In this document: positions 1 to 64,000 of the stretch, piece after piece | Numbering within the stretch: the stretch's first letter is position 1 | How the letters are laid out: every line of letters starts with the position of its first letter | The notes under the pieces: generated by a model | What the model was told of the DNA's origin: nothing | What the model saw: only the letters and a program-made list of their open reading frames with translations | The model's database searches: none | Made by a program: the position numbers and the translations under genes | Assembly: GCF_963676685.1 (NCBI RefSeq) | Contig: NC_092352.1 | Span: 33,480,001 to 33,544,000, forward strand | Length of the DNA: 64,000 nucleotides | Source: Mytilus edulis | Lineage: Eukaryota | Direction: 5' to 3'

Positions 1-688
1 TTGAGTAAAAGCGTCAGGTATTAGCTGGATTCAATCAACATTTTTGACTAATTATTTCATTTACTAATTATGCAATTGTAGTTGTCCATATATAAGTTAG
101 ATCACATATGTATATCATGACAATGTCACAATTTCGATTTAGTGGCAATATGTGTTAGTGTTCGTACACATGCATATGTAAATGTTAGCCATGTTATTCA
201 TTCTGAAAGTGTTAAATATTTCATGCTTTCCATATATGTAACAGGATTATTTCAGGAAACGAATTATTATTTTTTTCATCAATTTCGTTTATAGCATTAG
301 TATTGTTGCTACATTGAGGTGGTCGAACTTTAAAAAAGAATCTTAAAACTAAATTTCCTTCTTAGTCTGCATTGCGAGCTAGTATGATCATTTAATGAGA
401 TCTGTGGCTTAAAGACATTTAAAGTATACAGTACACATAATGCAGTATTTGTAACAGTAAACATTAATAGATAAAAACAGAACTTTGAATCAAATAGTCT
501 TAAACCTGAAGCTGCCCATTTTAATCAAGTATCGAAGTAACAAGTATTAGACGTGTGATTCTAAAAACTTTTATTCCCTTTTAATTCATATGTCCAAATA
601 ATTTCCTTCGATTTTATTTTTTCACTTATTTCTAACGGTTTAAATGTTCAAAGACTTCTTGTTGTTTATACACAGTATTTAAACTTAC

Positions 689-3600
689 CGCCTGGTTGAG
701 TGATAACATATTGACTTTTGGCAACAACAAACAATATAAGAGCAATAACCATGCTAACTAATGGGATCAGAAAACCAATCTCGAAGCTGATGTTCTGTTG
801 AATATATGCAACACCAGAGTATGCAACCAAAGCACCAGCGTTAATAAACCAGTAAAACCTATATAAAACGTGCATAATAGTTAAACAATTCTGTTAAACA
901 CGTTCTTTATGGATGGATTGTAATTGCATGCTAATTCTTAAAGGTTGCATGCTAATTATTAAAGGTGACATGCTAATTTAAAAGGTGGCATGCTAATTCT
1001 GAAAGGTGACATGCTAGTTTAAAAGGTGGCATGCTAATTCTGAAAGGTCGCATGCCAATTCTTAAAGGTTACATGCAACTGCAGTAATATATTGATGCTG
1101 AAAAAGACGATATAGTTAATTATCAGTATCTTGCAATCAATTATAATGGTCTTTAATCCCTCCTAATATTTTGTCAAGAATTTAGTTAAGTGTACCCAAG
1201 TAGAAGAGATATAATGTTTCAAATTTTTTATTTTGCCGAGTTGTTATTTAGATTTATGCTGTAGTGGAATTGCACTGGACATGTCGTCAAAATTTCTAAA
1301 TATCATCGAATGATTTTCTGGCTAAATATCAGGAATCTAATAAAAAAGGGAACCACTTTTTGCAAAATTTAAAGGTTTCCTTTTCGTATATCGTTCATTT
1401 ATGCTCATTGAACGCCCATTCATTAAAATATATGAACAAATATGCAATACCAAAACCTTACTAAACTGCGCCAGAAAGTTTGTTTTACAAACTGTCTGCC
1501 CAATTTAGGCCTAATTTGCTCGTACTTTGGGTTTTACAGATATTTGATTTAAGATTTGAAGCAATATAATACATCGACAGACTACTATAATTCATAAACT
1601 TATCAAAATCAATAAAAAAAAAAAGCGTAAAAAGGCAATGTACGGCTGAGCTAGTACCGAAATTATAATGAAAAAAAAACATGGACGCAATCGAAAAGCA
1701 AAGAAATAATACTTGACCAGCGTTTCATCATTTACCAATTAAAAAATGACTGCACTGCTTCGGGTCCCATGTCGTCCACCTGCTGTGCTCCGAACGGTCC
1801 AACGTTTGCTTTTATCCCTCCGGTCCCAAGAGCAATAAATACCAAACCAGAAAAAAAGAAATTTTTCCTGGTTTCCTAAATATGATAATCAAAATTATTA
1901 ATAAATGTTTTGCAACACTGCAATAAATAGGATGTGATTTCGGTAACAATTGACAGATTTTCAAATCAGAAAACGTTCGAAATTTTTTTGTGATTTTTTT
2001 AAAATATAAAAATTAAGACAGATAGGCTAATTGATAACAAATTAATTTTTAACAGACTCTTTCATTTTGCTCACTTTTAGTGACGTATTTTTAGAATTAC
2101 TGATTTACAGATATATGTTGTGATCATAGTTCAGACTTTTTTGCCTCGTTCATTATTTCACCATATGAATTTTATCATCGGAACTTTACTTGTCATAAGT
2201 AAAATGACGGTGTCACCAATGATACAGAAACTCGGTACCATTCTAGAGCACGTGAGTTTTCCGCTATTCATTCCGTTGCTTTGTTTTATGTTTAGTTTTA
2301 ATTCTGTAGTGAGTATTGTACTCTGTTGTTTTCATCTTTTTATTCAACCATAGTGTTGTCTGTCTTATGACTTTTCTGACTTATGGTTTCTAATCGGCTT
2401 AATTTTTCTGTTTTCTATTTATATAGGTCTTGTCCAATTTTATTTTAACGAAACGAATCAAATTGACAACATACCACAGTCATGTCATAACTAGCCCCCT
2501 CATCATCTTGTCCAAACCATTTACTGTAATCCACTGCTGAAGCTGGTAGCAAAAACAACCCTGAAGCAAAAATATTTTTATTTTCGTCAGTTTTCTTTTT
2601 AAAATGTTTAATGCAGAGTAGGATAACTGTTTTAATCGATGTAACATTTTTGTGAGACTAATGAGACAAAATATAGATTGCAAATTGTTTTGTCTCGATA
2701 AGTTTCATGTGTCCAAAAAAATTAAAATGATAGAGTTTTTTCCACGGGTGATTTGATGCTTAGTTTCTAATGTTTTCATTTCGTTTGCGACTTGACCTTT
2801 GTTTTTTAAGAGTATGATATTGGTATTGTATGGGTTCGATGTAGATATTGTACATGTGCATAGTCAGTAGTATAGATTACCAAAGTTGGGAGTTTCACTG
2901 TTATATTGTTGGAGGTTTAGTGCTGCTGAACCAGGTTTCTTTATACATATACCAACCAGGAGCATGATCACGTTCATACTGTTAACCACTTGGTGGTGTT
3001 TATTCTTATGTTTTATATATGCTGCGATCTGTACCTAATTTATACTAGTACCGATTTTATTGTTTATAAACGTGGATAGAGATAAATCTGGTTTCTAAGT
3101 ACTTGTATAGTCAGGAATATGGCTGTTGCGTTATTTGCTATATTTGTTTTATATAGTTTCTCGATATTCATGCTTTAAAATAATCTATGAGTAAAGTATT
3201 TTTATGCACCAAGTTAAGTCAAATAAGTGATGTTATAAGTGAACCGAATCAAAATCGTGTTTATATTCGTATTCAGAGTTACTTCAATGCAAGCTTTGGA
3301 AATGAGAAAACGCAGCTACACTTAAATGTAAAGGAAACGTTATTTGTAAGAAACTAAGCTGTAAATCTTAGTTCGGTCATTGCTTACCCAACAAGTAAAT
3401 GAGTCCAGCACCAAGAATAGTATTGTATTTTCCTGCTATGGTGTCTGCTATATATCCTCCAAACACTGGTATGATAAACACCGTTCCTGTAAAACATATC
3501 AATGTTCTTATACTTTATTTCCCGTGTTACTCTTCAAAAACTAAATGAAATTGCTAGCACAAACGATATTGAATGAATGAATGAATCTTTATTGCAGAAG

Positions 3601-5843
3601 CATAGACATGCTATGGCAAAATTAACAACATATATTACATAATATAAAACATGAATAGACAGCAAAGAAAAATAGTATAATACAATGACATGACTCCACC
3701 AGACCGCACACGTAAACGCACAGATGAATAAATAGAATTTACCATTGATACGAATTTTCTGCTAACTCCACATTTGAGAAGTTTGTATATCAAAATTCTT
3801 CTGTCTACCTTATCAAACGCCCTTCGGAAGTCTTCGAAGCCACAGTATAATTTTAATTTATGCCGAAGAGTATGCGAAATAATTCCATGTAGTGTAAATA
3901 TAGCGTCAACAGTAGACCGTCCTGGCTGGAATCCAAATCGGTTGTCTATTATATGATTTTCGTCCTGAGACCACGCTAACAAACGGTCAGTTAGAATACT
4001 AGTGAACAACTTTGACAGGATGCTTACTATGTTATGGGTCTATAATTAATCGGACTCGTAAGATCACCACTTTTAGGAACAGGAATAACTAAACATTCAG
4101 TCCAATTTTCTGGATATACTCCGATAGCAAATATCGAGTTGAACAAAGTTTTTAAAATAGGTGCGAAAAATGAAGGACATGACGAAAACATCTCACCTAC
4201 AATTTCATCGTTACCTGCACTTTTCCCGGATTTAAGTCTCTTTAGTGCTTTAATAATTTCGTCTTCAGAGATGTCTGTATCTAATAAGTCTATATTTACA
4301 CCATCAAAATAAGTGTTGCTTAAAAGATCTAACACTGCATCAGATAGCTCGGGTGGGTTCATACCAAGAACATTTTCAAAATATCTAAACATTGCTTCGT
4401 TGTCCGCTACACACTTTGATTTGTTTTTCTGTTTTAAGGTTGACCAAAATTTCTTTGGATTCGTTTTTGCAATACTACAAAGTTCCAGACATTTTTCCCT
4501 CTTAAAATTGTACTGGGCTTTTCGTTTCTCTTTATTGTAAGAATTTCTAGCAATTACGTATTCACTCCTGTTTGCATCCGTTTGGTGACGTAGAAAAAAG
4601 TTTCTTGTGACATGAAATGTTTTTTCGGGCGTTATTGCAATATTCATCGAACCATTCATTATTCGGACGATTTTGACGATCTATGTTTTTATTAATAGAA
4701 ACTAAGTGTCCAAACACTTTGAAAGCGCTATCATAAATAAGACGAATTATCTTGTATATTATATGGTAAATACCAAGGTTGCTTCAACTTCTACGTCAGC
4801 TTCAGACCAAGTTGACCATCGAAGGTTTTGCCTTACTTGTTTAGGCACCTTCGGTCTTTTTAATATAGGTTGTCAAAAGGTAAGAATTTTTGACCTTCTT
4901 TACTTTTGGTCATTATAAATGCATAACACGCGTTGTATGCATAGAAATCATATGTGAATAACTCTCCTTCTTGGTAGTCTTGTTTTGTTTATTAATAAGA
5001 GTAATTTTACGAGTTGGCGCTATTGTAAAAATTTATAAAGAAAAGAAAATTAAGAAGCGCCGTTAGTATTCAGTTTTGATGTGATAAATTCATTAATGTA
5101 GGGATAAACATTATGTAGCTGCTTCGTTTTTATCAATCGCCATCGAAAGCAAACACCAAAACAAAACAAAAGCTTAACAGAAACAACAATAAAATAGGCA
5201 TGCATTAAAGGTATGCCATTTTCCTCCTTATATTTTTTCAAAAGACGTTTAAACCTATGATATCAAGTGTAAACAATTTACACTTAAATATTTCCATATC
5301 TAACTTGTATTCAGAAAGACATTTTTCAGTTGCTAACTTTTACGTGCATGTAAATAAACTATTGATAGACAAGATAACACGTAACATCCTTCTAGACATA
5401 ATAAGAAAAGAGGGCTTTAACCTAATAAAGGTCAAATGCGTAAATGAAAAGTAAGTTAATTAGTATATCTACTGGTAATGTTTTATTCTAAAAAAAGTAT
5501 TTTCCTTCTTTCTTCAAAAAGTGATTGAAAAAAAAGAAAAATCCTTAAATTTCATAATGCCCATTCTTACCTGAAAAGATGAGACTGACCGTTGTAGCAG
5601 TACTGGTTGGTAGCTCCAATTTGGATGTACAGTACAAAACAAGATTAGCAACACAACTGTAGTAAGTTAGTCTCTCACACAATTCACACATGAGAATGCA
5701 TACTACCACCAGCAGCTTATTTTTTGTCATTCCTTTTTTCTCAGGAATTTCCTGATGTTCCAACCCGTTCATGTCTGATTTCTCCATACTGTCAACACCA
5801 AGTAATGGAGTTTTTTCGTCTGAGGTCTCAGGTGGATGGTTAC
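689..5843 (-). CDS. SLC15/POT proton-coupled oligopeptide transporter (SLC15A4-like), 5' part; continues past the window start
   Basis: Five phase-compatible GT-AG exons: 5843-5571, 3486-3388, 2560-2475, 1875-1736, 858-689. Motifs ELCERLTYY (ExxERxxYY), [23 protein letters not shown] and FFNWFYW. The first in-frame ATG is at 5787, but the frame stays open to an acceptor at 5843 and encodes DEKTPLL, so the true start may be in an unlocated upstream exon. Confidence 0.9.
926..1078. repeat. Minisatellite, ~20-21 bp unit (GCATGCTAATTCTTAAAGGT-like), ~7-8 copies
   Basis: Visible tandem copies of catgctaatt...aaaggt in an SLC15 intron. Confidence 0.85.
3570..4665 (-). mobile_element. Truncated, internally deleted non-LTR retrotransposon (LINE ORF2 fragment)
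   Basis: ORFs 4027-4659 ([29 protein letters not shown]) and 3635-4009 ([22 protein letters not shown]) are RT-proximal LINE sequence. The RT stops abruptly, followed by AATAAA and a (TTCA)n tail at ~3570-3595. Confidence 0.88.
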
Positions 5844-6904
5844 CTGATAAAAGATATCGTCAGTGTATTGCTACCCGAAGACGAGGTACGTAAGGGTGTC
5901 AACAAAACTGATAACAGTTAAAAGTACTAAACTGTCGTCTTATCATCTATAGTAGTTATTTCATTTGATTTGTTACCTTTATCATGAAATTCTTTCTTCT
6001 ATAAATAATTATCAGTGTCGGCAAGATAAAAAAAAACTCGCACAGTTTTACTATGATGTGTAGACCAATTTTCATATTCAAAGTATGCCTTTAAATTCTG
6101 TTTGCATTAAGCTTTCTAGTTACAGTTTATGTTAGCAGCAATTGTTGAAGTGTATTGTTTTACAAATGTAAATTTGCTAAATTTGCATTCTGAACGATGA
6201 AGTTTGCCAAACAACGCCTCTACAGAGGTGGCCTGTTTGACTGCGCGGGATGTATAAATACGCAGGTCCATTCTGATTGAATTTTAAGCGATAAAGACCC
6301 TCCCCTTTCCCCAAAAAATGTATTGAGGAAAAACACAAATCCATGAATGAAAGTTAAATGATTCAGTTCATGAACATCTGCACCAAGACCAATTTTATTC
6401 ATATATTGAAAACATAAGAGATGAAGTGTTTGAATTTACAGAAGGACAGTGAAATGGACATCTCTGTACGCATTATGGGTCGATCTGTTATTAATGTTTA
6501 ATCATACGTATACTCTCAATTTAGGATCAACAGTTAAGGTCACTGTTCTTTTATTTGGCTCTTTGTTGGATGCTCCAAACATAGATAGGGTAGGTTCATG
6601 ATTAGCATCGATGGTATCAGAAAACCATTAGACAGTACTTTGATAACAGTATATTGTTTTGGGATTTCTGTGTTACCCTTATACGTCTGTATGTTCGTCC
6701 ATACGTCCCACAATTAGTTCCAGTTCTCTCGCTTTTGCCTCAGCCAAAGGTTGTGAACTTATACACAATACTTATAACAAAAAATACAGATCAAGTGTTC
6801 CGAATTGGGATTGCGTCACTTTTACCGATAGTGGGTTATGTTATTTTATTATAATGTTATATGAAAGCAGGGCATCGTTTGTGTACCATGGACACATTGT
6901 CCGT

Positions 6905-7103
6905 GTATTTAAATTCATTATGTTTTCCTATTTGAATGGTTTTACACTTCACTTTGGGGGTCTTTAGTAGCTCGTTGTTTGGTGTGAGTCAAGGCTCCGT
7001 GTTGAAGACTGTACTTTGACCTAAGTTATATTGGTTTACTTTTTACAAAGTGTGACTTGGATGGAGAGTTTTCTCATTGGCACTCATACCACATCTTCCT
7101 ATA
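6905..7103. repeat. Dispersed ~190-bp repeat (SINE/LINE-tail-like)
   Basis: Near-identical copy at ~7826-8015 and an inverted copy at ~49735-49860 (gtgacttggatggagag...ctcattggcactcataccacatcttc). Related ends at ~26985 and ~57760. Confidence 0.7.
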
Positions 7104-7510
7104 CCTAGTATATTTTGTTAATCTCACTAAAAGCAATAAAACGATGAACACTAGATACACTATACATTTGTAATGTGAATCAATCGGTATACATATGAAT
7201 CAATCGATCGGTATACATGTAATACTGTCACACAAACTTACCAGACATCTTGGTTTCTTTTTGATGTTTCTGGAGATGTTTTTAATCAACTGGTTACTAT
7301 TATGTATTGCATTTATCTTTCCATATCATACTGTATTGAATAAACTAAATAAAAAAAAAACAATGCAAAATTGTCAACTAAAGCAAAACAAATCCTGGCG
7401 GATACAAGATAACTGAAATATCGATTGTGACATGTATATATGCTATCCAAGAACATGTTGTTGAGTGGTTCTCGTTTGTTGATGTGGTTCATTAGTGATT
7501 CTCGTTTCTC

Positions 7511-7816
7511 GTTTTTATGCCCCATTTATGGGCATTATGTTTTCTGGTCTGTGCGTCCGTTCGTCCGTTCGTTCGTCCGTCCGTTCGTCTGTTCCGCTTC
7601 AGGTTGAAGTTTTTGGCCAAGGTAGTTTTTGATGAAGTTGAAGTCCAATCAACTTGAAACTTAGTACTCATCTTCCATAGTGTACATGTTCCCTATGATA
7701 TGATATTTCTAATTTTAATGCCAAATAAGAGATTTGTCTCCATTTTCACGGTCAACTGAACATAGAAAATGATAGTGCGGGTGGGGCATCCGTGTACTGG
7801 GGACACATTTTTGTTT
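7511..7816 (+). mobile_element. Non-autonomous Helentron-type (HINE/DINE-like) element
   Basis: T-rich 5' end with short inverted repeat (atgccc...gggcat), (GTCC/GTTC)n microsatellite, 3' ggggcat plus a short hairpin. An inverted copy lies at 13761-14036. Confidence 0.7.
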
Positions 7817-10019
7817 AAATATAAATTAGACCGTTGGTTTTCCTGTTTGAACGTTTTTTTCACTATCCACTTTGGGGGCCTTTGGAAGCTCGCTGTTTTG
7901 TGTGAGTCAAGGCTCCGTGTTGAAGGTTGTACTTTGACCTATATTGGTTTACTTTTTACAAAATGTGACTTAGATGGAGAGTTTTCTCATTGGTACTCAT
8001 ACCACATCTTCTTATATCTAAGAAAACGTAAAAGGATTATTTGTGCTAATAACTGATTCCTTATATTCTAAATGGTTTATATTGCGAAACGTTATTTGCA
8101 AGGAAATCATCCCCTGTAACTGTATTTTATTTATAAATTGTGGAAATTTTAAACCACTTGACACTGAATGTAAAACAACCCTCGTTTCTTTGATGGCTGT
8201 ATCTGTCATGTCTGTCCTCTCAAGTATAATTTTTATCAAGTTTGACAGCCGGGATGTATATAAACAGGTTATATTATGAAGCTGCGGCTAACACCCCCAG
8301 ATTCAATTAAATAAGTACTCGTCAAGAAGAGATAGACACTTTACCTTGGCTTCTTTTTTTCTGGTCCTTACCTAATCATCCTTTACAAGTTCTGATGAAG
8401 TTTTATTTTATCAATATTTGAATTTACATAATTTATATGAAATTGACAGAAAAAAAATACTAAACATTCACTACTCTATCGATTTTTGTATATCTTCATA
8501 AATGATCATAAATATAACGTACCAAATGCATATCTACATGAGTACAACTACTTATAATTTTGTAAAGCTTTGCATACTATGTGATGTAAAGACATACATC
8601 ATTAATCTACAAATTTTATACTTACTTCATTGTAACAAGTTTTGAAGAACATGTTCTAAAAGAGAGATAAATAAAAACCTTTTTGTAATATAGTTAATTT
8701 AATTAATTTGAAATTTGTATCTTAATATTTCTTCTAAACTTTGGATATACGTTTTATTATTTTCAAAATCAAATATAAGAATTTTAGTTAAATTGGTGAA
8801 CATGAACTTGACAGCTAATGCCCCTTTAAATAATGTAGGATTTTTTTCATCGATTACGTCATGGAACATATTAATTGAAACAAAATCGAAGTGCCACAAC
8901 GTAAGATATGTGTAAGAGACATAGCTTTACAAGAAAGGGCATAATACAATGTAATAGATTCTGAATAGCATATAAAGTAAGATGTTTATTCAATGATAAT
9001 CTGACCATTGTAGATTCTAAAAATAGTTTTTTTTAATTTGTTTTTTTTATTAATCTAAAACCCTTGTACTGCTATAAATCATTTCAATTTTAAATATAAC
9101 CGCCATAATTTGACCACTTTCACGTCCAGTGTCTATATTTTACTTTTGTTCAACGGTTAGTTTATTAAAATGATATTTATTTCTTATGCATATTTGTTTA
9201 GAAAATTTCATAAAAAAATAAAACAATTGTGAGAACACTTAAATTCGATTATTCTGTACCTTGAATTTTTCATCTTTGTTTTCCTTGACTTCTATACAAA
9301 CTTAACGTGCAGAATAACGTCTCGAATTAAACATGTTAAATGTTAGTATCCCCTTTTATGTTTTAAATTCGAATCAACAATAATTGTTTATGATTTGACA
9401 TTACCTTTTTACATTTTTTGCGGGGGTAGATAGTATTGAATAAAGTCTGTATCGTATTAAGTCACAATTATCGACACATGACTTATGAAAACATTGAAGT
9501 CACATGACTTCGTAAACAAACTGTTTCCTATCGTACTTTGCACAAAAAGTAAACTGAAAACCAGTAGGAGTTTTAATCTCAGTATATTTGATTATTATTC
9601 AATTTCCCAAATTAGAATTACACAGAATTCAATCTATAGTTTGTCAATAAATAAAATAAGTATTTCGGTCTGGTTAAACATATAACAATATATTATATAA
9701 AGATTAATATTATAATAATAGGGTTAGGAGTCTAGGGGATCTTATTAATTTCTGTATTCATTGAAAAAAAAATTAAAATCATTTTCTTTTATTATCCTTT
9801 GACAACTGAGTTTAATCTCTTTTCTTTATATCTTTTCATTCCATGAATCTTTGTTCTTCATACTTTTGATCCATTTCAAATATTTTTTTGTGTTGGACTG
9901 GTCATTTTCTGATATTAGGAGAATTGGAGGAAATATCAGAATTTCTATTTTCCTTCAAGTACGTAGATAGTAGATGTTTTTGTGTTCTGTTAACTTGATT
10001 CATTTTGTTCCTTTTAAAA

Positions 10020-10326
10020 TTGTTAAACGATGATGACTGATGTACCCATATTTTGACTATTATATTTATTGTGTCTGTTTATTTAACGCATCAATGTAAA
10101 AATATCGGAAATTGATGAGACTGTCATTAAAGTGAGAGGGTTAGCGCTATAGAACCAGGTTTAATCCACCATTTTCTACATTTGAAAATGCCTGTACCAA
10201 GTCAGGAATATGACAGTTTTTGTCCATTCGTTTTTGATGCGTTTTGTTATTTGATTTTGCATTGTGATTATGGACTTTCCCAATTGATCTTCCTCTAAGT
10301 TCAGTATTTTTGTGATTTTACTTTTT
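10020..10326. repeat. Dispersed repeat
   Basis: Shares gtgagaggg/tttagc...aatgcctgtaccaagtca.gaatatga with ~62840-63140. Confidence 0.65.
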
Positions 10327-11531
10327 CCACCTTGAAAAAAGGAAAATAAATTCAAGACCGCCCCTTTTCAAAATGTATAAAATTTCACCCCAACACATTT
10401 CAATACTTTTATTTAGTAATCCATTACAAAAGAAGTACATTCGTATACCATTTCCTTTCTATTTTTATTTTTCAATGAAAAGGTGCATCAGTATTGGAAA
10501 TAAAGCTTTCAGTGAGGAAGTTGTTTTCGATTACAAGGGACTTTGTTAAATATGCCTGGCATGGACACATTGACATTTACCAAACCATGATAATTCAATT
10601 TCGTTCATTGTTCCTATCCCTTATAAAAGAATTTGTTGAATTTACTTAAACTAAAAAATACTATCCTGGAAGAACACTTTGACCTTTAGTTTTTTTGAAA
10701 AGAACTGAGCCGAGCTGAGCGAGGCTAACATAAAAATAAATCCAGACAAAACATATATTTTCCTTTTTAGGGGAAGCGTTGGGTGAGGGTCGCCTGACTT
10801 TATATCTCTATGTTATAAAGGAAAATTATTCACGTTTAGCCGTTTACAAAATGCTACATTAGACTCCTAGATATCATAATTCTTAAACCATTGATATAGA
10901 TATACTCAATCACGAGTTTTGCGATTAATCATGGAAGGAAACAACTACATTGTATTGTTATCATCATCAGTGTTTTATTTCATGGAAAGGACTCCTTCCA
11001 AAAATGGCAAGCTATATTGATTTTACTATTAACACAACTGAAAGTTCCTTTGCTATCAATTTCTATTTTGTCTTGTTTATTTTTTAAGCAGAGTGAAACA
11101 TGGACGCAATTTTAATTAGGTGGTAAACCCAGAATCAAATACATCAGTGGCTCCTGATTTGAGTAAATAAAGGCGCATACAACTGTTTTTAAATAAAAGA
11201 GTTACTTACCGGTCACCCTTTTTTGAAATCTCAGTGGAATGACAAATGGTAAACACCAGTGAAAAAGACGTACCATTACAGATGTACATCAACTCTTTAA
11301 TATCGATGATATCATAAACAACAAAAGATATGAGTCAGATAGATAAAAAAGAAAAAGAAATCAAGAACTATAAACGCGTAAAAGAATGTATTAAAGTAAT
11401 AAACTGAAAGCAATATAAAATGTCCTGTAAGTTATTTTCATACAGTAACTCATAAATATGTATTGGTGGACAGTGTACAATGTCCTAGGTTAATTTTATA
11501 TTGAGTTTTCCTGCAAACCAAAGTTATTTTC

Positions 11532-13173
11532 CTAGAGACGTGATCTTATGTTTGCGCTTTTGTTCACACTGAATTTCTGTTTGAATTTAACAATATCTTT
11601 CATTTTGCGATAGTTATCATTGAATTTAGAAGCAACAATTGTAATTGGCATTGCTATTATTAGAAGACCACAAACAGCACATGCACCTCCTATTACTTTT
11701 CCAGGTGTTGATTTTGGAACAGTATCACCATATCCAACCGTTGTCATGGTAATAACGGACCACCATAGACCGGAAAACGTTGATGGAAATGCTGTTGGGT
11801 CTTCGAACTCCGAAAGAAATATGAAATTTGCAAACACTGTAGCCAAAAGTATGAAGCTGACAAATAATAGCAAAAGCTCTTTTATACTCTGTTTCAAGGT
11901 CAGCAGGAGGACACGTAGCTCAAAGTATTGACTATTAACACGCAAGAATCGAAGAATTCTCAACGAAACCATGCTATAGGATAAAATCCAAACCAAAATT
12001 ATCACATTAGATGCCGTTAAAAAATGGTCATACTTAAGTTCTATACCAAACCTAATCCAGATGGATATATTTAAAATAGCATCTAAAATATTTGACCAAC
12101 ATTTGGCGAATGTCTGTTTTGATGGGCAGGATATGAATCGCACAATGAATTCTATTGTAAAATATCCCATAAAGGCACGATCTAACTGATACCACCAATT
12201 TGGCATTCTCGTTGTTATAAATAAAACTTCCTTGGAACTGTTCACGTTGAAAGTTACTTCTCCAATTGCCAATTTTGATTCGTTGATTAGTGTGTCAAGG
12301 TCAAAAGCCTTCTCCCGAAACTCATGAACGGTAAACAAAAATGTCATGACAACCGAAAGAAGAACTATTAACAAGTACACTATACTGTAAGCCTGAAATA
12401 AGAAATATTTATCAAAACAATGCAAACCAATATTCAATATTGACCAACATTTTAAAAGTTGAGTAATAGTCTTATATATTTCTATTCATCTTCATAATTA
12501 TTAAAAACGATGATTTTTGTGTGTGTGTTAAATTCACAGCCGTGATAATGGCAGTATTCCGGTATACGGAAGAAGACGTTGTGTAAAGAATGGCAGATTT
12601 TTTTTGGTTAACATCTTAAAAGAATTGGACTCTCAGGAAAACTGTCGAATTTATATATGTACGAAAAGAATAATTCCTAGACTCTGAATGTATTATACTG
12701 TTTTTAGTTACCTTGGCAGCTCTAGATGAAAACGGTTCATTAAACAGCAACCACACCTGTTGTAGTCCACACTGTGTGTTACTGTTCGTATCGTCCTCTT
12801 TCAGATGGTTATTGGTAGTTCCGAATGCAAAGTGTATCTTTCGATACGCCTCTTGTTCATTATCGGAGTTCAGAAACCTGGATCTGCAACATTCAGCTAC
12901 ATGGAGGCATGGAATCCTCCAGAATTCTAGCTCCGCTTGAACAAGGGCACTGCAAACACTAGAGGATAGGTGAACGGTGTCATTTCGATAAAAATCTAGT
13001 ATTATATTGAAGAGTTCCGGATTTCTATTAAAATAAAAAAATCCTCTTTCCACAAAGTACTCTTCAGATTGAAAGTTGATTAATCCAAGCCGGGTTTCTG
13101 GATATTTTTTAAGAATGGACTTTTCTATCAAAAATGACGTACCTCCAATGTTTATTTCTAATAAATTATCCAT
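11532..13173 (-). CDS. Voltage-gated K+ channel subunit, Shaw/Kv3-like (~440 aa)
   Basis: Exons 13173-12712 and 12392-11532 with a phase-0 intron. T1 domain (INIGG, YPETRLG, FNRNP, HX5CX20CC), S4 LRILRFLR, pore WWSVITMTTVGYGD, S6 AMPITIV. Confidence 0.92.
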
Positions 13174-13760
13174 ACTGAATGATAGATGTTATGTGTTTTT
13201 TTTTTAATTTCTTTTCGCACTAGCTACCAATGGAAGTAGAAACACCAATTGCTAAGATTTCCCTGTGCACGTATATCTAGAATACCTGCATTTCTGCATA
13301 AGTATCAAATACCATTAAAAATAAACATCACTTTAGTTCAACTTGTTTTTTTCCTCCAGCGGGTATTAATTGATACTAGAAATGCAAATGAAACATACTT
13401 AAAATCCGATAAAACCACTTAATGACTATCATATTTTGTGACAATATTATTATAAAGCTTTTACTTTGAATGCTCCTGTGTGAAATGTTCATCATAATTT
13501 AACAATACATATTGTTTTGATATAATAACTTTTTGAGATGAACGATACAGTTTATTTGCCTAAGGTATTGAAAAAATTCATAAGCAAATAATCGATGTTG
13601 AAACAATATAATAAATTGTTACCTTATATAATCGTTTATTCGTGTGTATCAGAATTTGCCCTATTTTCTGAAATATGTCATTAGTCAAACACTAATACGC
13701 AAGACCGGATTTTGTAATTTTAAAACTATCTTGAGTAAATAATTTAAGTACTACATATTA

Positions 13761-14036
13761 AACAAGAATGTGTCCCCAGTACACCGATGCCCCATCCGCA
13801 CTATCATTTTCTATGTTCAGCGGACCGTGAAAATAGTAGAAAATCTCTAATTTGACATTAAATTTAGAAAGATCATATCATAGGGAACATGTACACTAAG
13901 TTTGAAGTTGATTAGACTTCAACTTCATCAAACACTAACTCAACCAAAATCTTCAACCTGAAGCGGGACCGACGGACGAACGAGCGAACGAACGGTACGA
14001 CCAGAAAACATAATGCCCAAAAATGGGGCATAAAAA
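13761..14036 (-). mobile_element. Helentron-type element, inverted copy of the 7511-7816 family
   Basis: Reverse-complement match throughout (aacaagaatgtgtccccagtacac...cataatgcccaaaatggggcataaaaa). A more degenerate copy is at ~17874-18225. Confidence 0.72.
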
Positions 14037-14307
14037 AGATATATTTGCTTCGAATAATCTGGAACCATCTGTGGAAAGTCAAAGTCATTCGATATTTACT
14101 AGATGTGTCTATGCTTAGTTACTATGACATTGAATTTAAACTGTGCATTTTAAACGGCGATTTATTATCTGGAAACCATTTTCTGCATATTTTTTCTTTT
14201 TGTGTGACCTTGACCTTAGTTATTCCACTCATTATACTTCATTATAAATTTAAAGTAAGTTTGCAACCTCAAGGTTTTGAGAATTACTGTTCATGTGGAC
14301 CCTTTAG

Positions 14308-14829
14308 TTGAAATTGCTGCATTTTTATCTCAAAATTTACTGTGTACAGACAACCCTGCGCATCTGGAAAAGTTTTAAGACATAGCATGCCCTAGATATA
14401 TAAATTTCTTATGCATTGTATGTTTTAGCTTATTTAAAACTTTACTGGATTTGAGGTGCACTTTTTTAAAGTCCCATCAGAAAATTAACAAACAGTTGAG
14501 TTTTACTTGATATGGACCACAGTTTAAATCACCAATTATTGTCAGGTATCTATTGTCCTTTTATTGTTCAGATCAATCAAGCCAGAGTTCACTTCAATTA
14601 TTACCTGTGAAGGTCTCAAACCTCCTTCACAATTAAGTTTATTTGTGCATCTTTTGGGGAATAAAATAAGTACACTGTAAAATCCAGTAACGTTTTTAAT
14701 TTTCTAAAACACAATATATTTCAATTTTATTTATCTATATATAGCTAGGGCATGCTATGCCTTTAATCTTTTCCAGATGAACAAGTTTGTCTGTACTGTA
14801 ATTTTGAGGTGAACATGCAGCCATTTAAG
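14308..14829. mobile_element. MITE with ~90-bp imperfect terminal inverted repeats
   Basis: ctcaaaattt..tacagacaa..catctggaaaag..catagcatgccctag is mirrored at 14745-14829. The right end finishes in TTAA. Confidence 0.6.
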
Positions 14830-14865
14830 ATCGCAACCTTGACCTTGTACAAAGTAATTTCAAAA

Positions 14866-16361
14866 TAAACTAAGCATTCTATGAGTATTGCATGGCAATA
14901 CATAGTCCACTACCGGTTAAAAAGTCTTTGTATTGGAACAAAATTCTGCCTTGAACTATAACTTGTCATGGTGTAAAGTATATAACAAATATCAAGTCAA
15001 TATCTAACAAATATCAAGTCAATATCTTCAAGCATGACCAACAAATGTGTTGAAAACTGTTTATGTAAGTGCATTTTCTAAGTCCAAGTAACACAACTCT
15101 GCACAAAATCATCAGACCGGAACAAAATTTGAAATTGAGCCGCAACTTGTCATGATAAAACTACATACAAATTTTCAAATCATTATCTTCATGAAGAACA
15201 AAAATGCGGAAAACTGATTATTTGAGTGAATTTTCGAAGTCCAAGGACCATAGCTCTGCACAAAATCATCAAACCGGAACAAAATTCACCCTTGATCTGT
15301 AACTAGTCATGATAAAACTATATACCAATTATCAAATCAGTATCTTCAAGAATGACAAACTAGAGGCTCCAAGGAGCATGTGTCGCTCACCTGATATTAC
15401 AAATGATGCATGAAATAATGCAACTGTTATATTTTTGCTTTAGTTTCAGAGATATAAGTCAACAACTGCATTTTTTTCCTTTGTTCTATTTAAAGCCATG
15501 TCTGTCATGTTGGTTGGCAGGCAGGGTCATCAGACACATTTTAAAGCAAGATACCCTAATGCTTAAATTGTAAAATTTGACCCTAAAGGGCAATAACTCC
15601 TTAAGTGGTCAATACCATTTTGATTATGTTGACTTATTTGTAGATCTTACTTTACTGAACATTATTGCTGTTTACAATTTATCTCCATCTTTTACTCAAG
15701 ATAATAACCAAACACTGGTTCAATGTCAACAACCCAACAACAGGTTGTCTGATTTGTCTGAAAATTTCAGAGCAGAAAGAAGAAAGATCGTGACCTGATA
15801 ATCAATTAAACCCTGTGTCAGATTTGCTTTAAATGCTTTGGTTTCAGAGGTAAAAGCCAAAATCTACATTTTACTCCTATGTTCTATTTTTAGCCATGGT
15901 GGCAATCTTGGTTAGTGGGCCAGATCATAGGACACATTTTTTAAACAAGATACCCCAATGATGATTGTGGCCAAGTTTGGTTTAATTTGGCCCAGTAGGT
16001 GCAGAGAAGATTTTTGTAAAATTTAACGATGACGTATAACATATGCCAAGTGATGAGAAAAGCTCACTTGGCCCTTTGCGCAAGGTGAGCTAAAAAAATG
16101 TGGAACACTGACTATTTCATTGAATTTTTTAAGTCAAAGAACCATAACTGTGCCCAAAATCATCAGACCAGAACAAAAATCTGAACTTGATCAGTATTTA
16201 AAATTGTCATGATATAACAATACACCAAATATCAAATCATTATCTTTAAGCATGAAAAAAAGAGTGTTGAAAACTGATTTGCCAGACTTACAGATGGACA
16301 GACAAGACGGACAGAGTTCAAACATATAGTCCCCTTTGACTTGACTTGAGGGGACTAATAA
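14866..16361 (-). mobile_element. Helentron-type element with internal ~145-bp tandem units and a nested second element (~15357-16096)
   Basis: Repeated aaaatcatcagaccggaacaaaatt units and (GACA/GACG)n plus tagtcccc..ggggactaa at the end. The nested element has gctcacctg / aggtgagctaaaa ends like 27329-28206. Confidence 0.6.
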
Positions 16362-17294
16362 GGAAACTTCAGCTCATATGATTAAGATTAATTTCAATCA
16401 AATTATGGATTTATAAAACCTTTTTTTCTTCACTAAAATTGGCAAAATTTTAGCAACTATGACCTTGACCTTAGATGTACATGCATGTATGTAGAAACAA
16501 CAAGATTAATTGCGGTCTTTTCCTTATAATGTGATATGGATGTAAGCAATTAAGTAAGGTGGCAATGTCATGTAACTATAAGGTTCGATGTTATCTGAAA
16601 GCCCATTGTTAAGTGTTTTTTTATTTACTTGCTTTTGAAAATAGGGGTCTTTCAATCCTTTCACTTGACCATATATCTATATAAATATATATATTATATA
16701 AAGCTGTATGCAATCCAATTTCAATTTCTGAGTTATTCTAAGGAAACCATCTGTCTTTATTCCAGTTTATTTTCAGTATTTATGAAATTTACCTTAGACA
16801 CATTAGACCTCAAAATAATAAAGAATTACCTCTCTTTACTTTTGACCATGCCATATATTAAATTAAAATGAAATAAAGTTCAATTAAATATTAAGTTTTT
16901 GATATTAGATTTATCACCTGAAAATCAGGATGACTGAGGGATTGACAGACAGACAAACACTTTAAAACTAAACAGACATTTGAAATTCTTCTTAAAATGT
17001 ATGCTGTTTATACATCAATGGTTTGTAAGAACTTGTACTCAAAATATTTCACCTTGATTTGATAAACTGGGAATATTGTTTATATAATGTAATTATATAT
17101 GCTATAGAAAAGTGGGTCTGTTTTTTTTAAGAGAAAATGTCTATTCTTTAAATTTTGCTTGTGCTTAAATAATGAACAATTTCACTACAAGTAACATTTT
17201 TCATATTTTTATTTAAAATGCTTAACTTATTTTTTATGTTAACAGTATGTATAACTATATTATCACTTCACACATCAGTTATTATATATAGTAT

Positions 17295-20200
17295 CTATGT
17301 CTTCATGTCTTCTAAATATTCCTCATATGTTATACTGGGACCATGCTGAGCCTCATTATAATATTTCTTTTGGATAAATTTTCTGCCAGAATAACCACAT
17401 ACTCCAACTTCTGGTTTATCCTAAAATATAATATATTTATTATTAATCAAAGCATGTGAATGTCAAAAACAACTAATCAAAATGTTTGTTTCATTCAGGA
17501 TAAAAGCTGCTAATATACAATGTATTACAGTGGATATATAAGTTTGCAGCTGTTTGCTTAACTTTGCTGGATTTTAGTGTAGACTTGACATAAAGTGTTA
17601 TTTGTAGATTGCCTGCTCAATTTTGTATTGATGTGTGATTTCAATTGATTTTTACAGTGTTGTTGTGCTGTTACACCACTGGTACAGGTTAGAGCGAGGT
17701 TGAACCCTAACCAACAAAAAAAACCCAGCCAAATTCAAGTCACTGTACAAACTTCAACAAAGAACAAAACAAAAATCATATATAAAGCTTCCAAGGTCCC
17801 TAACATGACAAAATATCAAACAATGAAAAAACAAAAACAGCCTGATTTATGACAAAACAATTTCCAAATAACAATGTGTCCATACTACACGGATGCCCCA
17901 TTATCACTACCTTTTTCTATTTTCAGTTAACAGTGGTATAGGGGTCAAAACTCTAATTTGATATTTCTGTTAGAAAGATCATATCATCTATACATGTGTA
18001 CTAAATTTCAAGTGAAGTTGATCGTACTTCAACTTCATCAAAACCTACCTACTCAAAACTTTAACCTGAAGCAGGACAGTATTGTTTTCTATGTTCAGTG
18101 GACCATGGAATTGGAGTCAAAACTTTGAAACTACCTTGACCTTAAACTTTAACCTGAAGCAGGACAAACAGAAGAACTAACAGATACACACTGGAAAACA
18201 TAATGTCCCTATGAAGGGCATATAAACAGACTTTTTTTTATTCAATAGATATCCTTACACACAGCGCTGTAGCAGCTTTGTGTCATAAAATGGATTACTC
18301 TTTTAATTTTGATTCAAACTTTGGTCATATGCTAATTCCTTCTAAACTTATACTTAGTACTTACAATGTTTATATATACTTTAGGATGGCCCAGTGCTCC
18401 CTTACTGCTAGACCAAACATTTGAGGCCTCACAGACAACAACAGGATCTTCTGCTATTAGGTCTATGGCAAATCTGGTGTTGACCTGGTAGAAAATAAAG
18501 AAAAACCATTTACTCAACAGTACAAAAATGTATATATGTGTACTTTGATAGTTAAATTGAATGATTACTGTTTTCTTAATGTCTAAAGGTCAAGTCATGC
18601 AAGTGTCAACCTACACCAATGTTATTGTAATATTGGAAAGGGACAGATAGTTGGTGTTGCAGGGAAAAACCAGATGTTCCGCAGGGCACAGCTTTATACG
18701 ACCGCAGAGGTCGAACACTGAACAGTTGGGGCAAGTATGGACACAACATTAAAGCTTGATACAGCTCTGAATTTGCTTTGTGATCAAATTTTTGACATAA
18801 TATAGGTTTCTGACACAAAACAAATGTCAAGATCTTACAAATCTAATAGGCAATACTGTGCAATAAAAGATTTCTTCTTGAAACTTTTCAAAAATTTGAA
18901 TTGAGAAATTTTGGAGAAAAAAATTGGAACCCCCCCAAACTTTTTGAATCCCCCCTTGGAGCAATTACCCCCAAACTCGATCCCAGCCTTTCCATTGCAG
19001 TATATCCTTGTTGTACCATTTCAGAGAGATCCATACACTTAAACACAATTTATTGTCTGGAAACTATGAAAATGCTTGTTTTTAGCCCTTTTTTTACCCC
19101 TAATTCCTGCATGAATGGGGCAATAACCCCCAAACTTAATCCCAGCCTTCCTTATATAAATGTGATTTGGAATTTTGTCAGAGAAATTCATACACTTACA
19201 TACAAATTAGTGTCTAGAAACTACAAAAAATGTTTGTTTTTATACCCCTTTTTGGCCCTTAATTCCCACACTGATGGCACCATAATCCCCAAGATGATTT
19301 CAAACCTTCTACATGTACTTGTAGTATTAAACATTGTGGTACAATTTCAGAGCAATTGAAATACTTATACACAAGTTATTAGCGTGAAAGTAGAAAAATG
19401 CTTGTTTTAGGCCCTTTTTTGGCCCCTAATTCCTAAACTGTTGGGACCATCATCCACAAAATCAATCCTAACCTTCCTTTTGTGGTATTGAACCTTCTTA
19501 TTAAATTTCAAAGAGATCCATTCTCGTAAACTAAAGTTATTTTCTGGACACCAAATGTGTCTTCGGACGACGCAGACGATGACATCATACATGTACCATT
19601 ATACGATCCCAAAATTTTTTTTTGCAGTCGTATAAAAACAATCTAAGAAAACATGTTAAGAGTTATGTGAGTGAACTTAAATGTGTAGGGAGCCAGGTAT
19701 TCTACTCACACAAGAATTTTTGAACTAGATGTGCAAGTTTTTGCAATGATGATTAGTTAATTATGCCACTCCCACACAGTCAGACAGTGTACGCTGAGAC
19801 AGAGAAATACAAATGTATGAACTTATTTCTTTACAAAAATGTACATCCCATTTTGACAATAAGACCTAAAGTTTTTACTGCTTAACTCTATGATATGCAT
19901 GTTCACAAATATACATGAATATATATAAGCAGGGATTCTGCTGAAAAATTAAAAATGGCAGAAAATAGATTGTTTTGGCGACAAAAAGAAAATTGATCCA
20001 GGGGAAACCTTGTATAACATTATAAGTATAAAATATTTCTTAAATACAAGCACCAATACTTTTTTATCATGTTTATAGACAAATTATTACTATCATAACT
20101 ACAAACTACTTCCTTACCAACTTAACTTTGTCTACAAATCTTCCCCTCCTCCAGTCACCTGGTTCCATTTTCTAAAATATTTAAAAATTAAATTTCTATA

Positions 20201-22622
20201 ATTTTACTGATCTACAAACATGACAGATATAATATCAATAATCAAGATAAAAATAGATGAAAAGGTTTTTCTATCTTCCATATACAATCAATCAATCTGG
20301 CTTTTGACCATAAAAGTACATTTTGTAGTAAGCAAATTGAAGTTTTATATCCTTCCTTAGGGCTTCCTAATGACTACCCATTTTTTTTTCCATGAAAAAT
20401 TATGAATATAATTTTTGGATGTCTTTACTGTCATGACCTTACATATAGGTGTTAGATTTTATCCCTACAACTACTGCTTGTATCTTGAATGACTCAATAA
20501 TTGTCATATAAGCATATTGTATATAATTTGATGTGAAGCAATTGTTTTAAGTATTATACCAAAAATAGAATTACTGACTATACATGTAAATATATATGAT
20601 ACTGCCAATTGGTTTTTTTTTCTGATCACTTTAAGTTTTGGAATTATTTCACACTTGACTATCATGACTATGCAGAAATGTTATCGTTGTGCATTGTCAA
20701 AATTTTTCTAGTTTAATAGTTCAATTTTTGTTTGTCTAAAAAGTGATAAAGGGGCCTTAACTTGTAAACCAGCACTTAGTTAACTAATTAGTCATTCACA
20801 TTTTACCACATGCATATGTAAAACAGTATATGAACTAACTTAAGCTTCCAATCAGGATCTGAAGTTTTCTGTCTTGTATGATGAAACAAATTGATTTTTC
20901 AGTTCTTCTTATATCACGATAATCAATTTTTTTTTCAGATTCCAGATAGCTTACAATTGTCTGTATTCCTGTATTCCAGCACATACATTGTATATGTACA
21001 TAACCATATAGAGACTTATTGTATTTACTGTTTTACAAATGTCATTTTTATTAAAATTAATAATTCGACTTTGCTCCATTGCTAGAAATGGGATCATATT
21101 CCTGACAAATGTAGCCACACATCTTGCGTTATTACATTGTATTGGTAAATAGCCAATGGGTACAAGTCAAATGGGCACCTGTACACAAAATGTACTTCAG
21201 CACCTATAGAAAAAGTCAAATAGCCATCTGGTCAAATTTCTATCTTGTCATTTCATCATTTGGTTATTCAACTGGAACCTAATACCACTTTTACCATTTT
21301 CTTTCCTTTTAATTTAAGAATATTTTTTTTTTTTATTACAATGTATTAACATATTTTTTTTTAAAAACTTAAAAATTTTGGAGGATTTTTGTACATCTGT
21401 ACATTGTTAAATAGCTCAGCACACATACTTATGCAGTCAGAACTACACGATAAATTTATTCAGTGTTTGCTTTTTGTGCGAAGTCTTTTCTTAATACTCT
21501 ATTACAATGTACATATTATATATTATGTACTTATATCAATTACAAACAATATTGAACTTGTTGAATAACCATTAAACCAAGGATTTGTATCATGTGTATA
21601 CATTTGTAGTAAAATAAATATTATACAAATCCTTGGTTAAACTTTGTTGTTTTAATAATAATTAGGTAATTGATCTAGTATATCTTTTATACAAAAAAAT
21701 AATGAATAAACATTAAACAAAGAAGCCATTATGCAAACTGTTGTGTAAAATCCTCAGAAGGTGAAAACTTATTTTAATATTTTTTTTCTGCATTTCTAAT
21801 CTACTTCAGTCTTAAAAGATTTAAAATAAATAACATTGGATCCAATCTTGTTTACTAGTAAGGCTATCAGTGCTGTGCAGACATTTTTGTCTTGAAATGT
21901 ACCTTATCGCTATTTGTCCGCCATTACTGGACATCACAAAAGTTACCGTAAAATTTTGACATCACAATGGAAAATAGTCCGAGACTACTCTGACGTCCAA
22001 CGGCTGTTTTGCCAGACAAGCTGGGGCCGTGGGACGTCAGAGCTCGTCCCATATCAAAAAGTGGATATTTTCCCACCCAAAATAGATGCGCTGCTTCATC
22101 AATTCAGGTGCCGATTGAGGGCCTTGGAATTATATAAATCGGGCATCAATCTGTTCATTTTTCATTTATGTAATTTGCACCTACCTGCCAACCTTTATTT
22201 TTCCATATTTTAACAGTTTTCACAGAGACCCATCGATATCATGTTTTAAAAAATTGGGAGAGAAAAAGGAGTCTTCAATAGTTCACTTGTAAAACATGAT
22301 GTTAATTATGGTTGTCGAAATAACTACCTATGAAGAGTTAACCAAATTTTATGAGGGGGCAAATTTGACTATAGCGAGTGCCGATTTAACCAGTTGCCGA
22401 AGTGATTAGAAATTATACCAAAAATTATTGTACGAGTGTGCCTTTATTTTTAGAGAAATTAAATACGTTTGCTATGTGATATACCTCTCCAGTATGTGTT
22501 ACAGTATCAACATTCTTTCCCTCAAAGTCCTTGCTGCCTACAGATGTTAAGCTAGACCCATATGGACGAGTTATTGCCTGTTTTGGTAAAAATCTGACCA
22601 ACGTCCTCCCAAGGGCAGCCAT
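17295..22622 (-). CDS. NDUFS6: NADH dehydrogenase [ubiquinone] iron-sulfur protein 6, mitochondrial (145 aa)
   Basis: Four phase-0 exons: 22622-22485 (MAALGR...VTHTGE), 20171-20118 (KMEPGDWRRGRFVDKVKL), 18484-18365 (VNTRFAIDLIAEDP...GALGHPKVYINI), 17420-17295 (DKPEVGVCGYSGRKF...KT*). THTG, FAIDLI and LGHPKVYIN are NDUFS6 signatures; the N-terminus looks like a presequence. Confidence 0.95.
18667..19638 (-). mobile_element. Helentron-type element (TATACGACCGCA family)
   Basis: Reverse complement of the ends of 35941-38036, with (GAC)n near its 5' end and internal tandem units. Confidence 0.72.
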
Positions 22623-23986
22623 ACTTGTTTTGAAAAATATTAATTTCCGGACCGTCTTCGTTACGAACAAGTAAAATTTCCGAAACATCAAAGTTTTATA
22701 TACCGCAAGACTATAAACGGTTACTAGGACTATTATAGTAATAATACTAGTTAGTATAATTGTCCCAGCTATAAATCATCAATGTTTTAGTCAAAAGCGA
22801 TGCTTGTACAACCGACAATTAAAACAGGTGCGTTGAAGTTTCTAAGGAGACTTTTCTTGGAAACAATTTCAAACTATATATATATACAGTTGTATTATAT
22901 GGGTCATTTTCAAAAATCGAATTTTCAGTACACCCATGCTAATTTTTTTGTTTCTAATTGAAATTTCAGTTGTAATGGTTTAAATGAAAGCTTGTCGGAT
23001 TTATGATTTATTGATAATAAACCGTGACGATTACGTCTATTTTGATAAGATTAAAATGTATTTAGTCCGATTTGGGGGTATTTGTATGCGTACAGTATCC
23101 GAAAAACACATTTCAAATGATTTTTTTGCCGCTTTTCTGATCGCCTTGATATCTGCAAAAGGGACTTTTTAAGACCGTTAATAATTACTATAATGAACGA
23201 CAGTGTAGGGAAAAGAAATTTTACGGACATTTAGTGAAAACAATAAGCTGGTTCTCGACTGACTACTACACCTTGTTTATAGACAGCCGGTGATATCCGA
23301 TGAACTGTTGGTTTTGATTAGTGAAAAAAAACATGTTTCCAATCAGCCAATCAAATTGCGCGTACTATATATTGCACTTCCCGCTGTAAACATGGAAAAA
23401 TTCAATTTTATGCTACAATCCAAGAAAGTCTTATCGCAAATCAACATCTACAGATTGAAAGAGTATTCTTTTTTTAAACCATCTCAGCTTAAATGTCTGA
23501 AAAGTGCTTTAGTTGGAGATACTGTGTGTGTGTTGCCGACTGGATATGGTAAATCGTTGATTTTTGAAGCTTTGCCTTTCTTCAGTAACGGAGTTGTAAT
23601 TGTAGTGTCGCCCCTGAATTCGATTCTGTATGAACAGTTAGACCGGTATGGAGACTTTGCTATTCATTTTAATGAACTTTTGTATAAGACCAGTGGAGCT
23701 AAGATACCTTTGAACGTCAAATATGTGATCGGACATCCAGAACAATTTATTAACAAAGAAGCTTTTCAACTTCTTAAATGTGAATTAAGAGATAGAATCA
23801 CTCATATTGTGGTTGATGAAGCACATTGTGTGGTACAATGGGGAAATGGTTTCCGTGAACAGTTTTATGAACTAATCAAGCTTCGGTCATTGTTTCCTTC
23901 TGCCAAAATTTTGGCATTGACTGCTACAGCAACCAAAGAAATGCAAGCTGAAATAGTGAAAAGGTTAGGAATGAAAGGAGTAGGAA

Positions 23987-25306
23987 GGAAGCAAGTTAAC
24001 TCGTACCAACGGAAACTCGTACCATCTTAACTCGTACCAACGTTAAGTCGTACCACTGGGAAGTCGTACCATTAAAAATATATTAAAACATACGATTGTT
24101 TTGTGGTGTTTTTTCTTTCTTAAATTAATAGAAAAAAAAGTTGAATTGGGCCATTTAAAAAAAATGAGGATTTTTACTTTTTGTGGTATATTTTTATATT
24201 AGTTAAGTTTAAAATTATAACACAGGTGTTATAAAATGCAGGATAGTCAGGGCTAGTGCTTCTTGAATGTTTATTTTTCTATATGTAACAATAGTGCCAA
24301 TTATTATGTAACAATAGTGCCAGTTATCTTTGAAAACATTATTGTATTAATGTAATACCATGTGAAATCTTAAATGTAGAAGGATGATATATATCGATAT
24401 AGATGTGAATAAAACATAAGGTGTATGTGTATCTCTTGAGAGTAAAAAATAATATAAAAGTACCCAAATCTATTCAATGTAATCGATTTGGAATGATAAT
24501 TTGCACAGATAATGAATGAAAAATCTTGTAAATTAAAAAATAGGCACTATTATTAAAAGCTTTCCTTGCTTATTCACAAGGACATATCATATCCTCCATG
24601 CTATTCCGATCTGAGTTTTTATTCATACATGTACATACATGTAGTCTGGTGCTGTTCCAAGTAGTCTTCTTTTTTCTGTTTCTTGAGAAGTATTTGTTTT
24701 ACCTGTTCAGTCACTGTAAAGTGTTACAATTCATATTTAAACGCAACACATAAATAGTGACCAAAAAGGTATGGCTATCACATGAGAGAAGCTAGAAAAA
24801 AGTCAAATGTATAAATTTTAAACATTTTTGTGGGACCATGAAAATGTGGTATATAGATAGATATGCATAGATAGACCATAGAACAAATAAGCAAACAAAT
24901 TCAAAGGAGATGTACATGTAAGATGAATTATGAAAAAAAAGAGCCATGGCCAGGGGCCCTAAACTTGACAGCATTTGGTGTTGAACAGGTAAAATGTTTG
25001 CAGTGACAATAAATATAGCCTTTGTTAGAGGTGACCCAGGTCGCCTTTCTCTAAATCAGCTATATTAAACATATTTCTGGGCCAGGTTGAAAAATAAATG
25101 AAAATGACTTTAAAAAAAGCTAATAGAAATACACCAAATTTGGGAGACATCTATTTAAATGTTTGAAATAATAAGAAAGTTGACAAGAACTTTAAATAAG
25201 TTGGTACGAGTTAGCAGTGGTACGAGTTTACATTGGTACGAGTTTTTTTTAGTGGTACGAGTTGACGTTGGTACGAGTTTACATTGGTACGGGTTAACTA
25301 TAATTC
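23987..25306. mobile_element. Non-autonomous DNA element, 8-bp TSD, subterminal repeat arrays; inserted in helicase exon 1
   Basis: TSD AGTAGGAA at 23979-23986 and 25307-25314. About 5 TCGTACCA units on the left and about 6 inverted TGGTACGA units on the right. Removal restores MKGVGTIVGNMDRPNI. Confidence 0.9.
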
Positions 25307-25874
25307 AGTAGGAACTATTGTTGGAAACATGGATAGACCAAATATTAAGTTGGTGGTTTCAACAAGACCAGCAGGGTGTGGTGGAAAAACTCGTGTTGAG
25401 GACTCTTATGACTATATTTACAGTCCATTGTGTGCTGAACTTGGCAATATGAAGGAGTTATTCCCTAAGACAGTGGTGTACACAAAACTCAAGTGGTGTG
25501 GATATGGCCAGGAATTATTTATCCGATTGGATCCCGAGCTGAAGGACTATGTAGCTCAGTACCACAGCCCTTGTACTCCACAGGTTTGTGCAATTGTTTA
25601 TTATAGTATATAGAATATTGTAAGTTTGAATTTACAACATGTACTATGCCAATATAAAACTCTCCACAAGACCAAATGATAAAGAATTTTAAATAACAAA
25701 TATAGGTCTGAAACTGTATGACCTTTAACAATAAGCAAAGCCCATACTTAAATAGTATTGTGAAGCACTCAAAAAGAGTCCATCTACATTAACACTTCTT
25801 ATTTGAAGTCAATTATGCATGTCACATTCTGTAACCACATATTATGAAAAACACTGTTAAACCATAACCTTGTG

Positions 25875-26651
25875 TTGAAAGTCATATGAACAATGTAACT
25901 ACCAGTGGCGGATCCAGAAATTTTCATAAGTGGGGGCACACTGAGCAGGGGGCCGCTCCATTCAGGCTTCAGTGATTCCCTATATAAGCAACCAATTCCC
26001 CCCCCCCCCCCCCTAAATCTGATTCTGACGACTGGTGAAAAATAATGTTTATTCTATTCGTTAACCAATGCATGTACTTAACATAAACCTAAGTCTTCTG
26101 TGCACGATTTTCTACATTTCTGTATTTTACACAAACTGATCGTATAATTGTCATTTTGTTTTTTCTCTGTTTATTACGTGTATAACTAGTACACTCAGAT
26201 AACAGTTTATTTCAATGACAGATGAAAGGTCTGCGAATTGCTTCCTAAAAGCAAGCAAATAAAAAAAGTAAACTTTATCTAACTGTGAACAAATCAAAGA
26301 ATTTTCTTCAGCAAAAAGTATGTACATCTGTTTTGTAATGATAACTAATCCGTTTAGTTTTAAAAAAACATAATGCAACAGGCTATTATTTGAACTTGGA
26401 AGTATTTTTAATTATGGAATTTGAATAATTTCTTCAGCATAACACTATCTATACAAAATACATTGTATGGAAAGTGTTATGATCCACTCAAAACATTATA
26501 ATAGATTTTTTTACCAAATAAACATGGAATTTATGAAAAAAATTCCAGCACAAGAAATTATGCAAATTCCATAATTAAAAATAATTCCAAGTTCAAATAA
26601 AAGCCTGTTATGCATATTTTTTTTTAAATTTGAGGTTTCATATGACTTTAA
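25875..26651. mobile_element. MITE (AAGTCATATGAA ends) containing an internal fold-back at ~26370-26615 and a small CAGTGGCGGATCC element at ~25903-26027
   Basis: aaagtcatatgaa at the left and ttcatatgactttaa at the right. Internal arms caggct.ttatttgaacttggaa / ttccaagttcaaataaaagcctg. Confidence 0.5.
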
Positions 26652-27231
26652 AGATAACTTTAATCTTTAAAGTCATATGAAACAATGTACATGTATAACT
26701 TTTTAAAAATAATCTTAGATATCTGATTTTTTTTTATTGAAATGGAAATATATTTGTATCTTTAAGATGAAATCCAAGGTACTGAGCAGCATGGCACAGA
26801 TGGACAGCAGTATTCGTTTGTTGTTTGCAACAGAGGCCTACAGCATGGGTACAGATGCACCAGACATTAGACGTGTTATTCATGCTGGGGTACCATCAAC
26901 AATGGAAAGTATGTTATTGTTAATTTAAATTGTACAATTGTGTGTAGATCTACAATGTATATACTACATATAAAAAAGAAAGTATTATTGCCAATGAGAC
27001 AACTATCCACAAAAGACCAAAATGACAAAAAACTTTAACAAATATAGTTAACTGTATGGCCTTCAACAATGAGCAAAAGCCCATACCACATAGTCGGCTA
27101 TAAAAGGCCCATTTTTAAGGCCAAACTAATTAGTTCTTGTGTTTCTTGCATTAAAATAAGGAATAGCACATACATGTGAAACAGTTGAAAATATAATTTA
27201 TTGTAATTTTTTAACAAAAAACATTAATAAC

Positions 27232-28848
27232 GAATCCATGACAAGTCGCCCCACTGGCAAGTCGACCCACACCTAATCGGCCCACTTTAAAAAAAACCGC
27301 CCCAACCTGGATTACCAAATCGCCCCACTTTTTAGCTCACCTGGCCTAAAAGGCCATGTGAGCTTTTCTCATCACTTGGCGTCCGTCGTCGTCGTCGTCG
27401 TCGTTAACAATTTTTCAAACATCTTCTCCTCTGAAACTACTGAATGGATTTGAATGAAACTTAGCATGATTGTTCCTTAGAGTATCCTGCACAAAGTGTG
27501 TGCTTCGATTTTTGATCCGTCAAAAAACATGGCCGCCGTTACTTAAAATAGAACATAGGGGTCAAATGCAGTTTTTGGCTTATATCTCAAAAACTAAAGC
27601 ATTTAGAGCAAATCTGACATGGGGTAAAAATGTTCATTAGGTCAAGATCTATCAGCCCTGAAATTTACAGATGAATCAAACAAACCATTGATGGGTTGCT
27701 GCCACTTAATTTTAAGGAAATTTTGCAGTTTTTGGTCATTATCTTGAATATTATTATAGATATAGATAAACTGTTAATAGCAAAAATGTTAAGCAAAGTA
27801 AGATCTACAAATAAGTCAATTTGACCAAAATTGTCAATTGACCTCTTAAGGAGTTATTGCCCTTTAAAGACTTTTTCACAATTTGTTCATCATGTTGACT
27901 TACTTTAAAAAATCTTCTCCTTTGAAACTGCTGTATCAATTTCAGCCAAACTTAGGCTAAATGAGACGTTTTAGAGTTTCAGAGTATCTAGTATAAATTT
28001 TATATTTCATTTCCTTGTATGTCAAGAAACATAGCTCCTATGGCTAAAATAGAACATAGGAGAAAATGATTTTTTTTTTTGCTTTTGAAGAAAATAGGAC
28101 GATTCAAAGAACATTTAAATAAATTGAAAAGCCAAAATAATCATTGATATGAGATTAAACCAAAAAAATTCAGGTGAGCGATTCAGGCTCTTGAGAGCCT
28201 CTTGTTAAAAAATCGTCCCACTTGTGAAAAGTGTTAAATCCCGTTAATATTACTCCTGAAAACTCGCCCCACTGAATGGAAAACGATAAAATCTAGATTA
28301 ACATATTATTAATCAGGATGAATTTAGTAAAGCCAACTCGCCCCACTCATGGAAAAAGATGTTATCCCGTTGTATATAATTTAAATTCCGTGAATATTAC
28401 TCCTGCCAACACGCCCCACTTATGGAAAACGATAATATCTAGATTAATATATTATTAACCAGGATGAATGTAGTAATGCCAACTCGCCCCACTTATGGAA
28501 AAAGATGTTATCCCGTTGTATATAAGTTAAATTCCGTGAATATTACTCCTGCCAACTCGCCCCACTTATGGAAAGTAACACGGCTGGTTAGCTCTCTAAA
28601 TGTCATTTTTGTTTGATTTCAAACCATAGACAAAACTTACCAATCAATTTGTCAACAACAACAAAACCTGTTTTGACTACTTTTACTAACAAAAACACGA
28701 CACACGCTTATGGTAAATGAATGAATAGGCATTCTCTTTGATATTTACTTGAAAGAAACATTTGCCTTTCTCTGATTGCTCGTTAGTGTTGAATTGGGGC
28801 GATTAAGATTAAGGGCGACTTGCCAGTGGGGCGACTTGTCCTGCTTCC
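27232..28848. mobile_element. Non-autonomous DNA element, 8-bp TSD, TCGCCCCAC repeat arrays
   Basis: TSD TTAATAAC at 27224-27231 and 28849-28856. gacaagtcgccccactggcaagtcg is mirrored at the right end; internal ~75-150 bp tandem units. Confidence 0.88.
27329..28206 (+). mobile_element. Helentron-type element nested in the 27232-28848 element
   Basis: ttttagctcacctg...(GTC)n...caggtgagcg plus hairpin aggctcttgagagcct, inserted in a T-run. A degenerate relative is at ~54124-54812. Confidence 0.78.
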
Positions 28849-30061
28849 TTAATAACATAGCCATGCCAAATGCATGATAACAGTACATGTTTAACAACAT
28901 GTAAAAATGTTATACAGGTATTTCCTACTATAAATCACTTTTACATCAAAATTTGAAATTCAATGAAATATCAAATAACAGCAATTCTCGTCTATGACGT
29001 ACATGTATATATTATTTAACAATGACGAATCAAAAACACCTGACTAACTATTTTTATATATCATGTATACTGGTACATGTACATGGATAAACCTATTTCT
29101 TCAGTTAAAGTTATACATGTAGTAAATGGGGTATGTCACAGATAATTGTAAAATTTTGCATACAACTTTGGCTCTTAGAGCTTCAACTCAAAATCGAAAA
29201 AAATAATGCATAATTTATCTCATTTCGTTGTATCATTTGAAATGTAACTGGTTGAATTCTTGCAAAATCTTTGACATAGCCCATTTACTACTATTTGAAT
29301 TCCTTGACCTTAATCAGATAAACATCTTTGTGCATGTTCCTCAGTTTCTTGAACAACAGTGTCAATATCTATATCAAGTTTAAAAGATACTACATGGCTT
29401 AATACTTTTATCATATCAATGAGATAATAATGCATCACATGCTTTTATTAAATAAAAAAAATTTGTGGCTTTATAACAGTAAATTAAATCTCATATTTTG
29501 ACTATCACAGGTACAATTATTCATGAATGCCAATATTATTACAGTAATTATGGTTAAATAATACATTGTAACAGTCAATACACATAATACAATACATAAA
29601 TACATTGACATGTATTGTACATGTCAAAACGTATCTTCTTCAAAAGAATATTGCAGTGTTTGATTGAGTTAATACATGTATAAATATACAAAGAACTTGT
29701 CACAGAAAACAAAAAGATTCGGGTAAAATGTGTATTAAGCTGAGGTCTTTAATATTAATAGTCATTACCTCCCTTGGACTGTTCATGAGTGGAAAGATAA
29801 TTGATATCACATGGCCATAATTAAGTTTAAAATAGATAACTTTTACTTATACTTCACTTGTTTTTAAGGTTTGTTTGAGTTGAAACATCTTGTTATATTC
29901 ATTTAAGAATGATATAGATGCACTAATTTTTTAAATGTTCAAATCATATTTCTTATATAAATTTTAATATTTCTTGTCAGATAGCAACGATACAGCTTAG
30001 AAAAGAATGGGACCAGAGATAATATAATTACACAAATCAAATATTCATTGTTATACTGCAA

Positions 30062-30600
30062 TCAGCTATTTTACTATACAGATAAAGCTATACGTATAAA
30101 CGTTAGCTTTATACGTCAATGACCTCAACTCACCTATAAGCCCCGCCTACTTACAACGTCACGTCACAACCATGACAACGTGTAGTAACAATGGTCAAAC
30201 TTTTATGAATTTAAACCTGTTATGTCTTCAAATTGGTAATTTATATACCGTGTTTATCAAATGCTATTAATTAAATTCATTTTCCCTTTCTAATTCCGTA
30301 AATTGTCAATGCTTACCGCCTAGACTACGCTCATAGGGAAATACCCCAAAATGGTACCCCAAGGGGGAAATTCCAAACACTTTTTTTTTTAATAATATTT
30401 GTTTCATATTTTTATTATTTTTTTTTATTATTTTATCGATTTCAGTATAAAAACAATATACGTATAGTGTCTTGAAATATGAAATTTATTTGTATTCGGC
30501 ACGAAACGGGAAAATGCTCGGTAGAACCTCGCATTTTCCCGTTTCTAAGCCTCATACAAATAAATTTCATATTTCAAGACACTATACGTATATTGTCTAA
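30062..30600. mobile_element. Element with one long terminal hairpin (arms 30453-30596)
   Basis: 43-bp perfect arms plus an inner gaaacgggaaaatgc stem. The left boundary is approximate. Confidence 0.6.
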
Positions 30601-31524
30601 CTGTGTAAACTTTTTAAATATTAAGTTTGTGACATTCTGTCATTAAGGGATACTTCTTGTACAACAACTTTTTATTTTTTTTGAAAAAGTAAAAAATGTA
30701 TACACATATAAGTAAAAAATAATATTTGAGTAATCTCCCCTTAATTTTCTTTAAAATTTACTCAAATAAGTAAATCTTTCTTACAATCCTACAAAAACTC
30801 TCAAGTTTATCTTAACCACTATCTTAACATGTGAATTTACATGTAAGACAAGAGACCTATCAAAATGAGCAAGTCCTCAATACTGTTAGCATTAACAAAC
30901 TACTTCCATTGATCCTACAAAAACAGATACCAACAGTAACAACTTGCAATTGTTAGGTTTAAATGTGTTATATGAATTTATTTACATCTTTTAATTATCA
31001 ACTTTGTCAGTTGAAACCTTTAAGATTTTTTCTCAGTACTGTTTTTTTTTTATAAAGACCACTACTATCTGTGTATGAAATAAGCCCAGCCTCCCTTCTT
31101 ATACATTGTACTTCATATAATATCTAATATTTAAATAAGGAATATAAAGGGACTTAACACCACTACTAACTGTTTATGAAATAAGCCCTGTCTCCCTACT
31201 AACCTAATATGAAATACACAGTCTACAGACACTTTTACTCAATCATATTCCTAGAAATGTGTAGGTGGTAAGATAAAACTGATTATTGATTTTGTGTGGC
31301 ATGAATAATTAATACTAAATGTATATGCATATAATATACATTGTATATATATATATATACACACAATTGGGAATTTTACAGCAAAAACACATCTCCATAT
31401 TTTCATTGCAGCATACATACAGGAAATTGGAAGAGCAGGTCGTGATGGAAACCCAGCAATTGCCAAATTGTTCTTTAACAAAATGGACATTTCTTCAGCT
31501 GCTAAGGGTATGACTGATGGCATG

Positions 31525-32763
31525 CAGTGTTCTCCCCAGGCCCTTAAAGGACCACGGACCCGCGATGTATAATTTTCTGCCGCGGTGGTATCGTTCTTGC
31601 CGCGATGTATAATTTTTTTCCGTGGTGCTAAAGTTTTCGGTAAAAAAATCGTATTAAAATCGGTAAAGTTTCAGATGACTTCAACTTTACATCAAAATTG
31701 ACCAGTTCTAACCAGTTTAATCCAGTATTGACAAGATGATTGTTTACACCACGTGATCGATTTACCTGTTGAGGTTAACCTTGATGATTGGATTTAATCG
31801 ATGTACATGATTCTTTTGTGTTTTAGTTAATTAAGAGATCATAATTTAAATAACAGACTTGTGAGGGACAAGCAGACATTTGTTAATGAACCCTATTGCG
31901 CCAGTCTCAAGTCAAAATAATTTGCCTTTTAGGAATTAATTGTGGAGTTACTTCCCCTGATTTTGCTAATTACAAATAAATGCTCCTCACATATAATTTC
32001 TCATTGCAAATAAAAATAAAGTACAAATTGAATGCAAAATTATATTAGAATGTTACATTAAGGATGAAAACATTCTTAGAACATACCAACAAAAATATTT
32101 TGCAAATTATTTTTGAGAATCATACCATTATTGATGCACAGACATATTATAATAAATGGGTAATTTATACGATGTGAAAAATATCTGACTGTAACAGGTC
32201 TAAAAAGCCTACTGCCACAACTCTAATACATTCCCATGCAGGTCTAAAGCTAGGGATGAACCTTGTGAGTAGAAAACTCTTTTAAAGTACTCTCCATGTC
32301 TGTAACAAAGTATTAATCATAAAAACAAATTTGTTGTTGTCTAAAAGAATCAGATCTAAAACTATGGAAAATAGTTTTTAATTTACTGAAGGTTCTGTAT
32401 CAAAAATCTTGTTCAAAGTTCATTGTTATGGGGAATGTGTAGTGTAACTACAAGTATCGGGACAAAATGGCTTGATCAAAATATAAGAAGTGTCTTTAGC
32501 TTAAAGACTAATTGTGCTTTCTTTTATTTATTCTTCAAAGATATTAAAGTATACAAACTGTTTATTAATTTACTTTTTCTACCAATAATTTTCTGACCCT
32601 AAGTCCTACAACACAGTTCCACAGTAAACAAAACAAAGGCAAACAGGTAATGACAAAAAGTAACAAGAAAAAAATAAGCGACGCAAAGCAACACAAAATA
32701 TTGTAAAATTCATTTCGTCACGCGTTACCCTGGTGCTATCCAAAAATCCTGGGGAGAACACTG
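31525..32763. mobile_element. Non-autonomous TIR element with 5-bp TSD, inserted in helicase exon 3
   Basis: Perfect 16-bp TIR CAGTGTTCTCCCCAGG. GCATG is duplicated at 31520-31524 and 32764-32768. Removal restores AKGMTDGMRNYC. Confidence 0.92.
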
Positions 32764-35700
32764 GCATGAGAAACTATTGCCAAAGTAAAGAATGCCGAAG
32801 AGACTACATTTGCACTCACTTCGGATTCAACAATTGTTTTGATAAAGAGAAACATGATTGTTGTGACATATGTGAACTTAAATGTACATGTGATAGTTGT
32901 TTTGCTCAACTTACAGAGAACATAGAGGAACATCCAGTATGTGAAACCAAAAAAGTAACAGTTAAAAGGAAAACTGTCACAGAAATAAATCAGTTACTTT
33001 GTGAATATTTTGAAGCTGAAAACACTTCAGTGGAAATGCCGTCAGCAAGTTTATATACAGGACTTGATTCTTTGTTAGCTGCCAAAATAGCAAAGAATTA
33101 CAACATTTATGACAACACTGATGTCATTAAATCAGATTTTCCTTTCATTGCTGAAGAAGTTTCACTTAACATTTCTCTTATTGTAAAAGCTATTGTGGAA
33201 AATGAAAAGAAATAGCTATATTTTGCAGCCGTGTATATTGAACTCTTAGAACTTCAGTATTCAGTGATATTGTTGGCTTTTTTCAAATCTACCTCTACCC
33301 TTTTTTATGATAGATAATAAAATTATGCCTTCCCAAATCACATACATACTAACTTAGGAATTCTGTTTTTAAATTTTCAATTTGGCTTTATCAAATATGT
33401 GTATTAAATTATAGCAGAACATGATATGCAGAACAGGATGCAACCCTCTGGCGCACCTTGAAAAGTCGTAAGGTTGTAAGTCCCTGGCGTAGATGGAATA
33501 TGCTCGTAAACTTGACCTGCTGCAAATCAGAGTGTGGGGGAGAATGGGGGATTTTATTTTAAATTATGCTGGTTGATAAGTATGTATGTTGTTTGGGTGT
33601 TTGGTGATATATCATTAGTATATCAGTTGTGTTTTTTTTTAAATTTTCTCTTTAAACACAAACACTGTTTAAAGGATTAAATATATAGTGTGCTTCTCAT
33701 TTTTTCCTGTTTCAGTTATTAAGAAAAGTCCATGAAAAAATTGATTGATATCTTATATTATACTTTGCAGTTTAATCAGAATTCCCCAAAACTAAATATA
33801 TTGGGTCGCAACTACTAAAAGGCATTTTTAGACACTGTGTATGCTGTTATTGCACCCTGCTTGAACGGTGCTTTCAAGTTTATACCTGTATGGACAAAAC
33901 CATAGCTTCTTAAAAAATAAAGACTGTCAAAGTGGAGCACGGTTTGCACCTGTGTACTATGATCACATTCTTGTTACTTGATGAATTTGTGTTTTAATGG
34001 TATAAATGATCATGTCAAGGGCAACTACTTAACCTTAAGCAATAACATATTACTATATACATGTAGTCTTATGAAAGTCAAAACCACAGGAATTGAACAT
34101 GTATTCTATCTTTAAGACAGAAATTATAGCAATAAAATAAAGTTTACTTATTTTCCAAGTTCAGTAGCAAATTTTATTTTCTGCTGCATGATCCAGTTTC
34201 TAAATAGGTTCATGTCAAGCTGATTTTCCATTTTTCTTGAAATACCTGGGAAAGTGTCATGTTGGCGCCCTGGGTCAGTTTCAAAAGGTCGTAACTGTCG
34301 AAGATCGCTGATCATGTCTAGTTCATCATGAATTGAGCTCAAGTCAGAATGCCTTTTACTCCTGATGACAACATTGGAAACCCTATCAAACTGTTCGGAA
34401 ATATCAGATATTGCTGAAATTGCACTTGTCCTTTTGGATATGAAATCATCTGTTTTGTTGGAAAACATGTGTTTTAAATGTTTTTTTACACATTTGACAA
34501 TATATTCCATTTGAAGGTCACAAGGTATGTGACTGTCTGTTTTCCCTTTTGTATTTACAAAGAGTGCATAAAATTCCTCTGATGCTTCTTGTTCTGACAA
34601 AATACAATACTGGTGTACAAGCAACCTCATTATTTCATATGCATATTTTGACATCCAATTGTTGGCTTTAAAATGCAGCATGGTCACTTTTAAAAGACGC
34701 AAACCTCGTTCTCTATCTGGTGTTTTACATAGGCTTAACAGCGCTTTAAAATGAACTCCTAGTTCAAGAACTAGATGTCCATAGGATTGGACTTTGTCCT
34801 CCTTTGGTGGTGTTTTCTTTTTTTTTATAACAAAGGATTTGAAGTTACCGTTTGCCAATTTCACCGTTTGCCAATTTCAGACGTAGAACTTCGCCATCTT
34901 CTGTAAAACAAGAATTTTTATGTATGAAAAAAGAATGCAAGTCACATATTAAAACAAATCGGTATAATATGCATAAACTATCGAGGTTAAAGGGTAAAGA
35001 GCCTGTAGTTCAGTGGTTGTTAGTTAATGTCTTTTATATTTGGTGCTTATCTGCTTATGTTATGAAATTTCCACATATCACATGTACATAGTACTTGACC
35101 ACATTTATACAGTCCAGTGACTACATGAAAAGAAGAAGAAAGATATTTTGTAATGTTAATTTCTCCATATTATAAGTAATAAGATGACCATATTTTCATG
35201 GATCAGTGAACAAGGTTAAGTTTCTTTGGTTAAGTCCATATCTCAGATGCTACATGTAATAGAAATAAAGGGCTACTATATATATTTGGTGTATAGAATG
35301 TTTTTAAGGTGTAAATGTCCAAAGTTGAGTTTTGGTATTTTTTTTCCCTACCGCTTGTAATACAATGTATTATTAATATTTCCCTAGAATTGTTTTACAA
35401 TGTACATGTCAGTCTGATTCTGGTTTTATTTGACCCTGACCTCATTTCCATTGTTCATTGCTAAATGTAAAGTTTTTGTGTTTGTTCAGTCATAAACAAT
35501 TATAAGCATTACATGTAAGTCAACTAAATTTGGTGTATGGAATGATTGTACAGTGTACATGTACATGTACAATGTATTTCTGGTTTGGTTTACCAGACCT
35601 TGACATAATTTTCTTGGATCATGTTAAGATAAGTTGAAGCTTGCAATCAAGGTTTTTATTCAGGACTATCAACATAAAGTCAATTGTTAGTTAAGTAGAT

Positions 35701-35940
35701 GAGACATTTTATGATTAGGTTCAGACTGAAAAAGACTTTTATACGACTGCAAAAATTAAACAAGTTTTGGTCGTACATGTATATTGGTATCACATTGTCA
35801 GCGTCGTCCAAAGACAGATGATTCCCAGATAACAACTTTAATTTAGTATAAATAAATAGAAATTAATAAAATTTTAGGTTTATTACCACTAAAAGAAGGT
35901 TGGGATGGATTTTAGAGGTTATGGTCCCAGCTGTTCATGA

Positions 35941-38036
35941 TTTTTATTATACGACCGCAAATTTTGAAAAAATTTTCGTCGTATATTGCTATCACGTTGG
36001 CGTCTGCGTCGTCGTCGTCCGGCGTCCGAATACTTTTAGTTTTCGCACTCTAACTTTAGTAAAAGTGAATAGAAATCTATGAAATTTTATCATAAGGTTT
36101 ATGACCATAAAAGGAAGGTTGGTATTGATTTTGGGAGTTTTGGTCCCAACATTTTAGGAATAAGGGGCCAAAAAGGGCCCAAATAAGCATTTTCTTGGTT
36201 TTCGCACCATAACTTTAGTTTAAGTTAATAGAAATCTATGAAATTTTGACACAAGGTTTATGACCACAAAAGAAAGATTGGGATTGATTTTGGGAGTTTT
36301 GGTTTCAATAGTTTAGGAATAAGGGGCCAATAAAGGGCCCAAATAAGCATTTTTCTTGGTTTTTGCACAATAACCTTAGGTTATGTAAATGGAAATCTAT
36401 GAAATTTAAACACAATGTTTATGACCACAAAAGGAAGGTTGGTATTTATTTTGGGAGTTTAGGACCCAACAGATTAGGAATTAGGGGCCAAAAAGGGACC
36501 CAAATAAGCATTTTTCTTGGTTTTCGCACTATAATGTTAGTATAAGTAAATACAAATCTATGAAATTTAAACACAAGGCTTATGACCATAAAAGGAAGTT
36601 TGGTAATGATTTTGGGAGTTTTGGTCCCAACAGTTTAGGAAAAAGGGGCCCAAAGGGTCCAAAATTAAACTTTGTTTGATTTCATCAAAATTGAATAATT
36701 GGGGTTCTTTGATATGCCGAATCTAACTGTATATGTAGATTCTCAACTTTTGGTCCAGTTTTCAAATTGGTCTACATTAAGGTCCAAAGGGTCGAAAATT
36801 AAACTTAGTTTGATTTTGACAAAAAATGAATCGGTTGGGTTCTTTGATATGTTGAATCTAAAAATGTACTTAGATTCTTGATTATTGAAGTTTTTTTGGT
36901 CCAGTTTTCAAATTGGTCTACATTAAGGTCCAAAGGGTCCAAAATTAAACTTTGTTTGATTTCATCAAAAATTGAATCCTTGGGGTTCTTTGATATGCCA
37001 AATCTAACTGTGTATGTAGATTCTTCATTTTTGGTCCTGTTTTAAAATATCAAATTCTACATTAAAGTCCAAAGGGTCCAAAATTAAACTAAGTTTGATT
37101 TTAACAAAAATTGAATTCTTGGGCCTCTTTGATATGCTGAATCTAAACATGTACTTAGATTTTTGATTATGGGCCCAGCTTTCAAGTTGGTCCAAATCAG
37201 GATCTAAAATTATTATATTAAGTATTGTGCAATAGCAAGTCTTTTCAATTGCACAGTATTGTGCAATGGCAAGAAATATCTAATTGCACAATATTGTGAA
37301 ATAGCAATTTTTTTTTTAATTAGAGTTATCTTTCTTTGTCCAGAATAGTAAGCAAGAAATATCCTATTTGTGCAATAGCAAGAATTTTTTTTAATTGGAG
37401 TTATCTTTCTTTGTCCAGAATCAACTTAAATCTTTGTTATATACAATATACAATGTATATACACTTTTTACTACCAACTGATAAATTTAAATAATCTTTA
37501 CCATTCAGTGATAACAAGCAGTTTTTTTACATCTTAATATTTTATGATGTATTTAAATGAGTAGTTATTGTTGCAAACTCCATTAGAAATTTGAATTGAT
37601 ATCAGTTTTGAAAAAGGGAAACGGGGATGTGAAAAAAAAGGGGGGGGTTAAATTTTTCTCATTTCAGATTTCATAAATAAAAAGAAAATTTCTTCAAACA
37701 TTTTTTTGAGAGGATTAATATTCAACAGCATAGTGATTTGCTCAAAGGCAAAAAAAACCTTTTAAGTTCATTAGACCACATTCATTCTGTGTCAGAAACC
37801 TATGCTGTGTCAACTATTTAATTTTAGATTTAAAAAGTTTGAAGAAGAAATCTTTAATTGATTTGTAAAATCTTGGCATTTGTTTTGTGTAAAAAAAAAC
37901 CATGTAATGTCAAAAATTTGATCACAATCCAAATTCAGAGCTGTATCATGCTTGAATGTTTTGTCCATACTTGCCCCAACTGTTCAGGTTTCGACCTCTG
38001 CGGTCGTATAAAGCTGCGCCCTGCGGAGCACCTGTT
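35941..38036 (+). mobile_element. Helentron-type element with two internal ~140-bp tandem arrays, nested in an older relative (~35737-38410)
   Basis: tttttattatacgaccgca...(GTC)n...tgcggtcgtataaa plus hairpin gctgcgccctgcggagc. The outer degenerate ends ttttatacgactgc and tgcggtagtattaggc flank it. Confidence 0.78.
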
Positions 38037-39433
38037 TTTTTTTATTTTTGTTGTTGGGGATTGTTTGGAAAAGGGGGTGTGGGGGAGAACTTTTTTTTGA
38101 TGGAGTGGGAGAGTGTCAATTCCCAACAGCAAAGTGAATTGCACAAAGTATTTTTAAACTGTTCATATTCTTTTTTCATTATTTTTCAAATTTAAAATTT
38201 TTGAAAAGTTTCAATAAGAAATCTTCAATTGCACAATATTGCTCATTAATTTGGTAAAATTTTTGACCACATTTAAATATTTTGGTGTCAGTAACCTATA
38301 TTATGGCAAAAAATTTATCACAATCCAAATTCAGGTAGTATCAAGCTTGACTATTGTGTCCAAATTTGCCTTAAATGTTCAGGGTTCATCCACTGCGGTA
38401 GTATTAGGCTACACTCAGTGAAGCATTTTATTATTTAATATTGTTAGACCTACCATGAACTTCTTCCTCAGAGTAAGACCTGCAATTATCACTTTCATTG
38501 CACCATACCATTTTATCAACTAGATCACCAAATATTGATAAAATCCATTCCTTCTTCTCATTATCATTTGTAAACTGACTAGGTGGTTCATGTCTATTTA
38601 TTGTTGGGGCAGAAGTAGGGTTTTCCATTTCAAAGAAAGTCATAACAGCTTCTGTTATGTATGCATCTGTGAATGATATTATGAAGTCTTTGTCAGCATC
38701 ATAATGTTCATTTACATTGACATTCACAGTGGTTCTTAGTAAACGATTTGCCTCACATTTCATAGTGCCCATTTCATTTACACTTTGATCTTTGAAAAGT
38801 TGTTTCATGATCAATTTAACATAGTTCATGCAGAGATGAAATAATTCGAATGTAATCGGAGACAAGTGATCAAAACGTTCCTCTGCTGTTATACCACCAG
38901 CTCTTAAGCATTTGCTCCCAGAAAATCTTTCTCTTGTCAACTGATCACCACCTATCAAAACTTTAACTGTGTCATTATAGTCTATGTTAGCTTTACCAAA
39001 GCTCTCCCTTAAAAATGACTCATAAAAATCTAAAATTTTAACAACCTCATCATATTTTTGTTCATTATAATGAAGAACAGGTAATGGAATGACCTTGTTT
39101 TTTGTTTTCAATTCCTCAGTCAAGGTTCCATGAAAAAAGTTTTCAAATGGCTTACAAAATTCCTTGAAGAATGGTATGTGTTTAGAAGCCACTTTTAAAA
39201 TGTGGACACTATAGTCTTCTCTTAGTAGATGCCAATCATTTCTGGATGGTAAGAAAGTTTCCACTGATGCATATCTGTAGTCCAGCTGAAATAAATTGAT
39301 AATCCAAAATGAAGGTAAAAATATGGTAACACTTTTATTTTTATTGTCAGTCTTATAATTATACTAGTATTGACCATGCCTGTGGTAAATACCAGAAAAT
39401 AATGGTCAATTGAAATTTTTGATAGGTCATTAG

Positions 39434-39679
39434 AGCAAATTTCCTAATGCATGTAGAGCAAGACTTTGGTTAACTTGCTTGCTTTGTTTGTATATTGTAC
39501 AGTTGTCGTTAGAATAATGTCCAATACAATTTAAATATAATTTATATAGGTTCAACTATGCCTTTATATATAGTTTGGATATATGTTAATCTTAAACACA
39601 AAGCATATGTAAACGTTTATACAAACAAAGCAAACAAGTCAACCAAAGTTTTATACTACAAGCATTAGGAAATTAGCTA
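39434..39679. mobile_element. MITE/fold-back with ~60-bp imperfect arms in transposase intron 2
   Basis: agcaaatttcctaatgc..actttggttaacttg.ttgctttgtttgtata is mirrored at 39618-39679. Confidence 0.65.
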
Positions 39680-42600
39680 TACGATACAAACCACTACCTG
39701 TTCAATAACTGTCAGTAATGAAATAATGAAAGTGTTCCAGTCTTATTTTATGCATAAATTTATATTTTTATTTTAAATTTTAAATTAAGAATTGAAATTG
39801 GGAGTGTGTCAAAGAGACAATAACCCAACCAAAGAGTAGACCAAAGGCCACCAATGGGTTTTCAATGTAGGGAGAAACTCCCTCACCCAAAGGCTTGCTT
39901 CAGCTGGTCCCCAAACAAAAATGTATACTAGTTCAGTGATAATGGATGCAAACTGAACTCTGAAATGTACACAAGAAACTCAAATTAAAAATCATATAAG
40001 ACTATATATAACAAAAAGAAGATTGCAAATTTATCAGAAGGAGATATCAGGAATTTATATTGACTTTTACTAAGTCAATACGTTATAGGACCTGTTATAT
40101 GATACTGACACTCGTCAAAAGTCCATAATTGATAAATAATATTCAAGTGCAAGATAAAAACTGTTTCGTCCCTGCCAAGGGAACTCATCAGGTGGCTTTT
40201 AAATGGCTACCACGACAGTTATTTAATTTTAATTTACTTTCTTTTTTTTTCTCTTTTTTTTTTATACAAATATCTAAATATTTGTATATCCATATTTTCA
40301 TAGTGTTACTAAAGCTGAAGAGCAACATTTATGGTAAATTTTTCTTACAGCATAAACACTTTAAAATATGTTGAAAAACTCAATTAAAGGTAATTTGTAA
40401 CATACTTGAGGTTTAATACTGGAAAGCAAATCAAATGATGTGTTCTGAATGATGCATGCAGATCCAAATGCATGATGCATATGTGCATGGTTGTCTTTTC
40501 TTTCATCGTGCACATTTGTCATCCAGTTAATATTATCCCCTACAAGTCTAATTCTTTTTCCTGATTTTAAGGCATCTATGACTGCAGAATTAAAGTGACC
40601 TCCATACTTGTCTAATATGGTAAGGCTATGTCCATAACTCATGCATGCCCCAATTGAATGTAGACGATCAAATACCTGTAAAAATTGAAATTTCAATAAT
40701 TTTAGTCTCTTTAAGAAAGTGTTTGATGAATAAATTGCTTAAAAGTAACTCTTCAATTCACAAGATGTATGCTTATACAACTAGGTCCATTGTCATTTTT
40801 CGGATAGTCTCATTGGGAAATGTACCTTTTCTTAATATTTTAACATCAAGAATTGGTATAGTTAGACAATAAGGTTGATAGTAAACCTGAAGTTGCGTCA
40901 CTGTAATTACATGTGTGTGTTTGATTACATTTAAAGATGCTAAGAATCATATGTGGCTTTATTATGGAAGTTGGTTGTTGTCTATCATATTTTTTTTCAA
41001 CATAAATCATGCTATAATGGTATTCTTAAAGTTATTTAGATTCTTTTGCAATTGTTATTTGGTTTTTATGTCTATGCCTTATGGTATGAATTTGCTCATA
41101 GTTGTAGACTGAATTGAAGGGTGACTTATGGATGCTTATATCCACATTTGTATGGTGAATAGTATGTTTGATTGGTTATCATACCACTATTATTTTAGTA
41201 ATCAATGATTCATTAAATGGGGGGAAAAATAGGTAGTGATTTTTTTATCTTTTTTTTTTATATTGAATGGGAGATAACTCTTATACAAATTTGAGTAAAA
41301 TAAGAATTTGTAAAGTTAAAAATACTACGAGTTTCTCCAATTTAATGAACAGCAAAGATAAATTTGTTCTTGTTGGCTTAGCCAAGTTCTGTAAAATTGT
41401 AATGTCAATTTACAAATGATATTTACCTTCCCATTTATTCATGCATTTGTAAATATGTTTGTTCATGCATTATATCTTATTTGTTATATTGTTGTACTAT
41501 CATGCCTCATGAGAGGCCTTTAGTGAAATGAAATGTTTCATTTTTCATGTTTCAAGAAAACAAATTAGTTGATTTAAAACTCAAAGCAGGTACATTTAAC
41601 CCAAATTTGATTTGATTTGTCATATGCTTTTTGGGGAATAAAGTTATATTTTCCCTATTGTAATTTTATTATAATTTTATATATATTTTATTTTAAGTCT
41701 AAATTTATGGACTAAGTAATTAAGTAATTGTGTTGGAATTTGTATCATAACTTATTTAGAAATTTGAAATAAAAATCGCAGTAAATTCATAGTAACCCCC
41801 CCCCTTGCCACCCCCTTTAGGGCCTTAGTGTATATATATTAACTTTAATTTACCTTTTGATCACACAAGTTGTCAAACAATATTGTATTAATCATGTGCT
41901 GAACCTTGCTCAATTCTTGGTTGCGACTCTGTGCAAGCAAAGAGTAAATAAACCCTATCCTCGGGACCATTGATGTAATTCGATCAGACTTTGTTTTTTC
42001 TGTCAAGTTATCTGGTAGCATAAAACTCAATATTGTGCGACATAAAACTGGGAATTCATCACAAAGTTCTTCTACAATTTGACTCCAATTAAAATTTATC
42101 ATATCCTCAAATGATTTCCCATTCAATACACTAAGTTTGCCTCTTTTTCTGTTTTTTAAAATATCATGCTGGTTGGATAATATTTTCATCAGTTCATCAG
42201 TTATAAGATGTTTGAAGGAATCATACTTTAAAAGAGTTTGAATAAGTGCAGATCTGGATCCCAGCGGCAGAACTGACACGATTTCAGCTAATTCTACTGG
42301 TGATAAATTATCATATTGTTGTTGTTTGACTATTATTTTTTTCAAACTTTTCACTGCTAATGTCTCTTCTTCTTTGGGTAAAGTTTCTTTTGTAGTCTTA
42401 ATTTTTGATCTCTTCCTGGGTGTACTAACAGCACTATAGATGTGATCATGACATTCAACATTTATAGGTGTATCCTTAAATAATTCTTTACTACATGTAA
42501 CTGTACTATTTGATTTGTTTTTCCTATTAAGAGTAAGACTATTTGTTTCAATTTCAATTTCAGGTGTAGACAGTGATATCCCAGAATCGTTAAGTGTATC

Positions 42601-43780
42601 ATGATGCTTGGGTCTGATTGGCGTGCATGTAATATTTGATATGTCCCCGAGCTGTTTTCTCACAGTGTTACAATTTTGTGGTGTTGAAATATTACTGGAA
42701 GTTGACATGTGTGTTGATTTCGGTGATGAAGGTGTAGGATTTTCAACATTTTCTCCATTGTTACTAAGTTTTTTGGCAGGGTTTGTATTTTCATCTGTAA
42801 GACAACGTTTGGGTGATATCAAATGAAAATTTTGATAACATTTAAATTTGAATTCTCTGACACTATTGTCAAGACTTGACAACTTTCGCTCACATGGTCT
42901 GCATATGGCACCGTCAACCACATCAATTTCTCCATATTTTAATAAAAGTTGAGCAATTCTTTTCTTTTGTCCATGACTTGAGTCTATCAATCTCCATTCA
43001 ATTTTTTTCTCTTTTTGTATTTTACAAACCACGCATATGTTCAGGTTTGTTTTTCGTGGTGACGGCATTTATTGAAGACAAAGTACGATTATGATATTTC
43101 ATGACATAAGAGTTATACATAGTATGCATCAGTAATTTCTACTGTTTCAGTGTCAGTTCATTATTTTTCTGTGATCTGAATTTCTTTATTAGCAATACTA
43201 GCAGTATTTATCTAAAAAATCGTGTCGTCTGTTTGTTTACATTTTCTCCATTACTAAATGTTGCGTGTATATATATTAAAGTTGATTTATAAGGTTTACA
43301 TGTAATAATGTCTTCTGCTTCTATCTTTACAATGTATATTACTGATTTTTTCTTCTTGTCTGATTCTAAATTTCTTACAATTCTTGTTAATTCTTAAAAA
43401 ATACTATCGTCTGTTGTTTACATTTTCGTTAATATTCCGGATGTTGTACAGTGACGTTGCTATGTAACATAGTAACGTGAAATCTCGTTAAAATCTCCAG
43501 GGCAAAATTTTGCCCTAAAATCGGGCCGTACCGGTTGTTTAAGTGAAGCGTAATACAAGCGGATTCCAGTTTATGAAAACAATAGAGGGTTCTTTTTTTC
43601 ATGTCTATGCTGGTCAGTACCAACCATTTTGATTAATTACACCAACAGTATACTTGTATAAAAAAAGTGCAATAACGTGTTGGAAACCAAATTCACAACA
43701 GAAAACCATAATCACTTCACCAAAGGGAGCAGTTATTTCACAACAGCATTCAAAAATGAAGAAATTTATCTATCCTGTTA

Positions 43781-46136
43781 TAGATAAGATTTATAAGATA
43801 AGATAACTTTATTAGCACTAACACATTGACAATAAATGGTTATGGCAACAAATTAAAGACTAACTACAATAACATATATACAATGAAGGAGTGACAGTGG
43901 ATAATTATGAGAGAAATATATAAAAAATAAATGAGAAGCATATACATTATTACAGAAATCAAGTACCTTTTAATAATGAGTTTCTCACCAACAAGCATTC
44001 ATTCAAATAGTTGACAACAATTTTTAATATTGTTTGGGAATTACTATTTAGAATTGATAGAAGCAAGTTATATGATAAGGAAGGAAATTTGTTGTTCAAT
44101 AGAACATTATTTAATTTTTTAATAAGGTTATCTCTCACATATTTATAGGAGGAACATTTTAAAAGAAAGTGAAGTTCATCTTCAATGTCTCCATTGTTGC
44201 AGCAAAGACATACCCTACTCTGCTTTGGTATTTTTAGATATCGCCCTCTTTCAATAGATAAAGTATGAGCACTTAACCTCAATTTACATAATGTTGATCT
44301 ATCACTTTTGGATTTGCATTGATCAACATACGAGGGTCTTTTATTTGGTTTATAAAGTATATTAAAAAAGTTCAATTTTTTATTTTGATTGATGTCAGTC
44401 TCTTGCTTTTGGAAGGCTATATCATTGATTCTCTCTTGAATGGGTTTTAAATACATCTTAATATCAATAGGATTTAGATAAATAAAATGAAATCCAAGTC
44501 TTGAAATGAGATTTTTCATATTTATTATCCAAGAGTTATTTTTTTTCAGTTGCTTTATATATTTTTAGGGCAAGTGAATTATTTGATTCAAGTATATGAA
44601 GCCAATATTTTATTGCTGAAAATTCTATTCTGGTATATAAAGGCAATCTATTTAGCTCGGCTAAACATGCAGCATTTGATGCTTTACAATGTATTCCTAG
44701 AATTTCGTTAATAAATTTATACTGCAAGTATTCAAAGGGATCTGAATCCCTGTGTTGTTTGCCTATTCCCCATACTTCACTACCGTATAGAGCAATAGGC
44801 ACAACTAGGGAGTCAAATAATTTTTCTAATAGCTTGCATTGGTTATTTAGTCCAATTGTTTTTTTTATTTTAAAAAGTGCTTTTCTACCCTTTTCAACAA
44901 GCAATGAGCTGCACAGATTTAGATTTCCTGTGTGCTGCAGTGTCATGCCAAGGTAGCAGTATGATTTGACAGTTTCCAGGAATTCGTTATTACATTTAAA
45001 AAAATTATTATGGGTTTTTCCATTTGAGTTAAATATAATGACTTTTGATTTGTTTATGTTGACTTCTAGTTTCCAGCATTTACAAAACTCACTAAGAACA
45101 TTTAAAGCTGTTTGTAGTCCCTTTTCAGAATTTGATAATAAAATTATATCATCTGCAAATAAAAGGGAATTTATTGTTGTATCTCCAATTACAATGGGAT
45201 CTGTATTAGCATCTTGGAGACTTTTTACCAAATTATTTATGTACTGATTAAATAATAAAGGACTGAGAACATCTCCCTGTTTAACGCCACGGTTGGAGAT
45301 AAATTCTTCACTGAGACCATTTTGGAATTTAATTCTACATGTAGTATCGTCATACATAGAATGAATTATATTAAAAAGTTTACAGGGTAATTTAAGTTCT
45401 AAAAGGATATAAAATAATCCATTTCTCCAAACTGTGTCAAAGGCCTTTCTGAGATCAACAAAGGCAGCAAACACCTTCTGTTTCTTATTTTTCTTTTGTT
45501 CTATAATACATTTCAAGGTGAATATGTGATCTGAGGTACGGGATCCAATTTGGTTTTCACTAATAATGTTGTGTTCATTCATGAATTTTGTAATTCTCAT
45601 ATATATAATTTTATTGAATAATTTTCCAAGATTGGAGGTTATAGAAATACCTCTGTAATTTGAAGGGTCTAGCTTATTGCCCTTTTTGTGTATTAATGAA
45701 ATAAAACTTTCATTCCATACCTTAGGAAATGTTCCTTCTTTGAAGATTAGGTTAAATAATTTAGTTAAAGGGTCAACTAGTACAGGTATACCATATTTAA
45801 TCATTTCATTTGAAATCAAGTCCTTTGCACTGGATTTGCCATTTTTTAAGGTTTTAGAGGCTTTGATTATTTCATCTGATGTTATTGGTTGGTTATAGGA
45901 CATATTTATATTATTGTTTTTTAGTGCATTTATTAGCTCATCTAATTTTTTAAGGATAGTTTTGTGAAATTTATTGTCCTTTGGTTGAGCTTCACAAGAA
46001 TTTAAATTTTTGAAGAAGTTATAGAATGTTTGCTCGTCCAGTTTTTCGGTAGTATTATTTTCTGATGCTCGTTTCAATTTATTAAGTAAGTCCCAGAAGG
46101 ATTTAGGGTCACTTTTGATATTATTGGACAGATCAG
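43781..46136 (-). mobile_element. 5'-truncated non-LTR retrotransposon (RT plus C-terminal Cys/His knuckle)
   Basis: ORFs 44536-46077 (NYRGIS, DLRKAFDTV, GVKQGDVLSPLLF, LFADD, YLG) and 43959-44519 (CLCC..EDELHFLLKC) are joined across an A-run frameshift. AATAAA plus (TCTTA)n tail. 13-bp duplication ATCTATCCTGTTA at 43768-43780 and 46137-46149. Confidence 0.93.
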
Positions 46137-46181
46137 ATCTATCCTGTTACTATGGTTGCTATGGTTACAGTAACAGGATTT

Positions 46182-46731
46182 GAATGTAAGTTTTGATCCA
46201 CGACCGGAAAAGTTTCGCAGTGTTATTGGATACAATGACTATTTTAGAAATATTTGTTTGAACCATACAAACATTGGTTCATTTCCTATATCACACCTTT
46301 TTCAACCAGTTAAATCCGTATGCTATTGCAGTAGATCATGATTATTTCAAGCTTTCACCTGAGGATCACTGGCTAAAAGACAACAAATTATTTCAAACAG
46401 ATGAAGACATAACTTCAATAGTAAATCAATCCAAGAGCAAACAATGGCTTTATGAGAGATGCAAGCGTTTGACATCTTCAAATTTTGGCAGAATATGTAA
46501 GGCAACAGACAGGACAGACTTTCACAATCTTGCTTTATCATATACAAGGAGTTCTGCATTGTATACAGCAGCTATCAAGCATGGTAGACAGTATGAACCA
46601 GTAGCAATAGAGAAATATGAATCGATTACGAAGCTAGAAACTGTTAAATGTGGATTATTTGTGTCAACAATGCATCTTTTTCTTGCTGCTTCTCCAGATG
46701 GATTAACAGAAAACAATACATTGTTAGAAAT
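46182..46731 (+). pseudogene. YqaJ/lambda-exonuclease-like nuclease fragment
   Basis: FDPRP...DHDY, Q..S..W..ER..RLTSSNFGRIC, AIKHGRQYEPVA, CGLFV, LAASPDG, LLEI. It breaks before the expected KCP and has a frameshift near 46300. Confidence 0.85.
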
Positions 46732-47551
46732 CCTATATCAGAAGTGCATGGATCATTTATTTCAATATTTTCTTCTGTAAATAATATTTCAGATTTTGTT
46801 TTGTTTCTTTTAAAAAGTCGATCACTTCTGTCTGGGGTGTTTGAGGATAATTTTCTTTTCTAACAAAATACAGTTGGAACTGATCCTTTTTTAACTGTTT
46901 TCTGCTAACAACTGTGCCTACAAGAATAAAAAAATAATTAACTATTAATATTAAAAAGATGACCTGATAATTTTTTTTATCTGTTTATCATACACTATTT
47001 TTATTAATCCAGCTTACTTAACAGATAAAACAAACACATTAGAAATCATCACAGCCGGGTATGACATGTGAAAGTATACATTACCTTACATTGATAATTA
47101 ACAAATTATGCTACATGTAATTACAAATAAATCTTTGTATCATGAGTTAACAAAATAAAAAAAAGAAAATATTCTATTTACATTTCTATTGCAACAAATG
47201 CTCCCATCTTAATTATTCTTCCCTTTATGAGATTAAATTAATAAGAATTAAAAGAAAAATATCATGAGCGTATTTTAGACTTTTTTAAATGAATTTTTGA
47301 AGTATTACATTTTTGGAATTTAATTTCAATATACACTTACCAAAACTTGTAATTGATGTATTATAGTCACTTTGCAAAAAATGATCATGGCAAACAACAC
47401 TGCTTTTGCTTGGTGTCCATTCTTTATGTTTTTTCTCATAAGAGTTTCTTTTGATTGCATTTAACCATTTCTTTTTTAATTCCCCATCTTTTGGGAAATG
47501 ATGCCCACCTCTGTTAGAACATCAAGGTACACAACAACAAGTAAATGGCAT
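46732..47551 (-). pseudogene. THAP zinc-finger N-terminus of a transposase (absent from the ORF track)
   Basis: 47551-47341 translates MPFTCCCVP*CSNRGGHHFPKDGELKKKWLNAIKR...WTPSKSSVVCHDHF, then a GTAAGT intron, then an exon from ~46917 carrying GSVPTVF after a 1-bp slip. Confidence 0.85.
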
Positions 47552-48502
47552 TTCAATTAACAAAACTTAATACTATTTATATGTACAGAAATATGAACAC
47601 TGTAATTTTATATAGGATATATAGATAAGAGATGCTGTGTGTGTTGGACCTGAACTACAACACTGCCACCTGGGTTATCATTAAAGGGGAATAATTGACC
47701 AATGTCCCTCATTGTATCTGTACAGAAACGTCGTTAAATTTTTTTATCTTAACATATAGTTGCAAAACGAATGGACGAAAGGAAATATTTCGTTGTTTGA
47801 ACTCATCTTAAAGTTATAACGTCTTATTCATCCAAATTAAGCATTTTGCAGGTACAATACTGATATCGGTATAACAGGATCATAGACAAAAAGGTAACAG
47901 GATAGACTTTTATATAGTGATATCATAAACGTACGATCCTGTTACCAATGAAAGAAGGAGAAAAGTAAACTTTTATAACTGATGAGGAATTTACTTGATG
48001 TTGGATTTATTTGAAAGAGAGAAATTAATGCACTCATGCACACATTGTGTACAACAAGAGCAGCATTGTGTAGTACTGTATACAAAATAATTAATTGCTC
48101 AATAAATATTACAAATAAAAAATAAGTTAAACGGAAACATTTTATCACTACGGGTGAAAAAGGTTTTCAGTATCTGTGAAATAAGTTTAGGATAGTACAA
48201 GCGTAGAATACTGAAAATTTTCCAGATAGATTATAATTAGAGTTAATGCACTTCGCATTAATGTTATATATGGTTCAGCACATGTATAATTAACCCAAAG
48301 AAACTTTAGCCTGGTAAACTTGTTGTCTCCTTGTGAAAAATAAAACATATTAAAATAATTTCCTGCTAAAGTCTTTTATTTTTTATAAAGTTAAAACCTT
48401 CATGCTTCTCACTAGACAACCTTTCTGTCCTGTCAGGTTTAATTCTTATATACGTGGATGAAAAATATAAGTCCCAAAAACATTTTAACATGACAGCAAT
48501 TG

Positions 48503-48779
48503 CTTTTGGTACCTTACACTACAGGGAGATAACTCTGAAAAGTCAGCTAAACGTTTTAATTACGTTGTGCTGTAAATGGAATATTAAGCTTCTCAATGAT
48601 CAAAATTGGTGTTTGTCAAACTGCTATAACCAGTGTAATTTTTCTGACAAAACATATGGTTCAAAACTTTTGAAATTTTTATATTTTTGTTAAAGGGTCA
48701 AAGTAAATACTTTGTCAAAATTTTATGAAAATTAAACGAGACAAGTTAATGTTAGTGAAAGTGTTGGGTACCACCTTAA
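48503..48779. mobile_element. Short MITE (GGTACC..ACACT ends)
   Basis: tggtaccttacact at the left versus agtgttgggtaccaccttaa at the right. Confidence 0.5.
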
Positions 48780-50011
48780 GGCTTTGATTTTTTTTTACAG
48801 AAGAGTGTCCACCATGCACTTGCACTGCACTATAAAAAATAGTAGAATAGAATGATCATATACAAATAGATGAAAATTATATATACATGCAACCATAATA
48901 ATAAAATAATATAAAACAACAAACCAGTGTATTCTCGGGGACTATTATAAGTATAATAGTCCAATGTATACTGATTTCTTGCACTACAATATAATAGTCA
49001 TTACGGTGAGGTTGAATTTCATGTCATTTATTCATCATCCAAGCACGAACTTGTACCAGAAAAACATATCTCTGTAAATTAACCCTAGTTTCATGTATAG
49101 AGATTTGATCTGTTTCTGTGACCTGCTTTTGACCATGCACAAGAACCTGCGGTCATCCGATGTTCAGTACTTCAGTACTTTGATTTTTTTATGGAATGTT
49201 GAGATGGGGTTCAACCTGTGCTTCCTATAACCTATGTGAGATAAAACATGATGTACAATAGACCTGTCTATCGGTTTTGTAATTGGTGGTACAAGTGACA
49301 GCCTTAAAATTTCTTCAATTTACCAACAATGTTTTATACCTTTTCGGGATATAATCTAAAAACACGTTCTCTGAATTTTCTTTTGATTCAGTTTTCCTAA
49401 AACTTAGATGATCGATATGTTTTATAAAAAATATTATACTCGGCAACGTTTACGGGAAATATCCAGTTAACGCTAAATTTGAACTGGTGAAATTGTACGC
49501 ACTGGATTACAATACATCGTACTTGGTTGAATTATTTCTGAAAATAAATATCTTACACAGGAATAAGTGTATAGGGACAGTTTACCCGAATAAAACCCAG
49601 TGATGTCCCATCTTATAAGTCACAACCATGCCATCCCTCTACAGTGAAACTTCTCTAAGATGTTTATCATGAATAGAATTGTTATTATTATAATTTATTT
49701 TATGCTTCGTACAGATCTAATGAATGAAAAGATATAAGAAGATGTGGTTTGAGTGCCAATGAGTCAAATCTCCATGCAAGTCACAACTTGTTAGAATAAA
49801 CCATTATATGTCAAAGTACGACCTTCAACAACATGAACACGTAGCCTTGGCTCATACCAAAACCCTTTTCCAAATGAGTTTTACAGTTTTTTTTTTATTG
49901 TACTGTTAAATAAATTCTATTTGCGATCTGAATAATCAAAATTTATCAGTGGTCTTGAAGGAGATATAAACGTTCAAGTTATAATAATATATTGTTTCGG
50001 TTCAATCATTG

Positions 50012-50235
50012 CGTCTGGTGTATTTCTGGTTTTAACATCAATTCGCGACTGGCGTATTTTTGGTATTTTAACACAAATTTGAATATGGTGTATTTCTGGT
50101 ATTAACAACAATTCGCGGCTGGTGTATTTTTGGTATTAACATCAATTCGATTCTGGTGTATTTCTGTTATTAACCCCAATTCGAGGCTGGTGTATTTTTG
50201 GTATTGTAACAGCAATTCGTGTGTGTGTGTGTTTT
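50012..50235. repeat. Minisatellite, ~34-37 bp unit, ~6 copies
   Basis: ctggtgtatttYtggtattaacaNcaattcg repeated in tandem. Confidence 0.85.
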
Positions 50236-51639
50236 TTGGTTTAAGCATCGATTTGCTTATACCTTGAAACAAGACTTGATGTTCAGTAGATTTTATAAAA
50301 TCTGTTCTGTGTATTGCAAATGATCGACGTGTCTATATATAATTTTGTTTAATACTACAAATACAGCCACCAGCTTTTTGAATGCTTCTTTTGTAAATTT
50401 ATTGAGTTGTAAACTCGTTGATCGAAATACATTTTGTATAAAGCGCGAGAATTCCGCGCTCCATTTCTAAAAAAGTGCGCATGGTCAACGCTTTCACAAC
50501 TCTATAAAACTACCAAAAGAAGCAATGAAACACAAATGTGATGCATTTATCTACTAGACTAAGTATTATAATACCAAATTAGCCTGTTTTTTTTATGAGT
50601 TTCTATAGTACCTGAATTATACAGTTCTGAAGTGCTTTTTGTAAAGTGATTACATTTGACGTTCTCTGATGTACCATTTGCTATTCCACTTACCGAAAAT
50701 ATAATAGAAGATAATGTTTTAACAAAAATACCGAAACTCCAAAATAACATCAAAAGGGTGAGTCCATAAAAACTAAAGAACTAAGAACTAAGAAAACCAA
50801 ACGTTAGACTTTGTCGATCTTTGTCAATCACAGGGGTGAATGGAAAAAAACCCTGTCATGTTCCTTGCTTAGTTCAGGCATTTTCCCACGAAAATGATGA
50901 GTTAAACCTGGTTTTATAGCTAGCTAAATCTCCGACTTGTGGAGAAGTGAAATATATAAAAAGCAAGTGCCCTTCAAAAATAAAAAAAAAACATCATCAG
51001 ATCCGAGTACACAGTTATTTCGTAGTGCATTTCTTGTAGACAATAAATGAAAATAATATACCAAAATTATAGTAAACTTCACCGGCTCTAACTCAAAATA
51101 AGGACAATTTTGTGTTAAGGGGTCTTGAAATCTTTTGACAGCTTCCGAAGTGCTAATTTTTAACCTTTTTCAGGTGGATCAAATCACTTCTTTACTTTAA
51201 AATTCATGACCTATTTTTTCATAGTGTCAATTCATCCTCCTACTTGCTATTTGAGGCATAACACATGAAGAACCGATCTAGTTTAAATCGATCTAAATGT
51301 CCTAGTGTGAAGGGGGTATACTTTGCTATCTAGATGTCTTTTAGTAACTGTTATTCTTGTCGTTGTGTTGCTGTCTGATTGACTTAGTTCCCCGTCTCCT
51401 GGTATTCTAGGAATAGAATGCTAAAGAAAATTTTCAGCTCGTTTTCTTTTTTATTCATTGAAAGTTCAAAATGAAGAAAGAAAATTAAAAACATCAGGAA
51501 ATCATTGGATTGTTCTGTATAAACTTCAATGACTAAAAATCAATGAATAATTCTACAAAATATAAAATAAAAGTAATAATAAAAAAACTTTTTGAAATAT
51601 TTACGCCTTGAAACAAATTTTAGTTTTCATGCGTCACCG

Positions 51640-54600
51640 TTATTTCATAACATTTTTCGTAGGTGTTTTCCTTTTTTTGCCGTAGATCATACGATATGTT
51701 TTTTCAGGGAGCACAAAATTCACCTTTCTAGGGGACACAGGAGACCGGGATGCAGTTTGTATTGGATCAGGTGACTTCAGACTTAACTTGGTAGGCTCTT
51801 CTGGAACAAACAGTTGAATTGGATGAGAACACGTGGTTACTTCATTTGTTGATGTAGCTACCATGAATTCCTCAATATCTTCTATATCATCAGTTTTGGT
51901 AAGTTCTTTGTCACATTCTATTTTATGCTTCTTATTACGATGGCGTACAATGAAAATAAAGCCAATGGTAAAACCGAGAATGATAACTCCGCTGATTATC
52001 TGTAGGACAGCTATGACAGTTCGGTTGGCTCTGTATGGATTTGATTTTAAAGGTTTATGGGGCAGAGATACAGACACTGTTAAGACCGCCACTCGACTTC
52101 GTTTCGCAGAAGACTCCTCAGTAGCCTGGAATAAAATAGTGTAAGTGTTCTGATAACAATTGTAATTATGAAAGGAGCTGAATAGTTCATTGTTTATTTA
52201 AATGCTTGAAGTATTTAAATAAACAATGAACTATTCGACTATATTGATCGTCTTTTTGTGCCTTTCGTATTCATTTATCATTCCTAATTTTTCTCCTAAA
52301 TGTTGACATTCCATTTGGTTAAAGCATGGAAGTATTATATTGACAATATAATACTTCCATGGTTAAAGGGATGATTGTTTATTATTTCCTTGATGGAGTC
52401 CTTTTTGGTTAACCTTCATTTGAAGTTAAATCTCAAAGAAACCTGACCAATTGAAATCCTTGTGATTTGTTCATATGAATAAAACAAGCGTATATTACGG
52501 TTTTGAAGTGAAACCAAAGAAACAGCTATCGAGAACAATAATGCATTCTATTTTGCATATGGTATAAATTTCCTGTAGGAGACAGAACTGAAAGTTAAGT
52601 GAAGTAAAGCGCGTTTTCATGTTGTGTTATTTGTGTAAATTAAGACTTCTAACATGTAAATGTACCTGTACAATTATAATGAAATCATGAGGATCGGCAA
52701 TGGTGATGTTGGAGGTTTTGTTTACGGTACCAGTAGAGTAATCTATGATGAAATAACGTTGGTAATCCACAGGATCGCCTGAAATTAAAGTTTAAAAAAA
52801 GCTTCAATTGACAATTATACTTCAAATTTGTTCCTTATTAATATAACCTATTTATTCTATAGAATGTTATTAAAATATACTTTGAATTGAAGTAATTTGT
52901 ATTATTCTAAACATTTATATTCTTTAATAAGGCAGTTAAAAAGTTAAAATGGTCGGAAATTTTAACGATTGTAATAACTCAATTTCATGCTTACTTCAAT
53001 AATTTTTTTATTTGAATCGAATTCAAAGTGGTTAATGTAATACTATAGTAATAGGTTTCTTACATGGACGAGGGAAGTTCATTTAAATAACCATTGTATA
53101 AGACATACCGTGAAGGAAGGCATATGTCACTTTGTTTGTTTTCACTAGGTCACCATCTATTGCATGGATTGCTCCTGGAGATAAGTATAGGGACCCCTGA
53201 AATAGTGAAACTGTTATTGCACAACATGTTTAGTATATCTTTTGAACATCTATTACAGTTATAAATTACATTTAGATACATTTTTTGACTGTTTTTTTAC
53301 TTTGAGCAAATCTTTGTTTTGCGAACTGTTTCTCGTACTAGTATAATATGTGATAACACAAAATACCTACCAAAACAAAAATACACCTGTATTACTCATA
53401 AAATTTAGAATTAAAGATATAAAAGAAACTTATAACTTTAATTTGTAATGATTTTAAACTTATGTTAGAACTTGAAAATTCATGATATACCTACATTCAT
53501 AGAACGCACTTAAACACGAGAAATATATGGTTCAGTAATTTCAGACATGCAACAGGGATTTTTCTTAAAATCATTTGAAAAGGGGACACACTCTTACCAC
53601 TTATACTCAGTTATATATAGTATAGTAATTGTTATACCTACAACCTAGGGCGCAAGTTCCATATCAGGAAAGTCGCCTCCCAAAACATCAATATAATAAT
53701 AATAATACCTACAACAAATTGTTCGCCAGCGCCTGCTGTGTAAACCGGAAGTGCACATCGTGAAACGTCTGTTTTCTCAAATACCGGCCCATTATCATCA
53801 ATGTCTTCCACAGTTACGTTGACTTTCTTGATCTAAAACATAAACGACTACAGAAATACCAAAAGATAAATAATAATTCCATTTGTGTAAACCGTGATTT
53901 GTATGCGTGTTATCGTTCTTCGACAACATATATTTGCTTAGGGTTCATCTGAATGAATCGATGAATATGGCCATATTTACACTACAAAATTTAAATCCGA
54001 GTACAGACATACCTGTGCACCTAGTTAAGATTTTTAAAAGTCACCAGGAACTTCTTAATAAAATTCTAAATGAATTTGAATGTTTCAGAAAATTATAAAC
54101 TTTTTTGGATTTTGAGATTCCGGTTTTTAGCTCACTTGGCCCTTTGCTGTTGACAGCATGGCCGACATGGTTTGAATAGAAATGATAGTTTTGTCTACTA
54201 TCGTAAAAACCACATCATGGAGAACATCTGAATGGGACAAAAATGTCCAGATTGCTGAATCTACCTACTGACCATTTACATCAAAACTGCCAGACAACTT
54301 CTTAAATGCCTTAAATTGCAAATTTCATTTTTTTCATTTTTTTTTATTAGGTAGAAACTATAAAAGATACAAACAAACTGTTTATAGGAAAATATGACCA
54401 ATCAGACAAGATCTACAAATGAGGCGAACGGCCGAAATCCCAAGCCGATTATTTATTGCTGCTTAATGACGATTTACCGTTTTTTTTATGTAGGGCTTTT
54501 ATCTCGAAAACTATAAAAGATAGACAGAAACATTAAAAAGGCAAGAAAATACAAGATCTAAAAATTAGATAATAAATGCAAAAAGGACAATTGAATCCAT

Positions 54601-57600
54601 GTAAGAGTAATGACCCTTAAATATCACGTTTTACATTTTTTTTGCATTTTTTTCAAAAACTATATAAAGAAGGTGGAGAGAAACCGTAATCCTGATCAGC
54701 AATACAAGATAAACGAAATATTTTTTTTTTATCAATAATTATATTCTAGTCTACATTGCTAAAGCTACACATAAACCTAGGCGAGAGACACACAACAGGT
54801 TCTTTAGAACCTTAATTTACTATTCCAACTGAAGGTGTCATTTAAAAATATGTTTGAAAATATTCTAGATGTTTCCGTATGACAAATATTTGTGAGTCAA
54901 AAGATGGATAATAGATTGACAATTGATGAATATTAATTAGATATCTCCACAACAATTAATATTTGAAACTTGTTTGTTTGTATATATTGCAATCCCTGCA
55001 GGAAAAAAATGCCTTCACAATTTGTGTTTTTCTGGTTCCTGTCCGGCCTTAAAATGTTTTAAGGTGATAAGATTTTTTGTTGTGTAAACACGGTAATACA
55101 CCTACATTGTTTCTGATGTACCTTAAATGGAATATTATAGAAATAAACAGAAATTCTTTTCACGGGCATTTTTTTTTTTGCAAACCTCATGTTATATCAT
55201 TTGTTAGTTAAATACTTGTAGACAAGAATTAACTCATTTTTATATTGGGATTTTGTTTTCTTGTGTTAATGTCTGACTTTTAATTTGACTTCATGTTTTA
55301 TCCAGATCATCTATAGAAATATTTTTTTCTCATTCGAACTGAATAGCCTGGTTATGTCATTAGAAATTGATATGACATCGCCATGTACTTTAAGGATTTT
55401 TAAGAATGGAGACGTTGGTTAGTTGTATGTTAATAATACTGTTGCTGAATGATATTTACGGCTTTTACAACACCGATGGCGTTCTGTCTCTTAATGTTTA
55501 GTAGATACTTTTACATCTATATTGAATTTAAGCACTCCAAACCCAAACCGTAGATGTTACTATCATAATCTGAAAGTAGAAAGTCCGTCTGTACTATGAA
55601 GCAGAAACCAGACAACAACAATGTAAACTCCAAACAATTAATGTATGGTCATACAGACTTTACAAAGTATGCTATATACGAAACGCGCGTATAGCGCAGA
55701 TACAGAATTTCAATCCTGGTATCTTTAATAAGTTTATTTATTATACATGGAATATTGACAGTTTACATCTGTTGAAGAGCCTCAAGTTCCCTTTTGTGGG
55801 TATCTATTTACACAGACGTCGGAACAGTGAAAATCGGATGGGAAGTAGTTTATTCTTGAGTTATATGGAATATATCTTCTTTTCAAGTTGGTTATGCTAT
55901 CCTCTACTTTTTTACATGTATACATTCAAGAGTGCATGCTCGAAATAATTTATATTCTATAAATTGGACACAAATTGCATTGAAATTAAAAACGATAAAA
56001 AAAACCCATTTTACCACCAAGAATATAATGCTTCTCAATTTTTAAAAGTGGTTAATTGTCCTCTGGTTGCTGTCTATAAGAAATATAACAGTTTCGTATT
56101 CTTCTATCACAAAGCTGAGATGGTAAAGGTTTATACTTCTATAACAAAGCAGAGATGGTAAAGCTTTATACTTTCTAAAACTAAACCAGTACGGGAAGTT
56201 TTGACACTTAGATGTCTTAACCTGTGGTAACGCTGAAATGAACTTATGCATGACAAATGAAGGAAACAGTAGTATACTGCTGTTAAAATCAGTAAATAGT
56301 CATTCAGTGTTGACGAGACTTTGTGAGGAATAGTTAAAATCTATCTATATAACTCAGGAAGAGACCGATTTTATTTAGCCGCATTTCCTCAAAAACCATA
56401 CAATGTTGGAAACATTTGTAAAATGACGAATAAGAGAGTGTTTTGTTCTTCCTAAATTTGTCTTTGAAACAATAATTTTTCCACAAAAAACGCCAATTTT
56501 TGAGAAAATAACCCGATTTGAAGACCGTCATCTGTCCGTGTCATATACATTTTCGTGGATGCTCAGTCGACGTACTGTCCGCGAAATTTAAAAAAAACTC
56601 TTTGGTTCAACACTTTCCGTGAGTTTGTGAGCATCTTCTAGTATTAGTAGTTTATTGACATGAATATCAATTATATTGTCATTTTTAGATTTCTTTTCTC
56701 TGCAAAAGTATGATTTTTACGAAACACCAATGAACTTCTTATCCCTGGAATATATAACCTTAGCCGCATTTGGCACAACATCGTTGAATTATGGGTCGTC
56801 AATGCTCATCAACTTTGTACTATTTTGATCTGAACGTTACAGATGAGTCTTATAAAGACAAAACGCGCATGTGGCGTATTATATCATAAGCCTGGTACCT
56901 TTGATAACTTAAGGCTTTAGTATATTGCATACAATTGTTCAAATCTAGTAAGAAGATAAATCAAAGTAACAAAAAGAATAATTTTTATATGGAATCACTT
57001 GAACTTCGAAGGGAGTGATACAGATTACGTAATATCTCCTGAAAACCACTCGCCAAGTTAATCCACATTCAGTCAAAATGTCAAAATCAGGATTATGATA
57101 TCATCGGTATATCTACAGATAAGACGACTATACCCTGCCGTATCTTAAGACCGAAGACTGTAAGTGAGTTCATGAACAGAAATGAATTATTTTGTATCGA
57201 AATTGAAACCGTAAAAATTATGTAATCACGTTTTCAGTTGTTCTTCCTCATTACTCTGTATGAACAGTGTTTGTGTAAGGAACACATCCTGTTAAACCTC
57301 GTAATTATATATATCTAAGAAAAAGTATATTTTATATGTCAAAGTGGTGAAATAAATTATTCAAACATGCAATTAACTTCTAACATTTCCTTGTATACAA
57401 AATAAATAATAAAACACACATAAATCACACAGTAACACAGTGTTATAACATTTTGTAGGCTTACCATCACAGGAATATTTCCAGCACTTCTACATGTGAT
57501 TTTCATTTCAATGTAATTAACAACAGTTTTCTGGAAAATAAGTATGATTTAATAATTTTTGACATTTTGCAAGTGAGAGTGAACCTGACAGTCCTATAAT

Positions 57601-60600
57601 TAGAGACAGTTAACTGATTGGAGGTACTGCTTATCTATAGGTACACATTGTAACTAAAATTTGTGACATCAGTTATTCAAATATCTTCATGTTCATTGTT
57701 GAATACCGTATCATGACCTTAGTTGTTTACATCCTTCTTCTTAGTCTTCGGTGGATAACCGTTGTTGGCAATCATACCACATCAACTCTTTTTATTTAGA
57801 TTGTTCTGCACTGTAAAATCAGTTTAGATTGATAAATTAATAAATGATTGTTCTTATTTTCATTACATAACATTTAATTAAGGAATGACTGTAATATTTT
57901 TTCTGTCTATGAAGAAATAACATTAAAAATTTGGTGCACACTGAATAACACGCGTAGTGGGTTATTTAACAGTGTGCACCAAATTTTTTATGTTATTTCG
58001 AATAGACAGAAAAAATATTACAGTCATTTCTTATAATTTAATTTTAAATTCCATTTTAAACCGTAGAAAACCATGAAAAAACGTTGATGACGTCACGGCC
58101 ACATGTATTGACTAAATTATGTCTATGGGCTCATAACAAAATAACGTCAGCCAATCAGAAGACGCGTTACATCCAAAATTAATATTTACAAATAAAGTCT
58201 CATTTTTGTATCAAAGATATTTGATCGATAAGTTAAAATGGATTCATTCTTATATTTAAACAACATTTAAATTCAATAATGAATTTCTCATTTAAATCCT
58301 ACAGATTTTTTTTGATGAAGTTTGATCAAAAGTTGAGCGAAAAGGTTTAAACTTTGTACATATAATAAAACATATTTGATATTTATATACCGAATATGAT
58401 AAATATATTGCTTTATTTAAATTTTCGTCAAGTTGCTTCGGAGTCATTTGAATCAAGATTTAAAAGTACATGTAACAATTAAAAAAAAATGCGAAAAAGG
58501 CATCACCAGGCTGGTAACTTTTCAATTCTTTTTTATGTGTAGTTATTTGTAGACTTTTTATTTTGGTTAATTTAATTTTGACCATCCTTTTAAAAGTTTT
58601 CCTACAAACTATAAATGTCCATTTGGCACCTTCTGTCTCTTTTAAGATTAAAGAAGGTCAAATTTAAAGACTATTTCATAATGATTATTATTGTCACTTT
58701 GGCACCTACTACCAAAGGAGTAGGTCCGGTAAGGGCCGATTTCGGCCCCAATTTTCAAGTTCATCTAACGAAAGATTTTAGACACTTTCCAAACGCTTAA
58801 ATGTCTACTTCAATTGATTCTATTAGTTTATGTGAAAGATTTTAACTTATTAAGTCATTAAAAACGCTCCGATTCAAGCTTGAATATGAAAAATATATCA
58901 AATATGCCAAAAAATGTCACTTTTCAGATGGTTTTTGTCAAAAATGAAAGTGGCCGCATCCGTGTTCATCCTCAACCTTTATATATATTATGTATTATCA
59001 TCAAATACAACTTACATTTCAATATTATGAATGAACACGAATGCGGCCACTTTCATTTAAGACGGAAACCGTCTAAAATTTAACTAAAATGCTACAATTG
59101 TGAAGATTTCAGTAATTTAGCATGACTTAATGATGCTAGTACCCGATATATGTGCATTGTATTGTCAAAAACAGCTCATATTCATGTAGCAGAAGCATTC
59201 TACTTTTCAATAAATATCTAAACGATTACATTTTCTAAAACTGCTATATTTTGGGGCCAAAAATGGGTCTTACTGAACCTACTCCTTTTGTAAATAGAAA
59301 AATGACAAAAGAACATTTCACATTAAGTATGATCATTGTAGTTGGAAAATAACTTGATGTCTCCCTGTCAAAGTAAGAAAACCTCATGCCTTGTGGTTTA
59401 ATGCAATGAACTGAACTTTTCTCATACCAGTTTACAGCAGTGCAATCAGTAATTTGTTTGCCTGAACTTGAATGACGGTCTGAGGCGTATTTTTTTAAAA
59501 CTTGTATTATGAGGATTTTGTAATTTATCAACAATCATTCTTACTCTAAAACAATTGTACTTTTAAGAAGAAAAAAAGTAAAAATATAATATCGTATACC
59601 GTATCTAGATATATTTGTTCTATATCAACCGCACTTTGCAGAATGATGTCTGTACTATGATTGTTAAGAAGATTAAGTCTGAAATGTTTCTGTAGAACTG
59701 ACACGATATTGGCAGGAAATACGATATCTAAACTTATGTTAATTGATGTACCATGTATCAATTTCATCATGACTTTGTCTGTAAAACAAAGATAAGTCAT
59801 GAAGTTCTTTTTTATTTGCATATAATTTTTTTCGAAAAAAATATATAAATGTTAAAAATAATAAATAAGTATCATTATTTTCTTTTGCAGAAAAAGGCCA
59901 GCTGTACCTTAGATCACCTCAGTGTTTGATGGGGTTCTTGTTGTTCAGTTCTATGTTGTATTTTGTGTAATTTTGTTGGATTTGTTGTCATTTCCTTTTT
60001 TTACTATGGCGTTGTCAGTTAATTTTTGACTTGTGAGTTTGAATGTACCTGTAGTATCGTTTGTCTCTCTTGTAGAGAGTTGTCCGATGAAGACCATAGA
60101 TTTCTATTTGCAATTTGAAATCTTTCAAGACAAGTTTTTCTTGTCCTCACCCTCTTTTTGTATAACTTAGATTTAAAAACTGTTTGTGGTCAAATACAAG
60201 CATTACAATAGCTTCATAAAACATTTGGTTATATGCCACTATACATTCTTGGATATTTATACATGTCAATCCATCTAGTCATAGGATATACTCTTTCACA
60301 TTGTTATTGCAGATGCATAAAAGTGAGACAAGTCTGATTTGTGCATCGCATTGTTGGTCCTTATTTGAAGCTGAACATCTTTAAGTATGGTTATTGATAC
60401 AGATATAAAATTCATATTTCGTTTTAGACTACCTTTATCGTGTTCTGTAATGTTCAGAAAAGCTGGAATCTGCTGTAAAACATTGCCGCAGTCTGGATAT
60501 TCTTTAAAAAAAAAGATTGATAATATTTGTCAACATAAGTCCTAAAAATGATTTCATATCAGAGGGTTCCGTCTAATTGGTAATTTAACAGTAAAGAAGC

Positions 60601-63413
60601 ACCTTAAAGTAAATATTATGTCTTCACTACAAAGCCAGACGTTATTGCTTTATTTATCTGATTTGATTGTATTCATGATATATTTTCTCTATGTTTTACT
60701 TTTTTTCAAACTCATATCAATAAAATTAAGGATTGACAAATTTTCTTTGGAATACAACTGTTCCAAGTCAGGAATATCAATGAATATGACAGTTGTTTAT
60801 CATTTGTTGTTTGATACAGTTTAACGTTTGATTTTTGTCAGGATATATTGACTCCCCGTTTTTGGATTCACCCTTAAGTTTTGATAATTTTCTTTAATTT
60901 GTTCTTTGATTATTCCTAGTTCTTCTATTTTTCAGTTCTAAATATATGTCTTAAGTTGTTTTTTATTCACGTTGCTTAGGCTACTCATATTTATTGTATT
61001 CCAAAATAGATAATAATTTATATATTCAGCAAATCAAGACGGGACTTCAGAGTTACTCTGGTACTACCTTCTTATTAGTCGGTGTAAAACAACTCACCAA
61101 ATATACTGACGCTTATAAATTGTAAACCAGACTCGTCAGTAGCGGTAAAAAAAATGGAAGTCCAAATCAGGTTATAAAATGAAATCGACCAAAAGACATG
61201 TTAAAAAGGAGAGAAGATATGAATACAATCCCATAATTAAAGGCAACAGTAGTATACAGCTATTCTAAAGTCATACATCCATTAATAGAAAACGAATCAG
61301 GGTTACAAACTTAAACTGAGGAACTCATTGGAACAACAGAAACACTGTAGTGCAACAAAAACAAACGCAAAATACATAGACAAGGACTATTTGATAACAA
61401 CTGCCATATTACTGACTTGGTACAGTTTATTTGAGGAACAAAAGGTGGTTTGAAACTGAATGCCATAAATCATTTGCTTCATAAATGCAAATTTCCCATC
61501 GACTTGTCAGCCTCTGATGTGAGTTCGTACATTCTTTTTTAACCTCTATACTAAAGAACAAAATTCGACATACATTAATATTTATGAATACCTATAGACT
61601 ACATAATCTTTTTTACAATAAACATTATGCGTAGAAAATTACAAATACAACTGATGTTTCCCTCATTAAATCATTACTATATTTTATACTCACGATTAGT
61701 TACCACAGATGTCCTATGTGGCGGTCGTCGAAGAGGTGTGTTATAACTTGGCATACTTGGAGTAATATAAGACAGAGTGCTTGTCTTAATATGCGCAGAC
61801 GCCGAGGTTGCGAATCTAGAAGATGTCTTTATCGCTAGCTTAGTCGCATGTATTGTTGATAAACCTGATAATGTCTGTTTGTCCGATGATGTCGATTGTT
61901 TGCTATTTATATACTTTGTTTGTTGACTTGGCGTCGCATAATATCGGGAGCTGGTTGAAGTGTGGATCCTTAGTGATGGTACATGTGTCCTTGTATTCTT
62001 TGTTGATTGAACCTGAGAATCCGAACGGCCATTATCTGTATGCATTATAATTGTTGAACGTATTATTTCTGTATTTTTATTTGAACTGTTTTCATTCAGA
62101 ATTTTGTTGCTGTTTATTATTAAATATTGAGTTGACGCAACGTTGTCGATTTGCACTGAAGAACTTGAAATCGTAGAATGCATCGATGATAAAATCGGCG
62201 AAAATATCGTTCCAGTCACAGAGTTATTATCGATTTCTTTTATGGTTTTAGTTATATTGTTTGATGATAATTCATAAGTATGAACATTTTGATGAAAACT
62301 TGTTGATGTTTGTACATGCCATTGCGACTTGCTTGACCCTCTTGTATTTTTATTTGTTTTATTTACAGCGGAACTGGCAGTTATGTTATAAGTAGACATA
62401 GGAGTAGGCTTGTTGATTGAAAGTAAACTTATTCCTGTAGTTGAAGTCAAACTCTCTGAAAAGGTTACTCTGCCATGTGAACATAGTCCTTTGTGAAATA
62501 CAAAGATAATGATGACACATGAATACACAAAATTAATCATATCCACAAATAACACATGCTGGTTTTGGAGTATATATTATAGGTACTGACGTTGTTCAGC
62601 GTTTTAATTAGGCGTTATAGTGTTTTTATTTGTAAACTGTTTAAGTCATTTTTTTGTAATATAGTTGTGGCGAGACTCGTGTATTTATACATCCCGCCAT
62701 AGTGTTATTGTGCTATGGTACTTTTTTTAAATTCTTGTCTTTCATTTTTGCTTATGTACTTTGTCCATATATTTTCTATATGCAATTTTGTTTTTCTTTG
62801 TTGAAAGAGGTGTTTTTATTATAGTGATTAAGATTATAACACAAAATTGACTGCTGAACCCAATTTTGACGATTTCACCAATCATATATGTCTGTTTGTT
62901 TTGCTCACATATTTTTATAAAAAATTTTTATATGCGTCTGTCATACAAGTGAGAGGTTTAGCTAGCTATAAACCAAGATTTAATACACCATTTTCTACAC
63001 GAGTAAATGCCTGTATCAAGTCAAGAATATGATGTTGTTTTCCATTCCTTTTACGTGTTTGGGCTTTTGATTTTGACAGTTGATAAAAGACTTCATGTTT
63101 TGAATTTCCTAAGAGATTGGAATTTCTTGCTATTTCCCTTTATTCATTTGAACAAGTTCCTCGACACTGAAAATTAATTTTATTCAATAAGCCAAAACTC
63201 ATTGTTCACTTTCCAAAACCGGCATGCATAAGAGTATTCTTCTTATTAAAAAGGTTTTGCATTTATTGTCAACTCAAACTGCTGTCAAAACAAATCTCGC
63301 ATTTATGTAACTATCTATTTTACAAGAAGTAAAAATCGAACATAAATGAATAATGATTGTGAAAACTTACCAATATACAACACATGTAAAAGTATACGAT
63401 AAACGTCCATCAT
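51640..63413 (-). CDS. Single-pass membrane protein: signal peptide, Ser/Thr mucin-like region, two divergent cadherin-like repeats, TM helix, cytoplasmic tail (~652 aa)
   Basis: Nine phase-compatible exons: 63413-63371, 62488-61694, 60501-60433, 59778-59600, 57530-57465, 53832-53713, 53196-53109, 52778-52666, 52125-51640 (1959 nt, no internal stop). Cadherin motifs VTVEDIDDNGPVF, IHAIDGD, YFIIDYSTGTV, IIVQATE; TM IISGVIILGFTIGFIFIV. The first and third exons are the least certain. Confidence 0.8.
57876..58185. mobile_element. Element with one long terminal hairpin (arms ~57884-58028)
   Basis: aatgactgtaatattttttctgtctat..gaaataacat..aaaaatttggtgcacactg is mirrored, followed by a tail containing tgacgtca and ccaatca. 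Confidence 0.65.
58714..59288. mobile_element. MITE with ~38-bp imperfect TIRs (AAAGGAGTAGGT)
   Basis: aaaggagtaggtccggtaag..ggccccaa versus ttggggcc..cttactgaacctactccttt; internal inverted repeat gtggccgcat.cgtgttcat / atgaacacg.atgcggccac. Confidence 0.8.
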
Positions 63414-64000
63414 GAAGAAAATCAGTTGAATGGTTAATTTTAACGGATATATTACATTTCTCATTAAATTATCCCCAAATTGACCCCTTTTTTCAAAATA
63501 CTAAATATTGACTGATTAAATTAATTACAGTAGTATCAATGAAAGTAAAGTTTTCTTTTCATTCAATGGTAATATATAAGCTATTTAAAAATTATCACAA
63601 AATGGTGTAGATTAGCAGTATAATCTATCACAACCAAATCTAGACATTCGATTTACTTACAAAGATAGTATTGACATAACTATTTGTTTAAACTTTGAAT
63701 AACACAAACTGGATGGGACTGAATTTTATTGAATAATTAAAAATAACATAATATAATCATGAAGTGATAAATAAACTAAAAAGAAGAAAATATAAAAAGA
63801 AATATTATTTTCAAAACTCGAATACTGACAATCGAGTAGATTTAGATTTTGAAATACTGCATTGCGATTACAAACGTGTTATGTTACTTTAAACAGTAAC
63901 GTAACGAAAAGTGAAATTGGAAAGCAATAAAAGATTTCAAAAGGGGAAAAGCGTAGTGTATGATATAGCCTTTTAAAAGTGGATATATTATACCAACAAT

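Follow-up and report, generated by a model that had tools for sequence, protein, structure and literature searches.

The AcademH elements of Kojima 2020 reportedly carry short inverted repeats and multi-exon genes in a convergent layout, and the Pfam family DUF6589 is taken here to be that of Academ transposases. Among the other superfamilies relevant to this comparison, Kolobok is recognized by the TTAA target duplication, and MuDR elements generate duplications of 9–10 bp. Duplications of 9–10 bp and an encoded helicase are ascribed to AcademH in the lines of PMC10045372 that cite Kojima 2020. A RecQ helicase is also present, on the complementary strand, in Kolobok-1_CCri (PMC9587614). For Academ elements of bivalves, Martelossi et al. 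2023 (PMC10294476) report a bivalve-specific amplification and 100 curated full-length consensus sequences.

The window analyzed here is a stretch of 64,000 nt from Mytilus edulis (NC_092352.1, 33,480,001–33,544,000 of the forward strand), and all coordinates given below are positions within it. The segment 23244–43573 (~20.3 kb) is very probably a full-length cut-and-paste DNA transposon of the AcademH type, by now defective, in a mussel chromosome, an assignment that rests on the match to DUF6589 and on the features of the class (the 9-bp duplication and the helicase). The ancestral unit comprised two convergent intron-bearing genes placed between two dissimilar, conserved ends. In the window copy both genes are broken, with neither helicase nor transposase readable intact, and ~3.4 kb of the length of the element is made up of later insertions. 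The evidence supports a single mobile two-gene unit, as the first-pass annotation had proposed, and not a host RecQ gene lying beside an unknown protein: the segment was inserted with a 9-bp target duplication, its ends define a family of derivatives that have such duplications of their own, and 13 further loci carry the same pair. The class has already been described, and Academ is known to be abundant in bivalves; the mussel element is a further member of it and reveals no new class.

The sequence TGAAAACAA is found on each side of the element, at 23235–23243 and 43574–43582, as an exact 9-bp target-site duplication, which bears out the earlier claim of two ends bounded by such a duplication. 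The edges, fixed by the duplication together with genome-wide matches to the ends, are exact. The left half of a host repeat occupies positions 22896–23243, its last 9 bp (23235–23243) being the left TGAAAACAA copy, and the right copy with the right half of the repeat extends over 43574–43781. When joined, the flanks constitute one copy of another interspersed repeat, and the left flank matches hundreds of paralogues at 84–88% identity. The rebuilt empty site is colinear across the junction with five of these (L050–L054), each containing a single TGAAAA(A)AA, so that the paralogues serve as empty sites. The repeat was in place before the whole 20.3 kb was inserted into it, an event that left the 9-bp duplication.

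The helicase-side terminus (23244–23303, plus strand) starts with TAAGCTGG at 23244–23251, the 8-bp inverted repeat, and the ~40 bp that follow are conserved across copies. On the opposite side, the region 43069–43573 (minus strand) comprises the 5′ UTR of the transposase, its presumed promoter, and the transposase-side terminus, with TAAACTGG (read on the minus strand) at 43566–43573. Imperfect inverted ends of ~55 bp had been claimed at first; the inverted part is limited to the outermost 8 bp (TAARCTGG, with 7 of 8 positions matching between TAAGCTGG and TAAACTGG). Beyond it, one end does not resemble the other, with 30% of shuffles aligning equally well over positions 9–60 of the two consensuses. 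Each end has at least 40 matches in the genome, starting at 23244 for the left one and stopping at 43573 for the right one, and across 26 distinct copies of the left end, most of positions 1–40 have a consensus of 90% or more. Each end is thus conserved across copies while the two differ, and their asymmetry, which had been suspected from the outset, is a property intrinsic to the family, as this locus shows.

Both ends are also carried by 16 short derivatives (215–1,429 bp), of which nine have an exact 9-bp duplication of their own, four have one that is off by one base, two match at 7 of 9 positions, and one has none; in two of the 16 the duplication can be read as 10 bp. The window copy, with its exact 9 bp, and its derivatives therefore agree with the 9–10 bp of AcademH, and the defined termini are common to several copies, in addition to the paralogous empty sites. 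In a family with 45% identity, a near-identical 22-bp terminus is located 286 bp upstream of its transposase. In the covered parts of the related loci no conserved termini were found, save for one clear case in L043; the other near-matches of the 22-mer at related loci lie inside coding sequence and are due to chance.

The helicase gene adjoins the left end, its start codon (the first ATG, at 23392) being 148 bp away from the terminus. It is immediately preceded by a putative promoter on the plus strand (23340–23391), with two CCAAT boxes and a TATA-like run. The first part of exon 1 (23392–23986) contains motifs I (GYGKS), II (DEAH), and III, and is separated from the second part by a nested insertion of 1,320 bp (23987–25306) flanked by an 8-bp duplication, AGTAGGAA, at 23979–23986 and 25307–25314. 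This insertion is composite, its portion 24498–25191 being a young and very abundant repeat of ~694 bp (955 candidates, most at 96–99% identity). The second part of exon 1 (25315–25600, with an approximate 3′ boundary) contains the DRPN region and motif IV, and in three other copies position 23986 runs straight into 25315, in frame and without the nested insertion. The exons with motif V (Helicase_C, 26728–26916) and motif VI (QEIGRAGRDG, 31405–31527) have approximate boundaries, and the last exon (32766–33215, 5′ boundary approximate) includes the RecQ-type zinc-binding cysteines and the C-terminal tail. From the summed lengths of the exons, all on the plus strand, the protein is estimated at roughly 570–600 residues. 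It bears all motifs of the RecQ family; exon 1 matches Pfam DEAD (6e-17), Helicase_C is also matched in the exons, and all matches in the PDB are to BLM, WRN, RecQ, RECQ1, RECQ5, or RECQ4, in keeping with the RecQ-like helicase that had been noticed on this strand. A related copy (L041) has a weak match to RecQ_Zn_bind.

The transposase gene, located on the minus strand and converging with the helicase, consists of four exons separated by introns that all (3 of 3) have GT..AG borders. Exon 1 (41854–43068, minus strand) encodes 405 residues without a Pfam domain, and a pair of CxxC motifs near the N terminus may form a zinc finger. Exon 2 (40406–40675, minus strand) carries the GDN motif with the first conserved Asp, exon 3 (38454–39285, minus strand) the N-terminal half of DUF6589 with the GGDQLT motif and the second conserved Asp, and exon 4 (34148–34900, minus strand) a conserved D..E......K motif with a candidate third catalytic residue. 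Intron 3 (34901–38453, minus strand, GT..AG) is swollen by a segment of ~2.1 kb (35921–38049) that holds tandem repeats (36036–37187) and is absent from the C11 copy. The Pfam search that had been suggested for this protein returned DUF6589, as expected (5e-23 and 4e-16 at the exon level), and the protein aligns to residues 20–979 of a 980-residue protein of an acorn worm; the database searches used single exons as queries, whereas a script served to check the reading frame across the joined exons. The protein of ~1017 residues read here at first is thus a DUF6589 protein of 1,017 residues, provided that a 16-bp tandem duplication at 34847–34878 is removed. As it stands, this duplication shifts the frame after residue 790 of 1,017, leading to a stop at 34845–34847 and to the loss of the last ~227 residues, including the candidate third catalytic residue. 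It is private to the window copy, being absent from L047/L063 and L062, and might reflect a variant of the assembly or of one haplotype.

The intron–exon model is backed by spliced contigs. Runs X16 and X17 contain the joints 40672>41851 and 39285>40406, as well as a loose contig end at 38454 that matches 34871–34900. Both runs have zero depth in unique intron bins that are covered in a DNA run (X8), and both are probably RNA; their contigs extend to 43438. In the RNA run X22, which bears the same species label as the DNA runs that best contain the element and was sampled at 6% of its raw reads, no reads fall on the exons, which is not evidence of silence.

The fold was modeled on a homologue that is 58% identical (P0001), standing in for the transposase of the window. 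In VIA-align, its AlphaFold2 model (pLDDT 92.3, pTM 0.91) scores highest against the P element transposase, with Z 11.2 over 280 aligned residues; Hermes follows at Z 9.8, and retroviral integrases are matched at Z 8–10. Although Z values of 8–11 are only moderately above background according to the notes of the tool, the list of matches is consistent, with those above Z 6 being mostly DDE recombinases. Foldseek returned no match to the model in the PDB at E ≤ 0.001. The residues Asp18 (GDN), Asp172 (GGDQLT), and Asp450/Glu454/Lys461 are conserved and are all kept in the window, and a conserved ExxH (Glu205, His208) follows the second Asp. Judged by this model of the homologue, the transposase would have an RNase H-like DDE core, as seen in VIA-align with no match in Foldseek, in which a large helical segment is inserted ahead of the final catalytic helix; the structure search of the helicase's partner, proposed as a check, thus points to the anticipated RNase H-like fold.

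The genome has 13 more loci with a helicase and a DUF6589 transposase in tail-to-tail orientation. Protein identities are 28–59%, and the matches are 4.7–10.7 kb apart, always in the same arrangement, so that the mussel genome contains at least 14 paired loci. At two of them (near C2:38.277–38.287 Mb and C7:0.909–0.922 Mb) the matches to both genes have open frames. The paired loci bear directly on the possibility of a helicase derived from a host RecQ paralogue that merely lies beside a DUF6589 transposon, or was captured by it once, and has no part in transposition. The protein is indeed a bona fide member of the RecQ family with every motif present, and the names that public annotation gives to its relatives are "recQ" and "ATP-dependent DNA helicase RecQ-like [Mytilus edulis]", just as the first-pass annotation predicted that such a gene would be labeled. 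However, rather than being a single-copy gene outside mobile DNA, it is multi-copy, lies within the termini of an insertion bounded by a target duplication, and is always paired with DUF6589, in the same orientation, at loci so diverged that any capture must have been ancient, and the gene must have been kept from then on. The same distant animals, such as Saccoglossus, have relatives of each of the two proteins. A host gene without a role in transposition is therefore considered very improbable.

Equally little weight is given to an origin of the element in another superfamily that bears helicases or makes 9-bp duplications, either Kolobok (KolobokH, Kolobok-1_CCri) or MuDR/MULE. RecQ helicases do exist in Kolobok lineages as well (PMC9587614), duplications of 9–10 bp are equally those of MuDR, and the P element and Hermes group has a C/DxxH motif in common with Kolobok and MuDR, comparable to the ExxH described above. 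Nevertheless, TTAA is found in none of 15 duplications, which are 9-mers of varied sequence, and this speaks against KolobokH. MuDR/MULE is disfavored in turn, since the exons and five full-length homologues match only DUF6589, with no MULE (PF10551) or THAP match in any of them, and since the inverted repeat is 8 bp in contrast to the long repeats of MuDR. A sixth protein that was scanned, P0076, has a MULE match, but it looks like a fusion or a mis-prediction.

For the AcademH-type element, knowledge of the family suggests that the transposase would bind both ends and excise the element, which would then integrate by an attack on the target staggered by 9 bp, with repair of the stagger yielding the 9-bp duplication. 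The persistence of the helicase alongside the transposase in many diverged families makes it a probable, required cofactor of transposition, and its putative role could consist in unwinding or remodeling the DNA at the ends, or in steering repair of the donor gap. As the ends have just 8 bp in common while each is conserved on its own, we can speculate that one specific end may serve as the loading site of the helicase, which would open the DNA there. That it is an obligate end-specific cofactor, perhaps enabling one DDE transposase to process two unlike ends in this manner, is a tentative and rather unlikely proposal. If it were true, AcademH would represent a hybrid helicase/DDE mechanism, and at least 14 paired loci together with the spliced transcripts would make the long-open question of the role of the helicase testable. 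The window copy itself landed in an interspersed repeat and then decayed, acquiring the 1,320-bp composite insertion in helicase exon 1, the ~2.1-kb segment in intron 3, and the 16-bp duplication in exon 4. With both of its genes broken, any present movement, if it takes place at all, must rely on proteins from other copies, and because this copy is dead, the study of the helicase is better begun from intact relatives, for which the two loci with open frames on C2 and C7 are candidates.

The locus thus yields exact termini, a transposase gene model with support from spliced contigs, and a confidently predicted fold of the DUF6589 core. As for annotation, at least a part of the RecQ-like gene models in mussel genomes, among them those called "recQ" in Mytilus edulis and M. 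coruscus, belong to transposons and are not to be counted as host DNA-repair genes.

Comparison with the known systems places the element closest to AcademH (Kojima 2020), with which it has in common a DDE transposase and a separate SF2/RecQ-like helicase in one unit, an animal host, and duplications of 9 or occasionally 10 bp, although the window copy differs in being defective and swollen by nested insertions. Its short inverted repeats, multi-exon genes, and convergent layout likewise agree with those reported for that lineage. Bivalve Academ elements (PMC10294476) come from the same class of hosts, but the curated ones average 5.6 kb as opposed to 20.3 kb for the window copy, and no mention of a helicase was seen for them. 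KolobokH and Kolobok-1_CCri (PMC9587614) likewise combine a DDE transposon with a RecQ helicase. Their TTAA targets differ from the 9-bp duplications found here, and they belong to another Pfam family. In turn, the P element and the hAT transposase Hermes (6p5a, 8edg) resemble the modeled transposase in the RNase H-like core and in the large helical insertion that interrupts it ahead of the final catalytic helix, but differ in sequence (9% identity), in having no helicase partner, and in producing duplications of 8 bp.

In the 1.37-Gb assembly (~31% G+C), where the window corresponds to G000:C9:33480001–33544000, end matches, short derivatives and empty sites provide three independent lines of evidence that the element is an insertion with defined ends. 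Its left 200-bp end has at least 40 genome matches beginning at query base 1 (23244), and its right 200-bp end at least 40 stopping at query base 200 (43573). Sixteen short derivatives (215–1,429 bp) have both ends, correctly oriented; nine of these are flanked by perfect 9-bp direct repeats whose sequences vary, in four the repeats are one base off, in two only 7 of 9 positions match, and one has no repeat. The duplications of two derivatives can be read as 10 bp. The element itself is flanked by the nonamer TGAAAACAA at 23235–23243 and 43574–43582, which bears out the exact 9-bp duplication of the first-pass annotation, and the derivatives supply the further copies with their own duplications that it had proposed to search for. 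The element splits a single copy of a different abundant repeat, whose two halves form the flanks. When joined (22844–23243 and 43583–43982), they align unbroken over the junction to paralogues L050–L054 with 84–88% identity, each with a single TGAAAA(A)AA at that point; these loci act as empty sites, demonstrating insertion plus 9-bp duplication. The host site (22896–23243 and 43583–43781) is an abundant interspersed repeat with several hundred candidates at 84–88%, and its window copy lacks ~195 bp present in paralogues, near 23197.

In consensuses of the two ends (26 copies of the left, 20 of the right), the outermost 8 bp match at seven of eight positions (TAAGCTGG versus TAAACTGG), whereas positions 9–60 have no inverted similarity beyond chance, 30% of shuffles aligning equally well. 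The imperfect ~55-bp inverted ends described earlier are thus not upheld. Conservation among copies is at least 90% over most of ~40 bp at the left end and most of ~22 bp at the right. Since each end is conserved while the two are unlike, their asymmetry is a property of the family, as had been suspected. A terminus that shares 18 of 22 bases with the transposase-side end lies 286 bp upstream of the transposase gene in a related family whose transposase is only ~45% identical (~0.003 such chance matches estimated in the sequence searched).

The helicase start codon, 23392 (+), is 148 bp from the terminus and is preceded by putative promoter elements, a TATA-like run and a pair of CCAAT boxes. 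The helicase pieces on this strand, 23392–23986 and 25315–~25600 (two parts of piece 1), ~26728–26916, ~31405–31527 and, last, ~32766–33215, align in order along a 383-aa clam protein carrying DEAD, Helicase_C and RecQ_Zn_bind, and together contain the zinc cysteines of RecQ proteins as well as motifs I, II (DEAH), III, V and VI (QEIGRAGRDG). In the PDB, exon 1 matches RecQ-family chains only (BLM, WRN, RecQ, RECQ1, RECQ5, RECQ4), with E-values of 1e-15 to 3e-22 except for RECQ4 (4e-9); with values this similar, RECQ4 aside, it is close to no single host paralogue. Two helicase relatives carry the name 'ATP-dependent DNA helicase RecQ-like [Mytilus edulis]'.

The transposase (−) aligns in four blocks to residues 20–979 of a 980-aa uncharacterised Saccoglossus protein. 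Exons 1 (43068–41854), 2 (40675–40406) and 3 (39285–38454) are placed by protein alignment and splice joints, and exon 4 (34900–34148) by protein alignment and a loose contig end at 38454; all three introns have GT..AG borders. The product is 1,017 aa once a private 16-bp duplication is discounted, in agreement with the ~1017-aa protein first noted. Contigs of runs X16 and X17 join 40672 to 41851 and 39285 to 40406, and the loose end at 38454 is the sequence of 34871–34900; unique intron bins, though covered in the DNA run X8, are at zero depth in both. Because of these joined exons and empty introns, the family is taken to be transcribed and spliced somewhere, X16 and X17 being only guessed to be RNA. 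The X17 pieces differ from the window by 0–2 letters each, and the X16 contig by 35 in 833. Near-identical DNA occurs in runs of three organism labels. No reads on exons were seen in the sampled 6% of RNA run X22.

The fold was modelled on P0001, a 572-aa homologue 55–58% identical to window exons 2–4, with an alignment of 54 sequences (pLDDT 92.3, pTM 0.91). While Foldseek found no match to this model in the PDB at E ≤ 0.001, a full VIA-align scan placed the P element transposase on top (Z 11.2, 280 residues aligned), followed by Hermes (Z 9.8, 282 residues), a run of retroviral integrases (Z 8–10) and, lower, ISCth4, IstA, Tn5, Mos1, RAG1 and Mu. These matches agree with one another and show a DDE core of RNase H-like type, in which a large helical insertion precedes the last helix; they so support the RNase H fold expected of the helicase's partner. 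Nearly invariant, and kept in the window, are D18 (GDN, first strand), D172 (GGDQLT, after the fourth strand) and D450/E454/K461 (helix 449–465), E454 being the candidate third catalytic residue. An ExxH motif (E205, H208; PITFExFH in exon 3), ~33 residues past the second catalytic D, is also nearly invariant, and together with the best structural matches, P element and hAT, may hint at the place of Academ among DDE superfamilies.

Thirteen further loci combine a helicase match with a DUF6589 match 4.7–10.7 kb away, tail to tail in every case (C2:38.28 and 75.18 Mb, C13:1.32 and 8.10 Mb, C7:0.91 Mb, C14:20.33 and 29.94 Mb, C12:73.51 Mb, C4:41.61 and 61.48 Mb, C1:46.17 Mb, C8:89.14 Mb, C9:30.53 Mb). 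This recurrence excludes the helicase as a chance neighbour of the transposase and sustains the initial reading of one mobile two-gene system rather than a host RecQ beside an unrelated protein. That the transposon captured its helicase once and recently is unlikely, as protein identities of these loci to the window are 28–59%. No second full-length copy of the window's exact family was seen among this genome's matches; the nearest relatives are, on C3, a derivative reduced by deletion to 1,429 bp (99% identity) and degraded copies on C11, C13 and C8. Two right ends on C8 (44054089–44054278 and 44062047–44062236), with equal scores, 8 kb apart on one strand, share a 530-bp deletion removing the transposase start, as if a degraded copy had undergone segmental duplication. 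The database protein P0076 (1,066 aa) combines MULE/Mutator transposase domains with a C-terminal part that has 53% identity to the DUF6589 exon; its gene model was probably fused across transposons nested in one another.

The window copy is dead, both genes being broken. Copies L002, L004 and L045 join 23986 straight to 25315 in frame, where the window carries an additional 1,320 bases (23987–25306) with the 8-bp repeat AGTAGGAA on either side; the helicase frame entering them meets a stop at 24031. This insert is composite, with 24498–25191 a ~694-bp repeat (more than 900 genome candidates, most scored copies at 96–99%) that is a very young, very abundant element nested in the insert within the transposon. 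The spliced transposase frame breaks down 18 codons after entering exon 4 because a 16-bp unit, present once in two other family copies (L047/L063 and L062), is tandemly duplicated at 34847–34878, yielding a stop at 34845–34847, after residue 790, that removes the D..E..K motif. A 2.1-kb segment (35921–38049), including tandem repeats at 36036–37187, is absent from the C11 copy; with the 1,320-bp insert, likewise missing elsewhere, ~3.4 of the 20.3 kb is shown to have been inserted or expanded later. Further repeats occur in the large helicase introns. The arrays at 36036–37187 (transposase intron) and 28234–28575 (helicase intron) have periods of ~160, 140 and 73 bp. The surroundings right of the element are dense with mobile DNA; 44536–46077 (−) holds a 513-aa open frame encoding a reverse transcriptase domain (RVT_1, 8.6e-40), and 43793–43973 is a further repeat with 94–99% identity to many loci.

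From what is known of DDE transposases, the transposase would bind both conserved, unlike ends, cut the element out and reinsert it through target attacks staggered by 9 bp. Retention of the helicase over many diverged families argues that its role is a required one, with opening of the ends or guiding of donor-gap repair as candidate roles.

The finding is real and adds a member to an already known class; the window copy is dead, and the significance is modest. According to PMC10045372 (citing Kojima 2020), AcademH is a published Academ lineage that encodes a helicase and makes 9–10 bp duplications, those of AcademX being 3–4 bp. The AcademH classification is judged sound by these published features (helicase, duplication length). 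PMC10294476 describes Academ amplification as specific to bivalves, with 100 curated consensus elements. RecQ is also carried by Kolobok lineages (PMC9587614), but the duplications of the mussel element are not TTAA.
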